Source of the DNA: an uncultured Acidimicrobiaceae bacterium
Lineage (GTDB): Bacteria; Actinomycetota; Acidimicrobiia; Spongiisociales; UBA5794
Length of the DNA stretch: 51,939 nucleotides
Reading direction: 5' to 3'
Assembly (NCBI GenBank): GCA_964387145.1
Contig: CAYLVM010000004.1
Location: 2,796 to 54,734 of the forward strand
Shown here: one piece after another, positions 1 to 51,939 of the stretch
Position numbering within the stretch: the stretch's first letter is position 1
Layout: the number at the start of each line of letters is the position of its first letter
The notes under the pieces: generated by a model
Databases searched by the model: none
Told to the model about the DNA's origin: nothing
Seen by the model: the letters and a program-made list of their open reading frames with translations, nothing else
Translations under genes and position numbers: made by a program

Positions 1-38
1 GTTTCGAGGGCGGCGTGCCGCTCGGTCTGCCTATCTGG

Positions 39-77
39 CAGGGCGGTAGCGTGGGCTCGAATCCCATCGGGGCTACA
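39..77 (+). pseudogene. tRNA-Glu 3'-half remnant (probable att-site scar)
   Basis: GGCGGTAGCGTGGGCTCGAATCCCATCGGGGCTACA matches the 3' half of actinobacterial tRNA-Glu as recalled. T-stem GTGGG/CCCAT, T-loop CTCGAAT (canonical TTCGAAT), then the acceptor 3' strand. No D-arm or acceptor 5' strand upstream. Confidence 0.7.
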
Positions 78-80
78 AAC

Positions 81-109
81 CAGCATCCCTTGCAACGCAA
101 GGGATGCTG
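81..109. terminator. Intrinsic terminator-like hairpin
   Basis: Perfect 13-bp stem CAGCATCCCTTGC/GCAAGGGATGCTG with a 3-nt loop, directly after the tRNA fragment. Confidence 0.75.
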
Positions 110-303
110 CGCGTTTCGGGTCAATCCGTCGACCTCAATCCGGGGGATTGCGACACGCCTGTGAACCTCCCCGGGTCATACGTAGTCCCTGGTCTGTAGC
201 GGGTTTGGCGGAGACGAACGGGGTGCCGTAGGTTCGGTGGAGGCCTAGATCGTCCCGGGAGCCGGGGAACAGGGCTTAGGTGAAGTCGCATCGTCCGGTG
301 GAC

Positions 304-1422
304 TCAATCGTCGATGCGGAGGATTAGGCCGTCTTCTCGGGTGAGTTGGACGGTCTCGCGGTCATCCTGGCCACCCCAGATGATCAAAGCAGACGATGTC
401 TGGCAGACCGCCGCGCCCTTGCGGTTGCCAAGCCTTCGCGGTGTTGGCAGCGGTTCCCACGTGTGGTCGTGCAGGATCCATGCAGAACGGGATGCCGGAT
501 CCCACATCGTGGCACCAGACGCCGATGAGCGGACCTGAGCATCCTTGCCGACGGTAGGGCTCCCTCCGAGCGCGACGAACCCCGATGCCGTCTCGTACAT
601 CCAACTTCCAGAGGTCGAGACGACGACTGCCCTCGTGCCGTCTTCGAGCGGAACGACGGCGATCGGGGCACCCATCTCTGTCGGTACCTCGATCGGCGTG
701 GCGATCCACTCATCGGTCGATGAGGCGTACTCGTACACGCCGAGAGAGTCGACGGCGAGTAACTGTCCGCGATCGGTGAACACGACACCGTCGATCGGTG
801 GGCTCTGCGCCTCAGAGATCTGCAATGTGGGGACGTCGAGGAACGCAGCGTTCAACGTTGACGTGTCGGTCCCCGGTGTTGCTTGACCGCCGTATACGAA
901 GACTTCTCGATCGCTGAGGGGAACGGCGACGCCGCCGAAGCGGGGTTGTAGAGGCCCTCCAGGCAGATAGGCCCACACCATCGTGGAGAGATCGAGGGCG
1001 GCACCATCGCTCGGATAGTCGAAATCCGTAGGATCGTCCGAGGAGACCACGCTCCCTGCACCACCCCACACCACCAGTTCGTTGCCGACGATGGCCGTTG
1101 CGGGTGCCCACCGGGCGGTCAATGGAGCCGGCGGGAGGGGGCGCCACTGTCGCGCCGAGACATCGAAGAGTGCTCCATCGGCGAACGTTGCGATGGTCAC
1201 GAGGTTTGGATTCTCAGGGTCGGTCTGGCGACGCACCGGGGCGCCACCCCACACGACGAGGCTTGAGTCCGAGCACGCCGAACCGGCGAACCTACGCCCT
1301 TCGATCGGTGGCTTGGGCATCTCCTGCCACCCCCCGCTCGAGCACGCGGCGACGACCAGCGCGAACGCCACCAGCACCCCGATCCTCGACCGTATCGATG
1401 CGGACCTGCGCGTGGTATGCAT
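304..1422 (-). CDS. Kelch-repeat beta-propeller lipoprotein
   Basis: Lipobox VVAAC; repeated VVWGG/VYGG/IIWGG and W..LP..PL..R Kelch motifs. Start at ATG 1422 (1446 possible). Confidence 0.8.
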   Translation of the reverse strand: MHTTRRSASIRSRIGVLVAFALVVAACSSGGWQEMPKPPIEGRRFAGSACSDSSLVVWGGAPVRRQTDPENPNLVTIATFADGALFDVSARQWRPLPPAPLTARWAPATAIVGNELVVWGGAGSVVSSDDPTDFDYPSDGAALDLSTMVWAYLPGGPLQPRFGGVAVPLSDREVFVYGGQATPGTDTSTLNAAFLDVPTLQISEAQSPPIDGVVFTDRGQLLAVDSLGVYEYASSTDEWIATPIEVPTEMGAPIAVVPLEDGTRAVVVSTSGSWMYETASGFVALGGSPTVGKDAQVRSSASGATMWDPASRSAWILHDHTWEPLPTPRRLGNRKGAAVCQTSSALIIWGGQDDRETVQLTREDGLILRIDD

Positions 1423-1460
1423 CGAGGGGCTCCGCTTCGTGATCATGGACGCGGGATCGT

Positions 1461-2477
1461 TCACGACGAACCAGACGCCCCGACACCGTCGAAGGATGGC
1501 GGACCCTGTTCGATGGCACCCTCGGGGAACCGGTCCCGACATGTGTTGACCGCCATCGACCAGAGAGCGAAAGCACCGTCCTGTGGAGATGGAGGACCAC
1601 CAATGCTTGCATCCCGTACCGACGCCCCAGCATCGAGATCCGTCGCGATGAACTCGGACGACAACGCAAGGGCGACATCGGGGTTCCACACCCCTTCGCT
1701 GCACATGCGGTCGAAGCGGTCCCGCCACACGACAGGGTGGAACTGAGCGAGGCCGAGCATGTTCACCCAGGTCCGCACTTGCATGGTCTCGTCTGGTGTC
1801 AACTCGATTCCCCGATCGACCCTGACGAAGAACAGCAGGGTGTAGCTGCCATCTACGAGCCACTGCATCGTGCCATCGACACTCGACACCCTGAACCCCG
1901 TCGGATTTCCCATGGCTTCTCGAAAGACGCTCGGTGTGAACATGAGACCAGTGCCGTCCTCCACATCGCAGAGCGCGGCACTCCTCACTACTTCACCGAG
2001 GACGACCGGTGTGCCATCGACAGTGAAGCCGTCGGGGGTGAAGCCGGCGCCGTACACGGTGAAGTCGTTGCAACCCGTGTTCCCGACGGTCCTCGATCCG
2101 ATCTCGATCGTAGGGAGCGTTGCAGAGTTCACACCCACCTCAACCGCTGTGAACTCTCCGTCGACGATGAACGAGTCCAGCATCCAGGCACCATCGACGC
2201 GAGTCACAGACAAGCTACCGGTGGTGACGGTGCCGGTCGACCGCATCAGGATGGCCGTTGGGATGCTGAGAGCTGCGACGACAGCCGCCGCGGCCACCGC
2301 TACGAGCCATGGCCATCGACGGCGCCCGGGCTCTTGGTCGAACGCGGCAACGCCATCCGACGTCTGATCGAGGACGCGAAGCAGCGTTCGTTGGCCGGCA
2401 GAACCCTCCGACCAACGGTCCGCCTCGTGCGTAGGAAACGGGTTGATGTCCCGCAGGAGTGTGTTGTCAAACCCCAT
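1461..2477 (-). CDS. Single-pass membrane protein with META (HslJ-like) domain; putative anti-sigma factor
   Basis: One TM helix (WPWLVAVAAAAVVAAL); META motif GNTGCN...C; C-terminal two-Cys helical domain. SD GGAGG before ATG 2477; overlaps the sigma stop codon. Confidence 0.7.
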   Translation of the reverse strand: MGFDNTLLRDINPFPTHEADRWSEGSAGQRTLLRVLDQTSDGVAAFDQEPGRRRWPWLVAVAAAAVVAALSIPTAILMRSTGTVTTGSLSVTRVDGAWMLDSFIVDGEFTAVEVGVNSATLPTIEIGSRTVGNTGCNDFTVYGAGFTPDGFTVDGTPVVLGEVVRSAALCDVEDGTGLMFTPSVFREAMGNPTGFRVSSVDGTMQWLVDGSYTLLFFVRVDRGIELTPDETMQVRTWVNMLGLAQFHPVVWRDRFDRMCSEGVWNPDVALALSSEFIATDLDAGASVRDASIGGPPSPQDGAFALWSMAVNTCRDRFPEGAIEQGPPSFDGVGASGSS

Positions 2478-3024
2478 TGGTTCCTCCATCGGTCGACGTC
2501 GGGAGTTCGGAGGGATCGAGTCCGACCGTCCGCATCTGGGAGGTGAGTCGTCGGCGGGCCCGCGCCAGTCGCATCCGAAATGCGGCAGGTGTGATACCCA
2601 TGGCGGCCGATGCTTCCCGCGCGTCGAGCCCTTCCCAGCTCACCAAGAGGAGCGTCTCCCTGTCTGTCTCATCGAGCGCAGCAAGGGCATGGTTCGCGGC
2701 GATCGCTCCAGACGCCTGCTCGGCAACGGCGTCACCGGGCAAGGACCGATCCATGTCGATGCGTTGGCGGAGCTTCATCCAACGGTCCTGTGCGCGGTAG
2801 CGATCCCGGATGACCCTGCGCGCAACACCGTAGAGCCAAGGCAGTTCCCGCTGAGGACGCTGTGTTCTGTGTCGCCACGCAACGACGAACGTGTCCGCAA
2901 CGACATCTTCGGCATGTTGAGGGCCGATCCGGCGGACAGCGTACGCGAAGATGCGGTCGGCATGTGTGCTCCACATCCCCTCCAACCACTCCCGGTCGTC
3001 AATACTCACGTCGAGAACCTGCAT
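2467..3024 (-). CDS. ECF RNA polymerase sigma factor
   Basis: Region 2 (AEDVVADTFVVAWR, PWLYGVARR) and region 4 (LLLVSWEGL...RMRLARARRRL). Confidence 0.92.
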   Translation of the reverse strand: MQVLDVSIDDREWLEGMWSTHADRIFAYAVRRIGPQHAEDVVADTFVVAWRHRTQRPQRELPWLYGVARRVIRDRYRAQDRWMKLRQRIDMDRSLPGDAVAEQASGAIAANHALAALDETDRETLLLVSWEGLDAREASAAMGITPAAFRMRLARARRRLTSQMRTVGLDPSELPTSTDGGTNGV

Positions 3025-3110
3025 GTCGGTCGGTTGCTCCCTGTCACAAGGGTATATGGCCGGCACCCACGGCGGTGCAACAGGAGTTACAGCGCGCAGT
3101 GGCTTCGATG

Positions 3111-3602
3111 TCAGGAGACCGATGTGGTGACGGTCACGTCGACGGTATCGGGTGCGGTGTCGACCCACTGTGATCCGTCCCACAGGAACAGGTACGTTCG
3201 GCCGATGAACTCGAATTGTCCTTGGGAGATCCACACATCGACGCCGACGACGTCGCCACGTTCTGTCGTTGCAACGGGGGTAACACTCAACATGATCGAG
3301 CCGTCTCGGTATCGGCCGGTGGAGTCATATAGCTGCTCGAGCTGGGACTCACTCACATACTCGACCTCGTCGGTGAACCGTTCGACGATCGCCTCCCTGA
3401 CCGCGGGTGGTGTGGAGTCGGGGGCGAGGATCGGTGCACCGGCACAGGCGGATTCCTGACATGCCCGCATGAACGCTCGTGCCTGAAGCTGTGTCGAGAG
3501 CTCCGGTGTCATCTCCGGGACGGGGACACCGGACCCTGTGGACGCACAAGCCGAGCCGACGAGCAGGATCACAACGACCAGGGCGGTGATCCGTGTCCTC
3601 AC
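3111..3602 (-). CDS. Hypothetical lipoprotein
   Basis: Signal peptide with lipobox GSAC; purine-rich SD; plausible globular body. Confidence 0.7.
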   Translation of the reverse strand: MRTRITALVVVILLVGSACASTGSGVPVPEMTPELSTQLQARAFMRACQESACAGAPILAPDSTPPAVREAIVERFTDEVEYVSESQLEQLYDSTGRYRDGSIMLSVTPVATTERGDVVGVDVWISQGQFEFIGRTYLFLWDGSQWVDTAPDTVDVTVTTSVS

Positions 3603-3674
3603 GTTGCCCCCTTCGCCTCGAGTGTGCTCCGAAACCTACCATCGCCCACCGAAGGTGGGCGTTGCCTCGTGAAC

Positions 3675-3703
3675 TTGGCCAAAGCCGTCCGAGTGCGTAT
3701 CGT
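3675..3703 (+). promoter_or_regulatory. Putative sigma-A promoter for the peroxiredoxin gene
   Basis: TTGGCC-N17-TATCGT about 30 nt upstream of ATG 3733. Confidence 0.45.
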
Positions 3704-3732
3704 CGGAGTGTCGATCGATCGAGAAGGTGACG

Positions 3733-4452
3733 ATGGCTGAAGAAGCGATCGGATGTGGTCGGGTGACCGCCACAGCCGAGGACGACACACCCGCAGAAGG
3801 ACATGACCTGATCGGGTCCAACGGAGTGCAACAGGAGGTTCAGATGACCGCGACGGCAGGACAGAAGGCTCCAGAGTTCACCGCCCCTGCGTATCACAAG
3901 GGTGGCTTCACGCAGGTGAGTCTCTCAGAGTTCGCAGGCAAGTGGGTGTTGTTGTGCTTCTATCCGGGTGACTTCACCTTCGTCTGAGCGACTGAGGTGT
4001 CGGCGGTCGCCGACAGGTACTCGGATCTTCAGGAACTCGGTGTCGAGGTCATCTCCGTCAGTGTCGACAGTCACTTCGTTCACAAGATGTGGAACGACTA
4101 CGAGCTCTCCAAGATGGTCGACGGCGGTGTTCCGTTTGCCATGGCTTCAGATCAAGCCGGGAACATCGGGCGTGCCTACGGTGTGTGGGACGATAACGCC
4201 GGCGTTGAGCTGCGTGGTCGATTCATCATCGACCCCGACGGCGTGATCCAGGCGATGGAGGTGCTCACGCCTCCCGTAGGGCGACGCATCGACGAGACGA
4301 TCCGTCAGATCCAGGCCTACCAGCTCGTCAGAGAGAGCAAGGGTGCCGAAGCGACACCGGCCGGCTGGAAGCTTGGCGAACCGACATTGAAGCCGGGACC
4401 CGACCTCGTCGGGAAGGTGTGGGAAGTATGGAACCCATCCACGGAGACGTGA
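3733..4452 (+). CDS. prxU: Selenocysteine-containing peroxiredoxin (AhpC/Prx1 type); Sec encoded by TGA 3985-3987
   Basis: ORFs 3727-3987 and 3997-4452 are in one frame. Read through, they give FYPGDFTFV-U-ATE, the FTFVC(P)TE peroxidatic motif. GRFIIDPDG and VGR motifs follow; SECIS hairpin directly downstream. Confidence 0.95.
3992..4024 (+). promoter_or_regulatory. Bacterial SECIS element
   Basis: Upper stem TGTCGGC/GCCGACA (3998-4004/4009-4015) closes a GGTC loop that starts 17 nt after the TGA; lower stem CTGAG/CTCGG. Confidence 0.85.
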
Positions 4453-4465
4453 ACCTCTCAGCAGA

Positions 4466-4499
4466 GCCGGTGTGACGAAGGGTTTCCCACAACACCGGC
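4466..4499 (+). terminator. Hairpin after prxU
   Basis: GCCGGTGT/ACACCGGC 8-bp inverted repeat; no U-tract. Confidence 0.4.
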
Positions 4500-4583
4500 C
4501 TCACTACTGAGCCACCACCTGCTCGTGGATGTGTGGGTCGGCTGGGGATGAGCGGGCTGCACACCGACCCGTACACTTCCAGG

Positions 4584-5753
4584 ATGCCGCGTTCAGTCCG
4601 ATCATCACTTGCCTTCCTCTCGGCCGAGCGGTTGGTGATGAACACGGCGTACCGGTTCGTGTATCCCTTCCTTCCGGTTATCGCTCGTGGGCTTGGTGTC
4701 CCCTTCGAACAGGCTGCCCTGCTCGTGAGCGTGCGCCACTTCTCCGGCCTTGCAACTCCGGCCGTCAGCAAGTTGGCAGGGGTGGGTGAGCGCCAAAGAC
4801 GTCTGATCATCACCGGAATCATGCTGTTCATCGTCGGATCGGCGGTCACAGCCCTCACGAGCGTGTACGTCGGTGCGCTCATCGGCTTTGCGTTGCTGGG
4901 TCTTGCCAAACCGGTATTCGACGTGTCATCGCAGTCCTACGTTGCAGCGCGGGTTCCCTACGAGCGCCGGGCACGCTACCTGGCGACGTTCGAGTTCACC
5001 TGGGCCGGTGCCCTCCTCATCGGAGCCCCTGCCACGGGGTGGCTGATCGCAAGCACCGATTGGCGCGTGCCGTTCATCGTGTTCGGCGTTCTGAGTGTCG
5101 CCGCCCTCGCTGTCACGGGGAGGTTCATCGATGCTGATGGCCGGGGAGTCGATCAGAACGGAGATCACGACCGTTTCACGTCATCGGGACGGAACTTCCT
5201 GCTCGTTGCGGGCCTTTTCGCTCTTGGATCCGAGATGATCGTGGTCGTGTTCGGAGCGTGGCTCGAGAACTCCTTCGGACTGACCGTCGTCGCACTCGGA
5301 GGGGCAGCCTTCCTCATCGGTGCTTCCGAGCTTGCAGGGGAGGGCGCCACGTTCGCATTCACCGACAGGATCGGGAAGCTTCGTGCTGTGCTCGCAGGAC
5401 TCGTCGTGTCGGGTGTGGGGTACGCCCTGCTCGTGCCGGCAAGCGTTCATCTCGGAGTCGGGCTCGCCGTCCTTGCGATCGCCTTGTTCGGCTTCGAGTT
5501 CACGATCGTTTCGTCGATTCCCCTCGCCTCCGAGCTGATGCCGGGCTCGAGGACCAGGTACCTCGCATGGATGGTCGTGTCGATGAGCCTGGCGCGGGGC
5601 ATCGGCGCTGCAGTCGGGCCGATACTGTTCGACTCCTTCGGGATACCTGGACCTGCGCTTGCCGCCCTCGCATCGGTGGTCGTCGCTGCCGTGGTCCTCG
5701 TCACCGGCGTGAGCGAAGAGACCCGCGAGATCGCGACGAGTACCTCTCCCTGA
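4584..5753 (+). CDS. MFS transporter
   Basis: About 12 hydrophobic segments; TDRIGKLR loop motif; leaderless start (TACACT-6nt-ATG). Confidence 0.88.
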   Translation: MPRSVRSSLAFLSAERLVMNTAYRFVYPFLPVIARGLGVPFEQAALLVSVRHFSGLATPAVSKLAGVGERQRRLIITGIMLFIVGSAVTALTSVYVGALIGFALLGLAKPVFDVSSQSYVAARVPYERRARYLATFEFTWAGALLIGAPATGWLIASTDWRVPFIVFGVLSVAALAVTGRFIDADGRGVDQNGDHDRFTSSGRNFLLVAGLFALGSEMIVVVFGAWLENSFGLTVVALGGAAFLIGASELAGEGATFAFTDRIGKLRAVLAGLVVSGVGYALLVPASVHLGVGLAVLAIALFGFEFTIVSSIPLASELMPGSRTRYLAWMVVSMSLARGIGAAVGPILFDSFGIPGPALAALASVVVAAVVLVTGVSEETREIATSTSP

Positions 5754-5801
5754 GCGTATCGTATTGGCATACCGCGCGGCGTCGTTCGAAGGGAGCCATC
5801 G

Positions 5802-6260
5802 ATGGACAACGAGAACTGGTTGAAGTACGGGGTGATCGTTCTCGGTGCCGTGGGGTTCCTTGCGATCATCGCTCTGGCACTCAGCGCGGGTAGCGGTGAG
5901 ATCGAGGGGCGATCATGGGTTGTTCACGAGATGACGGTCGACGGGACGAAGATCCAGCCGATCGACTCGGCGATGCCCGTTGCCAACTTCGTCGAGGGCA
6001 CGGTCTCTGGTGTGGCCGGCTGCAACTCCTACAGCGGGTCGTACACGATCGACGGCGATGCGATCAGGATCGGTCCGTTGGCCGCGACACTCATGTTCTG
6101 CGAGCAGCCGGAGGGTGCCATGGACCAGGAAACGCTGTATCTGCGTCTCCTCCAGGAGGCGGACGGCTACCGCGTGAGCGATGACACGCTCACGCTCCTC
6201 CAAGGAGAGACGGTTCTGATCGAGTTCACCGTTCTCGAGGCGCAGCAACTCGACGACTGA
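5802..6260 (+). CDS. META domain (HslJ-like) membrane-anchored protein
   Basis: SGVAGCNSYSGSY...GPLAATLMFC...MDQE motif; N-terminal TM helix. Confidence 0.9.
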   Translation: MDNENWLKYGVIVLGAVGFLAIIALALSAGSGEIEGRSWVVHEMTVDGTKIQPIDSAMPVANFVEGTVSGVAGCNSYSGSYTIDGDAIRIGPLAATLMFCEQPEGAMDQETLYLRLLQEADGYRVSDDTLTLLQGETVLIEFTVLEAQQLDD

Positions 6261-6377
6261 CCTCCTGCCGTCCGGAGTGGAGCACCGCTACGCGGCTCGC
6301 TACGCGAATGTGCGACACCACGCCGATGCCTCGTGCAGGTAGTGTGAACCCGGCACGTGGCCAGAGAGGGGCTTGAT

Positions 6378-7676
6378 ATGGGTTTGGTGTTGATCGCCGC
6401 GCTGTTCCTCGGCTACGCCCTCGTATCGCGCCGCCTCGAACACAGCTCCTTGACCGGTCCGATGGTCTTTACCGCCGCTGGAGTCCTTGGGGCGTTGGTC
6501 ATGGTCTGGACCGGCACGTCGTTCGACACGCTGGCACTCGACGTACGCAACGACGCCATCCAGATCCTGCTCGAGATGACGCTTGTCATCATCCTGTTCT
6601 CCGATGCGGTCCTCATCGACGCACGAGCGATACGCAAGGAAGCCTTTCTGCCGGGACGCCTCCTCGGGATCGGTTTGCCTCTGACGATCATCGTCGGCAC
6701 GCTCATCGCCATGATCATCGTGCCCGATCTCGGGTTCTGGCCGGCAGCTGTGGTCGCAGTGATCCTCGCGCCAACCGATGCTGCGCTCGGCCAGGCAGTC
6801 GTGTCGAACGACAGGGTTCCGGGCCTCGTGCGACAGGGACTCGGTGTCGAGAGTGGACTCAACGACGGCATTGCAGTGCCGTTCCTCGCGATCGCCGTTG
6901 CCGGTGCAGCCAACGAGATGCAGAGCGGCGCAGAGATCGCACGGGTGTTCCTCGAAGAGATCGGTCTTGCCGTAGTGATCGGACTCGTCGTGGGCTGGCT
7001 CGGCGCGCTTGCAGTGCGCTACGCCTACGAACACGGCTGGATGGCCCGTGGTTGGAAACAGGTATCGGTCGTCACTCTCGCGGTCCTGTGTTTCGCTCTT
7101 GCCGACCCCGTTGGAGGCTCCGGGTTCATCGCGGCGTTCGTCGGTGGTCTCGTGTTCGGAGCGAAGGTTCGTCATGAGTACCCCGACATCTGCGATTTCT
7201 CGGAGGGCGTTGGCCACGTTATGACGATGTTCGCGTTCTTTGTCTTCGGCGCGTTCATCCTTGCCCCTGCGCTCGACGTCGTCACCTGGCAGATCGTGCT
7301 GTACGCCATCCTCAGTCTCACGATCGTGCGCATGATCCCGGTTGCTCTGTCGCTCATCGGCACGGGTCTCGCCGGGCCGACGCAACTCTATATCGGATGG
7401 TTTGGTCCTCGGGGACTTGCGTCCCTCGTGTTCATGGGGACCGTCGTGGTTGGTGCCAACGCCGATGAAGCAGCCGGGATTATCGCCGTTGGGGCAACCA
7501 CCGTGGGACTCTCTGTGCTTCTCCACGGCCTATCGGCGTGGCCTGCTTCGGCTCGTTACGCCGACTGGTACGAAGGGACGACCGCTCGCGTCGATGTCAG
7601 CGAGTTCCCGGAGGAACAGCAGGTCCAACACATCCCGCACCGGAAGCTCCAAGGGCGACTCCGCTACCCGAAGTGA
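6378..7676 (+). CDS. Cation:proton antiporter (CPA1/NhaP-like)
   Basis: LAPTDAALG, ESGLNDG and WFGPRGLAS motifs. Confidence 0.92.
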   Translation: MGLVLIAALFLGYALVSRRLEHSSLTGPMVFTAAGVLGALVMVWTGTSFDTLALDVRNDAIQILLEMTLVIILFSDAVLIDARAIRKEAFLPGRLLGIGLPLTIIVGTLIAMIIVPDLGFWPAAVVAVILAPTDAALGQAVVSNDRVPGLVRQGLGVESGLNDGIAVPFLAIAVAGAANEMQSGAEIARVFLEEIGLAVVIGLVVGWLGALAVRYAYEHGWMARGWKQVSVVTLAVLCFALADPVGGSGFIAAFVGGLVFGAKVRHEYPDICDFSEGVGHVMTMFAFFVFGAFILAPALDVVTWQIVLYAILSLTIVRMIPVALSLIGTGLAGPTQLYIGWFGPRGLASLVFMGTVVVGANADEAAGIIAVGATTVGLSVLLHGLSAWPASARYADWYEGTTARVDVSEFPEEQQVQHIPHRKLQGRLRYPK

Positions 7677-7682
7677 CCCTCG

Positions 7683-9320
7683 TCAGCGGGCCCCGACCTG
7701 TTCGACCGAATCGAGTCGGGGTCGTGTGTCGACGTCGCCCTTGTCCGGCCACATCGAGGTCGCCCGTTCGGCCATTGCTGTGATGGTCAACGACGGGTTC
7801 ACGCCGAGGTTCGCTCCGATGGCTGCTCCATCGATCACATGGAGTCCCGGATGGCCGAAGACGCGGTGATAGCCATCGATGACGCCGTGCTCTGCATCCG
7901 GCCCGATCGGGGCGCCGCCGAGGATGTGTGCGGTCGTTGGTGTATCGAAGAGAACTTCGTTGATGGTGCTCCCGCCGAAGCCACCCATTGCGTCGGCTGC
8001 GATGCGCGCCGCCTCGTTCGCCTCAGGGATGTACGTGGGGTTCGGCTCACCGTGACCTTGCTCCGTCGTGAGCCTCGTGCCGAACCAGCCCTTCTTGCGG
8101 AACATCCGAAGGCTGTTATCCCGTGTCTGCATGACGAGCAAGATGATGCCGCGTTCGGACCAGTGCCACACGGACAGGGACCGCAGGAAGGCGATCGGAT
8201 GGGATGCGGCCTGTTTGAGGAACCGAACGTGTCTGGCAACACCGGGCCCTCCATCGACGAGGATCGTCGCGAGAAGGGCAAGGGCGTTGGAGCCTTTGCC
8301 GTAGCGCACGGGTTCGATGTGTGTCTCGGGGTTCGGGTGGATCGATGAGGTGATGGCGATGCCTTCGGAGTAGTCGACGGTCCTATCGGAGGCGACGGAC
8401 ACCACGAGTGCCTCGCTGTTCGTCCTCGTCTGGTATCCGAGCCGGTGTGAGATGTGGGGGAGCCTTCCGTGCTCGGCGAGTTCCAGAAGGAGCCGCGTCG
8501 TTCCGAGTGCTCCGGCGCTGAAGACGACGTCCTTCGCCACGAAGACCGTGCGTCGCCTCCGGAACCAGGAGCCGGAGCGTTCGGTGGTGACCTGCCATTC
8601 ATCACCGATCTGCTCGATGTCGACGACGGTGTGTTCAGGGAAGACCTTCGCTCCGTTGCGTTCTGCGAAGTAGAGGTAGTTCTTGTCGAGCGTGTTCTTC
8701 GCGTTGAACCGGCATCCGACCATGCAGTTCCCGCATACGACACAGCCGGACCGTGCAGGACCGTCGCCTCCGAAGAAGGGGTCGGGCACCTCGACACCCG
8801 GCTCACCGAAGAACACGCCGACGGGTGTGGGATGGAACGTTTCAGAGACCCCCAAATGCTCGGCGACCGTCCGCATGACCTCGTCGGCGGGCGTGTCGAG
8901 CGGGTTCTCGACGACACCGAGCATGCGTTTCGCCGTGGCGAAGTGCGGAGCGAGATCTCGCCGCCAGTCGGCGACATCTGCCCACTGTGGGTCGGTGTAG
9001 AACGGTTCTAGCGGCTCATAGAGCGTGTTCGCGTATACGAGGGATCCACCACCAACCCCTGCACCTGAGAGCACGAGTACGTCGCGAAGGAGGGAGAGCC
9101 GCTGGATCCCCTTCATTCCGAGGCGGGGAAACCACAGCGACTTCCTCACATCCCAGTTGGTGCGTGGGAAGTCCTGTGAGGCCCATCGCTTGCCTGCTTC
9201 GACCACACACACGGAGTAACCCTTCTCGGTCAGCCTGTGCGCTGTGACGCTCCCGCCGAACCCTGAGCCGATGACGAGAACATCGAAGGAGCCGCCGCGG
9301 TGATTGGTCGTCGACGCCAT
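7683..9320 (-). CDS. choD: GMC oxidoreductase, cholesterol oxidase ChoD-like
   Basis: IGSGFGG, GVGGGSLVYAN, CxxCGxCMVGC, TAHILGG and LGVNPSLTI motifs. Confidence 0.85.
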   Translation of the reverse strand: MASTTNHRGGSFDVLVIGSGFGGSVTAHRLTEKGYSVCVVEAGKRWASQDFPRTNWDVRKSLWFPRLGMKGIQRLSLLRDVLVLSGAGVGGGSLVYANTLYEPLEPFYTDPQWADVADWRRDLAPHFATAKRMLGVVENPLDTPADEVMRTVAEHLGVSETFHPTPVGVFFGEPGVEVPDPFFGGDGPARSGCVVCGNCMVGCRFNAKNTLDKNYLYFAERNGAKVFPEHTVVDIEQIGDEWQVTTERSGSWFRRRRTVFVAKDVVFSAGALGTTRLLLELAEHGRLPHISHRLGYQTRTNSEALVVSVASDRTVDYSEGIAITSSIHPNPETHIEPVRYGKGSNALALLATILVDGGPGVARHVRFLKQAASHPIAFLRSLSVWHWSERGIILLVMQTRDNSLRMFRKKGWFGTRLTTEQGHGEPNPTYIPEANEAARIAADAMGGFGGSTINEVLFDTPTTAHILGGAPIGPDAEHGVIDGYHRVFGHPGLHVIDGAAIGANLGVNPSLTITAMAERATSMWPDKGDVDTRPRLDSVEQVGAR

Positions 9321-9323
9321 GGC

Positions 9324-10037
9324 TCAGATCAAGGCCGATCCCCACACAGGAAGGAAGGCTCCGTTGATCACCTTGGAACGCTCGGACGCCAGGAAGTCGA
9401 TGACCTGGGCGATCTCTTCTGGTTGTGGCCAGTTGACGTAGTCTGCGTAGGGGAGGGCTGCCCGTGTGGCGTCCGTGTTGATGACCGAGGGAAGCAGCGC
9501 GTTGCAGGTCGTGTTCGTATCGAGGAGCTCGATGGCGATCGACTTTGCAAGGGCGAGCACACCGGCCTTCGCGACGTTGTAGGCCGCCTGGCCTGCTGGA
9601 GAGTCGAGCGCGTGCTTCGAGCCCATCAGCACGATCCGGCCCCAGTCCTTTGCCATGTACGGGATCGCCGCTCGCGATGTGTTCCACGCGGTGCGGAGAT
9701 TGAGGTCGAACATCCTCTCGAGTCGTACGTCGGATGTCTCTGCCACATCCCTTCCGCCGGCCCATCCGCCGACCAAGGACGCCATGACGTTGATCTCTCC
9801 GAACGCATCGGCAGCCTCATCGAAGAAGGTGTTGACTGCTTCGGCGTCGGTGACGTCCACGCGGCGCAGGATGAGCCTGTCCTCGTCGAGTTCGAGGATC
9901 TCCTCGAGGCGTGTCGCCTCGTCTGGGAGAAGGTAGGTAGCCGCGACCTTGAATCCGCGGTCGATGAGGAGCGGGATCAGGCGGTAGCCGACCGAACCCG
10001 TCCCTCCTGGGATGACTGCAACGTTCGATTCACTCAT
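9324..10037 (-). CDS. Short-chain dehydrogenase/reductase
   Basis: PGGTGSVG and YNVAK motifs; leaderless (TAGTGT-6nt-ATG). Confidence 0.88.
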   Translation of the reverse strand: MSESNVAVIPGGTGSVGYRLIPLLIDRGFKVAATYLLPDEATRLEEILELDEDRLILRRVDVTDAEAVNTFFDEAADAFGEINVMASLVGGWAGGRDVAETSDVRLERMFDLNLRTAWNTSRAAIPYMAKDWGRIVLMGSKHALDSPAGQAAYNVAKAGVLALAKSIAIELLDTNTTCNALLPSVINTDATRAALPYADYVNWPQPEEIAQVIDFLASERSKVINGAFLPVWGSALI

Positions 10038-10119
10038 GCCGCCACACTAGCGGCACTTCCGCGTGGGCCTGTAGCCGTGGTAGCCTCGCTCCGACGTCCA
10101 AGACCGCGCGGAGGAACCT

Positions 10120-11370
10120 GTGGCATCTATCACGCTTGAAGATATTGGGAAGATCTATCCCGATGGCACCCGTGCTGTGGGTCAGGTGAATCTGACGATC
10201 AGAGATGGTGAGTTCCTTGTGCTTGTTGGGCCGTCGGGGTGCGGCAAGTCGACGGTGCTGCGCATGATTGCGGGTCTCGAGGAGATCACCGAGGGGAAGC
10301 TCAGTATCGGTGAGCGGCTCGTCAACGATGTTCCTCCCAAGGACCGCGACATTGCAATGGTGTTCCAGAACTACGCGTTGTATCCGCACATGTCGGTTCG
10401 GGACAACATGGCGTTCGGTCTCAAGCTGCGCAAGACACCCAAGGACGAGATCGACAAGCGGGTTGGTGATGCTGCTGAGATTCTCGAGATCACTGAGTTG
10501 TTGGATAGGAAGCCCAAGGCACTTTCGGGTGGGCAGCGTCAGCGTGTAGCGATGGGCCGTGCGATCGTGCGTGAGCCGATGGCGTTCCTGATGGATGAGC
10601 CCCTTTCGAACCTCGATGCCAAGCTCAGGGTCCAGATGCGTGCAGAGCTGAGCCACCTTCATCAACGGCTTCAGACGACGACGGTGTATGTGACCCACGA
10701 CCAGGTCGAGGCGATGACGTTGGGGCACCGTGTTGCAGTGATGCGTCCCGTGTCGAGCAAGCGGCCGTACAACCTTCAGCAGGTTGCGGCACCGACGGAC
10801 CTGTTCAACCATCCGGTGAACCTCTTCGTTGCCGGGTTCATTGGGAGCCCGTCGATGAACATGGTGTACGGGACCGTCACGAAGGACGCAGACAGGTACA
10901 AGGCGACGTTTGCAGGGCATACGGTTACGATCGATCCGGTGGCGATCGATCGGCATCCAGGAATCGATGAGTATCTCGGCAAGGAGATCGTTGTTGGGAT
11001 CAGGCCGGGGACGTTCGAGGATGCCCGTATCGTGGACGAGGCCCCGGATCGTACGATCCGTGTCAAGACGGACGTCAACGAGCTTCTCGGTTCAGAGTCC
11101 TATGTTCACTTCGAGCTCGAAACTCCACCCGTCGTGACGCCCGACATCGAGGAACTGCTTGCCGATGCAGGGACAGACTCGTCGTCGCTCGGCGACACGA
11201 CGAGGTTCACGGCGCGGGTCAGCCCCGACGTCGACGTATCGGACTTCTCCGTGCTCGATCTCGTCCTCAACACGGCCAAGCTGCACTTCTTCGACATCGA
11301 CAGCGGGGACAAGATCGGCATGGTGACCGATCCGTCACGTCACCTCAACGGCGATACCGACACCGCGTAG
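10120..11370 (+). CDS. Sugar ABC transporter ATP-binding protein (MsiK/MalK/UgpC family)
   Basis: GPSGCGKS, VFQNYALYPHM, LSGGQRQR and DEPLSNLDAKLR motifs; C-terminal TOBE region; SD GGAGG. Confidence 0.95.
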   Translation: MASITLEDIGKIYPDGTRAVGQVNLTIRDGEFLVLVGPSGCGKSTVLRMIAGLEEITEGKLSIGERLVNDVPPKDRDIAMVFQNYALYPHMSVRDNMAFGLKLRKTPKDEIDKRVGDAAEILEITELLDRKPKALSGGQRQRVAMGRAIVREPMAFLMDEPLSNLDAKLRVQMRAELSHLHQRLQTTTVYVTHDQVEAMTLGHRVAVMRPVSSKRPYNLQQVAAPTDLFNHPVNLFVAGFIGSPSMNMVYGTVTKDADRYKATFAGHTVTIDPVAIDRHPGIDEYLGKEIVVGIRPGTFEDARIVDEAPDRTIRVKTDVNELLGSESYVHFELETPPVVTPDIEELLADAGTDSSSLGDTTRFTARVSPDVDVSDFSVLDLVLNTAKLHFFDIDSGDKIGMVTDPSRHLNGDTDTA

Positions 11371-12444
11371 CTCGGGAAGCAGCTCACTGGCGAGGACGGC
11401 CTCGTTCATCGTGTGCACGCCCGGACGGTTCACCCGGCCGCTGGCGATGAGGTCGGCGAGTGCCGTTGCCGGGAACGCCGTGGTCCGTGCCAGAGCCGAG
11501 AAGGCCCCGTGGGCTCTGTCTTCGATCTGGTACGTCGCGGTGACGCCGTTGTGCTCCCGCCACACGCGGACCAATACGAGATCCGGCTCTCCTCGCGGAA
11601 GGCTGCGGTTCAGCGCGTGGACGAGGAGAGCACGGGGTGCCATCCGAGTACCTTCGACAAGGTGTGGAGTCTCGTCGAAAAGCCCTAACTCGAGCATCGC
11701 CCTGAATGCGTTCCCGTGCCCCGGATATCGAAGCGTCTTGTACTCGAGAGACACCACGTCACCCTCGTGAATCCTGCACATCGTGGACGTTCCACCTGCG
11801 GTAGAGAACGCCTCAAGTGGTCCCCAGTTCGGCCACGCAACATGTTCGAATCTGGTGAGCGGTTCGACGGTCATATAGGAGCCACCGTCGATGATCTCAC
11901 ACGGTTCGGCGTACTCGTTGATGAGACCCGCAGGGCTGAAAGCGAGTTGATAGCCGAGCGCACCGACAGGGTCCTGGGGGAGAGCGCCGACACGCATCTG
12001 GATACTATCGATCGGACCCGGACCCGCAGAGGAGATCAGATCCTCTGCGAGCACGTTGGCAAGGCCCGGTGCGAGTCCACAGTCCGGGACCAGCATCACG
12101 CCGGCTTCGAGAGCATCTTCATGCAGGCGCTTCTGTGCGGCAACGACGGTTGGATTCCCCCCGAAGTCGAGGTAGTGGGTTCCGGTGGCCACCGCTGCCG
12201 ACGCGACACCGAAGCCGTACCTGTAGGGAACGGCGCTGATCACGAGGTCGACACCTTCAAGGATCGCCGTGACCTCCTTGGCGTCGGCTACGTCGAGTGC
12301 CACGGGCACAGCGCCGAAGGCAAGAGCAGATCGTTCCGCCGCCGCGAGGTCGGTGTCCGCGATGATGACGTCGAAACCCCGGCGGCGAAGATCCCACGCC
12401 GCGGCCGATCCAACGATTCCCGCACCGAGTACGAGTAGGGCCAT
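11335..12444 (-). CDS. Saccharopine dehydrogenase family oxidoreductase
   Basis: LGAGIVG, PDCGLAPG, GLINEY and EYKTLRYPGH motifs. Confidence 0.9.
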   Translation of the reverse strand: MALLVLGAGIVGSAAAWDLRRRGFDVIIADTDLAAAERSALAFGAVPVALDVADAKEVTAILEGVDLVISAVPYRYGFGVASAAVATGTHYLDFGGNPTVVAAQKRLHEDALEAGVMLVPDCGLAPGLANVLAEDLISSAGPGPIDSIQMRVGALPQDPVGALGYQLAFSPAGLINEYAEPCEIIDGGSYMTVEPLTRFEHVAWPNWGPLEAFSTAGGTSTMCRIHEGDVVSLEYKTLRYPGHGNAFRAMLELGLFDETPHLVEGTRMAPRALLVHALNRSLPRGEPDLVLVRVWREHNGVTATYQIEDRAHGAFSALARTTAFPATALADLIASGRVNRPGVHTMNEAVLASELLPELRGVGIAVEVT

Positions 12445-12453
12445 AGTGCCTCC

Positions 12454-13206
12454 TCAGGGAGTTAGTCTCTTGAAAACTTCGGCCGGTCCCGTGCCGAGGT
12501 TCCGTCCGTTCCTTGTATGCCACGCATCGATCTTCGCAACGAACTCGGCACGACGACCTTTGGTCTCATCAGGATCACCCATCGTCGTGGATCCTTGCGA
12601 AGAGTGGCAGAAGAGAGCCTCGATCTTGCGTTCGAACCACACAGGTGTGACCGGTTCCGCGTGATCGGGCTCGTCGGCAGACCACAAGAGCAGCGCCGCC
12701 GGACGATGCGCCGAGAGGCCGGAGTCCATGAGTGCGAGCGGCTCGCGGGCTGAGACGACACCATCGACGGCGGCCATTCCAGCGGCACGGTGGTCCGGGT
12801 GGAGTTGATATCGCTGCCACGGATCGTGTGAGAGCACGATGTCGGGCCGGTGCGTCCGGATCGCCGCAGCGATCGTCAGGCGGAGATCCATCGAGTACTC
12901 GAGCTCGCCGTCGACAAGACCGAGGTGTTCACAGAGATGGGCACCGATGACATCGGCAGCGGCGCGCTGTTCGCGGATACGCTGAGCGGCGAGATCCCCC
13001 TGATCCTGGTGAGGATCCCACGAGCCCTTCGAACCGTCGGTGAGGACGAGGATGGTGATCCTGGCACCGGCGTCTGCCCATCGAGCAAGCGTCGCCCCGG
13101 CACCGAACTCGGCGTCGTCGGGGTGTGCTCCGATGGTGAGGACGCGGTCGGGGATTTCGAGTGGAGGGTCGTCGATGTGAAGGTCGGAGAAGAGGTTCGA
13201 GGTCAT
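12454..13206 (-). CDS. PIG-L/LmbE family deacetylase
   Basis: AHPDDAEFG and HPDH Zn motifs; leaderless (TACTCT-7nt-ATG). Confidence 0.9.
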   Translation of the reverse strand: MTSNLFSDLHIDDPPLEIPDRVLTIGAHPDDAEFGAGATLARWADAGARITILVLTDGSKGSWDPHQDQGDLAAQRIREQRAAADVIGAHLCEHLGLVDGELEYSMDLRLTIAAAIRTHRPDIVLSHDPWQRYQLHPDHRAAGMAAVDGVVSAREPLALMDSGLSAHRPAALLLWSADEPDHAEPVTPVWFERKIEALFCHSSQGSTTMGDPDETKGRRAEFVAKIDAWHTRNGRNLGTGPAEVFKRLTP

Positions 13207-13286
13207 GGTGTGGAGAGTAGGGGTGACCCAGGGAGAAGGCGGAAAGCGGAACCAGCCCCCGGAGATCTCCGTCGGATCTTGGCTGT

Positions 13287-13853
13287 CTACTTCGTGATCT
13301 CAGCGATGAGCTCGGGGAAGGCACTGAGGTGTACCGGCGTATCGATATCGATGCTCAGCTCTGGTGAAGGAACGACCACAGCGTTTCGAACTGCCGATAG
13401 ATGTCGGTGGAAGGATCCGGGTCCGTAGGAGAACGGGAACCGGCCGAACCCGCCGATGGCACTCGAGCCACCGTCGCTGCTCGGGGCCAGTACGGTCGAC
13501 CGTTCGGCAATGGCGGCAACGTCGGCGATCGCCTCCGGTGTGACGAGAGGGAGATCCGCGTGGATGACGAGCCACGGGTGGCCCTCGGTGCTCGCGACTC
13601 CCGAAGCAGCTGCATCCGACAACCCGGTGCCGGGGTCGTCGACAACGGCGAGCCCTTTGTCGAAGGCCCACGACCAGACGTCGCTGGAGTTGGTGACGAC
13701 CATCGTTGTGAGGCCCGCAGAAGTGGTCGCAGAGACGACTCTGTCGGCGAGGAGGCGTGCGAGTCGCCGTCGCTGAGGTCCCGTGAGTACCGAGTCCAGC
13801 CGGGTCATGCCGTCGAAGCTCCGAATCGGGATGATGGCGACCATGCTTGGCAC
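13287..13853 (-). CDS. cofC: 2-phospho-L-lactate/PEP guanylyltransferase (F420 biosynthesis)
   Basis: TRL, HADLP, DGG, YGPGSFHRH and DIDTP motifs. Confidence 0.85.
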   Translation of the reverse strand: MPSMVAIIPIRSFDGMTRLDSVLTGPQRRRLARLLADRVVSATTSAGLTTMVVTNSSDVWSWAFDKGLAVVDDPGTGLSDAAASGVASTEGHPWLVIHADLPLVTPEAIADVAAIAERSTVLAPSSDGGSSAIGGFGRFPFSYGPGSFHRHLSAVRNAVVVPSPELSIDIDTPVHLSAFPELIAEITK

Positions 13854-13855
13854 GG

Positions 13856-14308
13856 CTAGCCGTCCTTGTCCGGGAACTCAGCGAGTTGGATCAGTACGCC
13901 GCTTGCGGACTTTGGGTGGACGAAGGCTTCCTTCCAATCCGCATTCGAGTCGTCGAATCCTGTCACCGTGAACCCGAGTTCCGATGCGCGACGTACAGCA
14001 TTCGTGATGTCGAAGACCTTGAACGTGAGATGGTGAAGGCCCTCGCCCCTTTCGCGTATGAATCGGTTGATGAAGTGGTCAGGGTCGTTGCCTACCGGAG
14101 CGATGAGCTCGAGCGTCCCCCAGCCGGGGAGAGCGTACTGCACCCACTCGAAGTCGCCGTGGGGACTCAGGCCACCGTCGAAGTAGCCGGCTCCGAGGAG
14201 CGTGAGGAGAGGGGCGGCTGAATCGAGGTCGGCTACGGCCATCGAGACATGGTCGAATCGCTCGACGACGGACTCGAGACCCTGCGGTGTGGGTGTTGGG
14301 CCGGTCAC
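13856..14308 (-). CDS. VOC family protein (methylmalonyl-CoA epimerase-like)
   Basis: DHVSMAV, LELIAP, GEGLHHLTF and FVHPKSASGVLIQL motifs; GTG start overlaps the permease TGA. Confidence 0.85.
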   Translation of the reverse strand: MTGPTPTPQGLESVVERFDHVSMAVADLDSAAPLLTLLGAGYFDGGLSPHGDFEWVQYALPGWGTLELIAPVGNDPDHFINRFIRERGEGLHHLTFKVFDITNAVRRASELGFTVTGFDDSNADWKEAFVHPKSASGVLIQLAEFPDKDG

Positions 14309-15114
14309 GGTGTCGCGATCCTCCGCTCGTACCATTGGAGGAGGAGGCTCAGTGACACCGTCAGTACGAGATAGACCGCCGCGAGGATCATGAACCCCGC
14401 AAAGAACTGGAAACTCCGTCCGGTCCACAGTTTCGTCATCTGGGTGAGCTCGCGCACAGCAAGGATCGACACGAGGGAGGAGTCCTTCAGGAGAGCGATG
14501 AGGTCGTTGCCGAGCGCAGGCATGACGTTCTTGATGGCCTGGGGCCACACGATCAAGCGGAAGACCTGACCCTTCTTGAGTCCCATGGCCATCCCGGCTT
14601 CTACCTGGCCCTGGTGGATCGATTCGATCCCGGCCCGGAACACCTCCGCGATGAACGCCGCGTAGATGAGCCCTACGGCAACCGTCGTCTTGAACGTGTT
14701 CGACGCGATGAAGGATTGGGGGGACACACCGATCAGACGGATGAACCAGGGAACGATCACGAGGCCGAACATGAAGATCGTTACGAGGACGGGGATGCCT
14801 CTGATCAACTCGATGTAGAACGTTGCGAGGTTCCTTGCAACAGGGTTCTTCGACATACGCCCGAGCGCGACGACGAGTCCGATGATCATCGCTATGACGA
14901 ATCCGCCGAGGGTGACCGCAACGGTGAGTGTCAAGCCATCCTTGATGAACTGGAAGCCTTCGTTCCACGTGTCATCGGTGAGGATCTTGAACAGGGGGAA
15001 CGCGATGACCGCGATGATGCCGAGGAACCACCAGGGAAAACCTGACCACTCATACCGGACCTCCGCTCCCGGAGGTGTTGGATCGGTTCCTATCACGGGC
15101 TCGATTGTCGTCAT
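14305..15114 (-). CDS. Polar amino acid ABC transporter permease
   Basis: YIELIRGIP, AEVFRAGIESI..GQ.EA and LLKDSSL motifs. Confidence 0.93.
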   Translation of the reverse strand: MTTIEPVIGTDPTPPGAEVRYEWSGFPWWFLGIIAVIAFPLFKILTDDTWNEGFQFIKDGLTLTVAVTLGGFVIAMIIGLVVALGRMSKNPVARNLATFYIELIRGIPVLVTIFMFGLVIVPWFIRLIGVSPQSFIASNTFKTTVAVGLIYAAFIAEVFRAGIESIHQGQVEAGMAMGLKKGQVFRLIVWPQAIKNVMPALGNDLIALLKDSSLVSILAVRELTQMTKLWTGRSFQFFAGFMILAAVYLVLTVSLSLLLQWYERRIATP

Positions 15115-15159
15115 GGCGTCCTCGCTGTCGATGGTGGCAACTTAGTTGGTTTCAACGAG

Positions 15160-15191
15160 GGAAGGGGCCGGGCTGCTGCCCGGCCCCTTCC
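15160..15191 (-). terminator. Intercistronic hairpin after the substrate-binding protein gene
   Basis: Perfect 14-bp stem GGAAGGGGCCGGGC/GCCCGGCCCCTTCC with a 4-nt loop. Confidence 0.75.
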
Positions 15192-15222
15192 TGATGGTCG
15201 TACGATCGATCGAGGTCGACGT

Positions 15223-15981
15223 CTAGGCCTGGAAGTCGATGAACCACGTCTGGATCAGCTTGTCCATCGTGCCGTCTGCCTTCATGTCGGCGATCGCCTT
15301 GTTCACCTTTGCGGTGAGCTCGGAGCCCTTCGGGAAGATGAACCCGAGCGGGTCGGAGCGGAGATCGTCTGCGAGGAGGCGAGTCTCATTGGAGTTCGCT
15401 CCCTGATAGCCCTGACCTGCAACGTCATCGATGATGACGGCGTCGACATCGCCGGCGATCAACGCCTGGACGGCGACACCGAACTGGTCGAAGGCATCGA
15501 TCCGTCCCTCGTCGACGAGCTCGGCACCGAGTTCGTAGTTGGTCGTACCGACCTGTGTACCGAGGCGGTAGTCACCGGCCTGGAACTCAGCGAGATTCCC
15601 GAAACGGGACTCGTCGGTGCGCACCATGAGCTTTTGGATCGTGACCATGTACGGATCGGAGTAGTCAACGACTTCCTTACGGTCCTCGGTGATCGAGATC
15701 CCATCGGCTGCAACGTCGTACACGCCCTGGCCTGTCTCTTCGATCACGGCTGGCCAACCAGCCTCGACGAACACGGGGGTGCACCCGATGCGGTTGCAGA
15801 TCTCATCGAAGATGGCGTAGTCGAAGCCTGCACCCTCACCGTTCGCGTCGATAAAGTTGAACGGGGTGTACGCGTTCTCGACGCCGATCTTGATCTCACC
15901 GACATCGTCGCTGCTGGAGCAGGCCGTGGCGACCAGTGCCAGCGCGAGTACGACGACGAAGATGCGAATTGTGTTCTTCAT
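15223..15981 (-). CDS. Amino acid ABC transporter substrate-binding lipoprotein (family 3)
   Basis: Lipobox ATAC; ENAYTPF, GISITEDR..VDYSDPY and GTQVGTT motifs; SD GGAGG. Confidence 0.92.
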   Translation of the reverse strand: MKNTIRIFVVVLALALVATACSSSDDVGEIKIGVENAYTPFNFIDANGEGAGFDYAIFDEICNRIGCTPVFVEAGWPAVIEETGQGVYDVAADGISITEDRKEVVDYSDPYMVTIQKLMVRTDESRFGNLAEFQAGDYRLGTQVGTTNYELGAELVDEGRIDAFDQFGVAVQALIAGDVDAVIIDDVAGQGYQGANSNETRLLADDLRSDPLGFIFPKGSELTAKVNKAIADMKADGTMDKLIQTWFIDFQA

Positions 15982-16105
15982 TGCTTGTCCTCCATGTTTG
16001 AGCGCATTCGCGCAACCCATACGCTACTCGTTCTCGGAGTTCTCGGGGCCAAGGGAGCGATGCAACCGATCGAGCGTGGTCCCAACCGACGCCTATCGTG
16101 TGTCG

Positions 16106-17539
16106 ATGCATCGAAAGACCAAGATCATTGCAACCCTCGGGCCGGCAACGAGCACGCCGGAGGCGATCGAGAAACTGATCACCAGAGGGATGAACGTTGC
16201 CAGGTTGAACTTCTCCCACGGTGAGCACGAACAGCACGAAGCCCGCTACGTCCTCATCCGACGAATTGCCTCGGACATGGGCGTTCCTGTGGCCGTGATG
16301 CAGGACATCCAGGGCCCCAAGATCCGTGTCGGCACGTTCCCCGACGGCTCGGCCATGCTCGAGACCGGTTCGGTCGTCACGCTCCACCCCGGCAGCGGTG
16401 ATGGAGATGGTGAGAACGTCTACATTGCCTACCTCGAGGACGTTGACATGAACGTTGGGGGGAAGATCGTTCTCTCCGACGGGCTCATCGAACTCGAGGC
16501 GACGGATGTCGCACCCGATCACATCACGGTACGTGTCCTCAGCGGTGGCGAGCTCAAGGACCACAAGGGGGCGTCGTTTCCAGGAGCGCGAACCCAGATC
16601 CCCATAGTGACCGCCAAAGATGAGAAGGACCTGACCTTCGGTGCCGAACTCGGCGTCGATCTCGTCGCTGCATCGTTCGTCAACTCCGGCCGTGATGTAC
16701 GGACGGTTCGCGAGGTGGTCGGAACGACTCCCATCATCGCCAAGATCGAGACCGCGGTCGGCTATGCGCACATCGATGGGATACTCGCGGAGGCGGAAGG
16801 TGCGATGGTCGCTCGCGGTGACCTCGGGGTGGAGCTTGCGCTCGAGTCGATTCCCCGAGCCCAAAGCGAGATCGTTCACACGACGAACGCTGCTGGACGT
16901 ATCTCGATCATCGCGACCGAGATGCTCGAGTCGATGATCACGAGTCCCCGGCCGACACGGGCAGAGGTGACCGATGTGTACCGGTCCGTCCTCGACGGCA
17001 CCGATGCGGTGATGCTCTCTGCAGAGACCGCCGTTGGGGCCTATCCAACCCGCGCCGTATCACTGATGTCGAAGATCTGCTTCGAGGCCGAACAGTCCAA
17101 GGAGTACGGTCGGGCAGCCGACATCTCGAACCTCTCACACGGCGCACCGTTCGCCTCGGCTACCGCCGAGGCGTCCGTCGATACAGCAGATCGCCTCGGC
17201 ATCGCGACCATCGTTGCGTTCACCGAGTCGGGGACGACGGCGGGGCTTCTCTCGAAGTACCGACCCCACGCCCACATCTTTGCGTTCACGCCGAGTGTCG
17301 CCACCTATCGTCGGATGGCGATCTACGGGGGTGTCACGCCGATGCTGGTCGACCGGGTCCGATCCACGGACGAGATGATCGCCGCGGCCGAGAGTGAACT
17401 CCTTCGCCTCGGGCTCGTGCGGGAGGGCGAGGGACTCGTCATGGTGGCGGGGATCCCACCTAATCAGCGGGCGTCGACCAACATCATGAAGCTCCATGTC
17501 GTAGGCTCCGGTGACACGTTGGCGCCCGACGCTCGCTGA
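16106..17539 (+). CDS. pyk: Pyruvate kinase
   Basis: TKIIATLGP, ARLNFSHG, IIAKIE, MVARGDLGVE and PTRAEVTDV motifs; leaderless (TATCGT-6nt-ATG). Confidence 0.97.
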   Translation: MHRKTKIIATLGPATSTPEAIEKLITRGMNVARLNFSHGEHEQHEARYVLIRRIASDMGVPVAVMQDIQGPKIRVGTFPDGSAMLETGSVVTLHPGSGDGDGENVYIAYLEDVDMNVGGKIVLSDGLIELEATDVAPDHITVRVLSGGELKDHKGASFPGARTQIPIVTAKDEKDLTFGAELGVDLVAASFVNSGRDVRTVREVVGTTPIIAKIETAVGYAHIDGILAEAEGAMVARGDLGVELALESIPRAQSEIVHTTNAAGRISIIATEMLESMITSPRPTRAEVTDVYRSVLDGTDAVMLSAETAVGAYPTRAVSLMSKICFEAEQSKEYGRAADISNLSHGAPFASATAEASVDTADRLGIATIVAFTESGTTAGLLSKYRPHAHIFAFTPSVATYRRMAIYGGVTPMLVDRVRSTDEMIAAAESELLRLGLVREGEGLVMVAGIPPNQRASTNIMKLHVVGSGDTLAPDAR

Positions 17540-17603
17540 GGGCCGTTCGAGGGCCGCCAGGCGCGCCTACCATCGACGCATCACACAGCCTGAGGAGGCT
17601 CTC

Positions 17604-17933
17604 TTGGGACAGCGAATCGAGATCGAGAGTGCCGTGGTCGTGGATGATTCGCTGATCGTGACGACCAATCGCAGCCTCACCGGAACAGATGGGGAGGGGT
17701 TCGACTCCGTCAACGAGGCTCGCGACGGCGGCACGTTCGCTGCGAAGCTCACCTATGACCTGTTCGAGATGGACAAGGCGATTCGCCGTGTCTATGTCAC
17801 GTCGAACGTCGTCATCGTCACACGAGACGGCACCTGGACGACACAAGCCAAGGACGCAACGGCACACGTCGTAGAAGAGTTCTTCCTCTACTACCCGGCT
17901 GCACAGGACGTCGCTCAACCGTCGCCGGCGTAG
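17604..17933 (+). CDS. Small protein resembling the Nfu/NifU N-terminal scaffold domain
   Basis: SD GAGGAGG before TTG; LF...IRRVYV.SNVVIVTR...W pattern. Confidence 0.6.
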   Translation: MGQRIEIESAVVVDDSLIVTTNRSLTGTDGEGFDSVNEARDGGTFAAKLTYDLFEMDKAIRRVYVTSNVVIVTRDGTWTTQAKDATAHVVEEFFLYYPAAQDVAQPSPA

Positions 17934-19912
17934 GAGCCAACGGTCAGAGAGATCGTCGTCCCGGGCCGTACTAGTTCGCCACGGGTGGGTTTCTGGTCGA
18001 GGACGATGTTGTCTTGTGCCGGGTCGTCGACGCTTTGGAGATTCTTGGCCGCACGGAACCCCTGTTCGGCAAGGGTTGACAGCGCATCCTCCCACGTCTT
18101 GCCGGTGACCGATGGGAGAGGTACCGGGCAGTTGACCGGCTCACCGGTGACCTCACAGGGGTGCACTGTGTAGAGCGTCGACAGCGGTCGGTACCTCCAG
18201 ACGAGCTGCAGATCGGTCTCGGTCCGACCATCCGGGTACGTCACGACGCGGTCGACACGCTGGAGGTATCCGTCGATCCCGTTGCGTTCCTTGACCCGTT
18301 CTCCGGGTTGCAGCGTCCCCTCGGTGTCGGCGACGAACTCGTCCTCAGCCTCGACGATGGCCTCGCGTTCATAGGTCACGTCGGTGCACTTCTTGCCCCC
18401 GTTGTTTCCGAACATCTTGACCGTGATACTCGTCGTTCGATACGCCGTCTTGACGATGACGGGATAGTCGGTGTTGTTCCTGAAGCGCACATCGGGCTTG
18501 GGGAATCCAAGCGTCGCCTCACGGCCCCTGGGGTACCGTGAGAAGGACAGCGAGTGTGGCTGATGTTCGACGTCCTCGAGGCAGGAGAAGAACACGGCGT
18601 TGAACAGTGTCGTACCGAACTGGCTGACGCCTCCACCGATGTTGGCAGGGTTGTCACAGCAGTAGGGAACACCGTTGATGATGGCCGGAGCAGCGACGTA
18701 CCCCTTCTTCTCGGTGCGTATCCCAACCTCGTCGTTGATCGACCAATCGTCGCCGGGGAGAACGACTGCACCATCGACGTCGCGGGCCATCCTCTGGATG
18801 TTGACGACTCGATCCTGGCCCGCGGGGTGCTCTGTCGTGAACTCACCGAGGAGTCCAAGTGAAGGGAGATACGCCTGGGCATCGGCTGCAGTGAAAGTCG
18901 GATCCGCTCCGACGATGAGGGGGAAGACCCCGATTCCGTCGCCGAGAGCAACGCGTTTCATCTCGACGAGCAGAGCGCCCATGTCGATGAGGGTGCCCGC
19001 GCGACCGGGGATCACCGAGATCTTGTTCGTTGCGAGGTCCACGTCGTAGGTAGCGTTGACCGGATTTCGCTCGAACTCGTCGCGAAGTGGATCGATGACG
19101 TGCAGGACCCCATGTTCGTCGAACGACACGATCATCGTATCGCCCGTGTCGGAGAGATCGGCCCGAACGGCCGCCTCGAGGTCGTGGGGAGAGAACGACA
19201 CTCTGACGCCGACTTCGTTCGAGATCAACGTGATCTCGGAATCGATCATCTGTCCCATCTCGGCTGCGGCTGCGTCGATATCGTCCGAAGTGAGGCTCGG
19301 TTGCGATGTCGTGATCGTTAGGGGAGTTACGGACTTGTCGAGTGTCGACATCGTCTGGATCACTGCAGCGATCGATGGGGTCCGGTCGATGGCGTCCCCT
19401 GCAGTGGGGTACTCGGGAGTGACAACGCCGTCGACGACCGTCACAGCGCCCTCGAACGCAAGGGTGTCGATCGCTGCTACCTCCCACGTGTCGAGCACCT
19501 TGTCGATCGCATCCTCACTGAACGAGATCGTGAGGGGCACGTCGAGGACCGATCCGAATGATCGGAGCCAGGAGGTGAAGTTGGACAAGATGTTGCCGTC
19601 TCTGCGGGCCAGCATCGCGTCGTCGACGGCTCGGTCGGTCGCCACCGTCAGTCCGATCGTGAGGGGGCTCAGATCGAACGATCGGTCAGCGACGGTGAAC
19701 TTGCCGGAACTCTGACGCAGTTCGGACTGATGGGCCTCGAGGACGAGTGTCGCGTCTTGTGGTGCGAGGCCGCCGACGGGAAGCCCGACGACGGTGACGT
19801 TCCGGGCGATCTCGTCGGAGGTGGCGCCGACATCAGCCAGGTAAATGGCAATCGGCAGGAGAAAGATCGCCATCGGGACGAGCGTAAAGATGATTCTCCG
19901 CGGTGGCTTCAT
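17915..19912 (-). CDS. VanW family protein (PG-binding_4 + VanW + G5-like + PASTA), paralog 1
   Basis: N-terminal anchor; GGGVSQFGTTLFNA, PHS and GREATL motifs; C-terminal PASTA (PSVTGK...QKP..G). Confidence 0.9.
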   Translation of the reverse strand: MKPPRRIIFTLVPMAIFLLPIAIYLADVGATSDEIARNVTVVGLPVGGLAPQDATLVLEAHQSELRQSSGKFTVADRSFDLSPLTIGLTVATDRAVDDAMLARRDGNILSNFTSWLRSFGSVLDVPLTISFSEDAIDKVLDTWEVAAIDTLAFEGAVTVVDGVVTPEYPTAGDAIDRTPSIAAVIQTMSTLDKSVTPLTITTSQPSLTSDDIDAAAAEMGQMIDSEITLISNEVGVRVSFSPHDLEAAVRADLSDTGDTMIVSFDEHGVLHVIDPLRDEFERNPVNATYDVDLATNKISVIPGRAGTLIDMGALLVEMKRVALGDGIGVFPLIVGADPTFTAADAQAYLPSLGLLGEFTTEHPAGQDRVVNIQRMARDVDGAVVLPGDDWSINDEVGIRTEKKGYVAAPAIINGVPYCCDNPANIGGGVSQFGTTLFNAVFFSCLEDVEHQPHSLSFSRYPRGREATLGFPKPDVRFRNNTDYPVIVKTAYRTTSITVKMFGNNGGKKCTDVTYEREAIVEAEDEFVADTEGTLQPGERVKERNGIDGYLQRVDRVVTYPDGRTETDLQLVWRYRPLSTLYTVHPCEVTGEPVNCPVPLPSVTGKTWEDALSTLAEQGFRAAKNLQSVDDPAQDNIVLDQKPTRGELVRPGTTISLTVGSYAGDG

Positions 19913-20010
19913 GGAGGAGTGGGGTACCTGGTCTCGGGAGAGCGGAGTGTAGGTTCAGGGTTCGGCAAGTGATCCCAGCCGGGGCCTCGGGCAACGACAG
20001 GATCGGACGG

Positions 20011-22098
20011 TCAGCCGCCCTCTCCGCCCCCACCACCGGCGTCGACGTAGGAGCCGACGGTGATCGTGATCGTCGTTCCCGGCTCTTGATACCCCGTTGG
20101 AGACGACGACAAGACGATCCCGTTCTTCGCCGGATCGGTGGTGTCGACGTGAACGACAGCCACGGTGAATCCTGCAGTTGCGAGGGATGCCGTTGCATCC
20201 GCAGCGGTGAGCCCGGACACCGACGGTACGGTGATCGGGCAGACACCGTCGCCGCCGACTCTTTCGTCGCAGGGGTGGAGCAGGATGACGTTCTTCTCGC
20301 CGCGGTACCGCCAGTCGAACCGTTCCCGATCGATCTCGTTGCCCTCAGCGTCGTAGAAGATGCGCCAGTTCGTGATGCTCCACCCCTTGGAGCCCCTCGA
20401 CTTGACCTTCTCCTCGCCGGGGGCGACGACGCCGTCCTCATCGGCCTTGTACAACTTGATCGGTGGCGAGACGTTCGAGCGTTCGGAACGCTCGGTACCG
20501 CAGGTCTTACCTTCCTGGTTCCCGAAGAAGGTGAGGGTCACCGAGTGGTCCGTATAGGACCCCTTGATGATCACCGGGGCGTTCGAATCGTTCTTGAACG
20601 CAACATCGGGTGTCGGGTATCCGAGGGTTGCCTCACGGCCCTCCGGGTACTTCGAGAAGTAGATGCTGTGGGGCTGGTGGACAACGTCCTCGTAGCAGCC
20701 GAAGTAGATCGCGTTGAAGATCGTCGTGCCGAACTGGCTGACACCGCCACCGACGTTGACGAGATCCTGCTCACAGGAGAGTTCGCCTCCAACGATCGCG
20801 CAGTCGTACTTGAAGCCCTTCTCGAGGGTGCGCTGCCCGATGTATTCGTTGACCGAGAACGTGTCTCCGGGCCAGACGATCGTTCCATCGACGAGGTCGA
20901 CCATCAGTCGGATGTTGTCGGCTCTGTTGCGTCCCGGCATGTAGGTTGTGAACTCGGAGACCTCATAGAGCTCCCCGTACTGCTCGGCGTCCTGCGTGCT
21001 GAACTCGGGTTCAGCATTGAGATCGAGAGGGAGGAACCCGGTGCCATCGCCGAACGCTGCCTTCTCGACCGCGGCGAAGACATCATCGGGGTTCACGGTC
21101 GTACCGAGGAGCGAGGGGACGAGATCGATCGTGTCGTTGAGGGGCAACCCGTCCTGTCCCGGGGGACGTCGCTGCTCCTTGGCCGGGATCTGGAAGTTCT
21201 CGTTGAAAGGCTCGGTGTCATCCACGAGGACGATGTTCCAACTCGCATCGACGGGCGGGACCTCGAGCTGTGGTCTCGCTGCTTCGATCAGAGGTGTGAT
21301 GACCGACTGGTCGAGGGAGAACTCGACATCATCGGTTCCATCGGTGGGGACACGAACCTCGAGGGCGTTCGCAAGGTCCGGGGGCGGGACGAGGAAGGTG
21401 AAGTCGTACTCATCATTGGTGAGCACCACGCCTCGGGCAACGATCGTTTCGGCACGGTCGCCTGCAGCGTCGATATCCGCGGTCGTGTGGACCGGTGTTG
21501 AGATCGCTGTTGGAAGCACCACCGTGTTCGTTGCTCCGCTGATGAGAGCGTCGCGGATGAGCAGAGTCGCCGGGTCCCTGTCGATCGCGGTTCCTTCTTT
21601 CGGGTACCGGCGCTCTGCGCTCTGGCCGACCATCCTCACGGATCCTTCGAAGGCGGGGTTGGGGATTGCAGCCTGCTGCCACTCGGTGAACTTCTCGTCG
21701 AGAAGATCCGCGTCGAGTGTTGCTGTGACGGGAAGGTCCACCTCGTCCGAGAACGCCTGGAACCACTCCGTGACACCGTTCTTGTATTGGGCCATGGCGG
21801 CTGTGACGGCACCTTGCGTATCGAACGTGAGGTTCACCTCTTGGGGCGTGAGTGAGAATGATTCACCGTTCACTTCGATGGTCACGGTGTTTGCGAGAAG
21901 ATCAGCCGTGTAGGCGTTGACAGCAGCGATAGCTTCGGCTTCGGTGTATCGGGCAACATCGACACCCGAGATGGAAACATTGCGAGCGACCTTGTCCGAA
22001 GCGGCGGCACTGTCGATGAAGTAGATCGTCAACGGCAGCAAGAAGATCAACGCCGGCACCGCAATGAGAAGCAACAGTCGAGTTTTCGGGGTAGCCAT
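20011..22098 (-). CDS. VanW family protein with PASTA, paralog 2
   Basis: Same architecture; GGGVSQFGTTIFNA, PHS and GREATL motifs. Confidence 0.9.
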   Translation of the reverse strand: MATPKTRLLLLIAVPALIFLLPLTIYFIDSAAASDKVARNVSISGVDVARYTEAEAIAAVNAYTADLLANTVTIEVNGESFSLTPQEVNLTFDTQGAVTAAMAQYKNGVTEWFQAFSDEVDLPVTATLDADLLDEKFTEWQQAAIPNPAFEGSVRMVGQSAERRYPKEGTAIDRDPATLLIRDALISGATNTVVLPTAISTPVHTTADIDAAGDRAETIVARGVVLTNDEYDFTFLVPPPDLANALEVRVPTDGTDDVEFSLDQSVITPLIEAARPQLEVPPVDASWNIVLVDDTEPFNENFQIPAKEQRRPPGQDGLPLNDTIDLVPSLLGTTVNPDDVFAAVEKAAFGDGTGFLPLDLNAEPEFSTQDAEQYGELYEVSEFTTYMPGRNRADNIRLMVDLVDGTIVWPGDTFSVNEYIGQRTLEKGFKYDCAIVGGELSCEQDLVNVGGGVSQFGTTIFNAIYFGCYEDVVHQPHSIYFSKYPEGREATLGYPTPDVAFKNDSNAPVIIKGSYTDHSVTLTFFGNQEGKTCGTERSERSNVSPPIKLYKADEDGVVAPGEEKVKSRGSKGWSITNWRIFYDAEGNEIDRERFDWRYRGEKNVILLHPCDERVGGDGVCPITVPSVSGLTAADATASLATAGFTVAVVHVDTTDPAKNGIVLSSSPTGYQEPGTTITITVGSYVDAGGGGGEGG

Positions 22099-22274
22099 TC
22101 ACAACTCCGTGCAGGTTCAGATTGTGGCGCTTTGCGAGTATATGAGTGGGTTCCAGATAGCTGATCCATTTCGAGGCAGTGAGGGCACAACGGCCCTCGA
22201 GATCTGGAGGCGGCACGTCCCCGCCGATCGTCGCGCCGTTTCAGTGACTCCATGGACGCGCCATACTCTTCGCC

Positions 22275-23123
22275 ATGTCCCTCACCATTCTTGCTCTCCA
22301 CGCCCACCCCGACGACGAGTCCTCGAAAGCTGCAGCGTCGGTTGCCAGACTTGTCGATGAGGGTGCTCGCGCAGTCCTGGTGACCGCGACGGGTGGCGAA
22401 GCCGGCGACATCTTGAACCCTGAAATGGACATCCCCGAGGTCGCTCGGCGTCTCGGCGAGATCCGAGCAGTTGAACTCGAAGAAGCGGCCCGCATCATCG
22501 GGTTCGATGAGGTCGTGATGCTCGGCTACCGAGACTCGGGGATGCCAGACTCGTCCGACAACCGACGAGAGGACGCGTTCTGCAACCAGCCGATCGATGA
22601 GGTTCTCGAGCGGGTGGTCGAGGTCGTTCGAAGGGTCCGCCCCGACGTCGTGCTCGGCTACGACGATCACGAGTTCTACCCCCATCCGGATCATCTGCGC
22701 ATTCATGACATCTCGTTGAAACTCGCCGCGGCCGCCGCGGACCCAGATCGGTTCCCCGAAGCGGGGAACCCGTGGCAGATCGAGGCGGTGTACGCGCCGG
22801 TGTTCGCGAGAGAGCGCATCCTTGCTCTTCACACGGCGATGTTGGAGTCGACCGGTGAGTCACCTTTCGCTGTGTGGCTCGAGCGAGGTGTAGGGACAGA
22901 GGCCGAGCGGACGCTATTCAAGTTCGATGTCACCGGATACGTGGACCGCGGTCGGAAGGCTCTGGCCGCTCACCGGACACAGGTCGATCCCAGAGGGTTC
23001 TGGTTCGCCGTACCGACGCCGGTGATCGAAGCCGTGTACCCGTGGGAGGACTTCGAACTTCTCTACAGCAACGGACCCTCGAGTACCGACCGGGACCACC
23101 CATTCTCTGGGATCAGAGAGTGA
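22275..23123 (+). CDS. mca: Mycothiol S-conjugate amidase (PIG-L family)
   Basis: HAHPDDESSK, TGGEAGDILNP, YPHPDH, AHRTQVDP and WEDFEL motifs; leaderless. Confidence 0.8.
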   Translation: MSLTILALHAHPDDESSKAAASVARLVDEGARAVLVTATGGEAGDILNPEMDIPEVARRLGEIRAVELEEAARIIGFDEVVMLGYRDSGMPDSSDNRREDAFCNQPIDEVLERVVEVVRRVRPDVVLGYDDHEFYPHPDHLRIHDISLKLAAAAADPDRFPEAGNPWQIEAVYAPVFARERILALHTAMLESTGESPFAVWLERGVGTEAERTLFKFDVTGYVDRGRKALAAHRTQVDPRGFWFAVPTPVIEAVYPWEDFELLYSNGPSSTDRDHPFSGIRE

Positions 23124-23154
23124 CACGGCCCCGCTGACGTATCCTGCATCGGGT

Positions 23155-24453
23155 ATGACCGACCTCGACGATTCCCTCCATGCTGCACTGAGCGAAGTTC
23201 CCGAGTCGCTACTCGATAGAGACGAGAGGGCAGTTCTGACGGACGCGCTGGCATCGACCGCCGTCTTGAGAGGAATCGAAGCCACATCGAAGGTCGTCGT
23301 ATTCGTCGGCCCATCCGGAGCAGGACGGTCCTTCCTGTTCAACCGTACCGTCGGCGTTCAGGCATCTCCCGAGGGGGTGTTGCGACCAACGACGACCGCG
23401 ATCATCGTTGCAGGTACCAACCCACCTTCCCGGTTCACCATCGATGGAGTGGCCGTGGCGACCCCCAACGCTCCTCCGGGGTTGACGTTTCTCGACACCC
23501 CGAGCTGGGAGCACGACCGCAGCAGCGTCACCGGAGCCCTTTCTGAGGCCGATCTTGCGGTTCTCGTCGTGTCCCCACGCAGATACGCCGATGCTTCGGT
23601 CACCGAGTTGTGGATGGAGCTGGAAGACACGCAGAAGGTGATCGTGCTGAATCGGGCACCCGGGAGCGCGGGTGCCAGGGACGAGATCGTCGAGTCGATC
23701 CATGGCATCTTCGGTACCGCCCCGATCGTCGTCCAAGAGGGTGCCGATGATCTCGGGCATCTTTGGAGCACCCTCGAGGATCTTGCCGACACCTCATGTG
23801 TACTTGCTCGCCGCAGGATCATGGCGCGATGTGTGTCGAGCGCCGCGAGGTTCGTCGCACGTGCCACGACGCACAACGCGTGGCAGATCGAGGCGGTCCG
23901 TTCCACCGTCCAAGCAGCGGCAATGCCCGTGAGCAACCGCGAGTCCTTGAGCGTCCACGACAGCTGGATCGCGACGAAGCAATCCATGGTGGAGTCCGTT
24001 GCGCGGCGCATCAGAGATCGTGACGACGACGTGGTTCGCGGCTCGGGAACACTGCTTGCCCGGAGAATCCTCGATCGCCTCGGGCCGTGGGACGAGTCGG
24101 TACTCGACGGCGACCTCGACGCATGGAGAGATCGATGCGTCAACCTCCACGAGGCAGCAGCGTCGATGCGCTGGCGCCGAACATCGGGAAGGCAGTTGAT
24201 CGAGCGGCTGAGTTGGAAGTCGGCGATCAATGACGACGTCGTCCAATCCAAGCGCTTCCTTCGCATCATGGGCAAGGAGTTTCCGACCGTCGCAGGGGCG
24301 GTCCGAGAGGAGTTGTTCATCCTCCTCGAAGGCTCGATCGAAGAACGACGGGTTCGCTGGCTCGATGTGTTGGCCGAGCTCGGGGAGTATCGACCCGGGG
24401 TTCTGACCACGCTTGCAGACTCCTTGGACGACGAGTACCGATCCGATGGCTGA
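23155..24453 (+). CDS. Dynamin-like/TRAFAC GTPase domain protein A
   Basis: GPSGAGRS P-loop, RPTT, DTPS, RYAD and VLNR motifs; helical C-terminus. Confidence 0.75.
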   Translation: MTDLDDSLHAALSEVPESLLDRDERAVLTDALASTAVLRGIEATSKVVVFVGPSGAGRSFLFNRTVGVQASPEGVLRPTTTAIIVAGTNPPSRFTIDGVAVATPNAPPGLTFLDTPSWEHDRSSVTGALSEADLAVLVVSPRRYADASVTELWMELEDTQKVIVLNRAPGSAGARDEIVESIHGIFGTAPIVVQEGADDLGHLWSTLEDLADTSCVLARRRIMARCVSSAARFVARATTHNAWQIEAVRSTVQAAAMPVSNRESLSVHDSWIATKQSMVESVARRIRDRDDDVVRGSGTLLARRILDRLGPWDESVLDGDLDAWRDRCVNLHEAAASMRWRRTSGRQLIERLSWKSAINDDVVQSKRFLRIMGKEFPTVAGAVREELFILLEGSIEERRVRWLDVLAELGEYRPGVLTTLADSLDDEYRSDG

Positions 24454-25348
24454 TCTTCGGGAACTCTTCGATCTGGTCGACATTGCCATCGCCCGGTCCG
24501 ACGGCGTGCTCGACGAGGAGCAGCGCAGGGACATCGCAGCGATGGCGCGGAGCGCACGGCGCAGATCCGGGTTTCTCGGTGAGGTCCTTGTCGTGGCCCT
24601 CGCGGGTGGTACCGGTTCGGGTAAGTCCTCGCTGCTCAACGCTTTGGTCTCGTGTGATGTCGTCGACGTCGGAGTGGTCCGTCCGACCACCCGACACGCG
24701 GTTGCCGTCATGCCTCACGACGCTTCGGTCGATCTGGGCACCGTGATCGAGGATCTATCCGTCGGAGAAGTGCTCACCTCGACATCTTTGCGTACCACCG
24801 TATTCGTCGACCTCCCTGACTTCGACAGCATCGAGGCGGCACACCGCAACATCGTCGAGGAGGTGCTTCCCACGGTCGACGCCGTCATTTGGGTGGTCGA
24901 CCCTGAGAAGTACGCGGATCCTGTGATTCACGCCGAGTTCCTCGATCCGTTGGCGAGATACGCCGACCAATTCATATTCGCGTTGAACCACTCAGACCGT
25001 CTTTGCGGGTCCGTCCCTGTCGTAATGGACCATCTCGTTTCGCTTCTTCGTGCCGACGGTTACCCGGATCCGGAAGTCGTCGCGACGGTTGGGTCGGCAC
25101 CGGTCGACATCGATGATCTCGAGGCCGTGATCGCCCGGAGGTTCGACGCCAAGGTCACAGCTCTCACGAAGCTTGCCGTCGATTTGAGGTCGATCGCCAA
25201 CGATGCCTGGCGATCGTGTCGGTCGCGTGCCGAATCTTCAGACGGCGATGCCAAGGTCGGTGCGGAACTTGCAGCGGCGACATTCGTATCGTTGGGCATC
25301 GAAGCCTACGATTTTCAGAGTTCGATCAGAAGAGGTGAACGTGGCTGA
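24446..25348 (+). CDS. Dynamin-like/TRAFAC GTPase domain protein B
   Basis: GGTGSGKSSLLNAL, RPTT, DLPDFDS and WVVDPEKYAD motifs; overlaps the upstream stop. Confidence 0.85.
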   Translation: MADLRELFDLVDIAIARSDGVLDEEQRRDIAAMARSARRRSGFLGEVLVVALAGGTGSGKSSLLNALVSCDVVDVGVVRPTTRHAVAVMPHDASVDLGTVIEDLSVGEVLTSTSLRTTVFVDLPDFDSIEAAHRNIVEEVLPTVDAVIWVVDPEKYADPVIHAEFLDPLARYADQFIFALNHSDRLCGSVPVVMDHLVSLLRADGYPDPEVVATVGSAPVDIDDLEAVIARRFDAKVTALTKLAVDLRSIANDAWRSCRSRAESSDGDAKVGAELAAATFVSLGIEAYDFQSSIRRGERG

Positions 25349-26222
25349 GTCCATCGGTGAGTTCCTATCGACGTTGTGGACCGAGAGAGGGTTCGAGATT
25401 CTCGCGACTGTTGGAACGCTCGTCGGAGCGGTGATCCTGATCGTTGCCATCCGCCGGGCCCTCGATCGATGGAAGCAGCGGGTCACCGTCAGGCTGATGG
25501 AGTCCGAGGCGTACGACGACCGCGAACGAGGGCAGCGACTCGTGACCCTCACCGACGTCGCCAGGCTCGTGACGAGCATCGTCGTGTGGGCGGTCGTCGT
25601 CCTCACCATCATGGGCATCTGGGGCATACCGATGACTCCGTTCGTCGCCGTTGGCGCGACGATCGGCATCGCGGTCGGTTTCGGTGCCCAGGACGTGGTC
25701 CGTGATGTGATCGCAGGATTCTTGATCCTGCTCGAGAACCAGTACGCGATCGGCGACGTCGTCACGATCGCAGGCGTCGATGGAACAGTGGAGTCGATCC
25801 GACTTCGCACGACAGTGCTTCGGGACATCTCGGGCAACGTCCATCACGTTCCCAACGGCCAGATCAAGGTCGCATCCAACCTCACATCTGACTTCGCGAG
25901 ATACGTTGCGGACATCCCGGTGTCCTACGACACCGACATCGACCGCGCCATGGAGGTGATCCTCGACGAAGCGATGGCGATGGCAGCGGCTCCGGAGTGG
26001 GCCAAGAAGTTCGTGGAGGAGCCAGCGATGCTCGGAGTGAATGAGCTCGCAGACTCATCGGTGAACATTCGGCTGCTGATGACCGTTGTGACCGAGGACC
26101 GGTGGTCGATCAAGCGCGAGTTCCTACGGAGGATCAAGAACCGGCTGGACGATGAGCAGATCGAGATCCCCTACGCGTACATGAACGTCGTCATTCAGGG
26201 TGATCGGCCAGATCCGGCCTGA
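25341..26222 (+). CDS. Small-conductance mechanosensitive channel (MscS/YbiO-like)
   Basis: AVGFGAQ..V.D.IAG, GTVESI.LRTT and VPNG motifs. Confidence 0.93.
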   Translation: MAESIGEFLSTLWTERGFEILATVGTLVGAVILIVAIRRALDRWKQRVTVRLMESEAYDDRERGQRLVTLTDVARLVTSIVVWAVVVLTIMGIWGIPMTPFVAVGATIGIAVGFGAQDVVRDVIAGFLILLENQYAIGDVVTIAGVDGTVESIRLRTTVLRDISGNVHHVPNGQIKVASNLTSDFARYVADIPVSYDTDIDRAMEVILDEAMAMAAAPEWAKKFVEEPAMLGVNELADSSVNIRLLMTVVTEDRWSIKREFLRRIKNRLDDEQIEIPYAYMNVVIQGDRPDPA

Positions 26223-27126
26223 GTACGAGAACCGCGTTTGGCGCCGGGCGTACCTCGAGTCGAGACGCGTCGCCGAGCAACTCGCCATCTGCCTGGAACG
26301 GAGCCGCAGGCTCAGCATCCAAGGCCAGAAGATCGTACCCGGACCAGAATCTGATGCCGGTTGCCTCACGGTGTCGTCGTCGCAGCACAGCCCTCCCGAA
26401 GATCTCGGTTGCATGGACAACAGAGAGGCTATTCGCTGCGAGTGTTGCGATCCCATCTGGTGGATCTGGAGCGAGGTGGAGGGGGACCTTGCCGAAGTAC
26501 GTGTAGGGGTTGTGCACCTGGGTCAGGGCGACGACAGCGTCGAAACGATCACCATCACACTCGATTCGCAGGTTCGGGTACTCCGTCCTCCAGTTCGTGA
26601 GGAGCCTTGTCACCGCTGTCGTCGCGTAATGGACCCCGCCGAAGCGCGATTTGGCGAAAGGACGCGCCTCTGCGACCGAGACGACGTCTGCGTCGAATCC
26701 GATGCCGAGCGAGAACGTCGCGAAGCGTGTGACGTGGCCGAAGGCGGTGTCCGCGTCGACTCTGACCATGTCCGTGGGAACGGGCGAGTACTCCGTTGCT
26801 GCTTGGGCAGCCGCCCTCGGTTTCTTGGGGATGCCGAGGATGCGAGCCAGGACGTTGGTGGTGCCGGCAGGTATCAGGCCCAGTGCCGTGTCGGATCCCT
26901 CCAGAGCGTTCGCGACGTGGTGTGTCACGCCATCGCCGCCCATGGCGAAGACGGCGTCGATACCGGACTCGGCCGCCCGTCGGGTCGCAACGCCGGTCTC
27001 GAGTGCTGAGATCGGCCACTCCGTCGTCAGGTCGAAGCCGTCCTTGAGGGTGTTCACGACCTCGCGGTAGAGGCCACCGGTGAACTGTGAGGCAGAGGGG
27101 TTCGCTATGAGCAGGGCAGTGGCCAT
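26191..27126 (-). CDS. Diacylglycerol kinase family lipid kinase
   Basis: ANPSA, GGDG, PAGTTN and QADGE motifs; leaderless (TAGGCT-6nt-ATG). Confidence 0.9.
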   Translation of the reverse strand: MATALLIANPSASQFTGGLYREVVNTLKDGFDLTTEWPISALETGVATRRAAESGIDAVFAMGGDGVTHHVANALEGSDTALGLIPAGTTNVLARILGIPKKPRAAAQAATEYSPVPTDMVRVDADTAFGHVTRFATFSLGIGFDADVVSVAEARPFAKSRFGGVHYATTAVTRLLTNWRTEYPNLRIECDGDRFDAVVALTQVHNPYTYFGKVPLHLAPDPPDGIATLAANSLSVVHATEIFGRAVLRRRHREATGIRFWSGYDLLALDAEPAAPFQADGELLGDASRLEVRPAPNAVLVLRPDLADHPE

Positions 27127-27169
27127 CGGGCAAGCCTACGCCGCAGATAGGGTCACTTTCGGGCTTGGT

Positions 27170-27538
27170 TCAGCCTGCGAGGAGTTTCTCGACCTGGATG
27201 CGAAGGTCGAGCGGACGGAACGGCTTGGTCATGAAGGAATCGGCCCCACCGCGTGCGGCACGATCAGCCATCTCCGGCTGGGCGTGGGCAGTGAGGACGA
27301 GGACCTTGAGGTCGGCCGTCTCGGGATCCTCACGAAGATGTCGGAGAACTTCCCAGCCATCGAGGCCCGGCAGTCCGATGTCGAGGACGACTGCATCGGG
27401 TCGCTCCTGGCGGATGGCGTCGAGTCCCTCGGGACCGTCGCTTGCCGAGCGCACTTCGACGCCGAGCACTCTGAGGCAAACTTCGATCAGTCTCCTGACC
27501 GATGCCGAATCTTCGATGACGAGTACTTGTTGTTCCAC
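27170..27538 (-). CDS. Single-domain response regulator (CheY-like)
   Basis: LVIED, VLDIGLPGLDG, LTAH and TKPF receiver motifs; hidden in the C-terminal part of ORF 27170-28480. Confidence 0.9.
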   Translation of the reverse strand: MEQQVLVIEDSASVRRLIEVCLRVLGVEVRSASDGPEGLDAIRQERPDAVVLDIGLPGLDGWEVLRHLREDPETADLKVLVLTAHAQPEMADRAARGGADSFMTKPFRPLDLRIQVEKLLAG

Positions 27539-27600
27539 AATGACACTATCGGCGGGTTTCGAGAAGACTTCACAAGTTCCTTCGTGATCTGTATTCAGCA

Positions 27601-27624
27601 CATGTACATGCACATACGTACTCT
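27601..27624 (+). promoter_or_regulatory. Palindromic operator and -10 element upstream of pruA
   Basis: Perfect palindrome CATGTACATG (27601-27610) just upstream of TACTCT (27619-27624) in an AT-rich patch. Confidence 0.45.
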
Positions 27625-27658
27625 TGCTGTGGACGCCTATCGATCTCGAGGAGACACC

Positions 27659-29209
27659 GTGCTGAATCCGTACCTCACAGAGCCGTATTCCGACTTCTCG
27701 GACCCCACGAATGCTGAGGCGTATCGCCGCGCCCTGGCCACCGTCGAGCAGGAACTCGGGGAGCGGTCCCTTCTCGTGATCGGGGAAAAGCACGTCGATA
27801 CGAGAGCAACGATCGAGTCGGTCAACCCGGCCGCGCCGGACCAGCACGTGGGCACCTCTGCTGCGGCTTCCACCGCGCATGTCGATGAGGCTCTCGACGC
27901 TGCGTGGGCGGCGTACCCCGACTGGTCGGGGCGGACGGCGGAGGAACGCGCCGGCCTGATCTATCGCGTGGGAGACCTCATCGCGGAACGGAAGTTCGAG
28001 TTCGCAGCCTGGCAGACGTTCGAGGCAGGAAAGAACTGGGCAGAGGCGGAGGCCGACGTCGCCGAAACGATCGATTTCTGTCGCTACTACGCGCTCCAGT
28101 CGTTGCGGCTCGCCGAACCGGTCGACCTGGCACCGTGTCCGGGTGAGGTGAACGAGGCGTGGCTCCAGGCGCTCGGCGCAGGCGTGGTGATACCGCCGTG
28201 GAACTTCCCGCTGGCGATCCTCGTAGGGATGACCATCGGGCCGGTTGTGGCAGGCAACACCGTCGTCGTCAAGCCTGCGTCCAACACTCCGCTCGTGGGC
28301 TGGGGTTTCATGAAGGTGCTCGAGGATGCCGGGCTGCCGCCGGGTGTCGTGAACTATCTGCCGGGTTCGGGTGGCGAGATCGGTGACTCGCTCGTCGACC
28401 ACCCGCGCACGAGGTTCGTCAACTTCACCGGCTCGAAGGAAGTCGGGCTCCGAATCGGGGAACGCTCGGCCAAGGTCCATGAAGGCCAGAAGTGGCTCAA
28501 ACGTTCCTATATGGAGATGGGAGGCAAGGACGCCCTCATCATCGACGACACATGCGACCTCGATGCGGCTGCCGCCGATGCTGTGGCATCGGCTTTCGGC
28601 TTTCAGGGCCAGAAGTGCTCGGCGTGTTCACGCCTCATCGTCTTCGAGTCCGTCCACGACGCCGTACTCGACAAGGTCGTAGACATCGCATCACGACTCA
28701 GCGTCGGCCCGCCGCGTGAGAACCACGCGATGGGGCCCGTGATCTCGGCCGCACAGCACGCGTCGATCCTGTCCGAGATCCAGCGCGGTCTCGATGAGGG
28801 GAATCTCGTCATGGGGGGCAAGCCGATCGATCGCGACGGCGGCTACTACATCGAACCGACGGTGTTCGACGCTGTGGATCCCAATGCGCGCCTTGCGCAA
28901 CACGAGATCTTCGGCCCTGTGCTGTCCGTGATCACTGTCAAGGACTTCGATGAAGCGCTCTCGGTGGCCAACGGAACGGAGTTCGGCCTCACCGGTGGCG
29001 TGCACTCGAACGACGAGCGTCGGCTCGAACGGGCCAAACGTGAGTTCCACGTCGGGAACTTGTACCTCAACCGCAAGATCACCGGTGCCCTCGTCGGCAT
29101 CCAACCGTTCGGCGGGTTCAACATGTCGGGGAGCAACGCCAAGGCGGGAGGACCGGACTACCTCCGCCTGTTCATGGAGATGAAGACGGTCAGCCGAAAG
29201 ATGACGTAG
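27659..29209 (+). CDS. pruA: L-glutamate gamma-semialdehyde (P5C) dehydrogenase
   Basis: PWNFP, FTGS, EMGGK, FQGQKCSACSR, EIFGP and GNLYLNRKITGA motifs; SD GAGGAG before GTG. Confidence 0.95.
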   Translation: MLNPYLTEPYSDFSDPTNAEAYRRALATVEQELGERSLLVIGEKHVDTRATIESVNPAAPDQHVGTSAAASTAHVDEALDAAWAAYPDWSGRTAEERAGLIYRVGDLIAERKFEFAAWQTFEAGKNWAEAEADVAETIDFCRYYALQSLRLAEPVDLAPCPGEVNEAWLQALGAGVVIPPWNFPLAILVGMTIGPVVAGNTVVVKPASNTPLVGWGFMKVLEDAGLPPGVVNYLPGSGGEIGDSLVDHPRTRFVNFTGSKEVGLRIGERSAKVHEGQKWLKRSYMEMGGKDALIIDDTCDLDAAAADAVASAFGFQGQKCSACSRLIVFESVHDAVLDKVVDIASRLSVGPPRENHAMGPVISAAQHASILSEIQRGLDEGNLVMGGKPIDRDGGYYIEPTVFDAVDPNARLAQHEIFGPVLSVITVKDFDEALSVANGTEFGLTGGVHSNDERRLERAKREFHVGNLYLNRKITGALVGIQPFGGFNMSGSNAKAGGPDYLRLFMEMKTVSRKMT

Positions 29210-29239
29210 CGGTTCGCGAGGCTGGCGCCTCGCGAACCG
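29210..29239. terminator. Hairpin between convergent genes
   Basis: Perfect 13-bp stem CGGTTCGCGAGGC/GCCTCGCGAACCG immediately after the pruA stop. Confidence 0.75.
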
Positions 29240-29242
29240 GAT

Positions 29243-29391
29243 ACCTGGAAGATTCGCGAATAGGAGCAGTCGTTCACCGTTGACCGACGAAGCGCAAGCA
29301 TCCAGAAACTGCCCCGGTTTCCGACTGTGAACTGTGATCTGTGAGCTGTAAACCCATCGATCACATTCACCTATTCGCTGTTCTTCTGGGT
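29243..29391. other. Structured intergenic element (candidate ncRNA or miniature inverted-repeat element)
   Basis: Closing stem GCGAATAGG/CCTATTCGC, several internal stems and a heptamer array. Confidence 0.45.
29325..29352. repeat. Tandem heptamer repeat x4
   Basis: CTGTGAA CTGTGAT CTGTGAG CTGTAAA. Confidence 0.75.
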
Positions 29392-29402
29392 GCTTGGCGG
29401 TC

Positions 29403-30335
29403 CTACTTGCCGGTGTAGGTGTACCAGATCACGGCGTTGCCAAGGGTGTCGGAGACGATCACGGTGTCTCCGCCGTTGGACCATACGGGTGTGTCCGAAC
29501 ACCACTTGATACTGTCGGGCGGACCGCCGTCACAGCCTGTCACGACCGTGACGGAGTCTCCAGGGGCCAACACCGTGTTCTTGGGGAACGTGAGTCGGTT
29601 CGACGAGCTCTCGTCCCGCAGCGTCCATCCACTGAACGACACCCTGCCGTACCCCTCGTTGATGAACGTGACGTACTCCTGATCGAGGGCATCGTCGTCG
29701 GGTCCTTGCGGATCGAACTGGATCTCCCCGACACGCACCACGGGCCGATCGGCACGGATAGCTTCGCCATCGCCGCAGACGATCGTGCCCCACATTCCCT
29801 TCCCGGACTGGTAGGCACGCGCTTCGATGTCCTTCAGGTCGCTTTGGAACGGGCCACCGTTCTGAACTGCCAGGGCGTTGCCGTCGGCGACGAGCGTCGC
29901 GTTGAGGAACTCGGCACCTGTGTCGGTTTCCAGATAGGCGTATCTCAGCAGCCGTCCGAACTGGTCGACGTCGGTCTCACCTGCGACGAGTACGAGTTCA
30001 CGGTTGGTGACCTGAGCGGCGAGGAGAGCGCTCGCCTCTGGACCCCAGCACTCGTTGAGTTCCGGGGCGTTGATGCCGTCGAGGCGAACGATGACCTCGC
30101 TGCCGGCGATGAGCATCGAGAGGGTGTCTCCGTCGGTGACGGCGGTCACCGTACCGACCTCCCGATCCTCAACAGGGGGAAGCGTCGGAGTCGTCGTCGT
30201 AGCGGACTCACCGAGTGGAATCGTGGTCGTCGATGTCGTGCTCTCCTCGAACTCAGGGGGCAACGGACGTGTCGAGGTACACGCAGCCGCCACAAGAGCG
30301 ATCGCTGAAATCAGCGGGATGATTCGTCTCCACAT
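29403..30335 (-). CDS. Thermonuclease (SNase) + lamin-tail domain lipoprotein
   Basis: Lipobox AAAC; Thr-rich linker; DGDT, VRLDGINAPE and DQFGRLLRY motifs; LTD motifs EYVTF.N, GWTL.D, VWSNGGD. Confidence 0.92.
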   Translation of the reverse strand: MWRRIIPLISAIALVAAACTSTRPLPPEFEESTTSTTTIPLGESATTTTPTLPPVEDREVGTVTAVTDGDTLSMLIAGSEVIVRLDGINAPELNECWGPEASALLAAQVTNRELVLVAGETDVDQFGRLLRYAYLETDTGAEFLNATLVADGNALAVQNGGPFQSDLKDIEARAYQSGKGMWGTIVCGDGEAIRADRPVVRVGEIQFDPQGPDDDALDQEYVTFINEGYGRVSFSGWTLRDESSSNRLTFPKNTVLAPGDSVTVVTGCDGGPPDSIKWCSDTPVWSNGGDTVIVSDTLGNAVIWYTYTGK

Positions 30336-30421
30336 GACACAACGGTATAGCGAGTTCTCACGAACTCGTTGCATCCGAATCCTAGAGTGAGCGGACATCG
30401 TCGATTCGAGAGGAAACAACT

Positions 30422-31186
30422 GTGGAGAATACGCTCGACCTCACCGGCAAGGTGGCACTCGTCACCGGTGGTAACCACGGGATCGGTCTCGGCATGGCCG
30501 AGGGCATGGCAGCAGCAGGCGCCTCCGTCGTGATCTGGGGTAGGAACGAAGTCCGTAACGCCGAAGCGATGGATCGTCTCGCGCTGTTCGGCGGTGAATC
30601 TCTGGCACTTCGCGTGGACGTAGCCGACGAGCAAGCGGTCGTCGATGGGTTCCAAGCCACGGTCGATGCGTTCGGAGCAGTCGATGCTGTCTTTGCGAAC
30701 GCCGGAGTCGGCGCCGGTGCAACGGCGTTTCACGAGATGACGACCGAGGAGTGGCGTTGGATCTTCAACGTGAACATGGAAGGCGTGTTCTGGACGTTCC
30801 GCGAGGCGGTCAAGCACATGAAGTCGCGAGGATCGGGGTCCCTCGTCGTGACGTCGTCGATCTCGGCAGACATGGGGTTCCCACGTGGCGAGCACTACGC
30901 GGCGACGAAGGCGGCAGTGCGAGCCTTGATTCAGGGGATCGCCGTTGAGTACGGAAAGTATGGGATACGCGCGAACGCCATCTCACCGGGATGGGTCATC
31001 ACCGGGATGACGGATGGATTCCTCGAAGGTGAGCGGTTCGAGGCAACCGTCAAGCCGCGGATTCCTCTCGGACGGTGGGGTTCACCTGAGGATTTCGGAG
31101 GTATCGCCGTCTATCTCGCATCGGATGCGTCCCGATGGCACACAGGTGACACGATCACCATCGACGGTGGCTACCTCAAGAAGTAG
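30422..31186 (+). CDS. Short-chain dehydrogenase/reductase
   Basis: TGGNHGIG, NAG and YAATK motifs. Confidence 0.92.
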   Translation: MENTLDLTGKVALVTGGNHGIGLGMAEGMAAAGASVVIWGRNEVRNAEAMDRLALFGGESLALRVDVADEQAVVDGFQATVDAFGAVDAVFANAGVGAGATAFHEMTTEEWRWIFNVNMEGVFWTFREAVKHMKSRGSGSLVVTSSISADMGFPRGEHYAATKAAVRALIQGIAVEYGKYGIRANAISPGWVITGMTDGFLEGERFEATVKPRIPLGRWGSPEDFGGIAVYLASDASRWHTGDTITIDGGYLKK

Positions 31187-31239
31187 GTCGTTTCCATGGT
31201 CCTAGAATCGGCTCACCGGAACCGACAAGCGAGGAAACC

Positions 31240-32154
31240 ATGATCACCTTCGATGAGCAGGTTGCGATCGTCACAGGAGCGGGCCAGGGGCTCGGCCGTT
31301 CACACGCCCTCGCACTGGCCGCCAGAGGCGCCAGGGTCGTCGTCAACGATCTTGGCGGGGCACGCGATGGCACCGGTGCTTCACGGACCGCCGCAGAGGC
31401 CGTCGTCGCTGAGATCGAGGCCGGCGGAGGCGAAGCCATCGCGAACGCCGCAGACGTCACCGATGTCGCTGCCGTCGACGAGATGATCGCAGAGGCGATC
31501 GACAGGTGGAGTCGTGTGGACATCCTGGTCAACAACGCAGGCATCCTTCGGGACAAGTCGTTCGCCAACATGGATCAGGCCGACTTCGATCTGGTCGTCA
31601 AGGTTCACCTCACCGGGACAGCGATCTGTACGAAGGCGGTGTGGGGCCACATGCGCGACCGTGGGTACGGCCGCATCGTCGTGACGACGTCATCATCGGG
31701 TCTCTACGGCAACTTCGGTCAGGCGAACTACGGCGCGGCGAAGATGGGCGTCGTCGGACTCATGAACACCTTGCGGGCCGAGGGAGCGAAGTACGACATC
31801 AGAGTCAACGCCCTTGCGCCGGTCGCTCACACCAGAATGACCGATGACCTCCTCCCCGATGAGGCGAAACGGCTGCTCGCGCCGGAGGAGGTGACTCCCG
31901 CGGTGCTGTTCCTCGTTGCGAAGGACGCTCCCAACGGCATGATCCTTGCGGCAGGCGCCGGAGGATTCGCAGCTGCTCGCATCGTCGAAACAGAGGGCAT
32001 CTGGCTCGAGCCGGGGGAGCGAACGCCTGAAGTGATCGCGGCCAGGATCGACGACATACTCGATCCCGCGGGCCAGCGTGAGTACACGGCCGGAGGGGAG
32101 CAATCGATGAAGTTCGTCGGAAAGGCGATGGAAGGTATGCAGGGCGCTGGATGA
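31240..32154 (+). CDS. SDR, 3-hydroxyacyl-CoA dehydrogenase type (MFE-2-like)
   Basis: [24 protein letters not shown] and [12 protein letters not shown] motifs. Confidence 0.92.
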
Positions 32155-32164
32155 GGAGAGCATC

Positions 32165-33346
32165 ATGAGAGAAGCGGTCATCGTCGCGGCGGCGAGAACT
32201 CCGATAGGCAAGGCGTACCGTGGGGCCTTCAACAACCTGGAAGCGCCCAGCCTCGGGGCCGTCCCCATCAAGGCGGCGGTGGAACGGGCCGGTGTAGAGC
32301 CCGGCGAGGTCGATGATGTCATCATCGGTTGTGCCATGCCCCAGGGAACGCAGTTCCCCAACCTCGGAAGGCTCGCAGCTCTTGCGGCGGATCTTCCAAC
32401 TTCGGTGAGCGGGATGACGATCGACCGGCAGTGTTCGTCCGGGATGATGGCGATCGCGACCGCAGCCAAACAGATCATGTACGACGGGATGAACGTTGTC
32501 GTAGCCGGTGGCATCGAGTCGATCTCTCTGGCACAGAACGAGCACACCAACATGTGGCGCATGATCGATCCTGCCCTCGTCGAGAAGCACCCTTCGGCAT
32601 ACATGTCGATGCTCACGACTGCTGAGGTCGTCGCCGAGCGGTTCGGTATCTCGCGTGACGCCCAGGACGAGTACGCGTATCAATCACAGATGCGCACAGC
32701 AGCGGCACAGGCAGCGGGAGCCTTCGACGAGGAGATCGTGCCCGTGACCGCCAACAAGATGCTCATGAATCGCGAGACGGGGGAGGTCACCTACGAGGAG
32801 GTGACGCTGACTCAGGACGAGGGGAACCGGCCTTCGACGACCCTCGAGGGACTTTCGAACCTGGGCGCGGTCAGCGACGGTGGAGTGATCACTGCCGGGA
32901 ATGCAAGCCAGCTGTCCGATGGAGCAGCCGCGACCGTTGTGATGGAGGCCTCACTGGCAGAGGAGCGGGGTCTCGAACCGCTCGGCTACTACCGCGGTAT
33001 CGCCGTTGCCGGCGTCGATCCCGACATCATGGGCATCGGCCCGGTGTACGCGGTTCCGAAACTTCTCGACAATGCCGGTCTGGCGATGGACGATATCGAT
33101 CTGTGGGAGCTCAACGAGGCTTTCGCCGTCCAGGTGCTCTACTGCCGGGACGAGCTCGGCATTCCGAACGACAAGCTCAACGTCGATGGAGGAGCGATCT
33201 CGATCGGTCACCCCTACGGGATGACCGGTGCACGGATGGTCACCCATGCGCTCATCGAGGGAAAGCGTCGCGGAGCGCGCTACGTCGTCGCCACCATGTG
33301 TGTTGGTGGAGGCATGGGAGCTGCTGGTCTCTTCGAGGTCGCTTGA
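32165..33346 (+). CDS. Acetyl-CoA acyltransferase (thiolase)
   Basis: RQCSSG, ELNEAFA, GHPYG and MCVGGGMG motifs. Confidence 0.95.
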
Positions 33347-34332
33347 TGCGAGCGATCGTCTGCTCGCGGCTCGGTACACACGCCGATCTCGAGGTTCAGG
33401 ACGTTCCCGAACCCCCGCTAGCGCCCGGCTCGGTCCGTATCGCCATGGAAGCGGTCAGCCTGAACTTTCCAGATCTCTTGATGGTCCAGGGGTTGTACCA
33501 GTTCAAGGCAGAGCCGCCGTTCGTCCCCGGCGCCGAGGGAGCAGGGATCGTGCTCGAAGTGGGAGCCAACGTGGCCAACGTCGCTCCGGGCGACCGCGTG
33601 ATGGCGGTGGGCCTGACCGGAGCGTTCGCAGAGCAGTGGGTGGTCGACGCTGCGTCGGTCGTGCCGCTGCCCGACAGCATCGACTTCTCGACCGGCGCGG
33701 CACTGATGCTGACGTACGGAACCTCTTACCACGCGCTCATTCAACGAGCCGTTCTGACGCCCGATGACACGCTCCTCGTTCTCGGAGCAGCAGGTGGTGT
33801 CGGATCGGCGGCGGTCGACATCGCCAAGGCGATCGGAGCGACGGTGATCGCTGCTGCCAGCACCGACGAGAAGCTCGACTTCTGTCGATCGATCGGGGCC
33901 GACGCCACGATCAACTACACGACCGACAGCTTCAGGGATCGTCTCAAGGAGATCACCGCGGGGCAGGGCGTCGACGTCGTCTTCGACCCCGTCGGGGGAG
34001 AGCTCTCAGAGCAGGCGCTCCGATCGATCGCATGGGCAGGACGCTACCTCGTCATCGGATTCGCTTCAGGCGACATTCCGAAGATCCCTCTGAACCTGCC
34101 ACTGTTGAAGGGAGCTTCGATCGTGGGGGTCTGGTGGGGGACGTTCACCCAGCGAGAGCCCGACGTCAACAGGGAGAACACGGCTGCACTCTTCACGATG
34201 GTGGAGGATGGTCGCCTGGCTCCCCGAATCACGCGTACACTGCCGCTCGAAGAACACCGTTCGGCGTTCGACCTCCTCGCCTCACGATCGGCGACCGGCA
34301 AGGTCGTCATGACCATAGGCGCAGACGACTGA
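33346..34332 (+). CDS. NADPH:quinone oxidoreductase (MDR family)
   Basis: NFPD, PFVPGAE, GAAGGVG and GFASG motifs; TGATG coupling with the thiolase gene. Confidence 0.92.
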   Translation: MRAIVCSRLGTHADLEVQDVPEPPLAPGSVRIAMEAVSLNFPDLLMVQGLYQFKAEPPFVPGAEGAGIVLEVGANVANVAPGDRVMAVGLTGAFAEQWVVDAASVVPLPDSIDFSTGAALMLTYGTSYHALIQRAVLTPDDTLLVLGAAGGVGSAAVDIAKAIGATVIAAASTDEKLDFCRSIGADATINYTTDSFRDRLKEITAGQGVDVVFDPVGGELSEQALRSIAWAGRYLVIGFASGDIPKIPLNLPLLKGASIVGVWWGTFTQREPDVNRENTAALFTMVEDGRLAPRITRTLPLEEHRSAFDLLASRSATGKVVMTIGADD

Positions 34333-34345
34333 GGCAGGTTCGGCG

Positions 34346-35131
34346 TCAGGTTCCCGGAACGACACTCGATTGCAGCGTTTGCATCCCGGCTATCCACCTG
34401 TCGTAGTCGGTGGCTTTCCGCTGGAAGTACTCGCCGACTTCAGGGTGAGGCAGGATGAGGAAACGCTCCTCGGCGATCCCTGCGAGCACTGCGTCGGCGA
34501 CGTCATCGGTCGTGATCGCGAGGTTCCTGACCCAACCCTGCATCTCGGCGGTGTGTCCACCGAACGCTTCCAGCATTGGGGTATCGACGAACATCGGGCA
34601 GAGACACGACACGGCGATGCCGCGTTGACCGTACGTGACTGCGAGCCACTCGGCCAGAGCGACTGCCGCATGCTTCGTCACCGAGTACGGTGCTGCCCCG
34701 ATATTCGTCAAGAGGCCTGCAGCCGATGCGGTCACCAGGATGTACCCGGATCCGCGCTCGAGCATGCCCGGAAGGGCGTGGCGGGTGGCATACACGTGGG
34801 CCATCACGTTGACGTCCCACGTTCGCTGCCAATCCTCATTGGGGGCATCGACAGATCCATCGGTCGGGATGCCTGCGTTGAGGCAGAGCAGATCGATTGC
34901 CCCATGAGTCCTTTCTACTTGTTCGATGACCGATCGGTTCTGTTCCTCGTCGCTGACATCGAGGAGCGCCGCTTCGCCGTTGATGGCCACTGCGACCTCC
35001 CGAGCACGGTCGATGTCGATGTCCGCGACGATCACGGCTCCTGCGCCACTTTCGGCGAACCGTCTCGCCATGGCAGCTCCGATGCCGCTTGCGCCACCGG
35101 TGATCAAGACCACTTTGTCTCTGATGTCCAC
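34346..35131 (-). CDS. Short-chain dehydrogenase/reductase
   Basis: TGGASGIG, NAG and YSVTK motifs. Confidence 0.92.
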   Translation of the reverse strand: MDIRDKVVLITGGASGIGAAMARRFAESGAGAVIVADIDIDRAREVAVAINGEAALLDVSDEEQNRSVIEQVERTHGAIDLLCLNAGIPTDGSVDAPNEDWQRTWDVNVMAHVYATRHALPGMLERGSGYILVTASAAGLLTNIGAAPYSVTKHAAVALAEWLAVTYGQRGIAVSCLCPMFVDTPMLEAFGGHTAEMQGWVRNLAITTDDVADAVLAGIAEERFLILPHPEVGEYFQRKATDYDRWIAGMQTLQSSVVPGT

Positions 35132-35240
35132 GTCTCGCCTTTCATGTGCTTCGTATCCAGTTTGGCACGACGTTGCATCGACCGAGATGTGCCGTCGCTC
35201 CAGGAGGTAGGTCGTTGGTCGCGCACACCATCTCGGCAGT

Positions 35241-35258
35241 TGGTAAACTGTCGTTCAC
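35241..35258 (+). promoter_or_regulatory. Extended -10 promoter overlapped by a putative TetR operator
   Basis: TGnTAAACT (35241-35249) overlapped by the imperfect palindrome GTAAAC-N4-GTTCAC (35243-35258). Confidence 0.5.
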
Positions 35259-35276
35259 ATTCGTGGAAAGGATGAC

Positions 35277-35744
35277 ATGACTGCCGTTCCCGTTGACCAA
35301 CTCGCCTCGTACGTCGGAACCGAGATCGGGCGGTCCGACTGGTTCACGATCGATCAAGAGCGCATCGACAAGTTTGCCGATGTGACGCTCGATGACCAAT
35401 GGATTCACACGGACGCCGATGCGGCAACGAGAGGCCCTTTCGGCAAGACGATCGCGCACGGGTTCCTCACGCTATCGATGCTGAGCCATCTGTCGGGTGA
35501 CGCCAACGTCGTTCCCGAAGGTGCTGCCATGGTCATCAACTACGGCAGCGACAAGGTCCGCTTTCTCTCCCCGGTCACCGTCGACTCCCGGATCAGGGCC
35601 GTGTCAACGCTCAAGGCCGTCAGGGAGAAGTCCCCAGGCCAGTACCTCCTGACCTCACACGTCGTGGTGGAGATCGAAGGAGAAGAGACGCCGGCACTCG
35701 TTGCAGACGTCTTGACCCTGGCGATCGTGCCGCCCCAAACCTAG
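35277..35744 (+). CDS. MaoC family dehydratase
   Basis: FADVTLDDQWIH.D and TIAHGFLTLS motifs. Confidence 0.93.
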   Translation: MTAVPVDQLASYVGTEIGRSDWFTIDQERIDKFADVTLDDQWIHTDADAATRGPFGKTIAHGFLTLSMLSHLSGDANVVPEGAAMVINYGSDKVRFLSPVTVDSRIRAVSTLKAVREKSPGQYLLTSHVVVEIEGEETPALVADVLTLAIVPPQT

Positions 35745-35777
35745 ATCACCGGACAGTTCGCCATGGAGGCCCACGAA

Positions 35778-36983
35778 GTGACAGATACGACAACGGATGT
35801 GACGACCGTCGAGACCGCCATCGAGACACTTCTTGCAGAGTATCCGCCCGATGCCACCGAACCCGGCGTCTTTTGGGGAGCACAGTTCGACGCCGGACTC
35901 GCATTCGTCGACTTCCCGGTTGGACATGGCGGCCTCGGTGTATCTCCGAAGTTCCGTGAACTGATCGCGCGAAAGCTCCCCGAGGCCGGAGCGCCGACGT
36001 GGAACCGAACGGCGAACGTGCTCGGTATCGGGATGGGGGCGGGCGTCCTTGCAACGCATGGGACGAGTGAGCAGATGACGCGCTGGCTCCGGCCGATGTT
36101 CACGATGGAGGAGATCTGGTGTCAGATGTTCTCAGAGCCCGGCGCCGGATCCGACATAGCGGGCCTGTCGACCCGTGCGATCCGAGACGGCGACGAATGG
36201 GTGATCAACGGCCAGAAGGTGTGGACGACGTTGGCTCACCTCGCCAAGTGGGGGATGCTCGTGACGAGGACCGATCCAGATCAACCCAAACACAAGGGTC
36301 TCACCTACTTCATCGTCGACATGGAGTCCGACGGCGTCGAGATCCGTCCCCTGTATCAGATCACGGGCGAGGCCGAGTTCAATGAGGTGTTCTTTGATGA
36401 CACCCGTATCCCCGACACGAACCGGATCGATGACGTCGGCGCGGGGTGGAGAGTCGCTATGACAACACTCATGAACGAGCGTGTCGCGATCGGGGGTAGC
36501 ACGGTTCCGAGGAACTCGGGGACGATCGGCACGGCGATGGACGTGTGGCGTTCGTCGGGTTCGAGAGACCAGTCACAACGTCGAGAGCTTGCAAGACTTT
36601 GGGGAGAGATGGAGGCGTTGCGACTCACGGCGATACGCGCGACGGAGAACATGAAGGCCGGTGTTCCCGGACCGGAGGGTTCGACGGGGAAACTCGCATG
36701 GGCCGACCTCAACAAGGAGGTCACGTCTTTCACCCTTTCGATGCTCGGCTTCGAGGGGGCAACGATCCCGGAGGGGTACACCCTCGAGGCGACGACGTAC
36801 GACACCCGTCAGGTTGAGCGGGTGATGAGCCCACAACGACAGTTCTTGCGAGCACGAGCGAACAGCATCGAGGGGGGAACGTCAGAGATCATGCGCAACA
36901 TCATTGGCGAACGGGTCCTCGGGCTCCCCGGGGAGCCCCGAGTGGACAAGGACCTGCCGTGGAAGGAGGTTCCCCGTGGCTGA
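35778..36983 (+). CDS. Acyl-CoA dehydrogenase
   Basis: WCQMFSEPGAGSD, NGQKVWT and SIEGGTSEI motifs; SD GGAGG before GTG (ATG 35763 possible). Confidence 0.93.
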   Translation: MTDTTTDVTTVETAIETLLAEYPPDATEPGVFWGAQFDAGLAFVDFPVGHGGLGVSPKFRELIARKLPEAGAPTWNRTANVLGIGMGAGVLATHGTSEQMTRWLRPMFTMEEIWCQMFSEPGAGSDIAGLSTRAIRDGDEWVINGQKVWTTLAHLAKWGMLVTRTDPDQPKHKGLTYFIVDMESDGVEIRPLYQITGEAEFNEVFFDDTRIPDTNRIDDVGAGWRVAMTTLMNERVAIGGSTVPRNSGTIGTAMDVWRSSGSRDQSQRRELARLWGEMEALRLTAIRATENMKAGVPGPEGSTGKLAWADLNKEVTSFTLSMLGFEGATIPEGYTLEATTYDTRQVERVMSPQRQFLRARANSIEGGTSEIMRNIIGERVLGLPGEPRVDKDLPWKEVPRG

Positions 36984-38100
36984 CTCTGCGACGTTCATCC
37001 GCTCCGAAGAACAAGCGATGCTCGCCGCCACGGTGCGTGAGCTTCTCGAAACGAGCGCCACGCTCGACACGGTACGCGACATGTCGCTCACGAACGATGC
37101 TTTCAACCGGGATGCGTGGAACGGCCTCGCCGGTATGGGCTTGATAGGCCTCACGGTTTCCGAGGAGTACGGAGGCGCCGGGTACGGCTTTGCGGAGATG
37201 GCTGTCGTGTTCGAGGAGCTCGGTGCAATGGTGACCCCTGTGCCGATGCTGTCATCGCTCCTGGCTGCCACAGCGATACTCGAATCCGGGACCCGCGAAC
37301 AGAAGGCGGCCCTCCTGCCTCCGATAGCTTCGGGAGAGGCCGTCGGTACGCTTGCGGCGTTCGAAAGTCCACACTGTGACGGTGTGACCTCGATCGCCAC
37401 GTCGGCGATACCTACCGACGGTGGATGGGAGATCTCGGGGACGAAACGTTTCGTGACAGACGCTCCCAACGCAGACCTATTCGTCGTGACGGCAAACGTG
37501 GACGGCGAGACGAGCCTCTTCGCCATCGAGCGTGGAGCCGGAGGTCTCACCGTCACGTCCACGCCGTCACTCGATCCGACCCGGCCCCTCGGGCAGATCA
37601 CGTTCGAGGAGGTTCTCGTTCCCGACGATGCATATCTCGGCAGTACGCCGAACCCGAGAGCTGTTCGTCGTGCCCTTGACCTCGGCGTCGCTGCGCTTGC
37701 ACAGGAACAGGTCGGTGGAGCTCAGCGTTGCCTCGAGATGGCAACTGAGTACGCAAGGACCCGCTTCCAGTTTGGGAGGGCGATCGGCTCCTTCCAGGCG
37801 ATCAAGCACATGTGCGCCAACATGCTCGTCAGCGTCGAGCATGCGAGATCGGTTGCATGGCATGCAGCCCGCACGATCGACGACCCGGATGAGGCATCGA
37901 TCGCCGTACCCCTTGCACGGTCCGTGTGTTCGGACGCGTATCTCTCCGTTGCCGGGGCGAACATACAGGTACACGGCGGGATCGGGTTCACGTGGGAGCA
38001 CGATGCTCACCTGTACTTCAAGCGTGCGAAATCGACGTCGTTGCTCCTCGGATCGGCCGAGAGATACAGGGATCGACTCGCCGACGCGATCGGGATCTGA
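36976..38100 (+). CDS. Acyl-CoA dehydrogenase-like partner subunit
   Basis: RFQFGRAIGSFQAIKH and HGGIGFTWEHD motifs; overlaps the upstream ACAD. Confidence 0.92.
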   Translation: MADSATFIRSEEQAMLAATVRELLETSATLDTVRDMSLTNDAFNRDAWNGLAGMGLIGLTVSEEYGGAGYGFAEMAVVFEELGAMVTPVPMLSSLLAATAILESGTREQKAALLPPIASGEAVGTLAAFESPHCDGVTSIATSAIPTDGGWEISGTKRFVTDAPNADLFVVTANVDGETSLFAIERGAGGLTVTSTPSLDPTRPLGQITFEEVLVPDDAYLGSTPNPRAVRRALDLGVAALAQEQVGGAQRCLEMATEYARTRFQFGRAIGSFQAIKHMCANMLVSVEHARSVAWHAARTIDDPDEASIAVPLARSVCSDAYLSVAGANIQVHGGIGFTWEHDAHLYFKRAKSTSLLLGSAERYRDRLADAIGI

Positions 38101-38105
38101 TCGGG

Positions 38106-38708
38106 GTGAGCGAGACAGATCCGGCTGATCGTCGCGCCTCGCAAACGAAACGAGGCCATGAGCGCAAGGAGCGCATCATCGCGGTGGCGACGGACCTGTT
38201 CGATCGCCATGGGTATCACGCAACGGGGATCGATGACATCGGGGAGGCAGCCGGGATCACCGGACCGGGTGTCTACCGCCACTTCGCACGCAAAGACGAC
38301 ATATTGATGGAGGTCTTCGATCGGATCTGGCTGATCCTGCGAGACAGCGTCGACGCCGCGAGGGATCTTCCGCCGGGCGAGGCTCTCGACCTCATGGTTC
38401 GCACACATGTCCAACTCGTCATCGATCACCGGGTTGCCACGACGTTGTTCCTCAAGGAGCTCCAATCGCTCCCAGAGGAGTACCGGGCGAAGGTACGACG
38501 AAACGACGCGGTCTACCACGACGCCTGGGCGCAGGCGATCATGGGATGCAACCCACGATGCACGCTCGGTGAGGCGCGGATCGTGGCACGTTCCTGTTTC
38601 TGGGCGATCAACGCGTACGATGCGGATGCAACGAGCGATCGGCTCTCACCGACGCGGGCAGAAGAGGTGCTGACGTCGATCGCTCACGGTGTGCTCGGCG
38701 TGGTGTAG
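38106..38708 (+). CDS. TetR family transcriptional regulator
   Basis: HTH ATGIDDIGEAAGITGPGVYRHF..K. Confidence 0.92.
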   Translation: MSETDPADRRASQTKRGHERKERIIAVATDLFDRHGYHATGIDDIGEAAGITGPGVYRHFARKDDILMEVFDRIWLILRDSVDAARDLPPGEALDLMVRTHVQLVIDHRVATTLFLKELQSLPEEYRAKVRRNDAVYHDAWAQAIMGCNPRCTLGEARIVARSCFWAINAYDADATSDRLSPTRAEEVLTSIAHGVLGVV

Positions 38709-38755
38709 ATACCATGTCGATGACCGCGCGACGATAGAGATAGAGGCGAACAGAC

Positions 38756-39742
38756 ATGCAGTTCGGAGCTTTCATACCGCAAGGATGGCGTCTGGACCTC
38801 GTCGGCATCGACACGTCCGATCACTGGAGCACGATGGTCGACGTGACGAAGAAGGCTGAGATCCTTGGCTTCACATCGGCATGGGTGTACGACCACTTCC
38901 ACACCGTTCCGCTCCCGACACAGGAGCCCACCTATGAGGCGTGGACCCTCATGGCCGCCCTGGCGGTAGCGACCGACACGATCAGGCTCGGCCAGATGTG
39001 CACGTGTAACGGGTATCGCAGCCCTTCGTACCTCGCAAAGGTCGCTGCGTCGGTCGACGTCATCTCCAACGGCAGATTGGAGATGGGCATCGGTGGCGGT
39101 TGGTACGAACACGAGTACAACGCGTACGGATTCCCGTTCCCCAAGCCGTCCGTACGGCTCGGTGAGCTCGATGAGGCCGTCCAGATCATGCGGATGATGT
39201 GGAGCGAAGATGAATCGTCGTTCCCAGGCAACCACTACACGATCGACGGCGCCATCTGCCAGCCGAAACCGCTCCAGGATCCCATGATCCCGATCTGGGT
39301 CGCCGGAGGCGGTGAGCGGTACACCCTGGCAACGGCTGCCAGGTACGCCGACTACACGAACTTCGGGGGGACACCCGAGTCCTTCGTCGAGAAGTCGTCG
39401 ATTCTCGAGCGCCACTGTGAACGCGAGGGGAGGGAGTTCTCCTCCATCACGCGATCGTCGAACTTCAACGTCCTGATCGGTGAGAGCACCTCCAAGATCG
39501 CATCGAGAGAAGGGGAGTTGCGTGCCAGGTTCGCTGCGGTCCTCGACGATCCCGACCTCGCCATGGACCGGTTCTTCGGGGGAGTCGATGCGGTCATGGG
39601 AACTCCAGATCAGGTCATCGGGCACCTCAAGGCGTACGAGGCAGCGGGGATGGGGTACGCGATCATCTACTTCGCCGAGGCAGCCCACACGACCGAAGGC
39701 ATGGAACTGTTCGCAAGAGAGGTGATGCCAGCCTTCGCGTGA
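38756..39742 (+). CDS. LLM class F420-dependent oxidoreductase
   Basis: WVYDHFH, RLGQMCTC..YR.P, GIGGGWYEHE and GGGE motifs. Confidence 0.9.
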   Translation: MQFGAFIPQGWRLDLVGIDTSDHWSTMVDVTKKAEILGFTSAWVYDHFHTVPLPTQEPTYEAWTLMAALAVATDTIRLGQMCTCNGYRSPSYLAKVAASVDVISNGRLEMGIGGGWYEHEYNAYGFPFPKPSVRLGELDEAVQIMRMMWSEDESSFPGNHYTIDGAICQPKPLQDPMIPIWVAGGGERYTLATAARYADYTNFGGTPESFVEKSSILERHCEREGREFSSITRSSNFNVLIGESTSKIASREGELRARFAAVLDDPDLAMDRFFGGVDAVMGTPDQVIGHLKAYEAAGMGYAIIYFAEAAHTTEGMELFAREVMPAFA

Positions 39743-39743
39743 G

Positions 39744-41045
39744 CTACTCCTCGCCGTCGTAGAACTGAGCTGCTTCTGTCGAGCCTTCGAGGGCGAGCGT
39801 CGATGAGGATCCACCCGAGATGACCTGGCTGACCTGATCGAAGTACCCTGCGCCGACCTCGCGCTGGTGCCGTGTCGCCGTATAGCCGACCGCCTCCATG
39901 GCGAACTCGGCCTCCTGGAGTTCCACATACGCTTCCATTCCTCGTTCGGTGTAGCCCCTCGCGAGGTCGAACATCGTGGCGTTGAGGGCATGGAAACCGG
40001 CAAGGGTGATGAACTGGAACCGGTAACCCATCGTACCGAGCTCCTTCTGGAACGTCGCGATAGCGGCGTCGTCGAGGTGCCGCTTCCAGTTGAACGAGGG
40101 TGAGCAGTTGTAGGCGAGCATCTTGTCCGGGTAGCGGTCGTGGATCGCATCGGCGAATGTGGCTGCCTCATCGAGATCGGGTGTCGACGTCTCACACCAG
40201 ATGAGATCCGCATACGGCGCGTAGGCGAGACCTCGAGAGATGGCTGCGTCCATGCCGTTGCGGATCGTGTAGAACCCTTCGGCAGTCCGCTCACCGGTCG
40301 TGAACTCCCTGTCCCGCTCGTCGACATCGGTCGTCAAGAGGTTCGCGCCGAGCGAGTCGGTCCTGGCGATGACGAGTGTCGGTGTCCCCATCACGTCGGC
40401 AGCGAGGCGCGCCGATTTGAGCGTCCTGACATGTTGCGCCGTAGGGATCAACACCTTCCCACCCATGTGCCCACACTTCTTCTCGGAGGACAGCTGATCT
40501 TCGAGATGAACGGCGGCCGCTCCAGCGTCGATGAACGCCTTGGTCAGCTCGAAGACGTTGAGAGCACCTCCGAAGCCGGACTCGGCGTCGGCGACGATCG
40601 GGACCAGCCACTCGCGAGAGCCGTCACCCTCCGACCACTCGATCTGATCTGCTCGTCTGAGCGCATTGTTGATCCTCCGAACGAGCTCCGGAGCAGAGTT
40701 CGCCGGGTACAACGACTGATCGGGGTACACCGACCCGGCGAGGTTCGCATCTGCTGCCACCTGCCAGCCCGAGAGATAGATGGCATGGAGTCCCGCCCGG
40801 ACCATCTGGACCGCCTGGCCACCGGTCATCGCTCCAAGGGCGTTGACGTACTCGTCTCTGTTCAGGAGATCCCACAGCTTGTTGGCCATCGCCGAAGCGA
40901 CCGTGTGCTCCTCCACGAAGGACCCCTGAAGCCTGACGACATCGGCTGGCGTGTAGTCGCGTTCGACCCCGTCCCAACGTGGGTTGGTGTCCCAGTCATG
41001 GCGGATCGTGGCCGCCCGGGTTGCGATGATGTCTTCGTTCGTCAT
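39744..41045 (-). CDS. aceA: Isocitrate lyase
   Basis: [21 protein letters not shown] and QFITLAGFH motifs. Confidence 0.97.
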
Positions 41046-41067
41046 TGTCACTCCCGTGGTGTCGTTG

Positions 41068-42657
41068 TCAGGATTCGAGGATCTCGTAGGCGGGCAAGGT
41101 GAGAAAGTCTGGAAACTCGTGTGCGAGAGCAACTCGTTCGAACAGGGCACGTGCTTCATCGAATCGGGAAGCGTCGTAGATCTCGCTCCCGAGCTCGTTG
41201 CGGAGGCGTGAGGTCTCCTCGCCGGCGATCGTGCGAACGCGTTCCGCTGTGATCGGCATGCCGTCACTGGTCTGTGATCCCGAATGGATCCACTGCCATA
41301 TCTGGGAGCGGGAGATCTCAGCGGTCGCTGCATCCTCCATCAAGTTGTAGATGGCAGCTGCCCCGGTACCTCTCAGCCAGGATGCGATGTACTGGATCGC
41401 GACGTCGACATTCTGTCTGACCCCACCTTCGGTGATCGTGCCACCGGGTACGGTGAAGTCGGTGAGGTCGGCAGGCTCAACAGATACCTTCCGACGCTGC
41501 TTGCCGAGTTGGTTGGGAGCATCGCCGAGAACTTCATCGAAGATGGCTGTGACGAGCGGAACGAGGTCGGGGTGCGCTACCCATGTTCCATCACATCCGT
41601 CGGATGCCTCACGCGTCTTGTCCTCGCGCACCTTGGCCATGGCGACCCGGTTGATCTGCTCGTCCCGTCGTGATGGGATGAATGCCGCCATACCGCCCAT
41701 CGCGTGTGCGCCACGTCGATGGCACGTTGCGACGAGCAGCTCGGTGTACCCCCTCATGAACGGGACCGTCATGACGATTTGGCCACGGTCGGGGAAAGAG
41801 AAGTCATCCCGCGACCTGAACTTCTTGATGATCGAGAAGATGTAGTCCCATCGACCTGCGTTGAGGCCCGCTGAGTGATCGCGAAGTTCGTAGAGGATCT
41901 CGTCCATCTCGAAGGCAGCGAGGATCGTCTCGATGAGCACCGTTGCCTTGATCGTTCCTCTCGGGATGCCGACGGCCTCCTGGGCGAACACGAACACGTC
42001 GTTCCACAACCTGGCTTCGAGATGGCTCTCGAGTTTCGGCAGGTAGAAGTACGGCCCGGAGCCTCGCTCGATCAACTCGTGTGCGTTGTGGAAGAAGTAC
42101 AGTCCGAAGTCGAACAACGAGGCGGACACTGCAGTCCCGTTCACCGACATGTGGCGTTCCTCGAGATGCCAGCCGCGGGGCCGAACCATCAGGGTCGCTG
42201 TCTTCTCGTCGAGCTCGTACCGCTTGCCCTGCTCGTTCGTGAAGTCGATTCGGCGGCGGATCGCATCCGAGAGGTTGACCTGACCGCGGACCATGTTGTC
42301 CCAGGTCGGAGAGTTCGAGTCTTCGAAATCAGCCATGAACACCTTCGCGCCACAGTTGAGCGCGTTGATCACCATCTTGCGATCGGTGGGTCCGGTGATC
42401 TCGCACCGGCGATCTTCGAGGTCGGCGGGTGCAGGCAGCACGCTCCACGATGACGAGCGGACATCTGCCGTCTCGGTGAGGAACGTGAGGTCGGCACCGG
42501 CCTCGAGTTGTGCCTGGCGTTCGTCGCGCTGTTCGAGGAGTGCACGTCTCGAAGGGTCGAACCGGAGGTGCAGATCCGCGATGAACGCGAGCGCATCGTT
42601 CGATAGGACCGCCTCGTACCCCGACTCCATCCGACCTGTGATCGCTATCTCGCTCAT
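41068..42657 (-). CDS. aceB: Malate synthase A
   Basis: [27 protein letters not shown] and [11 protein letters not shown] motifs; 529 aa. Confidence 0.97.
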
Positions 42658-42768
42658 GCCTGTCCTTTCGGTGTATCGGCAGGAAAGGCGAAAAATGATG
42701 GATAGGCAAACGCGGACACGAATAAGAAACGCTATAGTTGTTGGAAATCATGAGAGGTAGGTATCTTC

Positions 42769-44217
42769 GTGGCGACGATCGACCCGTTGATGTTCGGCCA
42801 ACGCGTCAGGCACTTCCGGAAGCGAGCCGGGATGACGCTCGATGATCTCGGTTCGCTGGTGGGCAAGCCTGCTCCGTACCTCTCCCTTCTCGAGAATGGA
42901 AAGAGAGAGCCAAAGCTCGGTGTGATCAACGATCTGTCGGTGGCGCTCGGTGTCGACGCAGGGGAGCTGCTTCGGCCGGAAGCCCCCACCCGTCGGGCCG
43001 AGCTCGTAGTTGCGATCGAACGTGCTCAGCGCGACCAGGCCTATCGGGACCTCGGTCTTCCGTATCTCAAGGCAGGGACGCGCATCCCCGACGTGGCGCT
43101 CGAGCACATCGTTCGCCTGTACGAGGAGCTTCGTGGCAGAGACGCTGCGGCATCCTTCACAAGAGATGAAGCCCGAGCGGCAAACGCCCAGTTGAGGGCC
43201 GAGATGACGGCTCGCGGCAACTACTTTCCCGAGATCGAGCGTCTAGCGACCGAGGCCGTCGAGGCGATCGGCTACTCGGGGCAGGGAGCGATGTCGAAGG
43301 GCGACCTCAACGCCCTTGCAGCTCACTTCGGCTTCACCGTGACGCGGACACCCGACATCCCGGCATCGGTGCGATCCGTCACCGACACCCGCAACGGCAA
43401 GATCTATGTGCACGGGCGAGACAGCTTCGATGCGAAGCAGGCACGTTCGGTGATCCTCCAGACCCTCGGCCATTTCGCGCTCGAGCACGCCGATCCGAAG
43501 GATTTCGGAGAGTTCCTCCGTCAGCGGGTCGAGGCGAACTACTTCGCCGGTGCCGTCCTGGTTCCCGAATCGTCCGCGGTGCCGTTCCTTCTCGATGCGA
43601 AGTCGGATCGGAACCTCTCGGTCGAGGACCTGAAGGACCGATTCTTCGTGTCCTACGAGATGGCAGGCCACCGGTTCACGAACCTCGCAACGCAGCATCT
43701 CGGGTTCGGAACCCACTTCCTGCGTTCCGACGATCAGGGGATCATCTGGAAGGCGTACTCCAACAACGGTGTGCCGTTTCCCAAGAACAGCGCCGGGGCG
43801 ATCGAAGGCCAACGGTTGTGTCGGGAGTGGGGGACGAGACAGGCGTTCACGTCCGATGCGCGCTTCACCATCCATTACCAGTACACAGACACGAGTGAGG
43901 GCACGTTCTGGTGCGCGACGTTCGTCGAGACGGCACAGGAACCGGCCCACGCCATCACGGTCGGTGTTCGGTTCGAGGATGCACGTTGGTTCCGGGGTTG
44001 GAACACCGAACGCCACTCCGTGTCGAAATGTCCGGATGGTGCGTGTTGCCGCTTTGTGAGTGAGGAAGCAGCGGAGCGGTGGAACGGCTACGCCTGGCCG
44101 TCCGTTCGGCCGAACTCCCACGTCCTTGCCGCTATGCCGGTCGAGACCATTCCAGGGGTCGACATGGTCGAAATCTACGAGTTCCTCACGCGTCGCGAGA
44201 ACGGGGCTTTCGACTAG
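42769..44217 (+). CDS. XRE-family RamB/PrpR(ScfR)-like regulator
   Basis: N-terminal HTH (YLSLLENGKR), EANYFAGAVL, VSYE..HR and C-terminal Cys cluster; divergent from aceBA. Confidence 0.85.
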   Translation: MATIDPLMFGQRVRHFRKRAGMTLDDLGSLVGKPAPYLSLLENGKREPKLGVINDLSVALGVDAGELLRPEAPTRRAELVVAIERAQRDQAYRDLGLPYLKAGTRIPDVALEHIVRLYEELRGRDAAASFTRDEARAANAQLRAEMTARGNYFPEIERLATEAVEAIGYSGQGAMSKGDLNALAAHFGFTVTRTPDIPASVRSVTDTRNGKIYVHGRDSFDAKQARSVILQTLGHFALEHADPKDFGEFLRQRVEANYFAGAVLVPESSAVPFLLDAKSDRNLSVEDLKDRFFVSYEMAGHRFTNLATQHLGFGTHFLRSDDQGIIWKAYSNNGVPFPKNSAGAIEGQRLCREWGTRQAFTSDARFTIHYQYTDTSEGTFWCATFVETAQEPAHAITVGVRFEDARWFRGWNTERHSVSKCPDGACCRFVSEEAAERWNGYAWPSVRPNSHVLAAMPVETIPGVDMVEIYEFLTRRENGAFD

Positions 44218-44253
44218 TTCTCTCTGGGCGGCACCATCGTTAGCCTGCTCGAT

Positions 44254-45507
44254 GTGTCTATCACGTCGCGTACGGTGCTTGTCGGGTTGCTCGCTTCACT
44301 CGGCTTGCTTGGTTACGGTTGCACGGAGGCGAACGCTCCGTCGACGACGGCACCGCCGATCCTCTCGACGACATCGACCGCACAGGACTCCACGACCACG
44401 CCGCTCATCGCGACCACCACGACGGTTGCAGCCACCGACGCTTCAACCACGTCTACCGTACCGCTCGATGAGCTCACACTCATGTTGTCGGAGACCGACT
44501 CGGGGTTCACCTCACCGGTGCTGCTACGTGCCGATCCATCCGGCGGCCGGGATCTCGTAGTCGAGCAGATAGGTCGGATCGTCCGGGCCGATGGGGGCGC
44601 TCACGACGTCGTGCTCGACATCAGCGATGACGTCCTCTTCGACGGTGAGCAGGGACTTCTCGGGTTGGTGTTCCACCCGGACTTCGCGAGCAACGGCCTC
44701 GCCTACGTCAACTACGTCGACAGATCGAGACGTACCGTCATCGAGGAGTTCTCCGTCTCTGCCGGAGTGTTTGAACAGGACTCTCGAAGGGTCATCCTCA
44801 CGATCGACCAACCGGCCGGCAACCACAACGGAGGCATGATCGAGTTCGGTCCCGATGGGTACCTCTGGATAGGTATGGGCGACGGCGGCGGTGCCGATGA
44901 CCGCTTCGGGAACGGACAACGCCCAGACACCCTCCTGGGCGCCATGTTGCGAATCGCCGTGGGTGTTCCCGGTTCAGCGTACGCGATACCTCCAGACAAC
45001 CTGTTCGCCGATGGCGAAGGTGGGCGTCGCGAGGTGTGGGCGATCGGGTTGCGGAACCCGTGGCGTTTCACCATCGACGGTGGCACCGTGTGGATCGCCG
45101 ACGTCGGCCAGGGCGATGTTGAAGAGATCGACATGGTCGACGCGACGGTCGGCGGGCTCAACTACGGTTGGCCGATCATGGAGGGTGATAGGTGCTTCCG
45201 CGACGATGGCTGTGACACCGACGGCCTCGTCATGCCGGTCGTCGTATACGCACACGACGAAGGGTGCTCGATCACCGGCGGCAGGGTGTATCGAGGCAGA
45301 GCCATCCCCGAGATCGTTGGCCAGTTCTTCTATTCGGACTACTGCTCGGGATTCATCCGTAGCTACGCACCAGAGACAGGATCGATCGACTGGACGAGCG
45401 TGACGGGACGCCTCGATGCGGTGACGGCGTTCGGCAGCGGCGGCGACGGTGAGTTGTACGTCGTGTCGCACACCGGATCGATCTACCGGTTGGAGGCAGA
45501 GCGGTGA
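44254..45507 (+). CDS. PQQ-dependent sugar dehydrogenase (GSDH) lipoprotein
   Basis: GLLGL.FHP, NHNGG..FGPDG and GLRNPWR motifs; lipobox; Thr-rich linker. Confidence 0.92.
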   Translation: MSITSRTVLVGLLASLGLLGYGCTEANAPSTTAPPILSTTSTAQDSTTTPLIATTTTVAATDASTTSTVPLDELTLMLSETDSGFTSPVLLRADPSGGRDLVVEQIGRIVRADGGAHDVVLDISDDVLFDGEQGLLGLVFHPDFASNGLAYVNYVDRSRRTVIEEFSVSAGVFEQDSRRVILTIDQPAGNHNGGMIEFGPDGYLWIGMGDGGGADDRFGNGQRPDTLLGAMLRIAVGVPGSAYAIPPDNLFADGEGGRREVWAIGLRNPWRFTIDGGTVWIADVGQGDVEEIDMVDATVGGLNYGWPIMEGDRCFRDDGCDTDGLVMPVVVYAHDEGCSITGGRVYRGRAIPEIVGQFFYSDYCSGFIRSYAPETGSIDWTSVTGRLDAVTAFGSGGDGELYVVSHTGSIYRLEAER

Positions 45508-45621
45508 TCGTCGTAGCGGCGTTCATTGCTTCCTATGTTCGCACAGGCGATCGATGCGGGGCATGATGGAGCCGACGACATCGACGACGTCCGCCCCCAC
45601 GAAAGCGACAGAGCACGAGCC

Positions 45622-46551
45622 ATGAACGCACGACCGATCATCATCGACACAGATCCCGGTCAGGACGATGCGATCGCGATCCTGCTTGCGCTGGCATCTC
45701 CCGAACTCGAGGTGACGGCGATCACCTCGGTTGCAGGAAACGTTCCTCAGCCGCTTGTGACGGAGAACTCCCTCGGGCTTCTCGCCCTTGCAGGTCGCGA
45801 GGACGTCCCCGTGTACCGGGGATGCGAACGTCCACTTCTGCGAGATCTCGTCACCGCGGAGTACGTACACGGGCCGACCGGAGTCGATGGGGCGGTTCTC
45901 CCTGCGGCGACGGTCGAGGCCCGTACGACCCACGGCGTCGACCACATCATCGATGCATGTCGAGAAGCACCAGATGCATCGGTCACGCTGTGCCCGATCG
46001 GGCCGCTGACCAACATCGGCATGGCGATCGCCAAAGAGCCGTCGATCGTCGACAAGATCCGTGAGATCGTCTGGATGGGTGGTGCTTTCGACGAGGCAGG
46101 CAACACGACGCCCGTTGCGGAGTTCAACGCGTATGTCGATCCCCACGCGGTTCACATCGTGTTCACCTCGGGGATCCCGCTGACCATCTTTCCCCTCGAT
46201 GTCACGCACAAAGCACTGATGCTGCCCCGCCACATCGAGATGCTCGCATCGTACGGAACCCGGATCGCTGAGGCGGCCGCCGGGATGATCCGGTTCTACG
46301 AGATATACGACATCGACAAATACGATCTCCCAGGCGCACCGCTGCACGATCCGTGCGTCGTTGCATACCTTGTCGACACGAGCCTCTTTCAGGGGGCACG
46401 CCACCACGTACTCGTCGACACGACGAACGAAGAGACGATCGGAAACACCTACGTCGATGATTCGGGCGGTGAGCCGAACGCCCTGATCATCACCGATGTC
46501 GACGCCGAACGATTCTTCACCCTCGTCGTCGAGCGAATCGGGCAGATGTGA
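45622..46551 (+). CDS. Nucleoside hydrolase (IU-NH family)
   Basis: DTDPGQDDA, AEFNAYVDP and LHDP motifs. Confidence 0.93.
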   Translation: MNARPIIIDTDPGQDDAIAILLALASPELEVTAITSVAGNVPQPLVTENSLGLLALAGREDVPVYRGCERPLLRDLVTAEYVHGPTGVDGAVLPAATVEARTTHGVDHIIDACREAPDASVTLCPIGPLTNIGMAIAKEPSIVDKIREIVWMGGAFDEAGNTTPVAEFNAYVDPHAVHIVFTSGIPLTIFPLDVTHKALMLPRHIEMLASYGTRIAEAAAGMIRFYEIYDIDKYDLPGAPLHDPCVVAYLVDTSLFQGARHHVLVDTTNEETIGNTYVDDSGGEPNALIITDVDAERFFTLVVERIGQM

Positions 46552-47690
46552 CCGATCGACCTCTCACCGGACTCCACGTCGTTGAACTTGCAGGTATCGG
46601 GCCGGCACCGTTCGCTTGCAACTACCTCGAAGATCTCGGAGCAGCAGTCGTGCGTATCGACCGGGCTGTGGGGTCGAACGCTCTTCCCGATGCTATGGCT
46701 TCCATCGGCCGACGGGAACGCCCGACGTTGTACCTCGACCTGAAGGACGAGGAAGATCGTGTGATCGCGACAACGCTGATAGAGCGTGCTGATGTCCTGA
46801 TCGAAGGATTCCGGCCGGGGGTTGCCGAGCGTCTCGGCATAGGCCCTGAGCCGATGTGTGCGAGGAACCCGTCGCTGATCTATACGAGGATGACCGGATG
46901 GGGCCAGACCGGTTCGTACGCGTCGATGGCCGGGCACGACATCAACTACATCGGCCTTGCAGGAGCCCTCGCAGCGATCGGAACACGAGCGCTTCCGATC
47001 CCGCCGCTCAACCTCGTCGGTGACTTCGGGGGAGGTGGCATGTTCGCCGTTACAGGGATCCTGGCTGCGGTGTTCGAACGATCGGTCTCGGGGACCGGCC
47101 AGGTCCTCGACGTTGCCATGGTCGATGGTGTCGGCACGCTGATGGGACCCATCCGTGATCTGGTCAACGCCGGAGTGTGGCGGGACGAACGCGAAGCGAA
47201 CTTCCTCGATGGAGGAGCGCCGTTCTACCGGTGCTACGAGACGGCCGATGGCGCCTACGTGGCTGTCGGTGCCCTCGAACCCCAGTTCTACGACCAGTTG
47301 CTCTCGGGTCTCGATCTCGACGAGAACGACCTCGGGAACCGGTTCGACAGGGATAACTGGCCTACGATCACTCGTCAGATATCGTCGGTGTTCACTCGCC
47401 GTACCCGTGAAGAGTGGATGGAGGTGTTCGACGGGACCGATGCGTGTGTCACTCCCGTGCTCACCCTCAGCGAGGTCCAAGCCCATGTCCACAACCACGA
47501 CCGTGGTGCGCTTCGCGATGGCCCCGGCGGTTCCATCCCGGCGATTGCTCCCCGGTTCGAGCATCTCGACGCTGATGCGCCGGTGCCCGGCGTCGACGTT
47601 GATGCGGCGATCGGCTTCCTCGACGCGATGGGGTTGGACGTCGGCGCCGTCGACGCCATGCTCGCTTCAGGGACACTCCGTTGGGTGTGA
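46548..47690 (+). CDS. CaiB/BaiF CoA-transferase (alpha-methylacyl-CoA racemase-like)
   Basis: GIGPAP, EGFRPGV.ERLG, AGHDINY and GDFGGG motifs. Confidence 0.92.
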   Translation: MTDRPLTGLHVVELAGIGPAPFACNYLEDLGAAVVRIDRAVGSNALPDAMASIGRRERPTLYLDLKDEEDRVIATTLIERADVLIEGFRPGVAERLGIGPEPMCARNPSLIYTRMTGWGQTGSYASMAGHDINYIGLAGALAAIGTRALPIPPLNLVGDFGGGGMFAVTGILAAVFERSVSGTGQVLDVAMVDGVGTLMGPIRDLVNAGVWRDEREANFLDGGAPFYRCYETADGAYVAVGALEPQFYDQLLSGLDLDENDLGNRFDRDNWPTITRQISSVFTRRTREEWMEVFDGTDACVTPVLTLSEVQAHVHNHDRGALRDGPGGSIPAIAPRFEHLDADAPVPGVDVDAAIGFLDAMGLDVGAVDAMLASGTLRWV

Positions 47691-47762
47691 CATGTCGGTA
47701 GGGCGAATGTGGCGCAGAAGCGGGCATAATGCGTCCTGTTCACGTCTCTGCGGGGAGGATCG

Positions 47763-49205
47763 GTGAGAGCCGTCGTGGTCGGTGCGGGTGCAAGTGCCCG
47801 CGAACTCATCAGGCGACTCGGCGACAGCTGGAGTGTCGTCGTGGTCGACACCGACGCGGATCGGTTCGGTGAGATCGCTGCGATTCGTGACGTCGATACC
47901 GTCATGGGGGACGGTTCGAGTTCCATCGTCTTGAAGCAGGCTGGGATCGAAGGCGCCGTTGCCGTGGTCGCTGCTACGAGCTCTGACGATGTGAACCTGG
48001 AAGTGTCGAGACTTGCAAGAGATGCCGGCGTCGAACAGGTGATCGCGCTTGCGAGAGACCCTGAGCGTATGGAGGAGTACCGCGAGCTCGGCGTCGACGT
48101 GATAAGCCCTGCCAGACTCGCAGCGCGGGGCATGGAGATCGCAATGGAGCCTCGCAAGTTGGCCTCCACGACGTTTGCAGATGGTCGCGCAGAAGCCATC
48201 GAGTTCGAGATCGCCCCGGACTCACCGGTGCAGGGCAAGGCATTGAAGGAGATCCACTCGGAGCTTTGGGTCGTGGCGGCGATCCTGCGAGATGGCAGAC
48301 TGGTGGTTCCCCACGGCAACACCCGCCTCTTGACAGGCGACAAGGTGACGGTGGTCGGCTCCGCGACAGATTTCGCTCAGGTCGTCCGAACGTTCGCTGG
48401 AGGGATCTCACGATTCCCGCTCAACTTCGGCCGGAAGGTTGTCGTTCCACTCGGAAGCGAGACCGATCGCGCAACGGCCGTCGAGGAGGCGGCATACTTC
48501 GTACGGAACTCGAACGCTGTTGAGCTGGTCGTCGTTCATCGGGATCCCGAGGAGATCAAGAATCAGACGGAGGCCGATGAGCTCACCCGGTTGGTCGGGA
48601 CACTCGATGCCGAGGCACTCGGTGTTGAGATAGATGTCAGGCCCGTTCGCGGAGACTTGCTCCGTGCCTCCGTCTCGATCGCTTCAGAGGAGAGTGTCGG
48701 TACGATCGTCGTCGGGCTGCCGACCCGATCGGCGGTGCGCCCGTACGCGAATATTCCGTCGCTCCTGAACAGTCTTTCTGCTGGGAACGTCCCCGTCCTT
48801 CTCACCCGTGGCGACACGAAGTTCAGTACGATCGTCGCTCCCGCCCGACGCACCGTCTCGGGCGACGTAGCCGGTCGGGCTGCGATCGACATTGCAAAGC
48901 GTGCCGGAACCAGGGTCATCGGTGTTGCAGTAGCCAGCCCGGTGTTCATGGGGCGCGATGATCTCAAGGAGAAGCGAGCAGCAACTGCCTGGCTCCGACG
49001 TGAGGCCGCCGTACAGGATGTCGAGGTCGAGCGTCACGTCGTGCGTGGAAACCCGGTCAAGGTCCTTGCCTCCGTGACGAGACCGGACACGCTGCTCGTT
49101 GTGTCGATGCCACCGATCCCCGTGAGTCGATTCAACCCCGGTCTCGCCGTATGGGCGGCGGCACGTGGAGAGGGATCGGTGCTGTTCGTACCGGTGTCGG
49201 AGTGA
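47763..49205 (+). CDS. TrkA-like RCK_N/RCK_C protein with C-terminal USP-like domains
   Basis: VVGAG Rossmann start, GDGS, SPVQGKALKEI..AILR.G..P.G (RCK_C); VVVPLGS and VRGNP USP-like segments. Confidence 0.8.
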   Translation: MRAVVVGAGASARELIRRLGDSWSVVVVDTDADRFGEIAAIRDVDTVMGDGSSSIVLKQAGIEGAVAVVAATSSDDVNLEVSRLARDAGVEQVIALARDPERMEEYRELGVDVISPARLAARGMEIAMEPRKLASTTFADGRAEAIEFEIAPDSPVQGKALKEIHSELWVVAAILRDGRLVVPHGNTRLLTGDKVTVVGSATDFAQVVRTFAGGISRFPLNFGRKVVVPLGSETDRATAVEEAAYFVRNSNAVELVVVHRDPEEIKNQTEADELTRLVGTLDAEALGVEIDVRPVRGDLLRASVSIASEESVGTIVVGLPTRSAVRPYANIPSLLNSLSAGNVPVLLTRGDTKFSTIVAPARRTVSGDVAGRAAIDIAKRAGTRVIGVAVASPVFMGRDDLKEKRAATAWLRREAAVQDVEVERHVVRGNPVKVLASVTRPDTLLVVSMPPIPVSRFNPGLAVWAAARGEGSVLFVPVSE

Positions 49206-49206
49206 C

Positions 49207-50439
49207 ATGTCGATCGTGATCTCTGTGGTCACTGAAAGCGTTCTCCCGAACGCTACGACGTTCATCGTCATCGGGTTCGCCGCATTCCTGCTTCCGCTGC
49301 TCGCACGACGAATCGGGTTACCTGCCGTCGTGCTCGAGATCCTGTTCGGACTCCTCATCGGTCCCCAGGTCCTCGGTCTGATCGCAGCCGAGTCGACATC
49401 GGAGGGATTCGTTCTCGTTCTCGCCGAACTCGGGTTGTTCCTGCTCATGTTCCTTGCGGGGTTCGAGATCAACTTCACATCACTCGAGCGGGAGGGCCGG
49501 GGGCCGATCGTTGCGGGCATCGTGGCCTACGTCATCGTGGTGGCCCTGGCCTGGGTCGGCTTCGGTTTCCTCGATCTCGCCACGTTCAACGCACGTGTCT
49601 TCCTGACATTGCTCGTGTCGGCTGCATCGGTCGGCATCATCGTCCCTGCGTTGCGAGCGACGAATCGATCCGGTTCACGTCAGGGCCAGATCACGATGGT
49701 CGTGGGCATCCTCGCCGAGTTCATCGCAGCGACGGGAATCATCGTGTTCGCCGTCTGGGTGAAGAACGGTTGGGGAATCGAGATGCTGGCCGTGCCGTTG
49801 TTCGCTGTCATTCTCCTCGTTTCCCTATGGCTGATGCGTCGCCTGGCGTGGTGGTATCCAGAGAAGGCTGAAAGGTTGTTCGCATCCAATGACCCGGACG
49901 AACTCGGCATCCGCTTCTCGTTCGCACTGTTGTTCGTGTTCATTGGACTGTCCCTCGCACTCGGCATGGATCCGATTCTCGGGGCGTTCATGGCGGGCGC
50001 GATCTTCGCTTTCGTGTTCCGCGACTCGGGAGATCTCGAGGAGCGGCTCTCGGGCTTCGCGTACGGATTTCTCATCCCCATCTTCTTCATCTCCGTTGGC
50101 GTTCGGTTCCCGCTCGACGCGCTTGCCGACACCACTGTGCTTGTGACTGCTCTCGGGATCATCGTCGTGGCGATCGGTGCGAAGCTCCTTCCCTCACCGT
50201 TGCTGATGCTGCGCGGCCTCTCGTTCAGAGACAGCATCGGTGCCGGGGTGTTGCTCGCAGGTCAGCTGAGTGTCATCATCGCTCTCGCCGAGGTGGGTGT
50301 GGCGATCGAGGTGATCGACGAAGGTCTCGCAGCAGGTGCAGTACTCCTCGTCGGGGTGACTGCGATCCTTTCTCCTGTGCTCTTCAAGGTGCTGTCACCG
50401 CCGCTCGAGCCGGAACCGGCCAGCCACTACGGAGGGTGA
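49207..50439 (+). CDS. Cation:proton antiporter (CPA2)
   Basis: LAELG..LLMFLAGFE, LGAFMAG and FLIPIFF motifs. Confidence 0.9.
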   Translation: MSIVISVVTESVLPNATTFIVIGFAAFLLPLLARRIGLPAVVLEILFGLLIGPQVLGLIAAESTSEGFVLVLAELGLFLLMFLAGFEINFTSLEREGRGPIVAGIVAYVIVVALAWVGFGFLDLATFNARVFLTLLVSAASVGIIVPALRATNRSGSRQGQITMVVGILAEFIAATGIIVFAVWVKNGWGIEMLAVPLFAVILLVSLWLMRRLAWWYPEKAERLFASNDPDELGIRFSFALLFVFIGLSLALGMDPILGAFMAGAIFAFVFRDSGDLEERLSGFAYGFLIPIFFISVGVRFPLDALADTTVLVTALGIIVVAIGAKLLPSPLLMLRGLSFRDSIGAGVLLAGQLSVIIALAEVGVAIEVIDEGLAAGAVLLVGVTAILSPVLFKVLSPPLEPEPASHYGG

Positions 50440-50621
50440 CGTTGGGTGATGCACCACGCCGCCGGCGCGATGTGGAGGACGTGAAGAGACGTATCGAGGA
50501 TGGAACCTATCACCCGCGTGTCGAGGACGTTGCAGCCGCCATCCTCCGTGTCTGGAGTGGTCAGGAGACGGTCGATGCGTGGGAGTCTCAGCGACCTTCG
50601 GACGCATTGGACAGCGCCTGA
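50436..50621 (+). CDS. Small FlgM-like (anti-sigma-28 motif) protein
   Basis: VEDVKRRIEDGTY...EDVAAAIL resembles the FlgM C-terminal core; GTGA coupling with the antiporter; GGAGG precedes an alternative TTG at 50442. Confidence 0.55.
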   Translation: MTLGDAPRRRRDVEDVKRRIEDGTYHPRVEDVAAAILRVWSGQETVDAWESQRPSDALDSA

Positions 50622-51517
50622 TCAGCAAGCTCGAGACGTTGAGCAATGCGGGCGACGACGATGACGAGCACGAAGGCGCCGGCAGCGATGGCGATCGATG
50701 CCGGGATCTGGCCATCGGGTACACCGAGTACCGTGGAGTCGACGCCGAGCGGCCACGGCCACAGCACGCGCATCGACCCGGCCATCAACCCGATCAGCGC
50801 AGCGATCACCGCGTCATGGTGCAGCTGGAGCGCCTTGTGCAGCACCTGGGAGAAGAGGGCAAGGCCGATGATCGTCCCGAGGACGAAGACGCCGAGAGAG
50901 ACGAAGTCTCGGTCGGTGACGGCGCCGAGTACGGGCCCATACATCCCAAGGAGGATGAGGAGGAACGATCCCGAGATTCCCGGCAGGATCATGGCGCAGA
51001 TGGCGATCGCTCCCGCACCGAAGAACACCCACAGCGCAGGGTCTGTCAGCTGTGACACAGCGTTCTCGGTCGTTCCCGAGCGGAGCCCGAGGCCGACGAA
51101 GAGGACCAGCGCTACACCGACCATGATTGCAACGTGGCGACCGTTGACCCGCGGGATCATCTGCCACGTGACGACGATGGATCCTGCGACCAGGCCGACG
51201 AACAGGGATGCCATCAGTACTGCCTGCTCCAGCAGGAGCGTCTCGAGAACACCCGAGAGGAGAGCAACGGCAAGTAACAACCCACCGCCGAGTGGCAGGA
51301 TGAACACCCAGTCGATCCGGGCGAGCCACTTCCTCGTGCCGTTGATGTCTCCACGAATGAGGTGCCCCAACGTCGAGGAACCGGCGCGAACGGAGGCGAT
51401 CAAACGGTCGTAGATGCCGAAGATCAGAGCGATCGTCCCACCCGAGACGCCGGGAACGATGTCGGCTGCGCCCATGGTGAAGCCGCGGGCGAGCGAAAGG
51501 AGCACAGTGCGAAGCAT
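50588..51517 (-). CDS. DUF368 membrane protein (undecaprenyl phosphate translocase family)
   Basis: MGAADIVPGVSGGT and AMILPGISGS repeats; leaderless (TACACT-7nt-ATG). Confidence 0.93.
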   Translation of the reverse strand: MLRTVLLSLARGFTMGAADIVPGVSGGTIALIFGIYDRLIASVRAGSSTLGHLIRGDINGTRKWLARIDWVFILPLGGGLLLAVALLSGVLETLLLEQAVLMASLFVGLVAGSIVVTWQMIPRVNGRHVAIMVGVALVLFVGLGLRSGTTENAVSQLTDPALWVFFGAGAIAICAMILPGISGSFLLILLGMYGPVLGAVTDRDFVSLGVFVLGTIIGLALFSQVLHKALQLHHDAVIAALIGLMAGSMRVLWPWPLGVDSTVLGVPDGQIPASIAIAAGAFVLVIVVARIAQRLELADQALSNASEGR

Positions 51518-51562
51518 GGAGACGAGTGTAGGTTGGCGCGCCCGGACAGTGAGGGAGCGGTC

Positions 51563-51939
51563 ATGAGAGCGGTGATCCAGAGGGTACGTGGTGCAACCGT
51601 CACGGTCGATGGTGGCGAGGTAGCGTCGATCGACACGGGTCTGCTGGTGCTCGTAGGTGTCGTACCCGCCGACGTTCTCACGGACGCTGAGGTTCTGGCA
51701 CGCAAGCTGGCAACTCTGCGGATCTTCCCCGATGATGCAGGAAAGATGAACCTCTCGGTCATCGATGTCGAGGGGTCGGTGCTCGTGGTCTCCCAGTTCA
51801 CGCTCACTGGCGATGTTGGGAAGGGCAGGCGGCCGTCGTTCACCAAGGCTGCGCCTCCGGACCATGCAGCCACCGTCATCGATCACCTCGTAGCGACGGT
51901 GCGGGGTCTGGGGGTGCCGGTCGAGATCGGCCGCTTCGG
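51563..51939 (+). CDS. dtd: D-aminoacyl-tRNA deacylase (runs off the window end)
   Basis: Own translation: MRAVIQRV...RIFPDDAGKMN...SQFTL..D..KGRRPSF; absent from the ORF track. Confidence 0.95.
   Translation, partial: MRAVIQRVRGATVTVDGGEVASIDTGLLVLVGVVPADVLTDAEVLARKLATLRIFPDDAGKMNLSVIDVEGSVLVVSQFTLTGDVGKGRRPSFTKAAPPDHAATVIDHLVATVRGLGVPVEIGRF

Follow-up and report, generated by a model that had tools for sequence, protein, structure and literature searches.

A prxU gene with an in-frame TGA at the peroxidatic codon, very probably encoding an intact selenoperoxiredoxin, in an uncultured Acidimicrobiaceae bacterium

The locus lies in a window of 51,939 nucleotides, by which we mean the whole stretch of DNA that was analysed (contig CAYLVM010000004.1, positions 2,796 to 54,734). 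In the list of open reading frames (ORFs), two entries share one frame: ORF 3727..3987, which terminates at the TGA of 3985-3987 right after GKWVLLCFYPGDFTFV, and ORF 3997..4452. When TGA is translated as selenocysteine (Sec, U), 3733-4449 becomes a single protein of 239 residues, in which U85 is the sole recoded codon and other stops or frameshifts are absent. The sequence-only reading of this DNA had described one TGA at the catalytic position after FTFV and no other lesion, which is borne out by the translation from the ATG at 3733 to the stop at 4450-4452; its span of 3733-4452 is correct and corresponds to the long ORF with the stop included. The features of the locus are as follows.

3722..3729, forward strand: weak Shine-Dalgarno (SD)-like stretch AGAAGGTG before the long start ATG (3733-3735), best match AAGG
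3733..4452, forward strand: long frame of prxU, 239 codons plus the TGA stop at 4450-4452, from translation with TGA as U and the match to NF040737
3733..3843, forward strand: N-terminal arm of 37 residues, MAEEAIGCGRVTA..., followed by a low-complexity linker, from conservation
3754-3756, forward strand: codon TGT of the invariant Cys8
3833..3846, forward strand: internal SD AGGAGG (3833-3838) and internal ATG (3844-3846) with N5 spacing, for an arm-less form of 202 residues
3955..3957, forward strand: codon TGC of Cys75, 10 residues before Sec, invariant in 78 sequences
3985..3987, forward strand: UGA, almost certainly read as Sec at the peroxidatic position (U85 in the long form, U48 in the short form)
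3998..4015, forward strand: putative SECIS hairpin, stem 3998-4004 UGUCGGC with 4009-4015 GCCGACA, loop 4005-4008 GGUC, from folding and covariation
4354..4356, forward strand: codon ACA of Thr208, at the canonical C-terminal resolving Cys position of AhpC/2-Cys peroxiredoxins, from the 1we0 alignment

To the left of prxU, an ECF-type sigma factor ORF (2467-3234, reverse strand) overlaps by about 120 nt with a lipoprotein-like ORF of 163 residues (3111-3602, reverse strand). The latter matches no Pfam family, is divergent from prxU and is syntenic in the same-genus genome G006. A scan of 3400-4700 for promoters and terminators found none. Just 3' of the prxU stop, at about 4457-4511, there is an imperfect long hairpin (CCGGUGU...ACACCGG within CUCAG...CUGAG), whose energy is ordinary (z -1.14).

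For the protein product, Pfam AhpC-TSA matches residues 43-174 (1.2e-38), across the TGA, and 1-cysPrx_C matches residues 195-230. The NCBIfam model NF040737 (peroxi_PrxU), an equivalog model named “thioredoxin-dependent peroxiredoxin”, gives the long form 379.6 bits against a cut-off of 270 and aligns residues 7-236 with profile positions 3-232 of 233, while the arm-less short form scores 373.2 bits against the same cut-off. The AhpC equivalog TIGR03137 reaches 198.8 bits, which is under its cut-off of 272. The residues P78-G-D-F-T82-F-V-U85 fit PxxxTxxU, the peroxidatic motif quoted in the part of PMC13188914 that was available. The best solved relative is AhpC 1we0 (1.6e-44, residues 43-229), and the AF2 model, made from a 78-sequence alignment, has a mean pLDDT of 82.9, with most of the peroxiredoxin (Prx) core above 88. 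We hold with high confidence that 3733-4452 is an intact prxU gene, which would encode a thioredoxin-fold peroxiredoxin of the AhpC/Prx1 type with Sec as the peroxidatic residue.

We searched one genome per prokaryote species with a sequence pattern and got at least 599 matches, of which at least 587 encode a relative. The best 80 of these at least 587 relatives (72-84% identity) were retained, and the tally of the TGA codon covers these 80 loci, the window and four pieces from three same-genus genomes. It turned out that the homologous codon is TGA in 84 of 84 sequences of this set that were matched by the motif pattern, and also in L082, whose FTFSU variant falls outside that pattern. The same-genus genomes with prxU (G002, G005 and G006) all have TGA at this codon. 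At their aligned ends these genes have TAG (40), TAA (23) or TGA (20), except for one that is cut off by the contig end; since the ends alternate among the three codons, TGA functions as a normal stop at other places in these genes. Mean column identity of the Prx core is 82%, and both halves flanking the TGA are under strong purifying selection. The PrxU copy of L082 (2890-3606), which comes from a long-read MAG, has many odd substitutions (FSPGDFTFSU, RRRF), and its arm frame is garbled; this copy may be either decaying or affected by assembly errors.

The putative SECIS hairpin has a stem of 7 bp and starts 11 nt 3' of the UGA. Its fold energy is not unusual for its composition (z -0.55), and because stability by itself is unremarkable, the support for the hairpin rests on covariation. 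In an ungapped alignment of 83 sequences the helix is paired in 91.9% of cells, while control helices slid along the alignment are merely 27-78% paired. Helix cells changed on both sides number 44, compared with 7.6 after shuffling, and none of 500 shuffles reached the observed covariation score. For example, pair 18:27 occurs as GC (59), AU (14), CG (5) and UA (4), and pair 15:30 as GC (48), AU (13) and UA (5). All four columns of these two covarying pairs are third codon positions (Val/Asp and Ser/Ala codons), which indicates selection on RNA structure in addition to that on the protein. In 74 sequences the loop reads GGTC and in 9 AGTT, so the central GU is constant. We interpret the hairpin as a bacterial SECIS comparable to that of E. 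coli fdhF, whose apical loop it resembles. An Rfam search of 3000-5500 with E up to 10 returned no SECIS family and only matches at chance level. Another helix, pairing columns 4-10 with 20-26, was rejected, as its covariation did not go beyond that of the shuffles. By analogy with the family, SelB-GTP with Sec-tRNA(Sec) would bind the hairpin and Sec would be inserted at the UGA, while the TGA at 4450-4452, which has no hairpin, would cause termination.

The genome, 96% complete with 2.64 Mb in 200 contigs, contains the machinery for this decoding. A tRNA-Sec scores 70.6 bits against a cut-off of 47 and is also called SeC by ARAGORN, with anticodon tca. The genes selA (392.9 bits) and selB (335.8 bits) adjoin on one contig (C108), and selD (402.5 bits; L017) is on another (C64), all over their curated cut-offs. 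The Sec machinery had been presumed from the letters of this locus, and all four components were thus found. The proposed reading as a Sec-containing peroxiredoxin, recoded by UGA at its peroxidatic site, likewise holds, through the 379.6 bits of NF040737, the conserved TGA and the covarying hairpin.

Other ORFs of the genome also contain in-frame TGA codons. The selD product itself contains Sec (GAGUACK). A thioredoxin-fold ORF, L108 (contig C13:3200-4200, frame 0; AhpC-TSA, 28 bits), has an in-frame TGA in FG-U-AGC (UxxC) and would correspond to the ‘Prx-like thiol:disulfide oxidoreductase’ selenoprotein of existing catalogues. L109 (contig C51:15250-16035, frame 1) combines a lipoprotein-type signal, MKRIVMLLTFSLVAAACSS, with a downstream TlpA/ResA-like domain, whose W-U-SVC motif (UxxC) contains an in-frame TGA; its product is likely to be a thiol:disulfide interchange protein with Sec, and the contig stops shortly afterwards. 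This vent-type genome would invest selenium in peroxide defence besides SelD and thiol-disulfide proteins.

If the UGA simply terminated translation, the locus would be a pseudogene or a truncated gene, with an inactive N-terminal piece of 84 residues or a C-terminal piece of 151 residues from the GTG at 3997. ORF calling with table 11 does yield exactly these two pieces, and public gene calls include fragments of 151 residues with 87-98% identity. However, none of the 85 homologues examined, which span 13 named phyla, has lost the TGA, both halves of the gene are under strong purifying selection, the hairpin covaries and the Sec machinery is complete, and we consider this reading very improbable. 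Among the best 120 database matches, 28 entries are truncated, 87 give W at the Sec position and just 5 have Cys there. The expectation that standard pipelines would miscall such a gene as a pseudogene agrees with the 28 truncated calls and the 87 with W, but it does not extend to every standard pipeline, since NCBI curates NF040737.

An assembly or sequencing error, with a true TGC or TGT and a Cys peroxiredoxin as the real product, could point to the Cys forms that exist in the clade (the 5 of the best 120 matches), but it is hardly credible given the TGA at the same codon in G002, G005, G006 and the best 80 of at least 587 relatives, and the consensus SECIS stem and loop in the window. It is this conservation on which we would base the TGA call at 3985-3987 in the present assembly. 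An alternative code (table 4 or 25) with UGA as Trp or another standard residue, which could draw on the 87 W calls, has a negligible chance, as the terminator of prxU itself is TGA and the aligned ends use TGA (20) besides TAG (40) and TAA (23), Trp at the catalytic Cys/Sec site would make a dead enzyme, and the genome has tRNA-Sec and SelB. We read the W at the Sec site as a code-4 translation of TGA. The lineages with W calls are not known to use code 4, so these calls are best read as gene-caller artefacts. The in-frame TGA of prxU almost certainly encodes Sec.

The main value of this result lies in annotation, for callers of the Prodigal type leave a fragment of 151 residues or put Trp for the UGA. 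Because the gene is cut or mistranslated in this way, surveys of selenoproteomes and antioxidant systems in uncultured Acidimicrobiia and many other phyla would under-count PrxU.

The N-terminal arm follows the pattern M-x-[ED]-x-P-x-G-C-A-R-x-T-G-x-V-x-G and then gives way to a variable linker in which Pro, Glu, Ala, Ser and Thr are frequent. The arm was found in 79 of the 83 loci with readable upstream sequence and is missing in L050, L063, L075 and L078, while the upstream frame of L082 is garbled. Cys8 is invariant in the arms (78 of 78), and the arm length across relatives is 33-41 codons. In the block GCARxTGxVxG, the entropy at the three codon positions is 0.78, 0.65 and 1.72 bits; as the variation is mostly at third positions, the block is translated. 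The arm also forms part of the NF040737 profile. In the window it deviates from the consensus and has Ala where Gly13 is nearly invariant. The AF2 model shows it as disordered (pLDDT <50 at residues 1-7 and 14-34), with a short low-confidence strand at 10-13, and the structure search gave no solved counterpart of the arm. A literature search, largely at listing level, found no published account of the arm or of its role in recycling.

Both ends of the arm are marked by possible translation starts. At the long start, 76 of the 78 rows with an assigned start have ATG and the other 2 have GTG; two rows of the 80 in the tally have none, and one of these, L078, is a false arm call. An SD-like motif precedes the long start in 75 of 80 rows and is absent in 5, and most relatives have AGGAG(G) there, whereas the window has AAGG only. 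At the internal site, 74 of 80 rows have ATG and the remaining 6 have GTG, and an SD-like motif precedes this start in all 80 as well as in three arm-less rows. This internal SD is AGGAG or AGGAGG in 64 of 80 rows, and it is encoded by conserved Lys-Glu codons (AAGGAG or AGGAGG) just before the Prx core. The two conserved ribosome-binding sites suggest that an armed long form and an arm-less short form are both made from prxU. What is at stake in the role of the invariant Cys arm and the conserved second start is biology of the whole family and is not specific to the window.

In the catalytic cycle expected from the family, the selenolate would reduce H2O2 or an organic hydroperoxide and become a selenenic acid. 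The enzyme has Thr208 in place of the C-terminal resolving Cys: the 1we0 alignment sets ‘eatpagw’ against ‘evcpakw’, with Thr208 opposite the resolving Cys of AhpC (the VCP motif). Among 78 aligned armed relatives, this Cys is lost in 71 and retained in 7 (L042, L080, L084, L086, L087, L088 and L098). A search of the genome for AhpF (TIGR03140) reached at best 235.4 bits against a cut-off of 502.9 and covered only positions 213-507, the reductase half, while a thioredoxin-reductase-like gene was found. Since the resolving Cys is absent and no AhpF is encoded, regeneration would most likely proceed via thioredoxin and thioredoxin reductase, in line with the NCBIfam name. The reductant could attack the selenenic acid directly, or a Se-S bond could form with an internal thiol, for which Cys8 on the flexible arm and Cys75 are the candidates, both invariant. 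Cys8 appears the most attractive resolving candidate, because it is invariant, is tethered and is usually found where the C-terminal Cys is lost.

The enzyme could work as a 1-Sec peroxiredoxin, in which the selenenic acid is a direct target for reduction by thioredoxin or a small thiol, or else is reduced via Cys75 of the core, and the arm would serve something else (a guard against over-oxidation of Sec, partner or metal binding, or regulation). Cys75 is invariant, is kept in Cys-form homologues too and is retained in the arm-less relatives that also miss the C-terminal Cys; the absence of AhpF and the presence of a thioredoxin-reductase-like gene agree with this scheme, but the invariance of Cys8 is left unexplained by it. 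We give it slightly less than an even chance.

A less probable scheme makes Cys8 of the long isoform a tethered resolving thiol, which would form a Se-S bond with Sec85 of the same or a neighbouring subunit before thioredoxin acts, so that the arm replaces the lost C-terminal one. It would account for the 78 of 78 invariance of Cys8 within a GCAR-x-TG block under purifying selection, the presence of the arm in 79 of 83 loci and within the curated NF040737 profile, the linker length held to 33-41 codons and the loss of the C-terminal resolving Cys in 71 of 78 proteins. On the other side, the arm is undocked in the AF2 model (pLDDT <50), and the C-terminal Cys is retained by 7 armed proteins. 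Besides, L050, L063, L075 and L078 have neither the arm nor the C-terminal Cys, and the same is true of the Cys-form homologues P0004, P0052 and P0065; since such arm-less relatives exist, some of them Cys forms, the arm is not needed for function. The conserved internal start implies an arm-less product as well, and the literature search, with sources mostly seen as listings, gave no published description of a tethered Cys8. Tentatively, and with no more than a minor share of our confidence, PrxU may have a recycling architecture unlike that of other Prx1-type enzymes, which combines a selenenylsulfide between the Cys8 arm and Sec85, an arm-less isoform from the internal ribosome-binding site, and mixed oligomers whose ratio tunes protection versus turnover. 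No matching paper on such a mixed armed and arm-less architecture came up among these listings.

To figure out how prxU is distributed, we summarized its occurrence at several taxonomic levels. The best 80 of at least 587 relatives come from 13 named phyla, namely Acidobacteriota (24), Chloroflexota (21), Pseudomonadota (12) and ten more phyla that contribute 1-3 loci each. The view that PrxU occurs mainly in Firmicutes and Deltaproteobacteria is not upheld, with a relative in at least 587 species-representative genomes and with Acidobacteriota, Chloroflexota and Pseudomonadota leading the best 80. Closer to the window, prxU with one TGA was found in 4 of 10 genomes of the genus (the genome of the window, G002, G005 and G006) and in none of 51 beyond it, and one genome outside the genus (G017) has an ordinary Prx only, with 34% identity. 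The six same-genus genomes without a prxU match have completeness of 63-96%. In a class sample of 301 genomes, NF040737 is over its cut-off in two, the genome of the window and G191, which comes from a different family within that genome's order.

The Sec trait shows another pattern. Its use had been called patchy in Actinobacteria, but in the order of the window's genome 53 of 61 genomes have selB over the cut-off, which makes the gene near-universal there. (The 61-genome tallies include the unpublished G039 and G050, which both have selB and both lack PrxU.) With selB in 53 of 61 genomes against prxU in 4 of 61, confined to the genus, and in 2 of 301 of the class, the Sec trait is old and general here and prxU sporadic. 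Six genomes from other families of the same class (G159, G301, G118, G081, G163 and G222) have Prx1/AhpC-type matches of 186-196 bits, below the cut-off, with one TGA inside the match; these may represent additional Sec-Prx variants or simply stops that lie upstream.

The tree contains 86 rows, with four database proteins added and with L018 (the window itself among the scanned loci), the fragments L021 and L023, and L082 left out. Phyla are interleaved on it (25 label changes, minimum 12). The window pairs with G006 (SH-aLRT 97), and a weakly supported group (91) joins these two with G005, one further MAG and the arm-less Acidimicrobiia MAGs L063 and L075, nested among Anaerolineae sequences. 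The gene order lipoprotein-prxU-MFS is common to the window and G006, prxU and the MFS gene are on different contigs in G005, and in G003 (94% complete) the MFS gene has another upstream neighbour and prxU was not found. The suggestion of horizontal acquisition is plausible in view of the 2 of 301 genomes in the class and the gene context that varies within the genus, but it is not demonstrated, because the tree branches are weakly supported and neither donor nor direction is proven. Distribution, tree and context plausibly fit gain and loss, possibly by horizontal transfer.

Peroxiredoxins are a long-catalogued family of bacterial selenoproteins, and PrxU is separately curated by NCBI. The prototype of PrxU is from Eubacterium acidaminophilum (Sohling et al. 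2001, Biol Chem 382:979, as cited in the available parts of PMC13188914 and PMC8533274). Twelve Sec-Prx genes were listed in 2006 in the accessible part of PMC1794560, and the entry in Table 1 of PMC13188914, a source likewise seen in part, reads “Peroxiredoxin (Prx) PF00578 TxxU”. Sec peroxiredoxins of the AhpE or BCP/PrxQ type share with the window the UGA at the peroxidatic codon and the split gene calls, but belong to different Prx subfamilies. The prototype PrxU is reportedly about 203 residues long, which would mean that it has no arm.

Compared with AhpC and typical 2-Cys peroxiredoxins (Amphibacillus xylanus, 1we0), the product of the window has the same fold, the same active-site scaffold and the same C-terminal ‘PAGW...LKPG.DLVGK’ tail. 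It differs in having Sec for the peroxidatic Cys, Thr208 for the resolving Cys and an extra N-terminal arm, in falling under the TIGR03137 cut-off and in lacking an AhpF partner. With the PrxU family it shares Sec at PxxxTxxU, a SECIS directly 3' and the AhpC/Prx1 fold, and it matches the whole profile, arm included. No defining feature differs; its peculiarities are an off-consensus arm (Ala at Gly13), a weak SD at the long start and a host class that seldom has PrxU (2 of 301 genomes). In conclusion, the prxU described here is an ordinary member of the curated and widespread PrxU family.
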